Source: Blepharisma stoltei ATCC 30299 (lineage: Eukaryota; Protista; Ciliophora). Taken from it: a DNA stretch of 64,000 nt. The notes below the pieces were generated by a model. That model saw only the letters and a list, made by a program, of their open reading frames with translations. It was not told the origin of the DNA and ran no database searches. The position numbers and the translations under genes are program-made. This document shows positions 1 to 64,000 of the stretch, in pieces; position 1 is the stretch's first letter, and the number at the start of each line of letters is the position of its first letter. The DNA is taken from positions 558,001 to 622,000 of the forward strand of contig CBFDEM010000054.1 of the NCBI GenBank assembly GCA_965603825.1. Reading direction: 5' to 3'.

Positions 1-33
1 CCATTCATAATTCTCAAAGGGACTATTCCATAG
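1..33 (+). CDS. Possible 3' end of a gene entering from the left (…PFIILKGTIP*)
   Basis: Open frame from base 1 to TAG at 31-33, followed by an AT-rich spacer; too short to verify. Confidence 0.25.
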   Translation, partial: PFIILKGTIP

Positions 34-122
34 CTTATTTCTTTTCTAATCATTATTATAACTACTTTACTTAAATAAGGTAAAAAATGTTTGGAATATG
101 CACATGTTCGTCATATACCATT

Positions 123-587
123 TTAAGTTTCAGTTTGGTTTTTCTTTATTAGTTTTTTAATTCGATTTATTGACTTTTTTATTTGGTTAGAAGCACTGTA
201 GACTATTTCAGTTGTTGTTTGATTTGTCAGCTTTTGTGGGCTTATAGAAGCTATATCTGAACCATCAGAAATGCTTTCACTTAGTGGTGGAAGCTGCTTC
301 TTTAAGACTTTTTTCCTCATGCTAATAGGGATTATTACATTATCATAAGTTAGCACCTCTCTTTTGGTGGGCATCGAAGTTCGTCTAAAATCATTTCTTG
401 ACGGTAACCGTATAGGAATACTTTGAGTTGTGCTTTTAATTACATCTGAAATGTCATAAGTTTGCAATTCGGAGCGTCCCCTTATAGGCTCCAAGCTTTG
501 CCTTAATTGTGAGCGATGGAGATTTGGAAGATAAATCTCTTCTGAAGCTCTTAAAGTTGAGTTTTTCTTTGCTCTTCTTTTTAGCAT
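123..587 (-). CDS. Hypothetical basic protein, 154 aa
   Basis: ATG in AT-rich context, TAA stop; no recognisable domain. Confidence 0.6.
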   Translation of the reverse strand: MLKRRAKKNSTLRASEEIYLPNLHRSQLRQSLEPIRGRSELQTYDISDVIKSTTQSIPIRLPSRNDFRRTSMPTKREVLTYDNVIIPISMRKKVLKKQLPPLSESISDGSDIASISPQKLTNQTTTEIVYSASNQIKKSINRIKKLIKKNQTET

Positions 588-1227
588 ATTATATTAATTT
601 TGAGACATTTAATGAGAAAATTAAAATTTAGAATTATTTGGAAATATAGTATAATTTAAGGTTTAAATTTATATAAAATTATTTGAATCTCATTGTGTTT
701 CACTGGAAAATTCCATATTTTTATTAGATATAAGACACAAAGCATTTTATAATCTGTAGAGCCTTTTGCTCACAGCATTTATTTACTAGTAGTTTTTTTG
801 CAAAGCTAGAATAGCATATGTGAAAAAATTGCAAAAAAAAGAGCTGTGTAAAGTAGTGAAATTTAATAGCATAAGATCCAATAATTATCAACTTAATGTT
901 ATTACCCTTCAGCAAAATTCCTTGGCCACTATTTTTAGTACCTTGGATACTATAAATTTAGCATCAAATTTCAAATCTTTACAAATATAATTTCTCAAAA
1001 AAATTATTTATGGTAAAAAATAAGTCATTATTTCCTTTATTTTCCATGAGTTTTTAAGAAGAAATTTTGAATATTTACACAGTAATATCATAATAAGGCA
1101 AAAAATATTGATTAAGCTGATTTAAGCTATTTATATACTTAACAATTTTTTTTCAAAATGGATTAGGAAGGTTGAAAACGGATCAGTTTTGATTAAATAC
1201 TTGAGAAAATACATTAATATAATAAGT

Positions 1228-2052
1228 ATGATTATTCAAATTTTTAGCCTCTGATTAGCTGCTGCACGTGCTGAAACTTCTGACATAAAAAATGATTTTT
1301 CACTAGATCTTTGCTTTTCTTTGGAAAATGACTCGTCAAGCCCTAATTCTAAAGGTAAAAACCCTCAAGTAGCAACATGCATTTTTTTGTATTATTTATT
1401 TGAGTGTAGACCTATGGAAAGCATTGAAAATAATGAAAATTGTAAAATTGCCTTGGATGTTTATGAAGAATATTCTGATCCGTGAACTGATAAAAATGGA
1501 TGGGTAGTAGAATTTGCATCTGAAATGCTAAATCAAAGAAGAAGTGATCCTAATGAATTTGAGCCCAGAGGGCCACCTCCTTCTAATAAAGATAATTCTC
1601 AATCAGATAGCTCTGACAAAGACTATTTAAGTGCAGTTAGTGTTGCAATTTTAATATGCTTTGGGATAGGATTTTTGCTACTCGTTTTTATGTAATTTCA
1701 AAGCAGGATTATTATTGTTTGTGTATATTTGCAAGTCAAAAAGAGACGAAGATTAAGGATGCTAAGAATCAGGGACATAGGGCATAATCACTCTGAAGAA
1801 AATCAACTAAATATAAAAGTCGTCACCAAAGATATGATTGAAAAAATCATGCCTGTAGAAGTTTACAATGGTAAAAGCAAGATAATAGGCGAATCTGTAT
1901 GCACAATCTGTTTGATGGAGATAGTGTGGAGTAATCTAATAAGGATTACACCATGCCTTCACCCTTATCACCAAGATTGCATCGATGAATGGCTTATTTC
2001 TAAAAGAAAGCCAAAATGTCCAAATTGTAATAAAAATCCTTTTGATCAATAA
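1228..2052 (+). CDS. Signal peptide + single TM + RING-H2 E3 ubiquitin ligase (ATL/RNF13-like architecture); intron 1692-1706
   Basis: With TGA=Trp the frame is open from ATG 1228 (MIIQIFSLWLAAARA). Removing the 15-nt intron completes the TM helix and joins CTICL..C.H.YH..C...W......CPNC. Confidence 0.85.
1692..1706 (+). other. 15-nt spliceosomal intron
   Basis: GTAATTTCAAAGCAG; A at position 10; contains in-frame TAA; removal restores the ORF. Confidence 0.9.
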
Positions 2053-2127
2053 ATGATCTTAATAGCAATTTTGGATTTATTTATATTTCTTACTATATCC
2101 AGAAACTCGATATTTAAGAATAGACTT

Positions 2128-2964
2128 TTATAAATTATGATCTAAAAATAGCTTTCTAATAAGCTGGAACCTAATAAAGAAGTTCTCATCGCTCATCCCT
2201 TCAAACTCATTCGGCAGATCTTTCAAAGTCCATGAAAATTCTTTTTGTATCTCGCTTAAGCTCTCCAAAATCGGAAATCTCAGTGTTTTCATTATAGCTT
2301 GGAACCCTTTTTTGTTTAAAATTCCTGAAAGATCTTCGTCAAGAAATCTCCAATAATTAAGTGCGCTCAGTTGCCTTGCGAGTATGTCTTCTCCTAATGA
2401 TCTTTCATAGCTAGCTAATGATTGTAAATTATAAAATTGGAGTAATTGAGCAAAAGTAAAGCCAGTAGGCATTGAACACAGATAATAAGCATGGGGATGA
2501 AGCATTTCATGCAAACTTTTCATATCAATTGGGACGTCAAATGGGTAATCCTCTATAAAAGTTGAATGAAAGTCAAGCATCCTGTCACAGGCAATAGAGT
2601 CTTCTCTTCTGAATAAATTTTTGGTATAATGCCTTAGGAGGCTGGATTGAGTTTTTGGTTGCATTTTGTAATAATCAGGCAAAACTTCTGTGCGGGCTTT
2701 GACGTAGTTTAGCCATAATTCAAGCTCAGCTTTAGCAATTTGTTGTTTTTCAGCAAGAGATCTGGATTGAGAGTAAGCTTTTGTTGTGATCAAAAGTTTT
2801 TCAGCTAATTTTTGGTGCTCTGGGCAGTGAAAGCTGCCTATGCCGTAATATTCTTCCATCTGCTCTGACATAACTCGGTTTTTAGGGATTGGCATCGGTC
2901 TGGTGTATTTGATGAGGCCTAGAGCTACTTTGTCAGCTGCTGGAATAATGTTAGCCATCGACAT
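2128..2964 (-). CDS. Hypothetical protein, 278 aa, with one EF-hand-like loop (FLDEDLSGILNKKGF)
   Basis: Long ORF, ATG to TAA; D-x-D-x-S-G motif near the C-terminus. Confidence 0.75.
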   Translation of the reverse strand: MSMANIIPAADKVALGLIKYTRPMPIPKNRVMSEQMEEYYGIGSFHCPEHQKLAEKLLITTKAYSQSRSLAEKQQIAKAELELWLNYVKARTEVLPDYYKMQPKTQSSLLRHYTKNLFRREDSIACDRMLDFHSTFIEDYPFDVPIDMKSLHEMLHPHAYYLCSMPTGFTFAQLLQFYNLQSLASYERSLGEDILARQLSALNYWRFLDEDLSGILNKKGFQAIMKTLRFPILESLSEIQKEFSWTLKDLPNEFEGMSDENFFIRFQLIRKLFLDHNL

Positions 2965-3188
2965 TTGTAATATTTATATCAATTTTTACATTAATAAAAC
3001 CTTTGATCAATGTATGCGAAAATTTTCAGCAATATTGATAAATATCTCTTATCTATCTATATATGTAAAAGTGTTTAACTGTCCATATATTTAAAAGTGT
3101 TTAAATCTTGTATTAGTAGATATGAGATAATTATAAAAACAGGCATAAAGAGAATCAAAATTTTTTTATTATTTATTGCCAAAAGCAA

Positions 3189-4181
3189 TTACATTTGTAT
3201 AAATAATTCCCTTTTGAGTTCTTCAATTTCTTTTGCTTTTTGTGCGTCTAGTTCTTCGGTTATCATTTTTATTTCTTCTTGCATATTTACTTTCATCTGC
3301 TCTAACACTTGCTTCATAATCCCTCCTTGGTCTTCTAGCTCTTTCATCTGTAATTTGTAATCAACAGTGACTTCTGATATTCTATTAACTTTTTCTGTAA
3401 TATATTTTTCCATAATATTTTCAAGTCTTTTTTCAACTTCACTAGAAGAATTTGAAATATTAAAAAATCCTGAGAAATCGATGGTTTCACTTTCTTCTTC
3501 ATCAGGCTCTGTTTTTATATGCCTATCAATGCTTTCAGCTGTGGAGAGGTTTTCTGTCATAGAAATGCTGAAATCATTTGAATTTTTTCTGAATGATGAA
3601 TTTAGAGTGGTATGCTTGAACTTTCTTGAAGCAAGACGGACCTCTAAGTCGCTATTTTGGGATTTTATGTCAGTAAGAGCTTTACTTGAGGTGCTATGAG
3701 TGAGTTGTTTTTGGTTGCTGAGGATTTTCTTAACTATGCGATTTTCCTTCACAGTTAGTGCTGGAAGTTCATTATCCTCATTTTCTATTTTTTCCTTATT
3801 GCTTTCAGCAGTTTCTATTTTTTTAGGCATTTCTTCTGACTCTGAAGGCTTTATCTCTGGAATTTTTACTTGATCTGGATCAGGTTCATTTTGAAGAGCC
3901 TTGATTACTTGAGGTTTCATTAAAAGGTTACGTATTTTCAATTGATAATCATAAAATCGCGTATCATTATGAAGCTCATAGAATTCAATTGCTTTACTAT
4001 ATATATCAATCAGCTCATGTATGGTAGTGGGATCTCAGGATTTCTCTAATTGGTTTTCTTTGTTTAAAATTTCAAGCGCAAATTTTGATGGTAGAGAATT
4101 TTGAAGAAGTCCTTGAGGAGAAAGAGTGGGGAACACAAACTGATTTTGGAGTTTATTGGAGCCTGGACTAAAAAAATACAT
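3189..4181 (-). CDS. Hypothetical protein with C-terminal coiled coil, about 330 aa
   Basis: Track ORF 3189-3941 extends upstream through a TGA(Trp) at 4035-4037 to ATG at 4181. Confidence 0.7.
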
Positions 4182-4601
4182 TTATTATTTGCAATTTTAG
4201 ACGATGGGAAGAATTTGAAATTCAGAAATGAAAGGGTAATAACGAATGGGAAAATATAGAAAAAATAAAAATTAAGTCGTTGAATAGTAAATAAGGTGTT
4301 CAAGTAATACAAATGCTCAGTGGTTTTAAGAATACTAATTTCATATTTAAGAAAATGTACTCATGTTTTCCAGTATTTTTATAAATTAATTGAATCTTTG
4401 CATATTAAAATCTCATTATTGTAAGCAATCCTATTCAAAACAAGCGATTAATCTTTCTTAATCATAAATTATTTAATTAATAAACTAAAAAATTAAATTC
4501 CTAATAGGAATATATCTATATCACTTAAAATTTGTGATAAACAATAAATAAGCTTTTCAATCATTCTATCACATATACTTTTTCATCCCATTTCAATATA
4601 A

Positions 4602-4928
4602 ATGGTGGATTCTATTGTATCATTTGGCTCAAACTTACCAAACGACTTCGAAGAACCTACCTCAACTAATTACGTCCATATCAGAATACAACAAAGAAAC
4701 AACAGAAAGTGTCTGACTTTAATTGAAGGAATGCCTGCAGATATTGATCTCAAAAAGGTATTGAGATATTTCAAGAAGACCTTTTCTTGCAATGGCACCA
4801 TAGTGAATAACGAAGAAAACGATGAGAAGATTATACAGTTAACAGGAGATAATAGAAGCCAAGTTGCAGAGTTTTTAAAGGAAGAATGCATAGTCCCAGA
4901 AGACTGCATCAAGATCCATGGGCATTAA
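4602..4928 (+). CDS. EIF1: Translation initiation factor eIF1 (SUI1)
   Basis: VHIRIQQRNNRKCLTLIEG, FKKTFSCNGTIV, IQLTGD, IKIHG. Confidence 0.97.
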   Translation: MVDSIVSFGSNLPNDFEEPTSTNYVHIRIQQRNNRKCLTLIEGMPADIDLKKVLRYFKKTFSCNGTIVNNEENDEKIIQLTGDNRSQVAEFLKEECIVPEDCIKIHGH

Positions 4929-5304
4929 AATCCAAAATTATTCTTGCTGATAAATAAGTTAGCTTAAGAGAAATTCCAGAGAAAATTGGTTTTAATTGTT
5001 GATTTTTTGTTAATGGGAAGATTTAACTTTAAACTGCTGAAAGGCAATCTGGCATTTCCAACAGAAATTTCCTTGTAAATAATTATAAATAAATATAAGC
5101 ACATATTAGGTGCAGATTTTAAATATCTGACAACAGCAACTTATATTATTTAATGAGTCAAATTAAATATTAAACTTACTTCTAAAATAGAAACAGTTCT
5201 GACATAGGTCAATAAACAAAATGCTTATATAAATCTTCAGTCAATTAATCATTTAAGTTTTCAACAAATTCTTTTCTTTTCAATAAATAATCGTTTACTT
5301 TTAA

Positions 5305-6336
<1,032 letters not shown>

Positions 6337-6364
6337 AAATTATTAAATTTAGGAATTTTATAAA

Positions 6365-6925
6365 ATGGCTAGATTCGTAAGACTATTTTCTACCATCAAG
6401 TCCAAACCTATAAGCATCTATGAAAGCCCAGACTATGCAAAGCTTGCCTCTATTAAAGGAAATTTCGTAAGAGAAGCAATTTCAGTTCTAGGCCAAAAAT
6501 ATCACCAATTTGTCCCATTTTACTTGGAATCTCGCCTTACAACAATTCAAAAGCGCTTTGTTGTGAAAATGGACTTGCTTCCTGAAGAGAATAAGATCGA
6601 AATCACCTCTCTGCAACTAGGCCAATTAGACGCCTTTAAAGTTCCTATAGAGCAAGTTGTTCCAGTGACTCCTCAAGAATACACTTTTAATCATTCTTTT
6701 GGGAAGGTTTTAAAGCACGCAGAATTTATGGATTTAGAAATGGTTTATCTTATAAGGAAGCAGCAAGAATTTTTGGTGTTTGATAAAGAAGGAACTTGGA
6801 ACCAAGAAGGAGTTAATCATCCAAGCTTATCAATGGAAAAGAATTATAAAGAACACGCATGGATGGACTTCACATGTTCGCCAAGAGCTGATATTAATGG
6901 TGGGAATATCTATAACAATTATTAA
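6365..6925 (+). CDS. Hypothetical protein, probably mitochondrial, 186 aa
   Basis: Clean ORF; N-terminus MARFVRLFSTIKSK resembles a mitochondrial presequence. Confidence 0.75.
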   Translation: MARFVRLFSTIKSKPISIYESPDYAKLASIKGNFVREAISVLGQKYHQFVPFYLESRLTTIQKRFVVKMDLLPEENKIEITSLQLGQLDAFKVPIEQVVPVTPQEYTFNHSFGKVLKHAEFMDLEMVYLIRKQQEFLVFDKEGTWNQEGVNHPSLSMEKNYKEHAWMDFTCSPRADINGGNIYNNY

Positions 6926-6936
6926 TCAGCGTTTGA

Positions 6937-7608
6937 TTAATTAGTGTATTTTTTCCTAGATATTTTTCTCCTTAACTTCGTAATTTCTTGCTCTTCTCTT
7001 AGATAGTTGTATTCTCCTTCCATGTCATCAGGAATTGGAAAGAATTTAAGCAATTTTTTACTCAAAACTGTTACATAAGACTCGAATAGCTGCTCGTTAT
7101 TGAACACTGAATAAGTCTTTATTTTTGAATATGAAATATAAGCAATAGTGACAAAATATAAAAATAGCTCAGTTGATAAAGAAAAAGCTGCATAAACCAT
7201 GCAATGCCCATTGCCACCAGATGGTTCAAATGACAATACACTTATTTCAAATACAATAATTATAAAGAACAATGGAGCCGAATTCATAGCATGGCTCGCT
7301 TCTCGATGCTTTAATAGAGATCCTCACCTATACAAAAAATGCACCCCAGATGCCACTTTCGCAATAAAATATTTTTTAAAAATTTGGCATATTCGATAAT
7401 CAAAGCGAGCTCATAGAATGCAAGCCCAAAGGATTTGAATACTAATAAAAATCATCCCTAAGATTGTTAATATAAGGTTCATTCTTTTTAAGCCTGCTTC
7501 TATTTTTAGTGCATGGTTGTAATATTTATATTCGATTCTTGGTTTTTCAAAAAAACTTGCAGAAAAAATAGACGTATTTTTGAGCCTTGATACTTCTGAA
7601 TCAGCCAT
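6937..7608 (-). CDS. Hypothetical multi-pass membrane protein, 223 aa
   Basis: Track ORFs 7411-7608 and 6937-7287 are in one frame and joined by two TGA(Trp); hydrophobic segments present. Confidence 0.7.
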
Positions 7609-7680
7609 AAATAATTAAATTAGAAACGAAATAATTTCTTTAATAAATACTGAATCAATGAATTATGTTTATATATCAGT

Positions 7681-8451
7681 TTATTTTTTGTACCTAAAGG
7701 TCAGCTCCTTGCTGTCTCTTCTGCCTTGTTCTTTAGATATTAGATTGTTTAATCTTGAACATGCTTCGAGAACATTATAATCTCGGACGGCCTTGCCAGA
7801 GAAAGTGAGTTTAAACTCTGTTTCGTCGTTTCCTGGCAAAGCTGTGCTTTCATTCTCAAAATTAATATCAGTGTGCTTCCGAAAAGAAGCTTGAGAATTG
7901 CCACTGAAATATGGTGTTGTGGGTTCTTCTCTTTGGCTCATTCTAAAATCAAATTTTTCTCTTTCGTGCCTTTTATCTCTTTTTGTCAAAAAATCTTCCC
8001 TAAGAATAGGGATTCTCAACTGTATGTCTTTTAACTCTTTTGCAAAGTTCTTACTTTCTCTAATTGGTTTTGAATTTCTTGTTGAAATTGGTGGGAAAAC
8101 GCAAGCTGAATTGTTTCTTGCCAGCACTCTTTTTTTGTTTGAAAGCTCTGGAACTGAGAGAGGCTTGCTCTGCTTTTCTATCCCAAGGCATCTTTGGGAT
8201 TTAGAAGAGTTGAGACTTTGGGTTCCAGAACAAAGGTGCTTTAAGGGACATATCGGTCTAAGCTTGGGAGAGCTTGTCCCAAACTGCCTCATATTGAGAA
8301 ATGGATCTTGAATTGGTGACTGCCGAGTTGTAGCAAGCACATTGCGAGGAGAGGACAACTGTAGGATAGATGGCTTCCGTGAAAGACTGAACATGTTTTC
8401 TGGATCACAGTGATTTGACTTCGTCCCTGGGACATGTATGACTGGTCTCAT
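7681..8451 (-). CDS. Hypothetical Ser/Pro/basic, likely disordered protein, 256 aa
   Basis: ATG-TAA ORF flanked by AT-rich spacers. Confidence 0.7.
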   Translation of the reverse strand: MRPVIHVPGTKSNHCDPENMFSLSRKPSILQLSSPRNVLATTRQSPIQDPFLNMRQFGTSSPKLRPICPLKHLCSGTQSLNSSKSQRCLGIEKQSKPLSVPELSNKKRVLARNNSACVFPPISTRNSKPIRESKNFAKELKDIQLRIPILREDFLTKRDKRHEREKFDFRMSQREEPTTPYFSGNSQASFRKHTDINFENESTALPGNDETEFKLTFSGKAVRDYNVLEACSRLNNLISKEQGRRDSKELTFRYKK

Positions 8452-8973
8452 ATCTACTAAAATAAAGATTTAAACACTTTAAATATCAGGATAGATAAGA
8501 GATATTTATCGATTTTACTGGAAAAAATTTAAATGTATTGATTAAAGATTTTATTTATTGCAAAATTTAAATAAATATTAGATATATTGATGGCTGAAAT
8601 TATTCTAAGAGGCGAAAATATTTTGAATTTTTTACGCAATAAAATTTAAAATAATTAAAATTTCTTTATTTAAAATTTTAAATATGCTAGCAATGAATAT
8701 TTTCGAATTACTGCCTCAGCAGATTTGGCTTTAGTTTTTTGTTTTATTCAGGATATTGAATTCATAATTATTATTATATATTGCTTAATTTTAAAGCTCA
8801 CACTTGTAATAATCTCCTTTTTCCAAATTTTATTACTATAAAGATTGCATCAATTGCTATTAAAATCATGAAACTTTTTCCAAATATAAACTTTCGGTCA
8901 ATCCCAATTAATATACTACTAATAGCGAGAAAGCCAGTGCAAATTAAGAAGAAATTATTATCAATACCGATGA

Positions 8974-10977
8974 TTATTCAAACGAAACTATTACTTCTTT
9001 AGCCTTCACAAAATCTCCTTCTTTTTTATGGACCTTTTTAATTGTTGCATTTCTTGGCACTTTAATTGAGTGTTCCATTTTCATAGACTCAATAACAATT
9101 AAAACTGAATTTTCCTTGGCCTCTTCTCCTTCTTTTCCTATAATTTTGATAATTTTTCCTGGGATTGGCGCAATTACATGGCTAATGCTTGATTCCTGTG
9201 CTTTTATTTCTCCCATTTCTTCTTGTTTGATTTTAAGGACGAAAACAGATCCTTCGCTATTTATGACCCACAGGTCTTCTTCATTTTGCAAAACTCTCCA
9301 TGTTTCGATTCCTTTTTCTGTTTCTAATTCATATGTGTTATTTCCAATTAGTTTTCCTTTTACATTAAACTGATGTTTCGCCACATTTACATCAAACCCA
9401 CTTTTTGTCGGTTTTATAGCTACTTTGTGCTCTTTATCAGAAATTAAGCTGACATTCCTTGTTTCTTCATAATTCACCCTGAAATCATGCAATTTGTACC
9501 ATGGTGAGCTTTTTCTTTGCAATTTCTCTGCAGTTTCATCAGCAATGGCTTGCTCCTTTATCAAAAGGCAGACAGAAGCCATTGCTAGATCTCTATTTGA
9601 AGCTGAAGGAAAAGAAAGGAGTTCTTTTTGATGTAAAGGAATAAAGTTTGTGTTGAATTTATAATTCCTGAAATTCTTATGTTGGCACAATGTTCTTAAA
9701 AACTCTATATTGGTGGGAAGCCCACAGACGTGGTAATCATTTAAGGAATGGTGCATGATATTTAAAGCTTGGTCTCGGTTTTCTCCCCATACTATAAGTT
9801 TTGCAATTAGAGGGTCATAGTAAACAGAAATATCGTCACCTTGCACGACACCAGTATCAATTCTAACTTGGTCAGAAGGCTTAGGTGTTTGCAGATATAA
9901 TAGTTTTCCTGATGTTGGTAAAAATGAATTAGCAGGGTTTTCAGCATAAATTCTAGCTTCAACTGCATGTCCTCTTCTCTTAATTTCACTTTGTGTTTTC
10001 GGCAGTGGCAACCCTGAAGCAATTTTGAACTGCCACTCTACAAGATCAAGTCCCGTTATCATTTCTGTAACAGGGTGTTCTACTTGTAGCCTCGTGTTCA
10101 TTTCCATGAAATAAAACTTCTGTGTGTCTTCATCAAATATGAACTCTACAGTCCCAGCTCCTTGATACCCTACAGCAAGGGCAGCTTGTGTTGCTTTATC
10201 TCCCATGTCTTTTCGCTTTTCTTCATCTATCATTGATGGTGCTTCTTCAATGACTTTTTGATGTCTTCTTTGAACTGAACAGTCCCTTTCAAATAAATGT
10301 ACAGCATTTCCATGTGTATCTGCAAAAACTTGGAATTCAATATGCCTTGGACTTGTGATGTATTTTTCCATGATGACCCTATCATCTCCAAAAGATTTCA
10401 AGGCTTCTCTCTTGGCACTTTCGAGCTGCTCGTAAAACTCATTGGGATTATTTACAAGTTTCATACCTTTTCCACCTCCGCCCATAACAGCTTTTATTAA
10501 GACAGGGTAGCCTATTTTGTCAGCTTCTTGCTTAAGTTTTTCCACCTCTTGTGAGTCTTCGTGATATCCAGGAACGACAGGAACTCCAGCTTTTATCATA
10601 ATTTTTTTAGACTCACTCTTTGAGCCCATAGCTAAAATTGCACTTGCAGGTGGCCCAATGAAGATTATACCATTTTCATTACACATTCGTGCGAATTCAG
10701 CGTTTTCTGATAGAAAGCCATAGCCTGGATGGATTGCTTGGACACCGTTGGATTTGGCAATATCAATGATTCTAGATTTATTTAGATAACTTTCTGCTGA
10801 TGGAGCTTTTCCAATATAAAATGCATGGTCAGCCATAGAAACGTGAAGGGAATTCCTATCAGCTTCACTATAAACAGCAACAGTCGAGACTCCTAGCCTT
10901 CTGGCAGTTTTCATAACCCTACATGCAATTTCTCCTCTGTTTGCCACAAGGACTTTTGTAATAAAATTAAGTGCCAT
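8974..10977 (-). CDS. MCCC1: Methylcrotonoyl-CoA carboxylase alpha subunit (biotin carboxylase + biotinyl domain)
   Basis: KVLVANRGEIACRV, GGGGKGM, RDCSVQRRHQKVIEEAP, EMNTRLQVEHPVTE, biotin site ESMKME. Confidence 0.9.
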   Translation of the reverse strand: MALNFITKVLVANRGEIACRVMKTARRLGVSTVAVYSEADRNSLHVSMADHAFYIGKAPSAESYLNKSRIIDIAKSNGVQAIHPGYGFLSENAEFARMCNENGIIFIGPPASAILAMGSKSESKKIMIKAGVPVVPGYHEDSQEVEKLKQEADKIGYPVLIKAVMGGGGKGMKLVNNPNEFYEQLESAKREALKSFGDDRVIMEKYITSPRHIEFQVFADTHGNAVHLFERDCSVQRRHQKVIEEAPSMIDEEKRKDMGDKATQAALAVGYQGAGTVEFIFDEDTQKFYFMEMNTRLQVEHPVTEMITGLDLVEWQFKIASGLPLPKTQSEIKRRGHAVEARIYAENPANSFLPTSGKLLYLQTPKPSDQVRIDTGVVQGDDISVYYDPLIAKLIVWGENRDQALNIMHHSLNDYHVCGLPTNIEFLRTLCQHKNFRNYKFNTNFIPLHQKELLSFPSASNRDLAMASVCLLIKEQAIADETAEKLQRKSSPWYKLHDFRVNYEETRNVSLISDKEHKVAIKPTKSGFDVNVAKHQFNVKGKLIGNNTYELETEKGIETWRVLQNEEDLWVINSEGSVFVLKIKQEEMGEIKAQESSISHVIAPIPGKIIKIIGKEGEEAKENSVLIVIESMKMEHSIKVPRNATIKKVHKKEGDFVKAKEVIVSFE

Positions 10978-11220
10978 TTATAATCACATTCAACAATTGT
11001 CTAAATTGATGAAAGTTTGTAATTTTCCACACGTTAAAAAGGCAAAAAATAGAAATTTTTTATTTTAAATCTTTGCTTTCATTCCTTATCAAATCCTTTT
11101 GCATATTAGGATGATAAAATAGATAAATGGGCTAATAATTACTAATAGTAAATAAACTTAATAGCAAAAATAATTATTGGGCCTATTAAATACGCAAAAA
11201 TTCCCATTAATATTATAAAA

Positions 11221-11870
11221 ATGCCCAAGGGTAGCCGCAGAAGAGTGTATATTGGCCGTCTCGACAGGAGAACTCGTGCGAGGGACCTGGAAGATGTTTT
11301 TAACCGTTATGGTCGCATTCGAGACGTGGAGTTAAAACGGGACTACGCTTTCATTGTATGTGCCGACGTTAGGAGTTTTATGAGCCTCGAGATGCGGAAG
11401 ATGCAATCCGTGACATGGATGGGCGCAAACTGGATGGATCTCGCATTATCGTAGAATGGGCTAGTTCAAGTAGAAGTGACCGCGGGTCAATCAGCGACGA
11501 CACTTGCTTCAATTGTGGACAAACCGGACATTGGTAAGAATTACGCAGGGCAAATAATTGCAAGGAAGGAGACTGGAAAGATAAATGCTATAGGTGTGGG
11601 GAAAAAGGTCATATGAAAAGAGACTGTGAAAGTTCTAGATCAAGGTCAAGATCTAAGGACAGGAATGAAAGAAGAAGAAATTCTTCAAGAGACCGCGATT
11701 CTAACAGATATAGAAATGGAACTAAAGACAAGGACAGAAAAAGAGATAGAGACGACTCTGCTGATAGATCAAGGGAAGAAGCAAGAGACAGGTCAAGAGA
11801 AAACTCTGGGTCAGTAGAGAAAAACAGCAAAACTGAAGAATCGCCTGTCAGAGAGGAATATGAATCTTAG
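11221..11870 (+). CDS. SR splicing factor, RRM + two CCHC zinc knuckles + RS tail (RS2Z-like), 205 aa; introns 11356-11372 and 11534-11548
   Basis: Spliced product reads [13 protein letters not shown]|[27 protein letters not shown]|[32 protein letters not shown]; 650-32=618 nt, in frame. Confidence 0.9.
11356..11372 (+). other. Atypical 17-nt GC-rich intron
   Basis: GTATGTGCCGACGTTAG; its removal is the GT..AG excision that restores the RNP1 motif YAFIEF and the downstream frame. Confidence 0.8.
11534..11548 (+). other. 15-nt spliceosomal intron
   Basis: GTAAGAATTACGCAG; A at position 10; in-frame TAA; removal restores CX2CX4HX4C spacing. Confidence 0.93.
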
Positions 11871-11911
11871 TTAAGTCTTATCAGAATATCTAGTGACAAA
11901 TTAAGCTTAAA

Positions 11912-13228
11912 TTAGTTATCATGTCTTGAACGATTAGAAAGAGACCTAGGACTCTTTGACGTCGCAAATCCATGCTTGGCACAGTGAACTGTAGAATATC
12001 CTTTTGACAACAAATGATCACATGTCGGGCAATGTCTTAATCTTGTCGGAGTTAAAGGGAAATTTGTAAAAGAATGGACTGATGCACTTCTACCTATATT
12101 TATTTTTGGAGATTTCAAATAGCAAGAAATATTTCTTCTTTTGCTTTTTGGAGTGTGCATTTCACCATCATCAAGAGATGTGTGGATTTCTTTTGGTTTT
12201 TTGGGAGTTGTGGCTCGTTCTCTTCTAGGAAGTGTTACCAATTTTTGAGGAGGCTCATCTTTAGAAAGTTTTGGACTTTTCGATCTTTTTGGGGTAGTCG
12301 ATTTCTTAATAATGGCTGCTCTTCTAGACGTGGTTGATTTTTTTTCGTTTTCTTGTAAATTTTGAATTACTGCTGTCTCTTTTATAGTGGAATTATTCGA
12401 TGTGCTTCTTTTTCTTGTTTTTTTCTTTTTTCTTGTATTTTCTCTTGAAGTATTTGCTAATTGTTGCCTTAATGCATTGTTTTCTTGTCTCAAAGCTTCA
12501 ATTTCACTGATAAGCGATTTTTCGTTTTTTCTTGAGGTAGAAAGCTCTTCTTCTTTTAAAGACTGTTTTTTGCTTTCTTCTTCTGAGTAATAAGAATTAA
12601 ATGAGTCTTTGATCATTTTTTCATCTTCTTGCTTATATACTGGGTTTCATCTGACTTGAGAAGATTGCAGACTTTTGGTGCTTTCTTGAAGCATATCTTT
12701 ATCTATACTTTCCAAAGAATTATAAATATCTTCAACTGAATCTTTTAGTTTTCCTATCTCTGCATGAATAGAGTTATTAGGCTCAGACGTTTTCTCTACA
12801 TTTAAATAGTCAGATTCCTGAAAGCTTGGGTTTTCTTCTACTTGGATTTCTTCTTTGTATATTTCTCTCGTTTTTGGAGGTCCAAAACTTGCAATAAAGT
12901 GCATAGTGTCTGTGCCTACGTCTTGCTTGACTAATGGCAGCGATTCAATGATTTGCTCTTGTTTAGGCTTATTTTTGATAGTCACTGGAGATTTTGGAGG
13001 ACTAAAAATGCCTCGGTCAAGCTTGTCTTCGATTTCTCGCCTTAGCCTTTCTCGTCTTTCTCTTGAAACCAAAGGGCTTTTTTCATTTCTTTTATTTGAA
13101 TAAGAAACTTTCCATGTGTTACTTGGGGACTCATCGTGGTTGATGTCTTTTAGTGCTGACTGTAGACTTCGGATTTCTTGCCGCAGCTTGGCATTCTCTG
13201 ATTGCAAATTCTTGGATTTATGAGCCAT
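11912..13228 (-). CDS. Hypothetical coiled-coil/basic protein with C-terminal Cys/His motif (CPTC..L.KG.ST.HCAKHG), 438 aa
   Basis: ORFs 12647-13228 and 11912-12616 are in frame and joined by one TGA(Trp). Confidence 0.8.
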
Positions 13229-13408
13229 TTTAGTAATTATTCAAGTTGAAATTTAAACAAATCTTGATTAAATATTCTCTGATGAATTATTCTTTTCTTA
13301 TTATTGTTCGTTATTTTAAAGGCATTATAAAAGACTGCAAGCAACTTCAGCAATATTTTCTAATTTTAAAAAAAGTTTTCTAAATAAACAAAAACTAATT
13401 AATAAATA

Positions 13409-15778
13409 TTATTTCTTTTTCTTTTTAACTGTTTTAACCGTTGGCTTTACCTCAATATCGCTCTCCTCTTCCTTCTCATCTTCCTCTTCTTCATTCCCAT
13501 TTTCATCTTCTGCAAACTCAGGATCCACCTGATCTTTTTCTTCCTTTTCTTCTCTTTTCTTTTTAACCTTTTTCAGCGAGCTCTTAAAAACAGTATTATA
13601 AACCCTCGTTATTTGAGCCTTTGTTTTGGTCGGGATTTTTTTGAATTCTTCTTCACTTTTTTCGCTGTCAAATTGCAATTGAATTAGATGGTCTTTAAAC
13701 ATATCAGGGTTAAGACCATAAGTATGGATTATTTCTACAGCTTCTTCTACACCGTCCATATCATGCTTTATAATAGGCTTCATAATCATTTTGTAGATTA
13801 ATGGGACATATTCGCTGAGAATCGTTATATTGTCTCCTGTAATGTGCCCTGCCATAGCAGATCTGAGCTCTTGTACAAGTCTTTCGTTCTTTTTCTGGGT
13901 GGATGATTTTCCAAACCATTCAGGAAATCGAGGAAAAGGGATACCATTTCCAGTTAGAGCTCCTGGCTCTATAGCTGAAGCTTGGCCAAGCTGTGGAAGA
14001 AGAGTCCAATCGTTATTAGTGCGGATTTGCTTATTAATTAAGTCCCCAAATGCAATTGAGTCAGCAGCGTTTGCCATATTTTCTATAGTTTGGCTATTTT
14101 GAGGAATTGCTGAGAGGTAGTTTTCTTGTATAAGAAGAGGAATTAAGTCAAAATCGACGAAAAATAAGTCAATTTTTTGCTTATGACTCATTGCACGAGT
14201 TTCATGATTATTTAGCAGCTTTGCAGCAGCATCAAAATTTCCGACCATTGTAATGGAATCTTTTGAAATGAATTGTAAGCCCTTTTTTGCTTGATTGTAA
14301 TTCATAGAATTATTGGTCCGAGCCCACATTTCCAGTAGAGTTAAAGTTTGCCTTATGTCATTTCCCGAGGATTCTATGATCATTTCTAATGCATTTGGCT
14401 CAATTGATAATCCTTCCGATGCCATAATAGCTAAAAGTCTTTTAGAAATTTGAGATTTATTAGGTTTTTGAAATCTAAGATCATAGCAGTAGTTAGCTAA
14501 TGATTTCAACTTCGTGCTTTGTCTATCATTACAAATACAAATAATAGGGACTTTAGTTGTTTTTATCACCTCAATTAATGCAGTAGTCCCTCCTCTATCC
14601 CCAGCTGACATACCATCAACTTCATCCATAACAATCAGATTTTTCATTATCGTCCCATTGCCTGTCATGCTCTGGTTTCCACTCGATGCTTTCAAAGGGT
14701 CAAGAATTAATTTTTTTGATCGAAAATCGCTTGCGTTCATTTCCATTATTTGGTAATCTAATGTTTTCCCTACAACTCTAGCTGCAGTTGTTTTTCCTAC
14801 TCCTGGTGGACCCGAAATTAAAGCTGCTTTTGCATTGACATTTAGAGTTAAATCCAGCCTCCCTCTGCTAAATGCTTCTACATCTTTTTTATTGCCATGA
14901 ATAACGACTTCTTCTCAATCTCTCAGCCATTCCCATAATTTTTCGACTGTTTTATTATTCCCTAAAATGTCTTGGATAGTCTTAGGCTTATACTTGTCAA
15001 CCCATAGCTGGCTTGCATTTGATAAAGACTGAGTTGCATCAGTTTGACTAACTTTTATAGGAACCCTTGCTGGTTTCTGTGATACCTGAACCGCATTAAA
15101 AGAATCCTGATCTACAGGTGACGATTTTTCATTACCTTTTAAGTCTTCTATCATATGTTCAAGCTCTTCTTCATTCATAATTTTCGTCCCATTTTCTAGT
15201 GCGGTTTTATATTTATTCCCTTCTGTAAAATTTCTCCCATCTTCCAGCTTATCTCCATGTATCAAACAACTAGTTCTCTTGCTGACGTTGCCAGTCACCT
15301 TGGCTCCAAATGATTTCAGAATATCTGTTAATTCATTTCTATCGTAATTGCTCAGAACTCCTGTTATCACAAAAGTTTGACCTTGAAGGGGAGTACTGGA
15401 GGAAGGAATGGATTTTGGCTCACTTTTTGGCTTCTTTTTGGATGGTGCGGGTTTTTTAGGTTTGTAATCGATTTTGTCTTTAGGCTTAGGCTCGCGCTTT
15501 GGAGAGATTTTTTTGGTCTTAATTGGTGGGGATTTTGGACGAGAGTATTCTTCATCTGATGGAATTATTTCTGTTGCTGAAGAAGCATAGTCTGGGGAAG
15601 CTTTAGGGGATTGGCCTTTAGGGAAGAATTTACTTGTGTTTTTTTCGATTTTTGGCTTTTTGGTTTCTTGTTTTGAAGAGACTTTGTTTAAGCGCTTTCG
15701 TTTTGGAGATTCTTCTTTGGGTTTTTCTGGTTCTTTATCTTTTATAGGCGCGCCGAAATATTTTCGAATATCTCCCAT
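13409..15778 (-). CDS. RFC1: Replication factor C subunit 1
   Basis: BRCT (TFVITGVL..GAKVTGNVSKRTS), LWVDKYKP, WLRD-W(TGA 14915-14917), Walker A GPPGVGKT, EMNASD, MDEVDGMS. Confidence 0.97.
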
Positions 15779-16359
15779 ATTTATTTAGCATTGATGTGTT
15801 GATTATGTTTTTGACTTTTCTGAGAATTGACTCATTAAACCTAAGTGTAATTAATTTGAATAGATATTTATATAGGTCCTTTAATGATTTATTATTGCTA
15901 TTTGTTTATACCATTTGAGAAAAAATTCAAAGAACTATAATTTTATCAGAAAACAATAGTTTATTTAATAATTTTCGTATATTAAAACAAATTTAAGTTA
16001 ATTATTAGCATGAAAAATTTCAATTTGATTCATTTTAATTTTTCGCTCCTTATAATTTAAAAAGAAAGCATTTCTACAAACAGGTTTGCTTTTTAGTTAA
16101 ATTATATAAATTAATATATAGTCAGCAACATAACTGTTCTTTATAATTAAATACTCGGCTTTGTTTTAGTATTATTAAGTAGCATATTTTTGTTGTTATT
16201 GATTTGTTGAAATAAATTTAATATCTTAAAGAAAGTTTGCCAATGGTCACATGTCTTTATGTTTTTGAGCATAATTCTTCAGTTTTGACTCAAATTCATC
16301 TGATTTCATTTTATTTTCGTTAGTTCGAGTTTCTTTTATTTAAATTCATATTATTTTAA

Positions 16360-18882
16360 ATGGCTAGAATCAGAAGCAAGTTCGAGAAAGAACTAAAGGA
16401 AAAGCTGTCTCAGAAAACCCCTGGAAATTTAAGCGAGGAAACATTTCTACTTAAGACTTTTCGATTTTTTGACTTAGACAACTCCAAAACAGTTTCAAAA
16501 CAAGAGTGGGTTCGCGCCATTGAAAAAATTGGTGTAATTGTGGATGATCCTCAACAGCTTGATGAGCTTTTTGATATTTATGATGAAAGTAAAGACGGGT
16601 TTCTGGACTATAGAGAATTTATAGCAAGCATCTTTGGGCCTGATTCGTCAGTTGGAAAACAAATATCTCCACAAAAAGTGTTGAGACCTTCAGAACAGCA
16701 GAGAGCTGAAGAATTACTAGAAGCTATCAGAGAAAAGCTAATAACAAGAGGATCAAGGGGCTTATTAGGCCTTGCTAGACAGTTCAAAATTATGGATGAT
16801 AATGATTCAGGGACTTTAGAGTTAGAAGAATTTGTAAAGGCTTTTAGGGACTATAGAGTTTCTATGTCTGAAGAAGATGCACAGCTATTATTTAGCTATA
16901 TTGATAGAGACAATAACAATACAATCGATTATAACGAATTCCTCAGAGCTTTATCAGGCCCTATAAATCCCTTTAGAAAAAGTTTAGTCATTCAAGCCTT
17001 CAAAAAGCTAGACTTAGATGGCAGCGGTGCTATAGATATCAACGATATTCGACAGCTCTACGACGCCAAAAATCACCCAGAAGTAAGAGCAGGCCGCAAA
17101 AACGAAGACGAAGTCCTTAACGAATTTCTCGACACTTTTGAAATGCATCACAATATGGGTGCCTCAAGAGATGGAACAGTCACTTATGAAGAATTTGAAG
17201 AATACTACAACAATATTTCAGCTGGCATTGATAATGACCAATACTTTGAAGCCATGATGAATTCCACTTGGAAACTGACCCCGCCTCCTGAGTACACCAA
17301 AAATAAAGCATGGTCTTCACAACAAGAAGAATACTCCAAGCCTACAAATAGAGCTCCAAAGCCTGAATTAACTCAAAGAAGGCCACCAGGCGCTGAAGCA
17401 AGCTTAGACAGACTAAGGAAAAAATTAGCAAGTCGAGGTGCAAGAGGAATTCTTGGGCTTGCGAGGCAATTTAAGATTATGGACGATGATGGCTCTAGAA
17501 GTCTTAGTCTGAATGAATTTAAAAAAGCTTGCAGAGACTATAGAGTTGGCATTGATGAAAATGACGTAGAAATTGCGTTTGCTGCGATAGACAGAGATAG
17601 AAGTGGGGAAATCGATTATGATGAGCTTCTAAGAGCTATCAGAGGCCCTATGAATCAGTTCCGCCGAAACTTGGTTGAACAGGCTTATAATAAGCTTGAT
17701 AGAGATAAAAATGGTTTATTAGAAATTGAAGATATAAGAAATGTTTATTCAGCTTCTAGACATCCAGATGTCAGGAGCGGCAAAAAATCAGAGGAAGAAG
17801 TGCTCGGAGAATTTTTAGAAACTTTTGAAATGCATCACAATATCAGTGACTTGTCGAGGAGAGACAGAAAAATTACTAAAGAAGAGTTCATGGAGTATTA
17901 TAATAATGTGTCATCAAGTATTGATGAAGATGCGTATTTTGAGCTTATGATGAATAATGCTTGGAGACTTAAAGATCAAGGACCTATCAAAGAAGCCTGG
18001 AGCAATGTGACTAATACATCTCACCACAGGCAGCAGTGGCTTGCAGACCATCATCGCAGTCAGTTCGGTGGCAGTGTCAGCTCAACTGCGCCATTTGGGA
18101 CGTCAGACGAGCCAATGGATTGGTCTACCACCTTACGGCCAGCTAGAAATGAAGATGTCGACCTTATTTCAATAGCTGCCAATATTCCAGCAGCTGGCGC
18201 ACCTACATGGTCAATCACTTCTCCATCCAACTCTACAAATCAGCCACCCCAAAATGAAGCTCCAGAAGAACTCCTGAATGAATTACGAGAAAAACTAGCT
18301 AATAGAGGAGCACGTGGCTTTGTAGGGCTTAGCAGACAATTTAAAATTATGGACGACGATAAGAGCAAATCACTAGACCGCAATGAATTTGTAAAGGCGC
18401 TGAGAGACTTTAGGCTTGATGTTACTGAAGAAAACGCGAGAAAATTGTTTAGATATTTTGATGTGGATGGGACTGGGACTATTGATTATGAAGAATTCGT
18501 GCATAGACTGAGGGGTGAAATGAGCAACGCCAGAAAACAGATGGTGCTTCAAGCTTTTAACAAGTTGGACAAAACTGGGGATGGGTTTATAACAGTAGAA
18601 GACTTGAAAGGAGTTTACAGTTCAGCATCACATCCTGATGTAAGGATGGGCAAGAAGACTGAAGATGAAGTCCTGTGTGAGTTTTTAGATACTTTTGAAA
18701 TTCATCATAGTTTATATAAAGGAGGAAAAAGAGATGCCAAAGTAACGAAAGACGAGTTTCTGGAGTATTACGCACATATTTCTGCTTCCATTGATGACGA
18801 TAGATACTTTGAACTTATGCTGAGAAATGCTTGGAATTTTGATAACAGGACTCAACAAAAAGCATGGAGAGGAGAGTATTAA
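16360..18882 (+). CDS. Multi-EF-hand calcyphosin-like protein with three tandem calcyphosin modules, 840 aa
   Basis: Three copies of L..RG.RG..GL.RQFKIMDD..S..L and HP.V..G.K.E.EVL.EFL.TFE, plus an N-terminal EF-hand pair. Confidence 0.92.
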   Translation: MARIRSKFEKELKEKLSQKTPGNLSEETFLLKTFRFFDLDNSKTVSKQEWVRAIEKIGVIVDDPQQLDELFDIYDESKDGFLDYREFIASIFGPDSSVGKQISPQKVLRPSEQQRAEELLEAIREKLITRGSRGLLGLARQFKIMDDNDSGTLELEEFVKAFRDYRVSMSEEDAQLLFSYIDRDNNNTIDYNEFLRALSGPINPFRKSLVIQAFKKLDLDGSGAIDINDIRQLYDAKNHPEVRAGRKNEDEVLNEFLDTFEMHHNMGASRDGTVTYEEFEEYYNNISAGIDNDQYFEAMMNSTWKLTPPPEYTKNKAWSSQQEEYSKPTNRAPKPELTQRRPPGAEASLDRLRKKLASRGARGILGLARQFKIMDDDGSRSLSLNEFKKACRDYRVGIDENDVEIAFAAIDRDRSGEIDYDELLRAIRGPMNQFRRNLVEQAYNKLDRDKNGLLEIEDIRNVYSASRHPDVRSGKKSEEEVLGEFLETFEMHHNISDLSRRDRKITKEEFMEYYNNVSSSIDEDAYFELMMNNAWRLKDQGPIKEAWSNVTNTSHHRQQWLADHHRSQFGGSVSSTAPFGTSDEPMDWSTTLRPARNEDVDLISIAANIPAAGAPTWSITSPSNSTNQPPQNEAPEELLNELREKLANRGARGFVGLSRQFKIMDDDKSKSLDRNEFVKALRDFRLDVTEENARKLFRYFDVDGTGTIDYEEFVHRLRGEMSNARKQMVLQAFNKLDKTGDGFITVEDLKGVYSSASHPDVRMGKKTEDEVLCEFLDTFEIHHSLYKGGKRDAKVTKDEFLEYYAHISASIDDDRYFELMLRNAWNFDNRTQQKAWRGEY

Positions 18883-18965
18883 GCTAAATTATTTAATATT
18901 TGGATATAAATACTGCTTATTTTTATGAATAAATAATTTAGTTCTGATAATTAAAATATAAAATA

Positions 18966-19937
18966 ATGAGAAATGGAAAGAGAATAAAGCGAAATGGTTT
19001 CAATCCTCCATTTCATCCTTTTCAAATAATAAGCTGACTTGTAACCACCTTCAACATCTGTATATCTGCAATTATCTATATTCCAATGCTTGATTTTATC
19101 GCTAAAGTACTTAATATGCAGGCAATTTTTGGAATTTTCTATTTTTCCTCACAAGCCCTTGTTATAATTATAGCATATAAAGCAACGAAATGTGACCCAA
19201 CTGATCCATGGTCGATTGAGCATACAAACCCAGCTTCTAATGGAACTCAAACTACTCAAAACTGCGAAGCATTTTGCACTATCTGCAACTGCAATGTAAA
19301 CCCTAAAAGCAAACATTGCAGCAGATGCAATCGATGTGTAGATAACTTTGACCATCACTGCAAATGGCTTGGCAACTGTATTGGCCAGAGGAATTATAAA
19401 CTGTTTATATGGCTCATTGTTTCTTTGATGATCAATTTATTGGTGATATTCGTATTTAGCGTTATTTTATTGGAAAATTATTTTAATAATTTTGGAGATT
19501 TTCAGGACAAGGCAAATGATAAGCTTGGAAATTGCAATGCAGTTATTGCGCTGATTTGGATTATGGCTATGTTTTCTGGGGTTTTCTCCCTTGCTGACAT
19601 ATATCTTATAGGCTTGCATATTTACTTGGCAAAATTAGGTATGACAACATTTGACTATATAATTTATAATCGAAATAAGGAAAAAAGCAAAAATAAAATT
19701 AATTCATGCAAAGATGAAACTATTGTTACCCCTGACGGAGGTAACATAAATATAAATATCCCTGGTGTAAAAATAGGGAAAATTAGCATGGATAGCAACC
19801 CATATGCAGATTCTGAAGACTATAATTCATCACGAAGGTTTGATTTGCCTTATGATGAAACAGAGCTCAAAAGCCAAAGCAACATTTCAGTGCTTGCATC
19901 TGATGTGAATAATTATCCTGCCTCTAATAAGTGTTAA
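18966..19937 (+). CDS. DHHC palmitoyltransferase (ZDHHC1/11-like); probable intron 19107-19121
   Basis: KRNGFNPPFHPFQIISW(TGA 19035), SKHCSRCNRCVDNFDHHCKWLGNCIG, TTFDYI. Confidence 0.92.
19107..19121 (+). other. Probable 15-nt intron without a stop codon
   Basis: GTACTTAATATGCAG fits the consensus (A at position 10), but the frame is open either way (VLNMQ). Confidence 0.65.
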
Positions 19938-20007
19938 TATTACTATAAAGCTCAGGATCTCTAACTAATACATTATACCACTTAATTTTTATATAAAACA
20001 AATTATT

Positions 20008-20406
20008 ATGGGACAATCTCAAAGTTGTAATTGCAGCCAACAGCAAACACCTTTTTCAGCAGAGCCATACATAGATGAACCTTACATAAACAAAGAAGAT
20101 GTTGAGGTTATTCATAATTGTTTTGAATATTTGTCTCCCAGAGACGGCGTTGTTTCTTTGAATAAAATTCAAGACCACAAACATGAAGCGCCAGCTTATA
20201 TGCAAGAACTGATTTATGAAATCGAGGAAAGGAAATCAGATGTGAATTTTGATGAATTTTTTGACATAATGAAACCTAAGGTGCTGGAAATGAAGAGACT
20301 TCCTGAAAATTCTGTCATTAGAGAAGATACATCAGCAAGTGTTTTTTGTATTATTTGCCCATATAAAAAGAATGACGGTAGAAATAAGAAAATGCTTTAT
20401 GAGTAA
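20008..20406 (+). CDS. Small degenerate EF-hand (centrin-like) protein with N-myristoylation-like MGQSQSC
   Basis: VEVIHNCFEYL and VNFDEFFDIM helices; calcium loops degenerate. Confidence 0.7.
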   Translation: MGQSQSCNCSQQQTPFSAEPYIDEPYINKEDVEVIHNCFEYLSPRDGVVSLNKIQDHKHEAPAYMQELIYEIEERKSDVNFDEFFDIMKPKVLEMKRLPENSVIREDTSASVFCIICPYKKNDGRNKKMLYE

Positions 20407-20660
20407 GGGTTATTTAATTTGAAGAATTACTAATGAAAATTCTTATAATTTGAACTAATTTTATTTTAAGATTTTAAAGCGGATTTTATCATTTTTGTTT
20501 AGTTTTCTCTCAAAAAAGGTTAATTTATAGTAATATCTTCTAGATATAAAATAATTGATTTTTATGTTTCAAATAAGCTGATTTCTATTAAATTTAATAT
20601 ATACCTATAATTAATAATTCATAAATAAGAATCAAAGACCCATCCACAATTATCTTATAA

Positions 20661-22274
20661 ATGGCAGAAATAGTAATCAGAATTCACTCCAAAACAGGTC
20701 GATCCCGTATCAACCTTCCGTCAAACGCCTCTTTGCGAACTCTTCAAAATGCAATCGTAGAAAGACTCCACGTCCCAATTAACAAACAAATTTTAATCAA
20801 AGAAAAAGGAGGCCCGCTAAAAGGTCAACCCCATCAGTTGTTATCAGCATTAGGCATATACAATGGCTCTATCCTTAATCTCGACGCTGAAGCAGAAATC
20901 GCAGCTGTCCCAGTCTCCAAACAAATGACAATGCCTCTCCCTGAGCTTTCCCCTCAAAAAAGTACAGAAAAAGAAGCTAAAAAAACTCCAGAAGATGAAT
21001 ACATCAGACCCTGCCGACATGGCCCTAGAGAACGCTGCATAAATTGCTTAGCCAGAGAAGACGCAAAGCGAAAAGAAGAAGGCAAAGATAACGAGCCCCA
21101 AAAAGAAGACAGAACTTGGCTTTGTCAGCATGGCCCTGATGTAAAATGTCTGAACTGCTTACAAGATAACTTTGTCGCTGGGATAAAACATGAGTCCTTT
21201 GGGCATTTTATGGCAGTCAAAAGGTCAAAATGTGAGCATAGTCATGATGCAAGATGTCCAAATTGTTTGCCGCCTGCAGAAACTTCTTATAAAATTAAAG
21301 AGGATTGTAATAAGCATCCACCATGGCCTGCTTCTATTTGCAATTCATGTATGCCAGCAACTGCTGTATTGGCAAGGCAGCCTTATAGACACGTGGATTA
21401 TGTGCAGCTGATGAATTCGACTGAAATGAATAGCTTTGTGAGCTATTGGCAAAATAAAGGAATGCAACAGAGAGGTGGGTTTTTGTATGGGTATTATGCA
21501 GAAGATCCAAACTACCCAGATGGAATTCGTGCAGTTGTAGAAACTATTTATGAGCCTCCTCAAATTGGTGATATGAATGGATTTCAATTTTTAGATGACC
21601 CAGATGAAGTTTACGCTGATATGATTGCTGAAGCTCTTGGGCTGGAAAAAATTGGCTGGCTGTTTACATCTATTAATCATGACGAGTTTCTTTCATCTCA
21701 TGAAATCAAAAAAGCAGCAGAATTCCAACAGCAGCATATAGTAGAAGACCCTTCAGGCTATAAAGTGTCAAAATTTGTAACTGTTGTACTTAAGCCGACT
21801 GATGATGGAAGCTTAACACCTCATGCATATATGGTTAGTGACCAAGGACAAGCACTAGTAAGAGATAATGTGCTAGGAGACTCCGATTCCCGACGGCATT
21901 TAGTAAAGAGGCAGCCAAAAGATAGAGAACTATTGCCTACAATTTTATGTGAAAATCGCCCAGTCGAAGAGTTTCCACCTGATTGGCTTATAGTAAGTCT
22001 AGGCTGTGGAAGTCCAATTAATCCTATGAGGATTCTTCATAATACTGATTTCCCTATAGAAAATAGAGATAGAGACATAACTCCTTCAGATATGAAAAGC
22101 TATTTGAATAAGCATAAGAATGAGCCATGGTTCAGAAGATGTTCAAATTTCCATTTCCTTCTACAGGTGGCTAAATATCTTGACCCAGACAGTGCTTTAG
22201 CTGCAGCTGATGCAGTTTCTAAGGAGCGCGACATTCCAAGAGGTCTTCAAGATTTATTAAATTCAATTCAATAA
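20661..22274 (+). CDS. NPL4: Nuclear protein localization protein 4 (Cdc48/p97 cofactor)
   Basis: N-terminal UBL, CxHxxxxxCxxC fingers, HPPWP..IC..C.P...L.RQPYRHVD, QRGGFLYG, IYEPPQ, SKFVTVV, FPIENR. Confidence 0.95.
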   Translation: MAEIVIRIHSKTGRSRINLPSNASLRTLQNAIVERLHVPINKQILIKEKGGPLKGQPHQLLSALGIYNGSILNLDAEAEIAAVPVSKQMTMPLPELSPQKSTEKEAKKTPEDEYIRPCRHGPRERCINCLAREDAKRKEEGKDNEPQKEDRTWLCQHGPDVKCLNCLQDNFVAGIKHESFGHFMAVKRSKCEHSHDARCPNCLPPAETSYKIKEDCNKHPPWPASICNSCMPATAVLARQPYRHVDYVQLMNSTEMNSFVSYWQNKGMQQRGGFLYGYYAEDPNYPDGIRAVVETIYEPPQIGDMNGFQFLDDPDEVYADMIAEALGLEKIGWLFTSINHDEFLSSHEIKKAAEFQQQHIVEDPSGYKVSKFVTVVLKPTDDGSLTPHAYMVSDQGQALVRDNVLGDSDSRRHLVKRQPKDRELLPTILCENRPVEEFPPDWLIVSLGCGSPINPMRILHNTDFPIENRDRDITPSDMKSYLNKHKNEPWFRRCSNFHFLLQVAKYLDPDSALAAADAVSKERDIPRGLQDLLNSIQ

Positions 22275-22360
22275 AAATAACCTCAATTCTAATTGCTTTT
22301 TAAAGATGTCGATTACGCACATTATCTCTTTCATAAGGTCTTTGAAACTGGTGGTAAAAT

Positions 22361-23434
22361 ATGTATATGCAAACCAAACAACCTTTTAAAGCTGCAAACG
22401 AAAACACCCCGATAATCACTACAAAACTAAAAGCACAAATTCATGGGAAAATTATTTCTAATACGAAAAATAAACAACTTTCACAAGGGCTGCCTAGTGG
22501 CACATTAAAAGTTCAAAGAAAAGGGGTTAATTTGCACTTGAAGCCAGGATCCCCAGACCGATATAAACAAAGTTTCCAAATGAGTGATGTAGCTTCTAAT
22601 ATGAACTTTCAATCACAGCGGAAGCCTTTTAAGCTTCTCAATTATCAAGATGAGCCGATTCATAGCAGATCTCCAACAACTATAATTAACGAAGTAAACC
22701 AAAGCTATCAATTTGTATCTGCTCTAAGCGAAGTACCGAACTCAAATTTGCAAAATTCTAATGCTTCTATTGAATTTTCTGACTTAGACTTTTTAGAAGA
22801 CTCTGATGCTATTTTATCTGATTTTTCTTTATCTCTTGAAGAGCCTAAAGAAAAAGAAATCTATAAGCCATCTATGCAAAATCTTTCAAGAAATTCAATT
22901 TTTGCATCAACCGTCGAGCCTCGAAGCCAGTACAGCTCAGAATTAAGGCTAACCCCTGCATCTTCTCACAGTCGTGAAGAAAGATTTTCGACAATATATA
23001 CCCTTTCAAGTGATTCCTCAGCTAAATATGTACATACTGGAAACTCAGAAGTCCCATCTCCTAGAATTGAAGAAAATAAAGCGACCTGCACTACAAGATT
23101 TACCACAAATACATTGGAAAATGAGCTAGAATTTAACAATCAAGACGAAGAAAACTTTAAATATGAAAGAAGCTTAAGCAAATCTGAGTCATTACCAGAA
23201 ACCCCATTAGGGATTTTACCGGCTAGAGCTTATTGTCTTCATTGTGCTATGGACGTGTCTACAGTTGTTAGACTAGAATTACCTACTATGCCTATGTAAT
23301 TTTTATATAGATGAAAAAGAATTTGCTGCGCAAGCTTTTTCGGGGTCGATAATTTGGAAAAATTCCAAGATATCGTGCACAATTGTAAGAGATGCAGACG
23401 AGAAATAGCGAGAGTGCAGCCTCTTAAGTTATAA
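22361..23434 (+). CDS. Ser-rich protein with C-terminal LITAF-like zinc domain; intron 23296-23310
   Basis: Splicing gives PARAYCLHCAMDVSTVV..PIW(TGA)KRICC..QDIVHNCKRCRREIAR; stop TAA 23432-23434. Confidence 0.85.
23296..23310 (+). other. 15-nt spliceosomal intron
   Basis: GTAATTTTTATATAG; in-frame TAA; removal completes the LITAF HxCxxC motif. Confidence 0.93.
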
Positions 23435-23474
23435 ATGTTTTAATTCGTAATTTCAATAACTTGAAAATGCTTAT

Positions 23475-24176
23475 TTATGGGGTATTGATAGTTGTAAGGT
23501 TATGCCCTAAGGAAGATAGCAAATCAAAGTTCCTCTTTGCACTTTCGGCTTGAGATTGTAAAGCTTTCTCAATGAGCTTAAAATCGGCTTCAGTCACATC
23601 TCTTACATATTTTGCTGGATTTCCTTCCCAGATTGTAAATGATGGAATTAGGTTTCCAGGCCCTACAACGGTACCAGGTCTTAAAATGACTCCTCTTTCA
23701 ATTCTTGCTCCTCCTTGAATCACGCTTCCTTTGCCTATAAGTGAAAAGCTGTCCACAATGCAAGATATAAGTGAGCAGCCTTCTTCAATCACAACGTTGC
23801 TTGCAATGGTAACTGAGCTAGGAGTTGCTTTAGGCAGGTTATAAATAGTAGTAATTGAAGAGTTTTCGCCAATAAAGACATTGTCTTGGATTCTTACAGC
23901 GAATTTGTCACCTTTTAATACAGCGCCATACCAAACTGCACAGTTGTTGCCAACGAGAACTTCTCCTACAAGAGATGCGTTTGGAGCTATGAAGGAATTT
24001 CCATATGATGGCCAAAGCTCATAAATTGGCATCAGTTTTCTGTGACGGGAATATTTTTCTAAGTAGGCAACATCATCAGTCATTTTTGATCCAAGTCGGT
24101 CAAGGGCTTGCCCAGCGTCTCGAAGAACGTAGCTAACACCCATAAGAAAATTCTTAGCGATAGCTTTTCCCAGCAT
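23475..24176 (-). CDS. Gamma-carbonic-anhydrase-like subunit of mitochondrial complex I
   Basis: LRDAGQALDRLG, SRHR, FIAPNASLVGEV, VWYGAVLKGD, hexapeptide repeats, WEGNPAKYVRD. Confidence 0.92.
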   Translation of the reverse strand: MLGKAIAKNFLMGVSYVLRDAGQALDRLGSKMTDDVAYLEKYSRHRKLMPIYELWPSYGNSFIAPNASLVGEVLVGNNCAVWYGAVLKGDKFAVRIQDNVFIGENSSITTIYNLPKATPSSVTIASNVVIEEGCSLISCIVDSFSLIGKGSVIQGGARIERGVILRPGTVVGPGNLIPSFTIWEGNPAKYVRDVTEADFKLIEKALQSQAESAKRNFDLLSSLGHNLTTINTP

Positions 24177-24245
24177 TTATTTATTATTGAATCCTCATTT
24201 TTAAAACTAATTAATATGACCTATAATAAGATTTTTGATGCTAAA

Positions 24246-24647
24246 TTATGATATAAAATGTTTGGGTTCTTCCTTATTTAGTGGACTGCTCTTAAATTTC
24301 TTCTGCAAAAAGGCTTTCTTTTGATATTGATTCATTGCGTATGTAGTTTTGTTTATTTTAACTTTTCTTCTGTATAAGAGAAACAGCATATACCAGCCAA
24401 AAATACAAAAACTCCCACCGACAGGCACCATTACAGTTCATGTGAAAAACGATATCAATGGATTTGAGTCATAATAAGCATTTTTTATAGTTTTCCATTT
24501 CCAATACTTGGTCATTTTATTAAGGTTTGCTTTATAGATTTCCCAAGCAATCCCAGCAAAGCTTCTGCTATTATTGAAATGAGACCCTAATTTTGGCAAA
24601 TCTGAAATTTCCATAGCTTTTTGAATCCTAAAGTCTTCTTCTCTCAT
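24246..24647 (-). CDS. Hypothetical small membrane protein, 133 aa
   Basis: Two track ORFs in frame, joined by TGA(Trp) at 24438-24440. Confidence 0.75.
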
Positions 24648-24909
24648 ATTTATAATGGCAATCTTTATTTCGTAAAATATAAATTATTTAAAGGAGAGAT
24701 AAAAATAGTATATATTATATCAACTATAACAAAGTAGCATATATTGGAAAGATTAGAATGGCGTAGAATATAGTATGATGATCAAGATCTGATAATATTT
24801 GTATAAGATATGTGAAAATTCGATTTTATTCTTCAGCATCCAAAAATATGAAATTTTACTATTATTTGTTTTGGACAAATTCTGCCAATCATATATTAGA
24901 TGATTAGAT

Positions 24910-25416
24910 TTATAAATGAGGGTTTAGCTTATGCAATATGAAGTTGTTATAATGCTCAATATTTTCTCTATGAAGCAGCATATTTCCAGTTTCACGATTG
25001 AGTGGGAACCATTGGACAAATTCAACTTCTTCAGTGTCAGCTATTTCACCTGTTTTTTCAACTAAAGCAATGTAATAAATTACATGCTTACGGATTGGTC
25101 GTCCTTTTTTACTGGTAAACACATATATGATAGGGTCGATTGGAGAAGCTAAGGTTTGGTCATTAGTCCATCCATCAACTCCTAAAAACATTGTAGGTGA
25201 ATGTCCTGTTTCTTCTTGAAGTTCTCTGATTGCAGCTTGTATATTTGTTTCTCTATGCTCCTTATGGCCTTTTGCGATTTGAAAATAGTCATATCTTTTG
25301 GATTTAGACAGCAAAATTTCATAGTCAGCACCGCTAAGCCTAAGCGGAACGATTCCATAGCTATAATCATTGGTTTCCATGATTGCTCTCTTAAGAATAG
25401 ATTTAATAAATAGCAT
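24910..25416 (-). CDS. Nudix hydrolase, Ap4A-hydrolase-like
   Basis: Nudix box KGHKEHRETNIQAAIRELQEETGH, SYGIVP, KHVIYYIA. First ATG is at 25416 (alternative 25380); the track start is a TTG. Confidence 0.9.
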   Translation of the reverse strand: MLFIKSILKRAIMETNDYSYGIVPLRLSGADYEILLSKSKRYDYFQIAKGHKEHRETNIQAAIRELQEETGHSPTMFLGVDGWTNDQTLASPIDPIIYVFTSKKGRPIRKHVIYYIALVEKTGEIADTEEVEFVQWFPLNRETGNMLLHRENIEHYNNFILHKLNPHL

Positions 25417-25552
25417 TTTATGCGAACATTTTCGAATTGTAAGGAATTTTATAAATATTGATGATAAACTTATTGGGTTATATAGAGGCAATTAATAAAT
25501 TTTTTGGCCTTAAGTAAAGGAGTTTTAATATTCATAATTTTTAATTCAATAA

Positions 25553-26308
25553 ATGTCAGAAGGAGAAAAAGAAGACATAAAGCCAGACTTGCCAGAGCCA
25601 AGCATTGACATAAAGTTCGGGTGTATGAGAGTCCGCTATTGGTGGTATGTCATTTTATCGTTCCAAAGCATCATTTTAATCCTTATGCTTGGCGCTCTCT
25701 TCTCTGAAAGCTGGGCAAAACAAGGAAAAGGCGATAACAAGTGGAAAGGAAGTTTAAACTATATTACATCTCCTGACAATTATGAGTATTTTGACTACAT
25801 CGATATGCAAAAAATTTATTGCGATATGGACACTACTAAGTGAAGCTACGACTCCGATCTTGCTGATGCATTATGCAAAACGTTTAAAAACATGAGAGGA
25901 GCTGGAGCTGCGTTCAACTTTTTTGAAGTTTTGGCCTACGTAGCTACCGTTCTCTGAATGATAAGAGTTCTTTACTCTTTACTAGAAAAAAAATTCCTTC
26001 CTAACTGCTGGGGATATGTTTGGCCTTCATTAGGGCTATTTTTCCATATATTAGCTGAAATTATTTGGAGCGGGGCAACCGGCGCAAAGTTTAATGGATC
26101 TTGTGATAAACTAAATAGCGGCAGCGACCCAGAAGACATCTGTGCAACTCAAGGACCAGCTGTGGTACTAGTGGCCACTTTAATCTATATAATTATAGCA
26201 ACAATTTTTTATATAGTCTACAACAAGAGAAGAGGGATCAAGGAAGAAGAGCTGGAGACTGATAATTTGCATGCAGGAGGTGGCAGTCTTAATAATAATG
26301 GTGTTTAA
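25553..26308 (+). CDS. Four-TM protein (claudin/PMP22/amastin-like topology), 251 aa
   Basis: Two ORFs in frame across two TGA(Trp); four hydrophobic helices with Cys pairs in the loops. Confidence 0.8.
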
Positions 26309-26381
26309 AAAATTTAAAACGCATTTATTTTAGAATCTTATAAGCTGTATAAAAAAATGTAAAATAAATCGCATAGAAGTT

Positions 26382-27578
26382 ATGGGAATTTGTGTTCAGA
26401 AGCAGAAAAAAATAGAATCTCCTGAAGCCATTCATGAAACAAAAGAAAAAGAAGTTGCAGAAGTCCCGCAGCGGCCAGTAAGAAAGCAGCATGTCCGATT
26501 ATCAGTTGTACCTTCAAAAACTCCTCTATCCCGTATTGACTCAGACTTACTAACTTCAGTCAAAGAAGCTATCACAAAATCAGAAAAATCCCGAGGAATC
26601 CCAGAAGACGTCCAAAACGACTCAAAGAACTCACGTATTTTGATTGCTGGAGTTCCAAATGAAAATCGGCAAAACGGCTTTGAAGACAAAAAAATGAGAT
26701 TTGAAGGAGAAAACGCTAATATGAGCTATGTCAGCTCAATCGGAGTTGGAATTGCGTGCAAAAAAGGACTTAAAGAGGACCCTAACAACCAAGATGACTT
26801 TACTGTGTTACTAGACAAAGCCTTTCAATTTTTTGGCGTTTTCGATGGACACGGGGCTTATGGGCATGAAATTTCGAATTATATACATTTGCTGCTGCCT
26901 AAATTGATTATTAAGCATGAACAGTTTGAAGAAAATATTAGAGAAGCTATCATACAGTCGTTTTTTCACGCAAACAGTTCTTTAGTTGAGCAGTGCGACA
27001 AGCCTGAATCTACTTATGACTGTATGATGTCAGGGACTACAGCAACTACTTTACTGATTAAAAACAAACACATATTTATTGGCCACGTCGGAGATTCAAG
27101 AGCCGTTTTATGTTTAAAAAATGGAGAAGCTATTCAAGCTAAGCGACTAACTACAGACCACAAACCTACCTTGCCAGGTGAGCTGCAAAGGATCCAGTCT
27201 TGTGGAGGAGAAGTTAAGCAGCTGCCTGATGATGTTCCACATAGGATTTTTATGAAAGGAAAAGATTACCCAGGGCTTTCTACAAGCAGAGCTCTAGGTG
27301 ACGCTATCGCTCAAATGGTAGGCGTTTCTCCTCTGCCTCAATTTGAAGATATCCCTTTTCAAGACAACTTTGAATACCTAATTATGGGCAGTGACGGTGT
27401 TTGAGAGTTTATAAAAGACCAAGAAGCTGCTGATACCATTGCCAAATCAGGAAAAAACGTCCGACAAGGAGCTCAAACCTTAGCATCCTTAGCTTGGCAA
27501 AGGTGGATAACTACAGAAGAAGATGTGGTTGACGACATAACGGTGTTAGCTATTCATTTACCGAGTTTGTTGAAATAA
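26382..27578 (+). CDS. PP2C/PPM protein phosphatase with N-terminal MGIC acylation motif
   Basis: NQDD, GVFDGHG, SGTT, HVGDSRA, DHKP, SRALGD, GSDGV-W(TGA)-EF, DDIT; stop TAA 27576-27578. Confidence 0.95.
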
Positions 27579-27589
27579 CATAAATTATA

Positions 27590-28609
27590 CTAGCTGAATT
27601 CTTCTGTTCTAGGGAACTCTTCTTCTATTAAATGCTCGAGGTTGTTTCTGTAATAATCTAAACCTACCATGAAGTCATTAGCGTTTTTGGTGTCTTCTAC
27701 GAATTCTCGATATTTTATTCTTCTAGCGACCTTTTGCAAGTCGAAAAAGTAATATTGGCTCATTAGTGGGTTAATGAATAATTTTTTGGAATGGGTTGAC
27801 TCAAGGGTGTTATAATTTCCAAACTTTCCTAAAATTGAACTGATTATTTGGAAACCTACAAAATTCTCTCTTGGCATCCTTGACTGTATAAATTCACTTG
27901 CCTTTATAAACCCTTGAACTTCAGGCATAGTCTGCAGCAAAGAAAAATTCCCCAAAAATCCTCCTGCTTCTGTTATTTCTGCTATAGCTCTAAGTGTAGA
28001 ACAGTCAGAAACTCCTTGAAACCTATCAGTTCCAATACCAATACACCCTAAAATCGCATTAACTCTTGCTTGCTTGACAGCAAGAATGCTTAAAATGTCT
28101 TCTAGCGGTGTTCCAAGGTCTTTTTCATCTCCCGCCATTAAGCTATCACTTCCCCCATCAATCAAAATAACAAGCTGAATATTATGTCTTTGTATAACAG
28201 CCTGGTAAGCTGCTGTAAGTTTATCAACCCCTCTCCTTTTAAAAGCATAAACTGAAATTTCTTGGTTTAATTCTTCTCTAAACCATTGGCATAAATACTT
28301 TTCAACAAAAAATCCTTGATTACTCGTATCAACTAGTCCGTGGTTTGTATCAGCAGTTATTCTCATACAGACAATTGGCATCGCAGGATTAGATTCTCGC
28401 AAAATGACTTCGCCATCTGCATTTTTGATCTCGCTGAAACTCATGTTGCCTAAAAACACTTCTTTTCCTTGAGATTTAAGAGAGAAATACAAAGGAAGAC
28501 CTTGGACTACATCATAGACACCTCCGCAGCCACTTATTAAGATAGTGCTGGCTTCACTAACTCTTTTCCAAAAATCTAATTGAAGACCATTTCCATAATA
28601 AGCTTCCAT
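27590..28609 (-). CDS. DUF1152-like protein
   Basis: ILISGCGGVYDV..GLPL...L...GKEVFLGNMSFS, LIDGGSDSLMAGDE..LGTPLED, FINPLMSQYYFFDL match my recollection of prokaryotic DUF1152. Confidence 0.8.
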   Translation of the reverse strand: MEAYYGNGLQLDFWKRVSEASTILISGCGGVYDVVQGLPLYFSLKSQGKEVFLGNMSFSEIKNADGEVILRESNPAMPIVCMRITADTNHGLVDTSNQGFFVEKYLCQWFREELNQEISVYAFKRRGVDKLTAAYQAVIQRHNIQLVILIDGGSDSLMAGDEKDLGTPLEDILSILAVKQARVNAILGCIGIGTDRFQGVSDCSTLRAIAEITEAGGFLGNFSLLQTMPEVQGFIKASEFIQSRMPRENFVGFQIISSILGKFGNYNTLESTHSKKLFINPLMSQYYFFDLQKVARRIKYREFVEDTKNANDFMVGLDYYRNNLEHLIEEEFPRTEEFS

Positions 28610-28690
28610 TATATTTTAAGCTAAAATTATAGTCTCCTAAATCATAAAAGACTAGTTTATTCATATGTTTCATTAATGAGAAGTCCTAAA

Positions 28691-29890
28691 TTACTTATAA
28701 AACTCAAACTCAGTATCGCTTTTCTTTACCACATTTTTGTAAGCCTTCTCAAAGTCTTTAGGAAGAATCACATATCTGTTTCTCCTCACAGCCAGCAGCC
28801 CTGCTTCTTGGCAAATAGCAGAAATATCGGCAGCACTGATTTTCTCAGGTCTGTTGACGTAATCTTCTAAGTCGACTTCATCTGATAAGTTCATTTTGCT
28901 AGTAACTGTTTGGAAAATTAGCCTTTTTTGTCTTCTATCTGGCATTGGGAACTCAATTTTTCTATCTAATCTTCCAGGTCTCATAAGGGCGCTATCTAAG
29001 GTATCAGCTCTGTTAGTAGCCATAATCACTTTTACGTTGACGCTTTGGTCAAACCCATCCATTTGGTTTAGGAGCTCTAATAAAATTCTCTGGACTTCTC
29101 TATCAGCTCCAGTTTGAGCGTCAAATCTTTTGGTAGCGATTGCGTCAATTTCGTCAATGAATACGATGCTTGGTGCGTTTTCTCTTGCCAATCTGAATAC
29201 ATCTCTAACCATTCTTGGGCCTTCTCCCAAGTATTTTTGCACAAACTCGCTGCCGACGACTCTTATGAATGCTGCTGTAGTGTGGTGAGCCACTGCTTTT
29301 GCAAGCATGGTTTTTCCTGTCCCTGGAGGTCCGTACAGTAAAACACCTCTTGGAGGGTCAATTCCAATCTGAGCATAGAGCTCATGGTTTGTAAGAGGTA
29401 GCTCTACAGCTTCTCTGATTTCTTGTTTCTGTATATCAAGACCGCCAATGTCTTGATAAGTGACTTCAGGTTTTTCACCTACCTGCAAGAGCTGAATTGA
29501 CGCATCTGTTTCATTAGGCATTATATCGACTACACTGTGAGAATGCCTATGAAGAGCTATTGAAGAAGATGGCTTGAGGAGCTCTCTGTTTAATGTTGAT
29601 AGAACTCTGACATAATAATTTGACCCAGCAGTGCTAGATACAATTGCGTAATTTTCGTCAATGAGCTCTAAGAATTGACCTATCACAAGAGGCACTGACT
29701 GAATTCTTTTGATTTCTTCTTTGGCTCGGATGTATTCACGTTTGAGATTTTTCTGCTCGTCTTTGATGTAATCTGCCTGGATGGTGAGGAATTCGAGCTC
29801 TCTTTCGAGGGATTTCATGCGCTGGTAGAAGTCGCTGGTGTCGTCTTCGATGTTCATGTCCATATTGGCTGCTGAGTCGACTAGTGCCAT
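28691..29890 (-). CDS. RPT3: 26S proteasome AAA-ATPase subunit RPT3 (PSMC4)
   Basis: [61 protein letters not shown]; first ATG at 29890. Confidence 0.98.
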
Positions 29891-30010
29891 TTTCAATTAT
29901 AAGAATTCTATCAAATTCATGTCAGAAGTGGAAATTTTCTGATTTTTTAGAAAAACTGTTTAGGCTAGGTTGCTTTTATACTTAAAACTTAAAAGATTTA
30001 TAAATATAAA

Positions 30011-30943
30011 ATGGAAGCACATAAAGTAAGAAGAAAAAATCTATCATTAGGGATTCCAAGCACAAAGGCTTCTACACCAATTTGACCTCTTTCGCCTAGA
30101 TCTCCTTCTCTTGAAGGAAACCGTCTTTGTGAGCCAATGACTCCTAGAAAATTATTGTACGAGTTTCAGTTAAGAGATGCAATAGTAAGACAAGAAATTT
30201 GTAAAAGCGAAAGAGAAAACTGCGACATGAAAAAGAGCATTGATGAGCTAAAAATTGAAATTTTGCAAATAGAAAAGGAGCTAAATAAAGAAGAAAGATT
30301 GCTAATTAGACAAGAAGAAGACTTATCATCGCTACATTCAAAAATATTGAAAAATGAGCTATTTCAAATTGAAAACACAGAAAAGATCAAAGAGTCTGTT
30401 GAAAACTACAAAGAGCTCATAAACTATCTTAATGATAGTATTGGAGAGGAAGCAAACTATTTTAACAATACCAAACAAATCACAACAAATTTAAAATACT
30501 CACTACATGCTCAAAATAATGACGTTATGGAAAACATGAGAGAGCTTATCAGCATATATGAAGACCAATTAAAGTTTAAAGACCATACAATTAAAGACGA
30601 AGAAGATATATTAAATAGAGGAAACCAAATAGAGTCAAATAAAAATCAAGAAATTGCAGAAATGATATCAGAGCTAAAAAATGAAGAAATTTCAAATCAA
30701 AAATATATTTATAGCTTACAAAAAAAAGTAGAAATAATTAATGCAGGAAAATTGCAGAAAAAGATAGAAAGAGACTTAGTGATACAAAAAGAGTCCCTAA
30801 ACTCAGCGGAAGATGTGTTAAGCAGGCTGAAGCAAAAACTAAAAGCATCAGAAAAAATGGAGCCGTTTGTTAAAAAACTGGGATTAAAAATCGAAGGACA
30901 TAGAGATCGAATTATCCGGATAGATTTATCATTAAAAAAATAA
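30011..30943 (+). CDS. Hypothetical coiled-coil protein, 310 aa
   Basis: Extends upstream of the track ORF through a TGA(Trp) to ATG 30011. Confidence 0.75.
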
Positions 30944-30960
30944 TTAAACTTTTATATTAA

Positions 30961-32364
30961 TTATAACCCAGGTCTTTTTTCATTAACAATATCAGCTGAT
31001 CTGATATCAGAAAAATCATCAGCAGCGTTATGCAAAGCGCTTTTCCCAGCGAGAATCAGTCCTTTTGGAATTTTGCTGTCTGGGCACATTCCTTTAAGCT
31101 TGATAATAACTTCATGCTCTTCTCTGACAGTTTTAAGCATTTTCAGCATTCTCGACACACTTTTTACTTTATTTACCAATTGTGCTTTTCGGTTTTCTCT
31201 GATATTGTCTTCTAATTCCTTAAGCCTGGATTCGTAATATTCGTTATCAATATCATCGTTTGGCTTTATTTTTATAACAGTCATAATCATTTCCATAACT
31301 TTTTCTATCACAAATGGAATACTTCAGCTAAAAACATCCATGAAATTAGGGAGTAGATAAGGATGCTGTGTATAATTATACTGTTGAATATTCAGCGTAT
31401 TATTATCGAATTTTATGATTGCGCCTTTGTTTCCATACACATCACAATAATTTGGAGCAGAAAATATTGTGATTACTGTTGGAAATTCGCTTGCGCCGTT
31501 TCATCTGTGCATTTTGTATCCATCCAGCTGGACTTCATGAGCCCTTATGAGAGAAATTATATCATTGTCCCTCAAAAATCTATCTGCAACTTCTTGACCA
31601 AAAATATAACTGCATCCTCTTATATCATTATACCTGAACCCTTCAATTAATCTTCCTTCCGAATGATCTATAGGATCTGACCACAAAAGATCACAAAATA
31701 CCCCATTTCGAGGGGTTTCTATAAATCTATTAATTCTAACTATATCGGCTAGAGTTCGTAATTCTGGAGATATACCTCCATGAATATTCAAAAATTTTTT
31801 ATTTACAAGGCATGCCAACGGTAAACAGTCAAAACTTTCCATAAAATTTTCATAAACTTCTAAGTCGTATTTATATAGGCATTCTTGTCGGAAATTAAAA
31901 AATGAAGTCATTTGTCGACATTCATGGTTTCCTCGGATCATAAAAATTGTGTTAGGGAAATTAATTTTAAGAGTATACAAATAGAGTATCACTTCCAAAG
32001 AAAATGAGCCTCTATCTACATAGTCTCCTAAAAATAGGTATTTTGTAACCTCAGGGCTGCCTCCTATTGAAAACATTTTAAGCATGTCATAATACTGGCC
32101 ATGCAGGTCACCTACAATAGTTACTGGATCTTGAAGTGACAACAAATTTGGCTCTTCCTTAAATAAATTTGTTGCTGCATCTATAATCTTCAGCACATCA
32201 GCTTTATATAGCCTTCCTTCCCTTTGAAAATGATCCCTTAATACTTTTCAAGCAGGTTTGCTATCATTATTAGGAAATAGTAAACTTCTTGGCAGTGGCT
32301 GATGGGGCGGCGCTTTTAATTCTTTGACTGTTCTGTTGTTTAAAGGGTCGCTTAAAGCTTCCAT
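30961..32364 (-). CDS. CNA1: Calcineurin A (PP2B catalytic subunit), 467 aa
   Basis: GDLHGQ, GDYVDRG, RGNHE, SAPNYCD, CnB-binding FMDVFS-W(TGA)-SIPFV, CaM-binding [11 protein letters not shown], autoinhibitory D.VNEKRP; three TGA(Trp). Confidence 0.96.
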
Positions 32365-32526
32365 TTTTTTTTGTTAGTTATGCCTGAATTTCTGCGATGA
32401 ATAAATATTGATTATGCAGATTATAGATAATTAAAATTATTATCCTAAGCTGAATTAATGGTTAAGTACTTTATTTTTAATAGGTTTATGCTCTGTCAAA
32501 TTTGATATTGTAAGGCTAATTTTAAT

Positions 32527-33759
32527 ATGGAAGAGTTTTTGAGAAATTCTGGGTTTAGCGAGCCTTTGATAAATGCAGTCCATACTTTAGGATACAAACA
32601 CCCAACTGCTGTTCAGTCAGAATGCATACCTTTGATCTTAAAAGGTGAAGAAGTCAAAGCAAAAGCCCCAACTGGCACAGGAAAAACAGCAGCCTTTGCA
32701 TTGCCGATTCTTGAGCTATTAAGACGAGACCCTTACAGCGTGTTTGCTTTAGTAATATCTCCTACAAGAGAGCTTGCATTACAAATTAATGATCAATTCA
32801 AAGCATTTGGCTCTAATATAAGTGTAAAAACCCAATGCATTGTGGGTGGAGTCGACATTTTAAGGCAAGCACAAGCTTTGACACAAATAAGACCACATAT
32901 TGTGATCGGAACTCCTGGAAGACTTAATACTCTTTTATCACAGCCGGACATCCTTGAAATTTTTTCAAATTTGCAGTTTCTTGTGCTGGATGAATGCGAT
33001 TTTTTGGAAGAAAGCCAAAAAGAAGATCTTGACCAAGTAAAAGCTTTGATTTCACCATCAAAAGTCCTGAATTTTTCAGCTACACTTGACGAAGGGCCTA
33101 CATTAGGAGAAAGAGCCAATATAAAAGAATACTTTTTACTAGTCCCTGACGTGGTAAAAGATAATTACTTAATAAAGCTTTTGGAGAGGCATAGTGATAT
33201 AAATATCATTGTGTTTACACAAACATGCCCAGAAGCATTTTTACTGAGTAAAACATTGGAAGAAATGAAAATCAGCGTCTTGCCACTGCACTCATTGATG
33301 TCTCAGCATGCAAGAGAGGCAAGTCTGCATCATTTTAGGTCTGCAAAAGCAGCTGTATTAGTAGCAACTGATGTAGCTGCAAGAGGATTGGATTTACCTC
33401 AAGTGAGGCTTGTAATAAATCATCATGTCCCTAGATCCAGTAAAACTTATCTTCATAGGATTGGAAGAACTGGTCGTGCAGGGAGAGGTGGAATGGCCAT
33501 TACCCTCGTAACACAGTTTGAGGTTTCGCTAGTTTTGCATATAGAAAAAAAATTAAACACACATTTAGAAGAGCTTTACAACGAAGAAGAGATGAAAATC
33601 CTGGAAGATGAAGTGGTTAATACGCTAAATAAAGTCACAAATATAAAAGCAGTGATTTCACATAGGGTAAAACGCCCTTCTTTGGATAACAAAAAGAGAA
33701 AAGAGCTGCTGGTGTCAAAGTTAAAGAAAATTCAGAGACTTTCGAGAAATACGACTTAA
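32527..33759 (+). CDS. DBP8: DEAD-box RNA helicase DBP8/DDX49-like (DECD variant)
   Basis: TGTGKTAAFALPIL..L..DPY.VFALV.SPTRELA.QI.DQF, DECD, SAT, ARGLD, HRIGRTGRAGR. Confidence 0.85.
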   Translation: MEEFLRNSGFSEPLINAVHTLGYKHPTAVQSECIPLILKGEEVKAKAPTGTGKTAAFALPILELLRRDPYSVFALVISPTRELALQINDQFKAFGSNISVKTQCIVGGVDILRQAQALTQIRPHIVIGTPGRLNTLLSQPDILEIFSNLQFLVLDECDFLEESQKEDLDQVKALISPSKVLNFSATLDEGPTLGERANIKEYFLLVPDVVKDNYLIKLLERHSDINIIVFTQTCPEAFLLSKTLEEMKISVLPLHSLMSQHAREASLHHFRSAKAAVLVATDVAARGLDLPQVRLVINHHVPRSSKTYLHRIGRTGRAGRGGMAITLVTQFEVSLVLHIEKKLNTHLEELYNEEEMKILEDEVVNTLNKVTNIKAVISHRVKRPSLDNKKRKELLVSKLKKIQRLSRNTT

Positions 33760-34362
33760 TATGGATTTAAATATTTTTGGCAAATAATTAGTGTTAAATT
33801 TTACTGTTTACTTAGATTTTATAAGGATTTCTGGCTTTTTCATATTTAATTATTTTTGAAATTTTAAAAAACTAATCTTGGAATCTTAATTCAATGAACT
33901 CTTTTTATAATTATGACGAAAATAGTTAAAAATCAGATTTAAGCTTTAAATTTTAAATGCTAAATAAAAATATGTTCTCCTCCTTGTGTTAAAATAACTC
34001 CATGATTAATCGAAATTTTTTAAATATTATTTCATAGCTCATATCAGAATTCAAATTTTAAAATGACTTAGTCAGTAATTCTCTTTATTTTTTAAAATTA
34101 TATAGCTCAGGACGCATAATAGATAGTCCTGGGCTATAATGGAATTCCATCCCCAAACAAAATTTTTTTGAAAACCGAATAAAAAATAAAAAAATATTTT
34201 CAGCTATTGACATATGGTCTGTTTATAATTTCCCTTTTCACCTAATATCAATTAACAATGATAGTATAATTTATCCTCGATATCCTTCAAATTGGTCGTA
34301 TTTTATTATCAAATTATCTATCTTCTGATGTGAGAAATGAATTATTATTGTTAAGTTTGAAG

Positions 34363-35958
34363 ATGGGATCTTGCCTAAAAAAGCAAGGAAAAAGCATGAG
34401 AATATCTCAAGAGCATTACACTATTGAAACCTCAATAAGAAAGCATGATTCAGCTCATGACTCTCTAAGATATGTTTTTTTACAAAAAAGTGAACTTTAT
34501 ATAGATATTCACCTAGATTTTGAGTTTACCAAAGTTCTTGGCCACGGAAAATACGGAAACGTGAATTACGCTAAAAGTAAGGATCCACTTATTAAGCAAG
34601 AATTTGCTGTAAAAAGTCTTATTAAGCCTATGATTGAAGATAAAATGTATACAATTCATCGAGAACTTGAGATTCTGCTTTCTGTTGACCATCCAAATAT
34701 AGTAAAATTTTTTTACGCGTATGAAGATCCAAAGTTCATTCATATAGTAACTGAGTATTGCTCAGGCGGAGATTTGCTTTCTAAGCTGTGCCAGGTCGGG
34801 AAATTCTCTGAAGTAGAGACTGCTACTATAATCAAAAAATTACTTGGCGCACTGAACCATTTGCATGGGATGGATATTTGCCATAGGGATATAAAGCTTG
34901 ATAATATACTTCTTGCTTCAGAAGATTCTGTGTCAAATATAAAGCTAATTGATTTTGATTTTGCTAAAAGAATTGACAATCTTCACCTTGACATGAACAC
35001 AATTGTAGGAACTTTGCATTTTATTGCCCCAGAAGTCTTTGATAGAGTATGTGGCACATCTGCAGATTTGTGAAGTCTCGGCATCGTTATGTATGTTCTG
35101 CTTGTCGGGAAGCCGCCATATAGAATTGACAGTGAAAGTGAAGTCCTTGTGCAAATAAAAAATAGAGAACTGGATTTTAATGATGAAGAGTATCAAAGAA
35201 TAAGCCCACTTGCCAAAGATTTATTATCAAAACTACTAGACACTGATTATAATAAAAGAATTACAGCTAGAGAAGCTCTAAAACACCCATGGTTTGTTAC
35301 AGTGAACCAAAAATCAAATGACTGTAATAACGAAAGAATCTTAAAAAGACTGAGACAATACCAAGTAAAAGGAAGATTGAAGAAAGAAATAATGAAAATC
35401 ATTGTGAGGATTCTGGAGCCAGAGGATATTCAGAACTTAAAAGAAGTCTTTGAAAATTTAGACACTGGCCATAATGGATATATCACTTATAAAGACTTAG
35501 AAAAAGGCTTAAGCACGATTGGGGTAACTGATGCTTCTGAGATTGAGCGTATTTTTTAATTAGAAATTTGAAGTTGTGCAGAAACAACTATAAAAGGCAG
35601 ACTAAGATACTCTGATTTTCTTGCAGCAACACTTAATAGGAAATCTGCGCTCACAGAATCTACTCTGTGGGCTGCATTTAAATACTTCGACTATGACAAC
35701 TCTGGGAAAATGACCCCAGTAAATATATATTCTGCACTGAAAAGAGCAGGAGTAGATATAACAGATGAAGATCTAGAAATGATGCTAAAAGAAGAAGGTA
35801 TTTTGTTGACTCAAAATATTGACTTTTCAGAATTCAAAAAAATTGTCCTTCGTAATCTTTATATAGCTGTTGAAAATTTTATAAGAAAAACTTCTTTGCA
35901 GTCTAAACGAAGTATTGGGGCTTCTGGTCTTGAATGGAACGGGTTCAGCTTCATGTAA
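34363..35958 (+). CDS. Calcium-dependent protein kinase (kinase + EF-hands), 526 aa; intron 35549-35563
   Basis: MGSC N-terminus, GHGKYG, AVK, HRDIK, APE, DL-W(TGA)-SLG, EF loops DTGHNGYI and DYDNSGKM. Confidence 0.92.
35549..35563 (+). other. 15-nt spliceosomal intron
   Basis: GTATTTTTTAATTAG; A at position 10; in-frame TAA; removal gives EIEQIW..YSDFLAAT. Confidence 0.92.
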
Positions 35959-36023
35959 AACCCAGTCAATATAAAAAATAATCTAATAAAATTAATCATT
36001 TTTATCATTAGGAAGAATCTTAA

Positions 36024-36923
36024 TTATTCTTTTTTCTCTTCTTCTGCTGCCAATTTACGTTGTGGCTCGACTTCTGCAATGCGGATGTTTGCGGTGCCTA
36101 TTTGTGCTTGGATAAGAGGGTCATTCCAAGGTCCTGCGTTACTCATAAGGCAGCCTACTTGACAATTGCAATTACCTCCTAAGAATTGTGGAACGTTATC
36201 TGCAGGGGCAAGTTCTAATAATTTTTTTTGGAATTTGCTGCCTTCAGTACTGATTTTTTGTTGAGTTCTCTCATCAAGCCATGGTCTTATCACTTTCCAA
36301 GCCATCGAGAACAGTGTTGGAGTATTCACAATAAACATCCTTCCAAGCATTTCTGGGTAGTAATCCTGACCAATTTTAGAAGCCATCTGCACAAACTTGT
36401 ACACCTTCTTGCTCATCAGCTTCATAGAAGACCCTCCCAGGTCCAAAATCGTCAACGACTGCTCTACAGGATGTCCTGCAGCTACTGCACATGCTGGAAT
36501 TGTTATACTAAGCATAGTTTCATACGATTTAACGAAGTATCTTAGCATCCTATCTTCTGTCGTAATTTCAAACAGCCTCTTTAAATCGAGCGCCCCAATC
36601 CTTTCTATATAAATAGGTCTCCCATGTGAATCCGTCTTATGAAAGCCATGAGGATAGCACGTTTTTACCTGTTCAAGCTCTGGAAACTCATAAGACATGA
36701 TTTGGTCGACTTGGAACTCTTCTCTCCACTTTAGATAATTTTGGAACATCTCCATCGCTTTATCAAAGTTGAACTTTCTGGCACGTAGAAATCTGCCTAA
36801 GGTATGGTCATCAAAATTTCCTCCCAGTGCTTCTTTGAATCGGACAAGAACTTGGCGCTCTTCTGGGGTTAGAGTTCCTAGAAGGGTAGGTAGAGGAGTT
36901 GTCAGCTGTTTACGCTCTTCCAT
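36024..36923 (-). CDS. SEC14: SEC14-family phosphatidylinositol transfer protein (CRAL-TRIO-N + CRAL-TRIO)
   Basis: RFLRARKF, YPHGFHKTD..GRPIYIE, QDYYPEMLGRMFIVN.P, PWLDERT..KI, VPQFLGG.C, S..GPW. Confidence 0.96.
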   Translation of the reverse strand: MEERKQLTTPLPTLLGTLTPEERQVLVRFKEALGGNFDDHTLGRFLRARKFNFDKAMEMFQNYLKWREEFQVDQIMSYEFPELEQVKTCYPHGFHKTDSHGRPIYIERIGALDLKRLFEITTEDRMLRYFVKSYETMLSITIPACAVAAGHPVEQSLTILDLGGSSMKLMSKKVYKFVQMASKIGQDYYPEMLGRMFIVNTPTLFSMAWKVIRPWLDERTQQKISTEGSKFQKKLLELAPADNVPQFLGGNCNCQVGCLMSNAGPWNDPLIQAQIGTANIRIAEVEPQRKLAAEEEKKE

Positions 36924-37171
36924 TGTTTATTGGCTTAATAAACCAATAAACAATGGAAGAGCATAAGCAACAAACGATTCCGCTGCCCGCACTCCTAGGA
37001 ACACTAACGTCTGAAGAGCGGCAAATACTGCTGAGATTTAAAGAGTCCTTGGGGGGAAATTTTGATGATGATACCTTAGGCAGATTTCTTCGTGCAAGAA
37101 AATTCAAATTTGATAAAGCAATGGAGATGTTTCAAAATTACTTAAAGTGAAGAGAAGAATTTGGAGTTGAT
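36705..37171. repeat. Inverted repeat centred on 36938 (about 233-bp arms): first 73 codons of SEC14 duplicated head to head
   Basis: Arms align codon for codon with no gaps; perfect 20-bp inverted repeat at 36914-36933 / 36943-36962. Confidence 0.97.
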
Positions 37172-40100
37172 GGTAAGCGAATTTATGAGCATCTAGAGAC
37201 AATGGCGTTCGGCGGGGTAATAAAAGAACCATTAACTCTTTGGGACATAGTAAATGCTCTGCCAAAAAAATCAATAGCACAATTTGTATTTCAGCTGCTA
37301 GCAAATAATAATTTTGAGTATCAATCAATGCAGACTGCAATTAAGCTTTTGCAAGCCCTTATCACCCCTGATAGGTCAAATTCACCATTCAGCTATTTTT
37401 ATTTTCCAGGACCAGGTTGCGGTTTACAGTTAAACCCAGAAGATTTTCAAATTTTCCCGTTCCAAAAAGCAATTTCAGCTTGTTTTTGGATAAGACTTGA
37501 AGACCTAAACTTAAACACCCCTTCAACTTTAATGCTATTTCACTCACAAGGAAATGGCGGGATTGAAGCATATTTTATTGGAAACAAGCTTTATTATAGA
37601 GTGCTTGGCGTTGATTATTCCCCACCAGTAGAAGGCTCTAATGGAATTTTGCTTCACGAATTCCAGCCTGAAGATTGGACATTTCTAGCATTTGAGCACG
37701 AAAAACCCAAAGTTGGGAAATATCAGTTAAGAGTGGTAGTAAATGGAGAAGAAGTGCTGAATTCTCCGATGGATTACCCAAAATTCAAATCTCCGAACCC
37801 TATTTTGACGCAAGCTGCGTTTTGTCTAAGCTTTATAGGCCAAATCAAGTGCATCATGATTTTTGATGACTTGATTTCTGTGCAACGGATGAAGTCAATA
37901 TACCAAAAATCGAATGGAGCTATCTCACAAGGTCATGAAGCAATAAAAGCACTAGTTCGAGGAATTGATAAAAATTTGAATAAAAAGCTTGTGCTTTTTT
38001 ATCATCCACTCAGGACGAATAATAATATAGCTTATGATGGAGTTAGAAAAGCAGATGCCAAGTTTCTAGGAGGAACTGGGGTCAAGCTAGTAAATCAAAG
38101 TAGAATGTCATGCTTTGGTGGGGTCTGTGCACTCTTACCAATTTTAGAAAAAATAAAAAATATCCCTATAAAAACCTCAGAATTATTAAGTGATTGATTT
38201 GGGCTTCTAATAACATGCTTAAGAGATAGGCCAGAAAATCAAGTCGAAGCTTGTATAATGAAACTTTTTAAAGCCGCCCCTGAACTTCTCTTGCAATTTC
38301 CGCCTAACTCTATAACTGAAGAAATAGTCCAGCAATTAGAAGAAATTTCTCAATTTGTAATGCCTCAATTGCGAGACCAATTAACTGGACATTTACTATG
38401 GTTCTTAGATATTTGGAAAAAAACAGAAAAAAATACTCAGGTAAAATTATTTAAATTATTAAAATCTTTATATACGAAGGCACCAAAGCAACTTAGCAAG
38501 CAGGTTGACATTAAAATGATCCTTGAATTGCTGATATGTCATTATGGAGGAAATGATATGATGGTTTCTGAAGAGCAAAATAAAGAGCAGATATGTGATA
38601 TTGTGTCAGTAATTGAAATTATATTTTTAACAGTTGGAGAAGCTATGGCTGCTGAGATAAATAATATAATTTCTGCACTCTTCGGCAAATCATCTTCCTT
38701 TATTCAAATTCAACTATTGCAACTACTAAAAACTCTTCTTAGTGACAGGCCTGGCGATGTATTCGGCGCTCCAGCTTCAGTTTTTGCTAAAAATTTCATT
38801 GATGCATCAGGTCTTGAGCTTTTGCTATTTTTAATATCATCTTCAGTCTCAGAAGTTAGAACTTTGAGTCTTGCATTAACTGACACCATTTTAAATTACT
38901 CTACCAAGACTCAGATTGCAAGCCATAAAGAAATTTTTGTCTATATAAGTTCAATTGTATTGCCGACTCCTAAAGGCATGAGTGGCTCTTTTAAATATTG
39001 GCAGCATTCCATAATATCACCGCACGATACTTTTCAATCAATAAGTTCAAAAGAGGAAGAATCAGTCGAATTTATTACTTCAAAACTACCATCACTTCAA
39101 ATATCTGATGAAAATATTAAAGGGCCACCTATGTCAAAATTCAAAAAACAAATGAAATTTGGGTTTTTAGATGAAGAAGAGGAAGAAATTAAAGATACAA
39201 AGGAGACTAAATTCGACGAAGAAGAGGAAGATTTTGGGATTAAGCCTCCACCAGCTCCATCATCAAAGAAAAAAATCAGTTTTACTTTTTCTGATCCAAA
39301 ACCGATCGAGGCGCCTCGAGAAGCTCCTAAAAAACAGGGTGGGTTTATATTTGACGAAGATGAAGATGCTCCATTAGCTCCACCACCACCTAAGAAAAAT
39401 ATGAAAATGAGTTTTGATGAAAATGCTTTCTCAGCTCCCAAAAAAGATGCCCAAATCAATTTTGATGAAGAAATTTTAAAAATCCCAGCCTCGAAAAAGG
39501 AGCCAAAAATGAATTTTGAAGAAAATGTCATAGTTGCCCCTCCTCCACCTAAAGGAAAAAAACCAAAAAGGAACTTAATGATTTTTGAAGACGCTGAAGA
39601 AGATATACAATTAACAGAATTACCTATGACTGAGAGATTTATAGAGCCAGAAGTCTCAGAAAGCATTGACTTATCAAAAACTCAAAATTCCTCAAAAATC
39701 GTTAAGTCCTTCAGCCAAGGCAGAAAAATGCCCAAATTTTTATCAGACGAGCTGATTATTGACACAGAAAAAATCAACGAAAATTACACCTTTGGGGGAG
39801 AAAAAGGGGAAGCTATAAAGCCTGAAGATGAAGGAGAAGATGATCCTTTAATTAAAGAAATACGTGACATGGCCAAAGATTGCTTAAAATATATGCACGG
39901 AGAGCTTGCAGTAAACCAAGAATTCCAGTTCTACCCTTTGCCTCCTACATTTCGTCCCCAAACAGTAAGAGGATTAAAAACTATAGATCTATCAAGCACT
40001 TTTAAAAAAGTGTCAGAAAACCACCCAATAATTGAAGAAGTCAGCTCAGAAATGTCCCCTCACGAATCTTTAGCCACTCCAAAGCGACATGAAGAAGATG

Positions 40101-43100
40101 GCGTTTATCATGCAGTTCTTGGAATTGTTCTCAAAAAAACTATTGAAGGTGCTGACATTATTGATGACTCTGACCACATAGAATCTAAATCCGGTTTAAC
40201 TTTATTACAAGAAATCGTATCCCGAGCCTCTTTAGAGCTAAAGCATAAAGCCATGCAAGATATGCTGATGCTTACCAAATGAAACTCTTCTAATTCCTCT
40301 ATTTTAGCCCAAGACGCTGATTGGCATTATTGGTTGCTTAATTTATTATTTGAGACTCCTGAGCATCAAGATGAAGGAATTGCGATTTTTGACTTAGGCT
40401 CAAGAATACATACAATAGTTATGAAACAAGCTATGCTAGCTGACGAAGAAGGCTGGAAACATATAAGGAGACTTATATATTGGTACGAAATGAAGAGAGA
40501 CATAGAAAAAGCCAGAAATATAGTAAAAAGTTTACTAGAAAAACTCAGTGAGTCCTTACAGTCAAACTCTATGGGATGCAGACCTGCACTTGTGTCGACA
40601 CTATGAAAAAATTTGGTAATTACAAGTTATTTGTTAGAAGAGTTTGTGATTTATTCAAAATCAAGGTCAGAGGAGGAGCTTGGGGAGTCATTAATAATGG
40701 CTGACGAATGGGAAGATGCTGCTGTTATGGATCTTTATTTCCAATTGCTTGACCCTATATGGCCAGTAGTCCTTTTTAGCAATAAAGAATCAAAGTATGA
40801 AGAAGAACATATCCAGCTTATTAATACTATAGAAAAAGCTGCACAGACAGCGTTCAAGACTGATATTCAGCTGCTTATTTTTGAACCTCCAGGAGAGCTC
40901 AAGCCAAGAGGACTATTTATTAAAACAATCATGCACTTGGCCTGCATGAGCGTAAAAGCTAGCACTAATGAAGAACAGACAAAGCTTTGGCTGTCTATTG
41001 TGGAAAGGTTGATTAAATTTATATTGCTGGTGTCTGAAGCAGGGAAAAAACAAATGCAAAGCCAGACGACAAAAGTTCTTAATGCATGCATTTTATATAC
41101 AGTTGGATTCTTTGCTTCTTATTTAGACGAGCTCAGAGAAGATCAGAAAACACAGCATATTCAAACATCGGTCACAAATATTTTGAAATATATTTTTACA
41201 GTCTACATATCAAGCTTAAAATCAGGCCAAAATCAAGGATTTAAAGGATTTTTAAGATCTGGCTTTGTTTCTACAACAGTAAGTGAAGATGTTGCTACAA
41301 TAATTCTGCAATATTTATCTGACACTGATATGGATCGCTTAGAAAGCATGATGGCTGACAATTTTGAAACTCTTGACTATCTAATCACCACTGACGACTG
41401 GAAATTCGCTTTAATATCGGCAGCTTCCCAAGTAAACGACCAATTTGATAACAAAATTAGAACGAAAAATATTTGTCAGCATAGAGAAAAAGTCGCAGAA
41501 AAACTTAGCAAGGAGTGAGACGCATTAAGCAAACAAGTTGAGGAAACCAATACAAGAATAAATAACCATGTGCAGAAAATTGCTAACGATAAATCAAGTG
41601 ATGAAGAAAGGAAAATAAATAACGCAATTATCTATAATGAAGAAAGAACGAGGCAAAGGAAGCATATGCTGAATAAAAGAATGAGACTTTTAACTGAATG
41701 GAGAGGGCCGTGGCATGTTGAACAAGAAATCAAACTTGAGCCTTGCCAGCTAATGGATTGGCAATACACTCGACCCATTCTAAAAATAAGATCAGATAAA
41801 TTCAAGCCTTTTATGAAACAAGAACAAGTACAAATTTCAGAAAATCCCAATTTATTAAAAGAGCTTTCGCCAATTATTTTAAGGAAAGCTTCAGAAATTG
41901 AATATGAAGAAGATGATAAATCTATGAACACTGAGTCTGAAGAGCCAAGTGCGAGAGCTTCATTAAAGCCAAAAATTGACTCTTCTTTAGCTTCTATTTT
42001 AAGCCATGAAAGTTTTAGTATCCAATCAGAAGTCGGAATTATTAATACATTAACAGTGAGATATGGAATACTTCAGCTCATTACATCAAAAAAAGAACAA
42101 AAATTGCGGTTCATTTATGACCCAGAAGTCAGGCACAAATTTCAATCAAATGTAGAGCTTTTCGAGCATTCAGCATCACCAAATAAATCATATATAAAAG
42201 ATTGGAATGTAGAATCTTTGGATGTAGTTTTTCCGAAAACCTATGTAATGAGAAATACAGCCGCTGAGTTTTTCTTTAATGATGGCAGAAGTGTATTAAT
42301 AAACTTTACTAATCCTAATGAGAGGCATGATTTTGTGAGCCAAATTAAAAAAATAAAGAAAAATGCTGTTAAAAATTTGGAATTTTTCAAAAAACCAAAC
42401 CCAGTAAAATTCATGGCAGAAAGCGGGATGACTGAAAAGTGGATGAATTGGGAAATCAGCAACTTCGAATATTTAATGTATCTGAATTATGCAGCTGGAA
42501 GATCTTATCATGACTTAACACAATATCCAGTTTTTCCATGGGTTATTAATGACTACCAATCTCCTACCATTGACCTTAATAATGAATCTATATATAGAGA
42601 CCTTTCCAAAAACATGGGCAGCTTAGGCTCAGTTGAAAGAGCCCAAAGCTTCAAAGAGAGATTTTCTTCATTTGGCTTCCCTGAAGAAATTCCTCCATTC
42701 CATTTCGGCTCTCACTACAGCAACCCTGGAATTGTTTTCCACTATTTATTAAGGCTATTCCCATACTCTGAAGGCGCCCGAGAGCTTCATGGCGGCAAAT
42801 TTGACCTCCCAGACAGACTTTTCAGCTCAATTTCTGAGTCTTATAGGCTTTCTACTGATGATATTGCTGATGTCAGAGAATTAATCCCTGAATTTTATTA
42901 TCTGCCTGAATTTTTGATCAATAAAGAAGACTACGATTTTGGCTTAACACAGCAAGGCAATAAAATTAATAATGTCCAGCTTCCTCCATGGGCGAATTCT
43001 GCTTACGATTTTATCAGAATCAATCGAGAGGCATTAGAATCCGATGTTGTCTCAGAAAGAATCCACAACTGGATAGACCTTATTTTTGGATATAAACAAA

Positions 43101-44410
43101 GAGGCGATGAAGCAGAAAAAGCAATGAACATTTTTTATTATATGACTTATGAGTCTAATATAGATCTAGACAAAATCGAAGACCCTACCCTGCGAGCTTC
43201 TATTGAAGCTCAAATCGTTCACTTCGGAAAAACCCCTTCACAATTATTCAAAAAGCCTCATCCGCAGCGAGAAAATCCCCACAAATTCAGCCCTGGCCCA
43301 ACAGTTATATCTAAAGAAGCCAAACTGAAAATTTATTTCCCTCAATATCGCAAGCCTTTTGATAAGCCTTTTAGCTTCATGAATTATTTTGATCTCCCTG
43401 ACAAAGCTATACTAAAAGCTAAAATGTATAAAGATAAAGAAATCTTCGCAATCAGGAGAAATGGGAATTTAATTAAATATAGCTGGTGGCCTACTCCTAT
43501 GGGTGAATGTAAAACTCCATTTACATGTGCGAATAATAAAGAAATTCAGCTACTAAAGGACCAAAAATCATGGACTATTGAAAATCAAGACAGATCAGCT
43601 ATAGGATTTAACGCCCCAATTGAGATTATGGACCAAGGAAAAATCATAGTGAAAGGAGGGTTTTGGGATGGAAGACTGACGGTCCAGAAAGCAAATGTAA
43701 AGGACCATCCTCATAAATGGTGCCATCATAATACAATTACATGTATTGATATAGATGAAGAAGAAAAAGTAGGGATAACTGGAGGAAAAGATGGAGATGT
43801 ATTGGTCTGGCAAGTTAAAGGAGATACATGGCAGCCTAGATGGCAATATATTGAGCATGATGATCAAGTTATGTCAGTCACTATATGTCAAGAACTTCGG
43901 CTATTTGCAAGCTGTTCTTTGGATGGAACCTGCAATATTTATTCGCTTATGAAAGGCAGACTTATTAGAGTTATCAGTCTTCCAAATTTTTCCCCTATTT
44001 ATATGGTCAAATTTTCCCCAGCGGCTCCTGCAAAAGTAGTGTTATTTTCTTCTCAAGAAAGCTGCTTATACTCATTTTCTATTAATGGAGAACCTTTATA
44101 TAGAGTTCATGAAAGGTGTGTCCATATGACGAGTCCTATTATTTTGAGAAATTTAAACCAACAGGAATTTCTTATTTATGGGACTGAAACTGGAGATATT
44201 GTGATCAGATATGCATCGACACTTGAACCGTTGAGGAGATTTTCAATTACTGGAGGATCTCCTGTGCTGACGTTGATGGCTAATAAAGACCTCAGATTTC
44301 TGCTTGTTGGGTGTGCTGATGGAGAATTGGGCGTATTAACTGATCCTGACGCGACTCTTTTGGTATTGGAAAAGCAATGACAACTTGGAAATGTACTTAA
44401 TCTCGGCTAA
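36953..44410 (+). CDS. BEACH-domain protein (ConA-like, PH, BEACH, WD40) with an N-terminal SEC14 CRAL-TRIO-N segment, 2485 aa
   Basis: Six track ORFs share one frame and are separated only by TGA. Motifs: WEISNFEYLMYLN..AGRSY.DLTQYPVFPWV, HFGSHYS, GKFDLPDRLF, DVRELIPEFY, WIDLIFGYKQRG, FGKTPSQLF; TAA 44408-44410. Alternative start ATG 37202. Confidence 0.9.
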
Positions 44411-44491
44411 TTTTTCATTAATAATATCAATAATTAGAGAAATTCACTTTGTTTGTTAACATAAATTTTACATAGAGAACTCCAAATAAAA

Positions 44492-45583
44492 ATGATTGTG
44501 AACTACAGTAAGCCAGAGATCCTAGCAACATGATTTGAGTCAAGCATTAACCAAAGAAAAGATTTGCTTACATACAGAGATGAAAATCTTATAACACTAA
44601 TAAACTATGTGAATACGAGTTTAATGCTGACATCGGCTGATCAAATCAAGGACGATTATGAGCTACTAGGACTTATTGATACTTATTGAAGTGACCCTGC
44701 TTATATGCAAGTAAGGCCTAGTGCAATTAAAGGCAACAAATTAACAAACCTTATCAGTGAAAAATACCCGGAATTTTTGGTAGGCGAAAAGGTATTTTAT
44801 AATGATGAAGGAAGTGTAGTCAAGATATTTCAAGGAGAAATAAAATCTTGAAAGCATTTTCAGCTGAGCATTTGTATGCTGCTTGAGCAATCATTTTTGA
44901 AATGCCATTATACTAAATTAACAAATCAAGCAGAAAAAATTGCGCAAAAACTTCTTTGCCATGAGAAAGTTCCAATTAAAAAGAAAAAGGATAAGGTTGA
45001 AATTGAAAATCCACCAATAATATATGACGCCTGTAATGTGAGAAAACAGTCAGTTGAAAAAGAAACTCTAAAAAATTTAAATTGTGAAGAAATTGCTTTA
45101 AGTGAAAAATCCATTAGTCTCACAAATGACACATCGCAAGAATCAACAGACAGTTGTAATGAAGTTCAAAACATAATTAATTCGCTTCAAAATCTAACTG
45201 TAGAACCCGAGGTAAATGTTCAGGTTGAGACAGAAGACTACTCGTCATATGACATGAAAAATTTAATTTTTGAAGTTTTTAGTGATATTTCTACACAAGC
45301 TGACACTGACATTGAAAAAGACATATTTGAAACCCTTATTTTTAATGAAAACAGTCTAGGAGGAAGGTCATACAAGCTCAGGAAAATTTATTCCTCTAAA
45401 GCAATTGTATGAGATGAAGAAATGAAGCAGATCCTTAGCAATTCTTATAATGAAATAGAAGTTATGAACGATCCTTATACATCTTTTAACGAATATTCAA
45501 TTGTGAGAGACTACTATCAAAATATACGATACCCCTACCTGAATATGCCTCAAAAATTTTATAATTTTAATCAATTTAGCTAA
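44492..45583 (+). CDS. Hypothetical protein, 363 aa
   Basis: Single frame from ATG 44492 to TAA 45583 with four TGA(Trp). Confidence 0.75.
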
Positions 45584-46393
45584 AGCAATAAAATATATTG
45601 ATTTATAGTGAGTGAAAATTTCTCATATTATTGATTGCTTATCTATTTTATATAAAAAATAAAAAGCCAATTTGAGAAATAGCATCTGCAGCAAAATAAT
45701 TTTAACTTTCTTGATAAAAATAACGATAAAAGCAGCAATTAGCAAGTTAAATTGCTGCTATTATTTATATTAATTCCTTATGAATAAGTTTATTCCGGAT
45801 GTGGAGGCAAGCAAGAAATAAGCAGACTCTACTCTGAAATCAAATTGCTAATATAAAATTAGGATAAACAAAATTGATAGATTATTATAAACAATTTTTA
45901 TTGATATATTTCAAATTTATAATGACTAGTCTAATCAATAGCACATTAAAAGCTTTCGTGATCGAAAATTAATGAAGAGATTTTCATTTGGATTTGAAGA
46001 TACATAATAAATAAGTGTTTCAGTGAATTTTCTTATTCAATTATACATCTATATAAAATTCTCGTCAAATTTTGGTAATCTTTAATGATATATTAATTCT
46101 AGTAAAATTCTAATGAATATTTTTTGCAGCAAAACTTTAAACTCATTAAATTTATAAATAGTTAAAAGTTGAGATTTTAATGCTGGATAAGCTGGAATTT
46201 ATTAAAATTAGTATTTTTTCTCAAAATGCTTCTCCTAATCATAAATTCAATGATGAAAAATAATATTAAATGCAAATTTGATTCTGATAAGAAGTAAAGA
46301 AATATCTTGTTTTTATCAGCTATAAGAAATCATCTTTTCATTAATTCCTAACCTAAATACTTGCAGGTTGTTATAAATATTTTTAATTAATAA

Positions 46394-46768
46394 CTAATTA
46401 TCAACAAAATCTTCCCAAAAACACCTCACCGATTGAAGATGGCTTGAATGAATTTCTGAAATATTTAAAGCATTCTCCAATTGTTTAATTTTGTTGCACA
46501 ATTCTTTTGTCTCATTGCGTTTCCTTTCTGCTTCCTTATCATGCTGTTTAGCTACGCATTGAAGTAGCTGTTTTAAATCTGAGCATGTGTAGGTGAGTGA
46601 TTCTTTTTCTGATTCAAGCTTATCGACCATAGTCTGAAGAAGGTTAATTTTTTTATTCAGAAGAGAATTATCTGAAATATTTATTGTTGTATTTTTAGGA
46701 TTTCCTGAAGGTTCTAGTTTAAGTTCTGCTGGAGCTTTGGATGACCATGAGTTTATAGTTGTTGCCAT
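46394..46768 (-). CDS. Hypothetical small coiled-coil protein, 124 aa
   Basis: ATG-TAG ORF, GC-richer than its flanks, with a heptad pattern. Confidence 0.55.
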   Translation of the reverse strand: MATTINSWSSKAPAELKLEPSGNPKNTTINISDNSLLNKKINLLQTMVDKLESEKESLTYTCSDLKQLLQCVAKQHDKEAERKRNETKELCNKIKQLENALNISEIHSSHLQSVRCFWEDFVDN

Positions 46769-47561
46769 TGTGAAATATGGATTATAAAAAGATATAAGTG
46801 ATGCACTAATTTAGATTTGCCATAGATCTAAAACTAGAGTGATTTAGTATTTATTCCAGAGAAATTTTAGTTTTTACTTATATGAATTTTTTTCGATTGA
46901 CAAAATATTAATACATTATAATTTAAATTATCACAAATTACTTAAATTTTATCTTATTGAAGTTTTTATTAGCTTTCTTTATGCAAATTTTTTTATGAAT
47001 TAAACTTGCAAGTAAAATTTTAATAATCAAAATAATATTTTTATTAAAATCCAATAGACAAACAGTTAATTATCCAAGAGGATATATACATACTAAGCTT
47101 CAATTTTCATTAGGATTTTTTCAAATCTAATTATTTAGAAGTTAGATCGGTAAAATTTATAATAATTTCCTATTTATTATAGACATGGAAAATTCCTGCT
47201 TTTTTGAAGATTTTCAATTGCTAAGCAATCTTGCATAAATGCAATTCAATGCCTTCCAAATCGAAATTTATTGGAAACATAACTTAAAAATGCAAAAAAC
47301 TTTTCTCAGTTTTGCAAAACTATTTTCAAAGGTTTTATATATATAGGCGGATACAAGGCTTATTATTAATTTTACAACAAAATCATCAAATGATATCGTT
47401 TGCCAATTTATTTTTACCAATAAGATTAAAATTTAGCTCTGCTGAAAATGCAAAATTTTTATTTATAAAACCCTATTTGTACTTATTTAAATATACTGTG
47501 ATATGAGTCTTATTATAAAGACTTAACAAATTGATTTCTAATATTTTAATAAAATAAATTT

Positions 47562-50500
47562 ATGACTCTATTTTTTTATATTATACTTCAGCTCTTATGC
47601 TCATCGGAAAGAATCGATATTTTGTCAAGTGAGGCAACAAGCAATGCAAAAACTGAGCTCATGATTTTATCTGTAAAAAATTATTTTCCAAGTTATTTTG
47701 AAATAGAGGCGTCCCAAATAAATTCGACAGAGCCAATTATTGATCTGCTATCCACTACATATATTGTCATTGATATCACTGACATTCTTGCTTTTCAATG
47801 AAAACTGGCAGAAGCTGCTCAAGTTATAGGTTTCGTTCACATTATTGTTGGAGTTTCTTCTGATCAAATAAAAGGATTGGAGTATTTTCCAATGCTACCA
47901 CTCAGAGCCCATTACGAAGCCCTAAGCAGCATTTTGAGCTACTTAAACTGATATCAATATAACTTAATTTACAACGAATCAAAAGATGCAATAAATTTGA
48001 AAAATTTATTCATAGAAAGTCAAGCAACAATACATGATTTTTGTTATCCAAGTGGAAATAGCTTAGATGTAACTTCTGCATTTATAGGAAGAGAAGTAAA
48101 GCCAACTGGGCTGACAAATTTAGTTGTATTAAGCGAAGGAAAAAGCGCAAACCAGCTAGTAAACTCAATAATAGATAATAAAATGTATGTGAAAAACTCA
48201 GGCATTATACTGTGAAGTAAAGCTATATGAGGACCAACGCAAGACGGACTTATTATAATTGTCCAAGAAGGTCTGGAGCTTGCTTCTAGCCTAGAAGAAT
48301 ATGAAGTAACTTCGCTTATGCATGTTTTTCAACAAATCAACCTATACAATCAAAATATAGACTTATAAATTCTCTAAATTTTACGACTGAGAATCATCAT
48401 CCAAAGAGGATATTTTCTATTGTGAATGTTCAAAATGGAGAAAGAGTCATTATTGGTAAAATTAATAATGGAATAGTCAACATTTTTGCAAATCCTATAT
48501 TTCCTGGTCAAACATCTCAGTTTCCAGATTGTAGCAATACTTTGATAAAAGTCTCAATTTCAGATGGCGCTACCAATGCCAATGGTTATATATTTGAAGG
48601 AAATAAAAGAGTAAAAGAAGGAGCGTTGTTTTCAATAAAATATGCAAATAAGACAGGTTTAGTAAGAAACTTTAATTTGGAATTCAATGAATTAGATTGC
48701 AGTGCAGAGTTTTATGATCATAATTTTTCTTATAATTGCTTATCGAAAATTAAAGATGACTTAGGAGTGTTTTTTTTTGCCATCAATTAGCAACGATGTA
48801 TGTCTTGGAACTATTTCTGACTTTCAAGAGCTTGGAATAAGCATTCCGCTTGTATCTGATTTCTGCTGAGCTGCAAAGCTTGGCGATGTGGAAGCATTTC
48901 CTAAATTCACAAGAGTTTTGAAAAGTTTTCAGTATCATGCCAGCACAATAGCCTACTTAATGAGCATCTTTGGATGAAAGAAGACCGTTGTTATTTATGA
49001 AAACTCCACCTTAGGAATAAGCTTATATGAAACTTTTATAGGAGTAGCAAGTGCAGCAGGAATTCGTATCTTAAACGATGAAGATAAAAGAATAGTAAAA
49101 GAAGGATATCAACTTTCAGATTTTAATAGATATAAGAGCCTACTTCTCCATGCAATTAATACCAATGGAAATATAATTATATTATTTCTAAACATGGATT
49201 ACAATTCTGCGTTTTTTATGCTTGCTCATTTTTACGACTTAGGCTTGAGACGTGGAGATGCAGTATTTTTGTTTTATGAAGTCGCTTATTTTTTCTCAAC
49301 AATTGCATTAGGTGTAGATAAATCTGTTATCGAAAAATGCAGCGAATTGGTTTATGGATGTATTTCTGTGTGGCAGGCAGAATGGTATGGAGACTTTGGA
49401 CAAAAAGTGTGAAAAGAATGAGTGTTAGAAAGAAACAGCTCTTTTTATTTTGCAAATCAATGTCATGCTTTTGATGCTGGGTGGCTTGGACTAAGCGCCA
49501 TAAACACACTAATTCAGACTGGAGAAGACTACACTGACCCTGATGTCTTAAATAGCGCAATCCACAAGCAAAAGATTATTGGTTGTGCTGGAAAACTTGT
49601 TATGGCACAAGATCAAAATGAGCCAGAAGAAATGGTTGTTAACATAAATAATGTGCTTTATAACGAAACCACAAGTGAATGGGTTGATTATCCAGTGGGG
49701 TATTATTCTCTTTCTAGCAATCCTCAATTTAAATTCCATACAGATATTATTTGGCCAAATGGTAAAACTCAAATACCAGGTGATATGAGAAAAGATAAAT
49801 ATGAATGCCCTTTCCATAGTCGATTTATTCAAAATTCTTCTTTAGGGGAAGGAATTTACATCGGAATCATTTTATTTTGAGCCTTTTGTGCAACAGCAAT
49901 TTCTACTTATGAATATAGAAAATACTGACACTCATCACCTCCCATGTTAATAGAAAATTGTGAAATCAGCATAAAAGATATAATTACACATCTTTGTATT
50001 TTTATTGAATTTTTTGAAATGCTTGCACTTGCTCCAGATTTCACCTGAATTTATTGGAGATTCTCTTATATATATAACTTATTCGGATTTTTATCAAGAA
50101 CAGACTCATATCATAATCATAGTTTTTGGCCCGGAGTCTCAGCATGAATCATAATTTGTTGAGTTTCTTTTATTTTGAATGCATTTTTATTTAGTAAACT
50201 TGATGAAAAAATAAAGTGGCATTGTAGCATTGCCTTAAAAAGCTTTAGCAAAGAATTAATCCCTCTCATAAGCAACTTATGCTTTATCCCCGCAATTAAT
50301 TCGATTTTTTCTGCATTTAAGTGCACAAAAAGTACAAGCTCAGAGCTATCTGATGTTTTTCTATACGCAGACTGCAATTATAAATGCTGGGAAGGAGAGC
50401 ATTTGCTCTTAATAATATGTTCAATTTTAGCTTTAATGGTTTACATTCCAAGCTCTATAAGCAAAAATTGAGTTTCCTGCAATCCTTTAGCCTCATCAGA

Positions 50501-50973
50501 GGTAAAAAGAGTATGGTGCTTTACTAACTACTTTTTTATTTTACACATATCTTTTTAGGCCTTATAACTATAATTTCACAAATTGGTGGATGATGGTATC
50601 AATTATTGGAGTAATTTGGGGAGTCATTATGTCAAGTATTTATTGAATTATAAATAGCCATAGTAATGTATGCGTAATATTACTGCTTTTAGGATGATTA
50701 GCAATATATATTTTTGGACGCGTATTTCAAATAAAATACTTTCCAAACCTTTTGTATACAGTTCCTGAGAAAAATATAAATATTCTTTTTAAGTTTCAGC
50801 TTACTTCAAGGATAAGTGCTGATGAAATTTTCCAATCAAATTCAAGAAAATATAAAATTGTCAATAGTAATCGAAGAGAAAACGATGCTTTATTTTCTAG
50901 TAGCCTAAGAGAAATTAATCCAATATTTAGCAGTAGTCAAAGAGAAAATGATCCCATGTTTTCTAATAATTAA
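47562..50973 (+). pseudogene. Disrupted receptor gene: signal peptide, two periplasmic-binding (ANF-receptor/Venus flytrap)-like domains, multi-TM C-terminus
   Basis: With TGA=Trp the reading is continuous except at TTA-TAA 48363-48368, the T9 run 48770-48778 and a lesion near 50460-50505. Motifs include FPKFTRV, FGWKKTVVIYE, IIWPNGKTQIP.D and RPYNY. Confidence 0.7.
50872..50970 (+). repeat. Three degenerate 33-nt coding repeats (RENDALFSSSL / REINPIFSSSQ / RENDPMFSNN)
   Basis: AGAGAAA recurs every 33 nt at the receptor C-terminus. Confidence 0.7.
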
Positions 50974-51590
50974 TTTACCTATCTTAAAATTATTTAATAA
51001 ACTAGGAATAATTTGTATAGATCCCAATTTCTGAAATTTGAAATTAAATGAGCTTTCAAGTTTTTAATTCATGATTATCAGCTAATATTATTACATTAAG
51101 TAAATAAGCTATAGTAATTGAATTGCTTTAAGATTCAACCCTAAAGCCCTTCAGCATTTTAATTAAATGCATTAATCAAGCATCATATAAACTGCATTGA
51201 TGCCTTTAGTAATTTCAATAGAAAAGAATCTCAAATAGGGGACTCCTGATTAATAAACAATTTGTGAGAAGAATTTTTGCCTTATATCTATAAGAAATAG
51301 CTAATAGTTAATTTTTATTAATTCCAACCTTGTTAGTAAATTATCTTGCTGCATTTAGATATAAGCAGCCATAATCATTATTTTAAACTAAAGAATTGTC
51401 ATTTGGTGAATTTATTTTACGTTAAATAGGGACAGTCTTATAAGGAAATCATTAGAGGATACTTAAATAAAGTTAATTTATGATTTCAAATCTCTTCATT
51501 GGCTTATTATATTTCCAGATATTTTTAGCTTTTGTAATCAATAGATATTTTAAGCTCTAATTCCATCCATAATAAATTTGGGAATATATT

Positions 51591-54500
51591 ATGTATTCCT
51601 TGTTTTTTATATTCTTATCTTTTTGATTTTCCAAAATTAAAAGCTTGCCCTTTGAAAATTCCACAAGAGATGATCAATATTTTTCGAATTTAAGAAGCAA
51701 TACCTTAAACTTATATGAAGAAGGACTCAAGGATCAGTATTTGAAAAAAACTCTTATAGATCATCACAGGTCAATTCTTGACGATCTAATTCTGCAGATA
51801 TATAAAAATAACTCTATTGGAGCGAGCAGAATTTCGAAAAAATTCTCAAGAAAGCTTTGCTTATCAAACGAATATGACGATGGAGCTGGAGCATGCATAA
51901 GTTGTGGGACAAATTGTGATCAATGCATTCAAGATGGATGCACACAATGCCAAGCTACTTTTTACCGCGATATAAATAATCTTTTCAATTGCATCACTTG
52001 TGACACGGCTAATGGGCAATATATAATTGATGATGGGAACTGTTCTAATTGCTCTGATTCATGGTGCCAAATTTGCCCTAATGATATTTGCACTGCCTGC
52101 AAGGCATCTTATTATCTTAAAACTCAATCAGACTCATCAATTATATGCGATACTTGCAATACAAATAATGGATTCTATATAAATTCAGATACATGCATGC
52201 CATGCACAGACACGAAATGCAAAAATTGCCCTAGTGATGCATGCTCTCAATGCAAATCTGGGTACCTTTTCGACGTAAATGGCTTATGCGATTCTTGTGA
52301 TTTATCTGGCGGATTTTATAATAGTTCAGATCATTGTGTTGCATGTTCTGATAGTCATTGTGCTGCTTGTTCTGATGATGTATGCACTTCATGTAAAACC
52401 AATTACTATTTTAGCATAAGCGATCCAACAATTTGTGATGTTTGTAATACAGATGGCTTTTATGGGGATTCTGATGGGTATTGCTATACTTGTGCTGATT
52501 CTAATTGTGAGCAATGCAACGCTAAAAATCAATGTAGTGTCTGCAAAATAAAGACAAATTATCCAAATAGTAAAGGAATTTGTGAAACTTGTCCAACGAA
52601 CAAATATACGAATAACGATGGAATTGTTTGTAATGACTGCCCTTCTGGGACATACTCAGATGCTGGAGCTACAAGCTGCACTCATTCCTGCACAGCAACA
52701 GACTGCGATGTTTGTACAGGGCCAGACCAATGTTCAAAATGCAATAATCTGAATTATTATTTTACAGGGACGGCTTGCCAAGAATGCCCTGCAGGAAAAT
52801 ACTCAAAAGGGGATGGCTTGACATGCTCCACTTGTGACGACCCTGGGTGTCTTGTTTGTTCAGGAGGAGGCCTTTATTATTGTTTATCATGCTCAGCTCC
52901 TTCTTATTACTTATCTGATGGCCGCTGTACTCCTTGTCCAAGTGGAAAGTATGCTATTTCAAGCACAGCTTCTTCATGTGTTGATTGTGGAATTGGCTGT
53001 TCAGCTTGTAGCAGCTTAACTATCTGCAATACCTGCAATGAACCTACTTCTATGTCAAATAAAAGCGATGGGACATGTTTCTGCACTTATTCAAACTATT
53101 TCATGGACTCCAAAAATATATGCAGACGTTGCTATGATTTATGTGCAACTTGCAGCTCAATAAACAGCTGCGATTCTTGTGTACTGCATTCGTCATTACC
53201 AACTGGTTCAGCTTTATGCCAGTGTGATGAAGGATACACAAAAGTAGGGCTAAGCTGCGAATATTGTGGAAGTTTATGTTTAACATGTACAGACAGCGAT
53301 TCATGCAAAATTTGTGTAAAGCATGCAATATCACTTGAAGCAGGAGGATGTGCTTGTAGTGACGGCTATTATAAATATGGAAATACATGCATCGCGACAT
53401 GTAGTAAATTATGTTCGGCTTGTGATGCTGACCATGGAAGTATATGCACAAGTTGTGTAGGAAATGCAGAACTAATTGGGACATTGTGTAGCTGCACCGC
53501 AAACTCAACTTATAACTCGACGGTAAATTCATGTCTATGCAATAGTGGATATACAGAAGTCAATAAAAAATGTGTGCTGTGTAAGAATTATTTTGAGCTA
53601 AGTGAAGTTAGTGATGGGTACTATAATAGTGATTTTTCTGCGATTATAGTAGAATTTAGTAAACCTATTGACACTTCTGTGGATCCTAGCTGCTCAAATA
53701 CAATTGATCCGATAAGTCAATATAAGTTGGGATTTGTACCAATATGTACATGAATTGGAAATAGTAAGCTCAAAATTCAGCTAGGAAAGGAGTTCATTAT
53801 TAGACTTGAAAATTTATATTTGCTTGGCACAAATATAGTTAAAGAAACTGGAAATTGCACGACCAATTATAACCATTTATATATACCTTTAAGAATCACT
53901 TCAGACCCAACGCCAAGAGCTGTAATATCAGGCCCTTCATCATTTTCTTTAGGCTGCACAGACACCAATCTTCAATTCTCAGGTATAAAATCAACTGGCA
54001 GTTTAAACTATTCAATGTCATATTCATGGTCTGCAGCAATATCCCCAGCAAACTCAGCCTTAATTTCCTATATCTCCGGCCAAACAGGCTCAACACTCAG
54101 TATAAATAGAACTTATTTTTCATCTGGCACTGATTATTCTTTAACAGTTACCTTAAAAGTTACCAACGCTTTTTCCTATTCTGACGAAATTTCTCTATCA
54201 ACCTTAATAAGCTCAACTCCATCCCTTCAAGTACTAATTGATGCAGGCAATAACGATATTATGAAATCATCAGAATCCAGAACTTACAAAGCTTCAGTTT
54301 TTTCTTACTGTGGGAGCGATTCTTCTGTGATATCTTGATCATGAAATTACGTTCCACAGGCTGGAGCTCCATCGATTTCTTATTCATCTATTTTATCGAC
54401 ATCTAAACAGCCTAATAAGCTTGTAATCAACCCAAAAATGCTGCCTGGAGGGTACTCTTATATGTTTACTGCAACTGCAAGTATAACGGATTCTACAGGA

Positions 54501-57227
54501 GCAAAAAAATCAGGCTCTGCTTATATATTGATATCTGTGATATCTACACCTTTAGTAATTCAGCTATCAAAAGCAAGTGGGACTGTATTCTCAGATAAGC
54601 CATTTGAAATTAATGGCGATAAATCATATGATCCTGATGGTTTATCAGGATTGCTCACCTATGAATGGTTATGCTTTTATCCTTCAAATAACACTGCATG
54701 CAAAGATAGAGATGGGAATCAGCTTATTTCTGGAGCATTTTCTTCAAGTTTAGCTATTTCTTCAGGGAAGTTTACCCCAGGTGGCAGCTATAACTTAACT
54801 CTTACTATTAAAAAAGATGCTCGTACAGCATCTACAACAATATCATTACAATCATTAGCTATGCCAGCAAATTATTCATCTTATACAACTATAGGAATTT
54901 CTTATAAAACTCAAAAAGTGTCCTCAAAAGACTCTTTCATAATAAGTGCAGCCATTGAAACTCAGCCAGACTCAGTATTAAAATGAACGTGCAGCGACTC
55001 ACAAATTTCAATTTCCCCAAACAATTTATCAATGATGAAGTTGCCTGCAAATACCTTTATTAGTGGAAATTCCTATACTTTTCAACTCAGTGTTACTGAA
55101 AATTCAGGAATTGTAAGCTATCAAAATATATTAGTAAACGTAAACAGTGGGGCCGCCTGCATTAATGGACTTAAAATTTCTCCATCTACAGGGAAGTCTT
55201 TAAAAACTAAATTTTCCTTATCAATTGATGGCTGTGATGATAAAGACAGAGAAGATTTTCCATTGGTTTATACTTTTGAAGACATATGAAATGGAATCTC
55301 TTACGTCCTTGGGATCACCCTTGAAAATGCAATTTCAACTTATTTGCTGCCTGGCCTTAATTCACTTACTGTAATTGTTTGTGACCAGCTAGCTGGCTGC
55401 TCCAGCTATAATCAGATAATTTCTATAGGAGAAAATGAAAGATTTTTAGCAGAAACTAGTCTTATGAGTTCCTATAAAGAGGAGACATCAGATTTAGACA
55501 GAATTCTACCGACTGTCACTTTATTTGCTTCTTCAACAGAAATTGATGAAGTTTTATTTGCTCAAATGTCAGACGATATGGAATATTATATAAAAAGCCA
55601 AAATTCAATTACAGTGAAAATGCTAAAAAGTCTATGTGGGGCGATTCAAACTTTTACAACACAGGATGGCTTAATCAGTCAAGCTAAATATGAATACTAT
55701 ATGGATTGAATAGTTTCATTATTATATGATAATCAGATACCAATAAATGAAGACTCCCAAAGTATTTTTGACATCTTATTAACCATTACTAATGGATATA
55801 TTAGTAATTTCAACTCAACTGCTGGAGATTATGAAAAATCTATAGTAAAAGCTGATTGATTTTTAAATAAAATAGTAGATTATATCACAAAAGATGACTT
55901 GCCAGGCCAAAGTAGCATTCCAACGGCTTCGGTTAGCACAAGTATCCACATAGGTAAAATAAGAAACTTCCCTAATGTAATGACAAAAAGGAGCTATTCC
56001 TTTGACGATTTTAAAGTTATTTTTCCAAGCCATATCCCATTTAATGATACTGAAATATTAAATTTTAGAGCAAATTCTTATGAAAGCAATGACGAATATT
56101 CTTCTTTAATTTCTCTCAGTTATGCCACAAGTGGGACTTATAATAGCTTTGTATATAATTCTTCAGATGAAGAATTAACTCAGTTTAATAATGGAAAGTA
56201 TCCAATTAAAATTGAAATTCCATATGGGAAAATACCCATAAATGGATGGGCTTGCTATTATTTTAACTCGTCTTCAAGTGCTTGGGAACCCAATGGATGT
56301 GTTATTTCACAAGTTACAAGCTCAACCGTGATTGTCAAAGTATCTCATTTCTCTATATTCAAATTAGCTGAAAGATCGCCTGAATCTTTTTCATGTGACC
56401 AGAATTTAGTCCTAATCTATATCATGTCTGTGCTCATATTTATCGGATTAATTTTAACACCAATAGCTTATTTCCTTGACAAAATATATTTAAGAGAGAC
56501 CTTGAAAACTCTTATAACCGAAGAAACCAATCAAGTCACAGCAATGAATCTTAATGAATCAATCAAGAATTTAAATGATGAGCCATCACAGGTTGATATT
56601 GATATAGAAAGAGCCGAGCAGAATGATAGAAACGCTGATGAAATTAATAATGAGCCAAATTCCCTTACCACTGAAATGAATGATAAAGAAATAAAAAAGA
56701 ATTGCATCACCCTCTTGGAAGGGCACTTAGTCTTAGGATTGTGGATTTATAGAGAAGATTTTCTGAGGTATCAAAGAATTTTTGTGCTATTAACCGTTAT
56801 TTTCTGGGAAATGCTGCTAGAAGGACTGTGATTTTATTCTTTTGAAGATTACAAAAGTGGGGAGGAAGATGATGATTGATCTGGAAATTATAAAGGAAGG
56901 TATTTTGGGTACTCAATTCTGGCAATAGTTTTATCAGTTCCGATTGAAATTTTCATGATATTTTGCTTTACTACTAAAAGAAAAGAGAACAAAAAATTGA
57001 TTATTTCAGCATGGGTGTTAGGAGGTATAATACTAAGTGCATCAATTGCAGGCATTTCAGCTTTAAATGTAGATTTTTGTAATGAATGGAGTGGTTATTG
57101 GGCTCTAAGCTTTATTTGGGGAATTATTATTGAAATTGGTATTGTCCAATGCTTATGGATGCTAGGAAGATATGCACTTTTAGTTTGGTATCACCAGTAT
57201 AAAATCGAACAAAATAGAAATAGTTAA
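51591..57227 (+). CDS. Polycystin-1-like surface receptor: signal peptide, furin-like/EGF Cys repeats, REJ module, GAIN/GPS, five TM helices; 1878 aa
   Basis: One frame with ten TGA(Trp); CxxC repeats; INGDKSYDPDG..LTYEWLC; ISPSTG.SLKTKFSL; CYYFN....W.PNGC..SHFSIF; H...G.W.....F.R.QR before TM2. Confidence 0.88.
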
Positions 57228-57459
57228 TTAATGTTTAGTAAGCCAATTAATTTCAAACTTATTGTAAAGTTAACTGCAATTTTAGAATTCACAGCCAAAA
57301 ATTTGAATTTTTATTATCTTTATATATAAGTCTTAAAACTAAATAAAATTATTTTCAGATCTAGTCGTTAATTTGGCTATTTGATCAAGAATTTTTATAT
57401 TTAATTAAATTTTAATAATAAAATATTTTTACTTATTTAAAAAAGTGAATAAATAGAAA

Positions 57460-57960
57460 TTAAGTAAACTCATAATACTGAGAGCAGTGAAATGCTGCAT
57501 ATTCCAAGTTAAGTTCAACAGCATCTAATTTCCTCATGAACGAATCTTTTTTGCTTAAATCATCAGCTATTTCTTCTCTTTTGCTAAACGAATTATTGCT
57601 TTGTAAGATGTGTTGCTTTATATCAAATGTCGGCCCAACTTTTATCCAATTCAAAACAGAGTTTTCTCCTTTACTTTTTAAATTGCTTAGAAAAGAAATA
57701 GCTTTATCAGCATAAATCCTTGAGGAAAATCGAACAAATGCACAAGAATGCTCTGAGAGAAGCTTAATTTCAGAGATTTCTCCGAAATTAGTAAAGTATC
57801 CGAATAATGCTTCTTCTGAGCTGTAAAGCTTTGTTAATCATTGGACAAAAAGTGTGCAGCCACTGGCATCAATGAACCGGTCATCTCCTGAGGAGTTTTT
57901 ATTATTTTCTGGGCCTCTTGAAGCTGCATTTGTTGATTCTGGCTCATCAATGTCCATCAT
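57460..57960 (-). CDS. RRM-domain protein, 166 aa
   Basis: Mostly missed by the track: TLFVQ-W(TGA)-L..SEEALFGYFTNFGEISEIKL..SCAFVRF..ADKAI. Confidence 0.8.
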
Positions 57961-58660
57961 ATTAATGAATTATATTTTATTTCAATTACTCATAATTTTA
58001 AGTATAAATAAAAATTCTGTTTATTTTGCTTGTTAATAAATAATCATTTTTGCGTTACATTTTATTTAACTAATTCAACTCATATTCAATAAAAAACATG
58101 ATAATTCAAATTAAAGGTTTATTTTAATTTTTAGATCAAATAAAACTGAAAAATCTTTGCTCCTTCATTTAATAACGAACTTTTTTATCGATATGGAGAT
58201 AGGGTAGCTTTAAAATTTTTATAACAATAATTATACTTTAAGTGAGGAAGAGGGAGAGAGGAGTCTAGTTCGTGCTTGCGGTATACTGGATTTCTATCTT
58301 TCTTTAAAATCAATATTAGAATAAAATTTTGTCCTTATTAAATGATATCTAAAATAAACTTTCTTCGTTATTAAATTTGGGAGCTAACTATTATTTTCAC
58401 TCTTCAAATTTAGGCTTAGTAATAAATAGAAAAATTCTTTGCTATTTCTGCTCTAGTATTTCTTGTAAAACTCATACAAATGAAAATGGTAAGTATAAAT
58501 AAATTTATTCAAAAAAATAATTTCTATAGTAAGTTTATTACTCAATAAAGCTGTCTAATTGAACAAAACTAAAACTAGTTTAGCAAAAAAGAATTTGAGA
58601 AATCCAATTTTATAAAAAACAAAATTAAAATCAAAAATCAATGATATTATAATAAAAGAA

Positions 58661-59920
58661 ATGGGATGTGGAAAAAGTGTTCAAATTGTAAAAAATATCA
58701 AAGTATTGCCTCCTAAAGACAAATGTTTTATTAGCACAAATAATATCTCTGATGAAAAAAGCACATTTTCAGCTGATTCAAAAGCAGGGAACGCAGCTGC
58801 ATGTGATTATGAAAATTTTTGTATAATTGAGCGTCATGAGGATTATCAATACGTTGAAGCTTTTCACGTATCAAGCCAGCAAAACCGATTAATTAAGATG
58901 ATCCCTAAAGAAAATTTATCAGAAAAATTATATTTTAAAAATAAATCCATTTTGCAACTCCGAGAAGCAAAAATTTTGAAACTACTATCTCATCAAAATA
59001 TTCAAAAATGCTTTGAGGTGATTGAAGACGAGATTAATGTAGGCATTGTTTTTGAGTATCTCAATGGAATGTCTAGCCTTAATTCCAAATTTAGAGTTTA
59101 CAACGAATTCGAAGCTTCTCAGATCATGAAACAGCTTTTTTCAGCCGTCTCGTACATGCACTCAAAAAGAGTAATCCACCGAAAAATAACTTTAAATACC
59201 ATTTTTATTGATGAAAACAATTTATCAATAAAACTCTGCAATTTTGAAGACGCTTTTATGAAAGGCTTGGAGCAGCCATCAAAAATCCTAGAAGAGCTTC
59301 CTTTTGTGGCTCCTGACTTTGAAAGCAGCCGATACAGTGAAAAATGTGACGAATGGAACTGTGGAGTTATCATGTATATGCTACTAACTGGAGAGTCGCC
59401 TTTTCCTGGGCAAAATGAAATAGAAATTAAAGCTAAAATGAGGTCAGGAAATTATTTAAAAAATACCCCAAAATATGACGCTATTTCTCTTCAAGCGAAA
59501 TACATAATTGATAAATTGCTTAATATTGATTCATTGGCAAGAGTGTCAGCTGCAGTCGCAATAAATTACCCATGGGTCCAGCAAGCTATGAATGAAGGAA
59601 AAAATAAGAAAAAACAAGCGCAGCAATCAAATAATAGCAATTTAAGTATGTCACGAGAAAGTGAAATGTCGCAAATCGTACCGTTAAGACGGCTTTCTTG
59701 CTTTTCATGCTTTTGTGAGAATAAAGGAGATTCAGACTTTGTAGATTTTAATGATTTTAAAGATAATACTGATGAAACTTATCAAGATTTTTTAAAGGGG
59801 TGGCTAAAGATTGTAGAGTCTAGAGAAGGGCTTGCACCAAGCAGCTATAGAGAGTTTTGTGAGAAGGAGCATCAAAAGTATGGAGAAATTGTGATATCGA
59901 TCCCTAAAAATTTTGATTAA
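58661..59920 (+). CDS. CAMK/CDPK-derived pseudokinase with MGCG acylation motif
   Basis: Kinase fold motifs (LSHQNI, YSEKCDEWNCGVIMYMLLTG..PF) but HRK for HRD, NFE for DFG, APD for APE and no Gly loop. Confidence 0.85.
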   Translation: MGCGKSVQIVKNIKVLPPKDKCFISTNNISDEKSTFSADSKAGNAAACDYENFCIIERHEDYQYVEAFHVSSQQNRLIKMIPKENLSEKLYFKNKSILQLREAKILKLLSHQNIQKCFEVIEDEINVGIVFEYLNGMSSLNSKFRVYNEFEASQIMKQLFSAVSYMHSKRVIHRKITLNTIFIDENNLSIKLCNFEDAFMKGLEQPSKILEELPFVAPDFESSRYSEKCDEWNCGVIMYMLLTGESPFPGQNEIEIKAKMRSGNYLKNTPKYDAISLQAKYIIDKLLNIDSLARVSAAVAINYPWVQQAMNEGKNKKKQAQQSNNSNLSMSRESEMSQIVPLRRLSCFSCFCENKGDSDFVDFNDFKDNTDETYQDFLKGWLKIVESREGLAPSSYREFCEKEHQKYGEIVISIPKNFD

Positions 59921-59988
59921 TTTTGTTTATATTAAAAAGCATTAATTTTAAAGCATAAGTGCAAATAAAAATAATTAAATAAGAATAA

Positions 59989-61449
59989 TTATTTAGGTGA
60001 ATCTGGGCTTGTTGGGACTTTTGGGCTTTTTTGTTCTGAAGAAAAGAAATCGGCAACACCTTCCCATTGCTCAGTATGTTTCAAGCTTGGAATCATATAT
60101 TCATCAAACCGATCTGGCAGACGCTGCGGTTCAGGTGATTTACTTCTTTGTTTCCTGCATTAAAATTACTCATTGTTTTTATATCTTCTTCTTACCAGTC
60201 TGTCATCTTCTTTTATCAATCCCAGATTATTTTTATCCCACTTCCCCCTATTTAGCATCGGCGATTCATTCGAAAAATCTTCATTATCAATTCTTTCCTT
60301 AGGTGTAACAGCCGTCGAAATCTGCTGATTTAGCTGGGCAAGTCTCGAGTTTTGTTTATCTAAAATACTCAGTAATTGTTGGCTTTCTCCAATTAATTTT
60401 GAATATTCGTCTTCAGTTTTATATGAAGGAGCGTCATATTTTTCAATGCGAGACGGAGAATAAGAATAATTATTAAGATCAGGATTTTCAGTTTGGGTTT
60501 GGATTAGCTTGTCAGATTTGGAATGAGATATTTTGCTGCGATCTGAAGTAGTCTTGGATTGAGAAGGAGAAATGTAATAGGATTCGCAGTCATAATGAGT
60601 ATTTGTGGCTTCTTCTTTGGAGGTTTCTAGCTTTGGAGAACTTGATACATGTCCTTGATTAGCTTGGCTAGAAAAATTTCTGATTGGTGAATTTTTTCTG
60701 ACTCCATAATAATTAATCAGATCTACTATAAATTTCATCATTCTCAACAAAATATCAGGGAATTCTTCTTTTTCTACTAACTCTCGCAGTTTTTTTGAGC
60801 CGACCATTCTTGACTTAAACATTGAATACACACTTGGGGACTGATGCACTTTATCAATGATATAATTCACATACTGCGCAATTTTCTGTACGATCCCTAA
60901 ACCGTCATCTTCAAACTTCCCATTTCCTTTTACATAATTACTCGACAACAGCTCTTTTCTAAGCGCTTGATTTGCAGTCTGCAACTGTTCCCATCCACTC
61001 ATTTGCATATTTACCCTCTCATTTAGTTCATTGATTTTAAATTCCTGCTCATTGATGATTTTGCTTTTTTCTTGGTTTAATTTGTTCATTTTTTTTAATT
61101 CTTCTTGTAGAGCGTCGCATTTCATTTTCAATTCTTCAGCTACACGGATGGCTTTTCTTCCGTTGATGTTTTCTATTTCAAAAACTTGAAGCTTTTCATT
61201 GTAGTGTTTTTCTATGTGTTCTCGTTCTGATAAACTTCTCTTTAAAGCTTCACGTAAGGCATCTCTTTCTTTTCTTAATGAAGAAATGGCTTCAGTTGCT
61301 TTTCCTAGGTCTTGTTTAATTAATTCAAATTTTGTGCTTTCTTGGCTAGTGAAAGAATCGTATTTTCTATCAGAGTAGCTGAAAGAGTTTTCAGTTAGGT
61401 CGTCAACTTGTAGAGGCATATGCAAATCAACGTTTCTTCGATATGACAT
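59989..61449 (-). CDS. Hypothetical coiled-coil protein, 481 aa; intron 60155-60169
   Basis: The track stop lies inside a consensus 15-nt intron; the spliced frame continues to TAA at 59989-59991. Confidence 0.8.
60155..60169 (-). other. 15-nt spliceosomal intron
   Basis: Minus-strand GTAATTTTAATGCAG; A at position 10; followed by a 55-codon open exon. Confidence 0.85.
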
Positions 61450-61749
61450 AAGACTAATAAAACTATTACTATTTATATATTAAAGCAGGGACAGAATTTA
61501 ATATTTTAAACTTTTTGTATGAAGCGCGAAACTGCTATTATTTTAAGTTAATTGTTTTAATTGCGTATATAGATAAATTTATTCAGTCCTTATTGTTTTA
61601 GTATTCCAAAAAGTAAAGAAGATTGCTATCTTTTAAAAATAAACTATTAGGCTATATAAATAAATGATATTTATTGGATAGTTAATATTTGACAATATAA
61701 TTTTGACTTAAATGCAAGTGAATAATTAATTAAATTTAATATAAGTAAT

Positions 61750-64000
61750 CTAGAAAAACGGCTCGTTCAGAGCATCTGCTAAGTCTGCTGCTGATTTTAA
61801 AGCTGCTTGATTGATTTTCTTTTTATAAGGCAAGTCATTTCTTTCTCCTTCATCTCTATATATTCTTGAAAGAGAAGGTAAAGCAGGGATTCTGCTTCCT
61901 CGTCTCGCTAAATTCGTTAAATTATTTTCAGTTTTCCGGTATTTAATTTTCTTATCTTTTTTCAGGGTCCTTTGGCTTTGAATTTTTGTCAATTGGTCTT
62001 GCTTTTCTGCTTTTGAAGCTTTATGCAGCAATAAATCAAAAGTGATTACCCCATTTTTCGCATTTTTCACTGTATATTGTTTAGTCAAATCTTCTTTTTT
62101 ATTTGCAGCTAACGCAACAACTCTAGGACTAGTGACGCTAAAGTGATAATTGCCATGATCATAATCAAACTCCTTGCTAAGTTTCTCAGGATTCTGTGGA
62201 GTCATAAAATTCCTGCCTTCTTCATGAATTCTCGGCGACTCATAAATTGATTGTCCAATATATTCCTTTTTTCTTATTTTCTCATACACATAATTAAACT
62301 CAGCCTCATCTCTTTTAGTGAACTTGTTTACATCTAAATAAAAATGCCAAGGGACCTGACTTTCTTGATCTTTTCTAGTAGCAGTTTTATTTTTAACCGT
62401 AGCTGTTCCTTGTTGCAAGCAGCCAACCATCCTTCCATCTTCTGCAGAAATGATTTTCACCATTTTATCATAGCTGGTTGTAATTAAAGTTTCGTTTTCT
62501 CTAATTAAAAATAAATGCCTTATGCACTCTGTGTGCAGCTTTATTGAATATAAGACTATAAGGGTGTCACTAGGTATATTTGGAGCTGCTAATATAGATT
62601 TATTTACCAATGACATCATTTTATTTTCTCGTCCATCAGTAGATAATGGCTCTATTGATAAAAGGTCAATTATGCCTTTAAAAGAAATTGCTTGTAAGTT
62701 ACCTCGGTCGTCACCTGTAAAGAGTATATGTTTTGACAATAAATAAGAAATTCCTTGGACTACTGAGGTTACTCCGTCTGGGTCTCGGTTTGTATAGGAA
62801 AATACTTTGTTGTATTTATAAGGAAGTGGGTGAAGAGCCCACAGGATTATTTCACCTAGAGAATCACAAGCAATAATGAGTGGCATAAGATCAATAGTTT
62901 GGATCACAATAAGCTCGCCTTGATGGACCATTGGCTGGCCTGCATAAGTTGCATCTTCAGTGTCCCAGATGTGGATAACCCCTTCACTAGTCCCAATAAC
63001 CAAAATTTCTAAATAATATACAAATTTGATAACTGGAATGACGCAGCCTAAATTATCAATGGTCTGCAAAACAACTGAATCGCTTAATGATTTGTCTTCG
63101 TGTATCATGATAGTCATATCTAAAGACCCAGTTGCTATAAACTGCCCTTTTTCTGAACTTGCTATACAGTTGACTTCTCCTTTATGGTCTGCTAACTGCT
63201 TCATTAATGCTCCATTCTTTATATTATAAACCCTTGTATGTCCTCTGGTATCTCCTACAAAAACTCTTTTTTCCCATCCATCAATTTCTACGCATGAAAT
63301 ATCACTATCTGCTGAGGCTGCATACATGTTTTCTGGCTTCCCTGTAAACGCATTCCATACCTTTACTTTATTCATAATCGGAGTAATAAATTTATAATAA
63401 TTTGGGGTGTAAAATGATGCTAATGGTAAGCTGTCATCTACGAAATTTGGGTTCAAATTTTTATCGTAATCATAAAAAGCAAGTCCTTTTCCACCAAAAA
63501 CAATTCTTTCTTGTTTTTTTAAAAAGGTAAAATCTGATAAAGAAAAACGAGTGCCTGATTGTTTTTCTTCCAAATTAAAAGTTTGAACACAGCTGAGATT
63601 TCGAATGTCCCAAACTTTTACCCAGCCATCAATATCAGCTGATATTACTTGTGGACTATCTTGGAGGACTTTGACTCCGACTAATGAAGAGTTGTGACCT
63701 TCAATTTTAAAAGCTACAGTGTCTATATAAGGGTTTCATACATAAATATCATGATCAAATCCAGCTGAAAACAGTAAACGATACTCTGGGTTAAATGCAA
63801 GAGATAATACACCTTTTGTGTGGCTTCCATAGATTCTCCGAGGGGATGCAGAAATCATATCCCAAAGTATAACTTTTCTGTCCTGTGAGCAGGAAAATAA
63901 AAACTCAAGCTTGGGGACTGCAATTAAATCAGTCACCATGTCTTCGTGGCCTTCTCTGAGGACTTTTATAGGCTCACTTCTCTTTTTATCCTCGAAATTC
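61750..64000 (-). CDS. WD40-repeat protein (WDR49/WDR64/EFCAB8-like), 5'-partial
   Basis: Frame open to the window edge; SAGFDHDIYV-W(TGA)-NPY, GH..SLVGV, ISADIDG.VKVWDIR and several further WD repeats. Confidence 0.88.

Follow-up and report, generated by a model that had tools for sequence, protein, structure and literature searches.

Background

How can two genes come to diverge from a spacer of only 29 nucleotides, and why should that spacer form an almost perfect palindrome when the coding sequences on either side of it have long since drifted apart? These questions are raised by a locus of the heterotrich ciliate Blepharisma stoltei ATCC 30299. The published genome of this species measures 41 Mb, is gene-dense, carries introns of 15-16 nt and reads UGA as Trp (PMC9942806). 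The locus lies in a stretch of 64,000 nucleotides (assembly GCA_965603825.1, contig CBFDEM010000054.1, here contig 54, positions 558,001 to 622,000 of the forward strand), which we refer to as the window; coordinates are those of the window unless another contig is named. The initial annotation, made from the letters of the window, described a head-to-head duplication of a SEC14 gene with old arms and a pristine centre, and attributed that centre to selection on, or homogenisation of, a minimal symmetric bidirectional promoter or cruciform. For the genome-wide comparisons reported here, the B. stoltei macronuclear assembly (41.46 Mb, 64 contigs) was searched.

Results and discussion

Geometry of the inverted repeat

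The palindrome is the innermost part of a longer inverted repeat, in which 36706-36937 mirrors 36939-37170 (232 nt per arm, 80% complementary) with a single nucleotide between the arms. When the whole 64-kb window was scanned, 36706-37170 was the sole inverted repeat 50 nt or longer within 3 kb. Its parts are as follows.

36706..36937, minus strand: left arm, consisting of a 14-nt leader (36924-36937) and SEC14 codons 1-73
36924..36952, no strand: inter-ATG spacer, two mirrored 14-nt leaders around base 36938
36939..37170, plus strand: right arm, consisting of a 14-nt leader and codons 1-73 of a chimeric gene, with a complete CRAL_TRIO_N domain and no CRAL_TRIO

Re-measurement agreed with the initial annotation in placing the divergent ATGs at 36923 (minus) and 36953 (plus), 29 bp apart, and in folding the spacer on base 36938 with 13 of 14 pairs matched; the lone mismatch is C36934 against A36942. 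The spacer holds two CCAAT motifs in inverted orientation (36929-36933 and 36943-36947), and an in-frame TAA occupies positions -6 to -4 of both ATGs. Measured from first ATG to first ATG, the remaining divergent pairs in the window are separated by 1376, 1135, 581, 120 and 93 nt. The 29-nt gap is thus the smallest divergent spacer of the window, threefold below the next, and the bound of about 120 bp given for the other pairs was slightly too generous. Extremely short head-to-head spacers may be common in such compact genomes. In a related organism (JGI metagenome 3300016857, stretch 1447-2501), the ATG of a BEACH homologue lies 10 nt from the start of its called divergent neighbour, the gene calls being taken as given.

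The two genes that carry the arms

Long open reading frames appear at this locus only if TGA is read as Trp. With that code, the arms are found to be the 5' ends of two quite different genes.

36024..36923, minus strand: SEC14-type gene of 299 aa, stop codon TAA, with Pfam CRAL_TRIO_N and CRAL_TRIO; an annotated gene in the NCBI record
36953..44410, plus strand: chimeric gene of 2485 aa, defined by an open frame with TGA as Trp, by Pfam matches and by the NCBI gene call

The minus-strand gene has the architecture of the SEC14/CRAL-TRIO family, namely a CRAL_TRIO_N domain (PF03765, 3.5e-08) followed by the CRAL_TRIO lipid-binding domain (PF00650, 8.3e-33), with both matches over their cut-offs. 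The plus-strand frame stays open from 36953 to 44410 and includes six in-frame TGA codons; codon 66 of the plus arm is a TGA where both full SEC14 copies have TGG (Trp). The public annotation likewise has a 2485-residue gene starting at the plus-arm ATG, 29 nt from that of SEC14. Its domains run in the order CRAL_TRIO_N, ConA-like lectin, DUF4704, PH_BEACH, BEACH and WD40. The CRAL_TRIO_N match covers residues 31-62 (6.6e-09, 36.2 bits against a cut-off of 23), and the remainder is recognized by Beach (2.2e-116), PH_BEACH (7.1e-11), NBCH_WD40 (1.5e-19) and DUF4704 (2.4e-09), together with a Laminin_G_3 match of 24.8 bits that falls slightly below its cut-off of 27.6. PH_BEACH, BEACH and C-terminal WD40 domains, preceded by N-terminal ConA-like and DUF4704 regions, are the marks of a BEACH protein of the neurobeachin/LRBA type.

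Compared with SEC14/CRAL-TRIO proteins, of which the minus-strand gene has both domains, the plus arm supplies a complete CRAL_TRIO_N only: no piece of the chimera gave a PF00650 match in Pfam, and homology to SEC14 ends at residue 73. The chimera is without the CRAL_TRIO lipid-binding domain and hence is no SEC14 protein. The description of the locus as a SEC14 duplication therefore holds for the minus arm, which is the 5' end of a SEC14 gene, but has to be amended for the plus arm, which heads a chimeric BEACH gene and not a second SEC14.

Among ciliates, Tetrahymena bcd1 encodes a neurobeachin/LRBA-type BEACH protein (PMC10398878). The chimera shares with such proteins the ConA-like lectin, DUF4704, PH_BEACH, BEACH and WD40 domains and, unlike the BEACH relatives examined, adds a 72-aa N-terminal CRAL_TRIO_N region and lacks a 76-aa block conserved in them.

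The fusion junction

The point of fusion was located by aligning the chimera with its BEACH relatives (at most 48% identical) and with a paralogue on contig 46 of the same genome (56% identical).

37166..37177, plus strand: fusion junction Val72-Asp73-Gly74-Lys75, from the alignment with BEACH relatives

The relatives and the contig-46 paralogue all start M-D-G-E..(I)LYEELE..GG.IK.P, and the chimera aligns with them from Asp73/Gly74 onward. At the nucleotide level, the window reads GTT GAT GGT AAG at 37166-37177 where the relatives' genes open ATG GAC GGC GAA. By this alignment, the change from SEC14 to BEACH homology lies no more than about two codons from where BEACH ancestrally began, and the BEACH part in effect lost only its initiator Met. 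A micro-intron at the GTAAG of 37174 was considered and rejected, since no 15-16-nt GT..AG unit fits there and excision would destroy the BEACH N-terminal homology.

CRAL_TRIO_N is absent from the first 100-150 residues of every BEACH relative examined, and tblastn of the DNA upstream of the relatives' BEACH genes detected no SEC14 N-terminus (E >= 0.87). Four copies of the SEC14 N-terminus occur genome-wide, none of them beside the contig-46 BEACH paralogue. The fusion is specific to this gene among all sequences compared. A search for relatives with the fusion or the palindrome came no nearer than a BEACH match of 46-48% identity and a SEC14 from outside Blepharisma of about 65%; a scan of metagenome contigs yielded no match to the palindrome core, and in the literature that we searched neither this locus nor any CRAL_TRIO_N-BEACH architecture is described.

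A separate difference lies farther downstream. After Pro104 (about 37264/37265), the chimera is without the 76-aa N-terminal helical block that every relative and the contig-46 paralogue conserve (alignment columns 39-114); in size this loss roughly matches the gain of the 72-aa CRAL_TRIO_N region. The germline-type record described below has no internal eliminated sequence (IES) at that point.

Age of the arms and selection on them

A third copy made it possible to place the changes between the arms on a tree. It is an unlinked SEC14 paralogue on contig 28, whose protein is 88% identical. The comparison of dN/dS type that had been proposed for the arms was carried out by the Nei-Gojobori method and counted 35 synonymous and 12 nonsynonymous differences between plus and minus arm, distributed over codon positions as 10/4/33. 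The manual figure of about 29 synonymous codons in the initial annotation was close, and its 11 amino-acid differences across the 73-codon arms were recovered exactly. The proportions of synonymous (pS) and nonsynonymous (pN) differences were:

Plus arm versus minus arm: pS 0.74 (saturated), pN 0.07
Plus arm versus contig-28 SEC14: pS 0.62, pN 0.07
Minus arm versus contig-28 SEC14, arm only: pS 0.51, pN 0.04
Minus gene versus contig-28 SEC14, 270 codons: pS 0.68, pN 0.06

Singleton changes on the tree of the three copies (plus, minus and contig 28) gave the following branch counts:

Plus branch: 18 synonymous, 8 nonsynonymous, ratio about 0.12
Minus branch: 13 synonymous, 4 nonsynonymous, ratio about 0.08
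Contig-28 branch: 8 synonymous, 3 nonsynonymous, ratio about 0.10

Because synonymous sites are saturated, the duplication is old, and the ratio of about 0.1 on each branch, with the low pN, agrees with the earlier proposal that the copy has been under purifying selection. A neutral plus branch is rejected (P = 2.5e-7), which argues that the plus arm is translated and constrained about as much as genuine SEC14 genes are. The substitution pattern thus shows both arms to be protein-coding and under purifying selection.

The minus arm and contig 28 share 26 sites, against 17 and 11 for the other pairings, and the plus branch is the longest. Together these counts indicate that the inverted duplication is at least as old as, or simultaneous with, the duplication that separated contigs 54 and 28. 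At saturated sites the order of events can be read no further than this: the inverted duplication may have come before the contig-54/contig-28 duplication or together with it. Heterogeneity of synonymous conservation along the arm was not significant (P = 0.16). In raw counts, the two full SEC14 paralogues agree at 48 of 72 third positions in the first 72 codons and at 101 of 198 in the rest; the higher identity at the 5' end may hint at extra constraint or at an old conversion there.

Germline IESs in the arm and its paralogue

A second public record, GCA_914767885.1, represents the same locus but contains TA-bounded inserts that the window lacks, which identifies it as an IES-containing (germline-type) record. 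It has the same head-to-head arrangement; since it appears to use the same contig backbone, it is no independent proof of the join. One insert lies within the plus arm.

37139..37140, plus strand: TA at nucleotides 187-188 of the coding sequence, where the germline-type record has a TA-bounded IES of 110 nt in the plus arm

At the identical TA, the contig-28 SEC14 gene has a 72-nt TA-bounded IES (3190-3261 of its germline-type stretch), while the minus copy adjoining the plus arm has none. IES lengths in B. stoltei peak periodically, and the two most populated peaks are those at 72 and 110 bp (PMC9942856). In their restriction to the germline-type record, their bounding TA and their periodic-peak lengths, the 110-nt and 72-nt inserts are thus typical of ciliate IESs. 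The two have no recognisable sequence similarity to one another. The simplest reading of these positions is that the IES was ancestral to the SEC14 gene, was copied along with the arm and was later precisely lost from the contig-54 SEC14. An IES at the same TA marks the arm as a duplicate of germline DNA, and an origin of the arm as a retrocopy is ruled out by its presence in both the arm and the contig-28 copy.

Over the 7-kb stretch 32564-39499 of the window, the germline-type record has nine IES-like inserts of 76-435 nt, following window positions 33246, 34704, 35801, 37140, 37439, 38029, 38439, 38481 and 39077. Several of them interrupt coding sequence, and one of 174 nt has long terminal inverted repeats.

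A synteny breakpoint at the palindrome centre

Four genes between 26.3 and 36.9 kb of the window are collinear with contig 28 at 77-88% protein identity, and this collinearity ends exactly at the SEC14 ATG. A gene lying past SEC14 on contig 28 lacks any recent paralogue on contig 54, so that the palindrome centre is also the edge of a rearrangement or a duplication. The paralogous block spans about 10.5 kb (window 26334-36923, contig 28 about 65000-75340); of the four shared genes, one is an unnamed ORF and the others encode a metallophosphatase, an EF-hand protein kinase and SEC14, and several interleaved genes are unshared.

Inverted duplication by fold-back leaves arms head to head with no spacer or one of a few nucleotides, and the arms here are separated by 1 nt. 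A boundary at the centre fits fold-back at a broken end, a mechanism suggested by geometry alone. Our interpretation, which we consider probable, is that an ancient germline fold-back partial duplication gave rise to a chimeric CRAL_TRIO_N-BEACH gene, and that the palindrome follows incidentally from constraint on its two half-sites. In this sequence of events, the 14-nt SEC14 leader and the first 72-73 codons, which encode the CRAL_TRIO_N helices, would have been copied head to head by fold-back in the germline, and the copy would have been fused in frame to an adjacent BEACH gene of the neurobeachin/LRBA-like kind, at its start codon. The chimera and its parent SEC14 would since have shared a 29-bp divergent control region. 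A 24-nt block around the ATG, acting as a gene-specific core promoter, start-site, 5'UTR or initiation element, would have travelled along and would now drive the BEACH gene, with transcription predicted to start at or just past the centre and to give leaders of no more than 14 nt.

The conserved centre

The block in question joins the leader to the first codons.

36939..36962, plus strand: 24-nt block of leader plus first 10 coding nucleotides, identical to the contig-28 paralogue

Only one base sets the block apart from its mirror counterpart at 36914-36937. On the three-copy tree the leader has undergone 1 change in 14 nt, whereas third-position or synonymous rates would predict 7-11.6, and this conservation beats chance with P = 0.007 to 0.0001, a significance that is moderate since only 14 nt are concerned. 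The initial annotation was therefore correct that the non-coding centre is conserved beyond neutral expectation. In the 41-Mb genome, the exact leader 15-mer is confined to these paralogous 5' ends. A role as a general start or promoter motif was considered and discarded, as the 13 genome sites with one mismatch head no long ORFs (longest 74 aa). The leaders of SEC14 orthologues in Stentor and two other relatives differ, having ...TATAA before the ATG, so the 24-nt block is specific to Blepharisma.

It is the contig-28 copy that separates conservation from symmetry. Local alignment upstream of its SEC14 gene found no remnant of an inverted arm, with scores no higher than those of shuffled sequences. 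Contig 28 thus keeps the half-site with no mirrored partner, which implies that the constraint on each half by itself suffices to yield a near-palindrome. A palindrome or cruciform selected for its structure should conserve complementarity beyond what each half requires; here the mismatch is uncompensated and the half-site is identical in a copy that is not palindromic. The claim that symmetry or homogenisation maintains the centre accordingly finds no support in view of the contig-28 paralogue, and there is no need to invoke selection for symmetry, a cruciform, homogenisation between the arms or a 5' hairpin covering the AUG. Each half is constrained independently, most likely as a core promoter, 5'UTR or initiation element captured by the BEACH gene. 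Part of the leader, the A-rich bases before the ATG, could be translation context and not promoter.

Predicted RNA folding bears on the hairpin directly. The centre contains a perfect 20-bp stem (36914-36933 with 36943-36962) that has the AUG inside it and is extended by imperfect pairing. A transcript begun in the opposite arm is predicted to form a hairpin of -59.9 kcal/mol, whereas RNA from the centre or leader onward is unstructured (z = 0.38). A 5' hairpin burying the AUG, as modelled, is physically possible and would require transcription to start inside the opposite gene. Since upstream starts bury the AUG and central starts leave it unstructured, start sites are expected within or just past the spacer, with leaders of at most 14 nt.

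A bolder proposal, which we put forward only tentatively, is that the 24-nt block, the CCAAT leader plus 10 coding nucleotides, constitutes a complete and portable heterotrich core promoter. Placed in mirror image, two such blocks would amount to a bidirectional promoter of 29 bp that is sufficient by itself and gives mRNA leaders no longer than 14 nt, and transfer of the block by fold-back would have sufficed to bring a 7.5-kb BEACH gene under SEC14-type control. If true, this would be the first defined promoter element in heterotrichs and among the smallest bidirectional promoters known.

Alternative explanations

The chief competing view is that the symmetric 29-bp core is itself selected, as a palindromic protein-binding site, a cruciform or a symmetric bidirectional promoter. 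Its appeal lies in the 13 of 14 paired bases, the 20-bp perfect stem (36914-36933/36943-36962), the smallest divergent spacer of the window and the two inverted CCAAT motifs, but the sole mismatch sits uncompensated near the centre and contig 28 has the identical half-site plus 10 coding nucleotides without a mirrored partner or a remnant of one, so that we think this view unlikely. Gene conversion between palindrome arms is known from other systems, and arm-to-arm conversion that homogenises the core while the outer arms diverge would account for the central 49 nt having the highest identity. Within-palindrome conversion, however, does not explain why the plus leader and 10 coding nucleotides are identical to an unlinked locus on contig 28; moreover, a mismatch is retained 4 nt off centre and synonymous divergence is back from codon 4. 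Conversion therefore strikes us as decidedly improbable despite its precedents elsewhere.

Two further alternatives question the chimera or the join. The plus arm might be a leftover pseudo-exon or 5'UTR, with BEACH translation beginning at the internal Met84, a residue that aligns with a Met of one BEACH relative (P0127). We hold this to be very unlikely: on the plus branch the ratio is about 0.12 and neutrality is rejected at P = 2.5e-7, no stop separates arm from BEACH (TGA being Trp, and the arm's TGA aligning with a conserved Trp), and residues 73-83, which a start at Met84 would delete, are homologous to conserved BEACH N-termini. Least plausible of all is a misjoin of two paralogous loci at the centre by the assembler. 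The germline-type public record, apparently built on the same contig backbone, leaves some room for it, but arms only 80% identical make reads unambiguous, the inverted sharing at the join amounts to just 14 nt, the plus arm, a sequence present once in the genome, runs on unbroken and in frame into BEACH, and the exact mirror register of the arms is not expected from a misjoin. Germline fold-back with independently constrained halves remains our preferred account.

Relation to known systems

Chimeric genes formed by partial duplication, with capture of a promoter and 5' exon, are known, for example the jingwei-type fusions of Drosophila. The present gene resembles these in that a duplicated 5' fragment with its initiation region was fused in frame and kept by purifying selection. 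It departs from them in that the duplicate is inverted and lies 1 nt from its parent, with which it shares a 29-bp head-to-head control region, in that the junction falls on the recipient's start codon, and in that the event can be dated by a shared germline IES.

Palindromes primed by fold-back or hairpins at DNA breaks are likewise familiar, from the Tetrahymena rDNA palindrome to the fold-back inversions of yeast and tumours, and the locus shares with them head-to-head arms with practically no spacer and a synteny breakpoint at the centre. Unlike the giant Tetrahymena rDNA palindrome, which is made developmentally, this one is inherited through the germline, has arms of 232 nt and is old (80% identity), its mechanism being suggested by geometry only. 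With the bidirectional promoters of compact genomes it has in common divergent genes, a very short common upstream region and CCAAT motifs in both orientations. At 29 bp, however, the region is far shorter than usual and its halves are paralogous copies of one leader; it is a putative promoter, the geometry of two ATGs 29 nt apart being what the sequence shows. What sets this case apart is that the mirror arms abut, that the join falls on the recipient's start codon, that the chimera has been retained long enough for synonymous sites to saturate, and that a shared IES dates the event.

Conclusions

The locus has implications beyond the pair of genes that it contains. A near-perfect palindrome can arise without selection on symmetry, which calls for caution in reading palindromes as structural elements. 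An IES common to the arm and an unlinked paralogue, and gone from the adjacent copy, provides a modest natural example of how an IES can persist in some paralogues and be precisely lost from another. To our knowledge, no minimal promoter has been defined for heterotrichs; should the 24-nt block prove to be a promoter, it would give ciliate biologists a minimal one. Above all, this is a clean, datable case of a new protein architecture arising together with its expression signals, in which a BEACH trafficking protein gained a CRAL_TRIO_N head and, probably, the initiation region of SEC14, both of which have long been kept.

Follow-up and report, generated by a model that had tools for sequence, protein, structure and literature searches.

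Gene organization at the SEC14/BEACH locus

The window analysed here, a 64,000-nt stretch of Blepharisma stoltei ATCC 30299 (contig CBFDEM010000054.1, 558,001 to 622,000), carries, on its minus strand, a complete SEC14 gene and, divergently oriented on the plus strand, a single open frame of 2485 codons (36953-44410) that runs from ATG 36953 to a stop at 44408-44410. Only TAA and TAG were counted as stops and TGA was translated as Trp; the frame is free of TAA and TAG, and its Trp codons comprise 31 TGG and six in-frame TGA. A gene model of 2485 aa is already present in the public annotation. Features are listed below by window position, strand and basis.

36024-36923, minus: parent gene, complete SEC14, 299 aa (Pfam, PDB match, RNA contigs)
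36706-36937, minus: left arm of inverted repeat, covering SEC14 codons 1-73 and 14 nt of upstream sequence (repeat search)
36924-36952, no strand: 29-nt spacer separating two divergent ATGs (sequence reading)
36939-37170, plus: right arm of inverted repeat (repeat search)
36953-37171, plus: SEC14-derived codons 1-73 of the BEACH ORF, CRAL_TRIO_N/tripod helices (Pfam, coding-type divergence)
37076-37107, plus: 32 nt identical to the SEC14 paralog of contig 28 (sequence match, RNA contig break)
37148-37150, plus: TGA as Trp66, conserved Trp of the SEC14 N-domain (copy comparison)
37172-37201, plus: retained ancestral BEACH codons, aa 74-83, matching ortholog codons 4-13 (alignment)
37202-37204, plus: M84, matching internal Met14 of the ortholog, not an ancestral start (alignment)
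37262-37267, plus: site of in-frame 76-aa deletion, after aa 104 (against ortholog, paralog and more distant homologs)
37454-37882, plus: ConA-like (Laminin_G_3) beta-sandwich (Pfam, AF2 model)
38198-38971, plus: DUF4704 alpha-solenoid, neurobeachin/LRBA type (Pfam)
42098-42346, plus: PH_BEACH (Pfam)
42434-43270, plus: BEACH domain (Pfam)
43847-44335, plus: WD40 propeller (Pfam)
44408-44410, plus: stop codon of the 2485-codon ORF (ORF reading)

The minus-strand gene encodes both CRAL_TRIO_N and CRAL_TRIO (Pfam) and matches yeast Sec14p (1AUA; E 4e-61) in the PDB, where SFH5 was also matched. Its 5′ end is repeated in inverted orientation as two arms of 232 nt each, 80% identical and separated by 1 nt. 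The 29-nt spacer contains CCAATAAACA twice, the copies facing and each lying immediately before an ATG; this motif recurs ahead of the ATG in the contig-28 SEC14 paralog and, with one A fewer, in the SEC14 ortholog at L012, a locus of a related ciliate that also reads TGA as Trp. In-frame ATGs within the right arm correspond to M1 (36953), M57 (37121) and M59 (37127), and at the Trp66 position copies A and C carry TGG, whereas copy D and ortholog E carry TGA.

Pfam profiles, searched against the TGA-free pieces of the ORF, identified CRAL_TRIO_N (PF03765) at aa 31-62 (36.2 bits, cut-off 23; E 6.6e-9), Laminin_G_3 slightly below its cut-off (24.8 bits against 27.6; E 2.8e-5), with the beta-sandwich of this ConA-like domain visible in the AF2 model (pLDDT 94-98), DUF4704 (37 bits, cut-off 22.9), PH_BEACH (PF14844; E 7e-11) preceding a full-length Beach domain (PF02138, 1-276/276; E 2.2e-116), and a C-terminal WD40 propeller (PF20426 NBCH_WD40, E 1.5e-19; PF00400, E 4.6e-9). 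A sequence-only reading of the locus had described 2485 codons continuing in frame into ConA-like, PH, BEACH and WD40 domains, which the ORF and profiles bear out, and the residues it quoted (NYLK-W(TGA)-REEFGVD-GKRIYEHLET-MAFGGV) are exact in the translated frame. No piece of the ORF matched the CRAL_TRIO lipid-binding core (PF00650), in keeping with the absence of this core in that reading. Together, the open frame, the arms and the domains lie far beyond chance.

The domain content (ConA-like, DUF4704, PH_BEACH, BEACH and WD40) and size are those of neurobeachin/LRBA-type BEACH proteins of about 2400-2500 aa, presumed endomembrane trafficking scaffolds, except that a SEC14 tripod replaces the family's own first residues and four N-terminal solenoid helices are missing. 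Compared with Sec14 proteins (yeast Sec14p, 1AUA; AtSFH5, 7Y10), residues 1-73 are a copy of the adjacent SEC14 tripod (78-85% identical), but the CRAL_TRIO core is lacking and the tripod stands alone. Because PF00650 is unmatched and SEC14 homology stops at aa 73, the protein does not, judged from its sequence, belong functionally to the Sec14 family and, with the core absent, cannot be a lipid transfer protein.

The junction and the ancestral state

L012 preserves the ancestral arrangement; the BEACH ortholog there was located via its SEC14 neighbour, a length-filtered word search with the 348-aa N-terminal piece having yielded a single relative. Gene order there is helicase, kinase, SEC14, BEACH, with the last two head to head. 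The L012 BEACH ORF (2436 aa; 75% identity to the window protein over 2358 aa) begins METETLVYESLETMASGG at its own ATG, 506 nt from that of SEC14, and comparison of the syntenic loci found no SEC14-derived arm at it; the comparison of orthologous N-termini proposed with the original claim thus returned an armless protein with its own start. Homologs P0002, P0007 and P0001 and a contig-46 paralog have the same type of N-terminal start.

Residues M1-E2-T3 of the ortholog align with G71-V72-D73 of the window protein, and these are SEC14 codons, so the ancestral BEACH ATG is gone from the window gene. Alignment with the ortholog places the junction within 37171-37180, and the arm limits from the repeat search end SEC14 homology at 37170/37171, as had been claimed. 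An extension of this homology to aa 82, suggested by HMMER (YEFPE against YEHLE), was rejected, since BEACH homologs have I-L-Y-E/D-E-L-E there and the ortholog YESLETM; the resemblance is coincidental, or possibly reflects microhomology. No second full-length SEC14 runs on from 37171; such a continuation had been named as refuting the fusion. Relative to the ortholog, codons 78-83 show four synonymous changes and one replacement; since these codons are conserved as protein and M84 equates to Met14, sequence upstream of M84 is coding, which leaves M1, M57 or M59 as the start.

About thirty residues downstream of the graft, a further 76 aa, equivalent to roughly four helices, are missing from the window protein through deletion. 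AF2 models contain eight N-terminal helices in homolog P0002 (pLDDT 93.5) and four in the window protein, residues 1-66 of which were not folded together with the rest.

A CRAL_TRIO_N plus BEACH architecture was found in 0/22 long homologs, was absent from all of the genome's BEACH genes examined (at least 14) and from the syntenic ortholog, and a literature search found no description of a protein combining CRAL-TRIO with BEACH, which agrees with the earlier statement that no such fusion was known. Pieces of 65 aa and 331 aa had no exact-product match in public assemblies, from which own-species records seem to have been largely left out. The comparisons show that the fusion is real, derived and lineage-specific, and the in-frame chimera first proposed, a SEC14 N-terminal (tripod) domain joined to a BEACH protein, is genuine.

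Selection, transcripts and alternative starts

Divergence of the arm from its parent is of coding type, with differences at codon positions 1/2/3 of 10/4/33 (p = 3e-7), pS 0.74 (saturated) and pN 0.07 across codons 1-73, and pS 0.73 and pN 0.095 for codons 1-42 only (Fisher p = 1e-11). Changes private to the arm comprise 18 synonymous and 8 replacement in codons 1-73, and 14 and 8 in codons 1-56 (p = 1.4e-4 against neutrality). The omega of the arm (~0.12-0.17) is close to that of two intact SEC14 paralogs, and there are no stops or indels. Within residues 1-56, the arm is distinguished from both SEC14 paralogs at residues 7, 9, 13 and 20. This pattern indicates that the borrowed SEC14 part evolves as protein in its BEACH context, under purifying selection; selection for upkeep of the palindrome instead was ruled out, the arm's own changes lying at synonymous sites. 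Codons 42-61 are unusually near the contig-28 SEC14 paralog in sequence and may represent a short gene-conversion tract, which would confound the selection signal in these codons; codons 1-42 are unaffected.

RNA data consisted of four runs from one study, as assembled contigs rather than reads. The runs can be taken as RNA because 15-nt introns at 34490, 35549 and 35852 are absent from the contigs. RNA crossing the junction, proposed as a check on the fusion, was found in all four runs as unbroken, unspliced contigs that begin at 37078, pass 37171 without a gap and extend past 37911; BEACH transcripts do not start downstream of 37175, and a start there had been named as counting against the fusion. 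A candidate 24-nt in-frame intron (37174-37197, GTAAG...TAG) is kept in all RNA contigs, while the nearby 15-nt introns are removed. Each arm is matched separately by RNA contigs at 99-100%. Co-regulation of the fusion with its parent, part of the sequence-only reading, gained no support: the k-mer depth of SEC14 contigs (about 280-326) is 17-38x that of BEACH contigs in all four runs, contig depth being a poor measure.

The shared 5′ boundary at 37078 (the same base in three runs, with TTTAAA 35 nt upstream) was considered as a transcription start and rejected: since 37076-37107 is shared exactly with the contig-28 paralog, the first unique 31-mer starts at 37078, and the boundary is a k-mer artefact. 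A practical lesson is that a paralog can create a false transcription start in assembled RNA contigs. No RNA contig covers 36922-37077, where contigs break at the paralog-shared word, and the contigs are thus uninformative on ATG 36953.

This gap leaves room for a shorter fusion, in which transcripts start within 36956-37120, translation begins at M57 or M59 and codons 1-56 are now promoter or flank, so that of the tripod only its last helix, with about 17 residues derived from SEC14, would remain ahead of the BEACH sequence. Such an mRNA would have M57, in a good context (GCAATGG), as its first AUG, TTTAAA is present at 37038-37043, and an RNA-like contig for the ortholog in the related species stops no more than a few nt from the ortholog's ATG. 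However, codons 1-56 are constrained on the arm's own lineage (the same 14 synonymous to 8 replacement changes; pN 0.095 against pS 0.73), both ATG 36953 and the 10-nt leader motif before it are preserved, and the paralog-shared 32-mer fully accounts for the 37078 boundary, leaving no positive evidence of an internal start. A switch to one would need to be very recent, and the shorter fusion is considered unlikely. From the selection data, translation most likely starts at ATG 36953.

Far less probable is that the arm is a dead SEC14 fragment serving only as 5′ UTR or promoter, with BEACH translation starting at M84 (ATG 37202). An A at -3 of M84 and a contig-46 paralog that likewise begins M-A would fit, but every homolog has an internal helix-1 residue (Met, Leu or Ile) at the position of M84, the true start in the syntenic ortholog lies 13 residues upstream of the M84 equivalent, and codons 78-83 are protein-conserved (see above). 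Moreover, two in-frame AUGs (37121, 37127) lie upstream of 37202 in the mRNA, and the arm, with omega about 0.1, has none of the stops or indels of a remnant.

An artefact is the least credible explanation, whether an assembly or foldback chimera, for which the lack of independent DNA or RNA sequence across 36922-37077 leaves space, or a purely somatic join by IES deletion between two germline genes, given that Blepharisma removes TA-bounded IESs and a TA lies at 37174-37175: foldback arms would be near-identical, whereas these are 80% identical with differences mostly at third codon positions, each is matched separately by RNA contigs, frame and leader motif are kept, an IES at the junction would leave the somatic protein unchanged, and the IES alternative is not needed because a germline-type inverted duplication, absent from the ortholog, explains the junction.

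Proposed origin and function

The SEC14 tripod N-domain (73 residues) has thus probably become the N-terminus of a neurobeachin/LRBA-type BEACH protein via inverted duplication of the neighbouring gene. In the ancestor, SEC14 and BEACH stood head to head, about 500 nt apart and with separate ATGs, as they still do in the related species. The lineage of B. stoltei then acquired an inverted copy of the SEC14 5′ end, made up of codons 1-73 and about 15 nt of leader, which took the place of the spacer together with BEACH codons 1-3, and so of the original ATG, with an in-frame join. Comparison of the loci shows this origin by inverted duplication. The present start would lie within the SEC14-derived part, with ATG 36953, which retains the CCAATAAACA-ATG context of SEC14, favoured.

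As in other new genes formed by local inverted (palindromic) duplication and in-frame fusion with a neighbour, a partial head-to-head duplicate captures leader, ATG and first domain; here, by comparison, ancestral and derived states are both available and the recipient's start codon was exactly removed. The locus is an unusually clean case of domain capture, as the donor adjoins the recipient, a syntenic ortholog still displays the ancestral state and the mechanism is still legible from the inverted duplication around a 29-nt centre.

The tripod helices would read straight on into BEACH helix 1, the graft forming a folded helical module that extends or partly replaces the N-terminal alpha-solenoid and may contribute a new interaction or membrane-targeting surface. 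A borrowed targeting module is conjecture, and helix-for-helix replacement is an equally good reading, given the loss of four N-terminal helices from this gene. It is conceivable, though somewhat doubtful, that the tripod is an autonomous module kept by purifying selection on a BEACH scaffold, either targeting a membrane or partner or replacing the four lost helices. Autonomous folding of the isolated tripod is an assumption here, because in Sec14 proteins the tripod packs on the lipid-binding core and pocket and folding of the whole domain depends on it (PMC9963013). Multidomain Sec14 proteins likewise join Sec14-derived sequence to trafficking or signalling modules, with a complete Sec14 domain and C-terminal partners in neurofibromin (Sec14-PH), SEC14L2-4 (Sec14-GOLD) and plant SFH (Sec14-nodulin) (PMC9963013), whereas the window protein has the N-subdomain only, placed N-terminal to BEACH.

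The captured tripod has been under long-term purifying selection without its usual folding partner domain, which suggests that this Sec14 subdomain can play an independent role; if it is indeed autonomous, the BEACH fusion would be a natural experiment on the tripod in isolation. The N-terminal regions of BEACH proteins are poorly understood, and their extreme N-terminus may be a site at which function is exchangeable. For ciliate genomics, the locus shows that a head-to-head spacer of 29 nt can serve two genes.

The SEC14–BEACH reading frame and its neighbour

From the ATG at 36953, a frame of 2485 codons without TAA or TAG runs to a stop at 44408–44410 of the window (contig 54, 558001–622000; assembly of 41.46 Mb in 64 contigs), with six in-frame TGA codons read as Trp. 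In B. stoltei UGA encodes Trp, introns are 15–16 nt long, and UTRs and intergenic regions are very short (10.1101/2021.12.14.471607). Domains of this BEACH ORF were called by Pfam scans on TGA-free pieces, read-through translation being used only in custom scripts.

Main features of the SEC14–BEACH locus (window coordinates).
36923..36024, minus strand: SEC14 parent gene, complete, 299 aa, near yeast Sec14p and AtSFH5
36706–36937 and 36939–37170: inverted repeat, 232 nt, arms 80% identical, left arm corresponding to the SEC14 5′ end
36953–44410, plus strand: BEACH ORF, with the following domains
aa 31–62: CRAL_TRIO_N (Pfam, 36 bits, above cut-off)
second in order: Laminin_G_3 (ConA-like; Pfam)
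third in order: DUF4704 (Pfam)
fourth in order: PH_BEACH (Pfam)
fifth in order: Beach (Pfam, E 2e-116)
last in order: WD40 propeller (Pfam)

The sequence-only reading, in which a duplicated SEC14 arm leads through CRAL_TRIO_N into BEACH domains in one 2485-codon frame lacking the CRAL_TRIO core, was right in all details. The right arm (hereafter the arm) provides codons 1–73 plus a 14-nt leader, the divergent SEC14 and BEACH ATGs lie 29 nt apart, and Pfam scans of the TGA-free pieces gave no match to the CRAL_TRIO core. With all defining domains present, the protein belongs to the neurobeachin/LRBA class; it differs from Sec14 lipid-transfer proteins, and is not one of them, because the lipid-binding core is absent. 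An identical 2485-aa product is already present in the public annotation (somatic genome, GCA_914767885.1, CAJZBQ010000054.1; exact-protein look-up), its start being the choice of an intronless AUGUSTUS model, not of RNA (10.1101/2021.12.14.471607). The region linking DUF4704 to the C-terminal module is of low complexity, with Pro/Lys/Glu-rich repeats and recurring PPP-x-KK and F-D/E-E motifs, and holds an insertion of 36 aa not present in the ortholog (aa 816–852; 39400–39560).

Ancestral state and origin of the fusion

The chimeric gene is real, lineage-specific and selectively maintained. A query with the 65-aa N-terminal piece matched a fragment of SEC14 in a related TGA=Trp ciliate (L012, a Logan contig of 24.9 kb). 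The genes of L012 are ordered as in the window: helicase, kinase and SEC14, followed head to head by BEACH. The 2436-aa BEACH ORF of L012, 75% identical to the B. stoltei protein across 2358 residues, has no SEC14 arm and begins METETLVYESLETMASGGIIKEP, with 506 nt between this start and the ATG of SEC14. The same kind of start was found in the contig-46 paralog and in more distant homologs, among them P0002, P0007 and P0001, that an exhaustive HMMER search recovered. CRAL_TRIO_N is missing from the first 450 residues of all long homologs (0/22), and in the B. stoltei genome, where CRAL_TRIO_N matches five times and BEACH genes number 14 or more, the two are joined only in this pair. A literature search found no paper on a CRAL_TRIO_N-BEACH protein.

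Codon by codon, ortholog M1-E2-T3 aligns with G71-V72-D73, which are SEC14 codons, ortholog codons 4–13 correspond to B. stoltei codons 74–83, and ortholog internal Met14 corresponds to the in-frame ATG M84. Since the ortholog start faces SEC14 codons and Met14 equals M84, the spacer and the BEACH start codon must have given way, in frame, to an inverted copy of the SEC14 leader plus codons 1–73; the junction falls at 37171–37180. Five SEC14 sequences were compared: contig-54 SEC14 (A), the arm (B), the contig-28 (C) and contig-56 (D) paralogs, and the L012 ortholog (E). Full-length dN is 0.071 for A–C, 0.128 for A–E and 0.145 for C–E, and in a 219-nt tree A, B and C cluster at 99% support with E and D as outgroups. 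The SEC14 distances place the fusion later than the divergence from the L012 species and close to the duplication that yielded the contig-28 paralog.

Transcription and probable translation of the borrowed part

RNA contigs were assembled from four runs of one study, their RNA nature being shown by removal of 15-nt introns at 34490, 35549 and 35852. BEACH contigs run continuously from 37078 (37083 in one run) over the junction and through BEACH, and in none is a 24-nt GTAAG...TAG candidate intron spliced. SEC14 contigs extend to 36921, and no contig of any kind covers 36922–37077. A transcription start at 37078, making M57 the first AUG, was rejected: 37076–37107 is a 32-nt exact match to the contig-28 SEC14 paralog, so that with 31-mers the first BEACH-unique word starts at 37078. 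The contig end here is a graph break; a short, low-coverage branch upstream would be clipped in assembly. The contigs thus show transcription across the junction and upstream of M57 and are silent on ATG 36953. By contig depth, a weak measure, SEC14 exceeds BEACH 17–38 times, and the co-regulation proposed earlier is therefore not supported. Two-allele bubbles in three of the four runs (37912, 37933, 37963 and 40111–40192; 3 and 5 linked SNPs) fit the description of the RNA-seq time course as one with mixed mating strains.

Three lines of evidence point to a start within SEC14-derived sequence. First, the ancestral ATG has been lost, and protein-level conservation persists just upstream of M84: codons 78–83 (helix 1 in the AF2 model) show 4 synonymous changes and 1 replacement relative to the ortholog. 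Second, arm–parent divergence is of coding type. Differences at codon positions 1/2/3 number 10/4/33, with pS 0.74 (saturated) and pN 0.07 over codons 1–73 (0.73 and 0.095 for codons 1–42 alone). Arm-private changes comprise 18 synonymous and 8 replacement in codons 1–73, and 14 and 8 in codons 1–56 (p = 1.4e-4 vs neutrality); arm omega is about 0.12–0.17, comparable to intact SEC14 paralogs. Upkeep of the palindrome is excluded as the cause of this signal, as replacement sites are under-represented among the changes private to the arm. Arm codons 42–61, which include the 32-nt exact match and are unusually close to the contig-28 paralog, may be a short ectopic gene-conversion tract; the selection result also stands when they are left out. 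Third, arm, parent and contig-28 paralog share an identical leader motif, CCAATAAACA-ATGGAAGAG. SEC14-derived residues almost certainly form part of the BEACH protein, and the entire tripod (the SEC14 N-terminal helical subdomain), from M1, probably does.

SEC14 RNA contigs stop ≤2 nt from the ATG, which suggests a SEC14 leader of only a few nucleotides. A motif, CCAATAAAC(A), abuts the SEC14 ATG on its upstream side in the window (36924–36952), in L012 (about 9985–10000) and in the contig-28 block (L002). Kept between paralogs and between species with saturated synonymous sites, it may serve as a core promoter, initiator or leader element.

Helix gain and loss, and other SEC14 copies

A short way downstream of the graft, 76 residues are missing after aa 104 (37262–37267) relative to the ortholog, contig-46 paralog and distant homologs, cleanly and in frame; a germline deletion or an exapted IES may have produced this loss. 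In AF2 models, the N-terminal part ahead of the ConA-like sandwich has eight helices in P0002 (pLDDT 93.5) and four in the B. stoltei BEACH protein (pLDDT 88.8; modelled after residue 66). Within 110 residues, the protein thus gained three helices of the tripod and lost about four of the solenoid, which hints that one set may structurally replace the other, in place of a targeting module that is purely additive. For Golgi association of yeast Sec14p, the N-terminal 129 residues are enough; this region is longer than the 73-residue graft. In solved Sec14 structures the tripod rests on the lipid pocket and is required for folding (PMC9963013).

L002 (contig 28, 72941–76840) is a paralogous block with a paralog of the kinase and, after it, a SEC14 of 89% identity, arranged as in the window; inverted arm and BEACH gene are both absent from this block, and homology upstream of the SEC14 ATG ends after ATAAACCAATAAACA. 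A third SEC14 paralog, 66% identical (L003 271–2340; contig 56, about 536437–538506), ends a 690-aa open frame in which an acylation-like MGVCCGK start, weak Kelch-like repeats (Pfam matches only E 0.02–0.05) and an acidic linker precede the SEC14 domain; it may represent a second SEC14 fusion in the B. stoltei genome.
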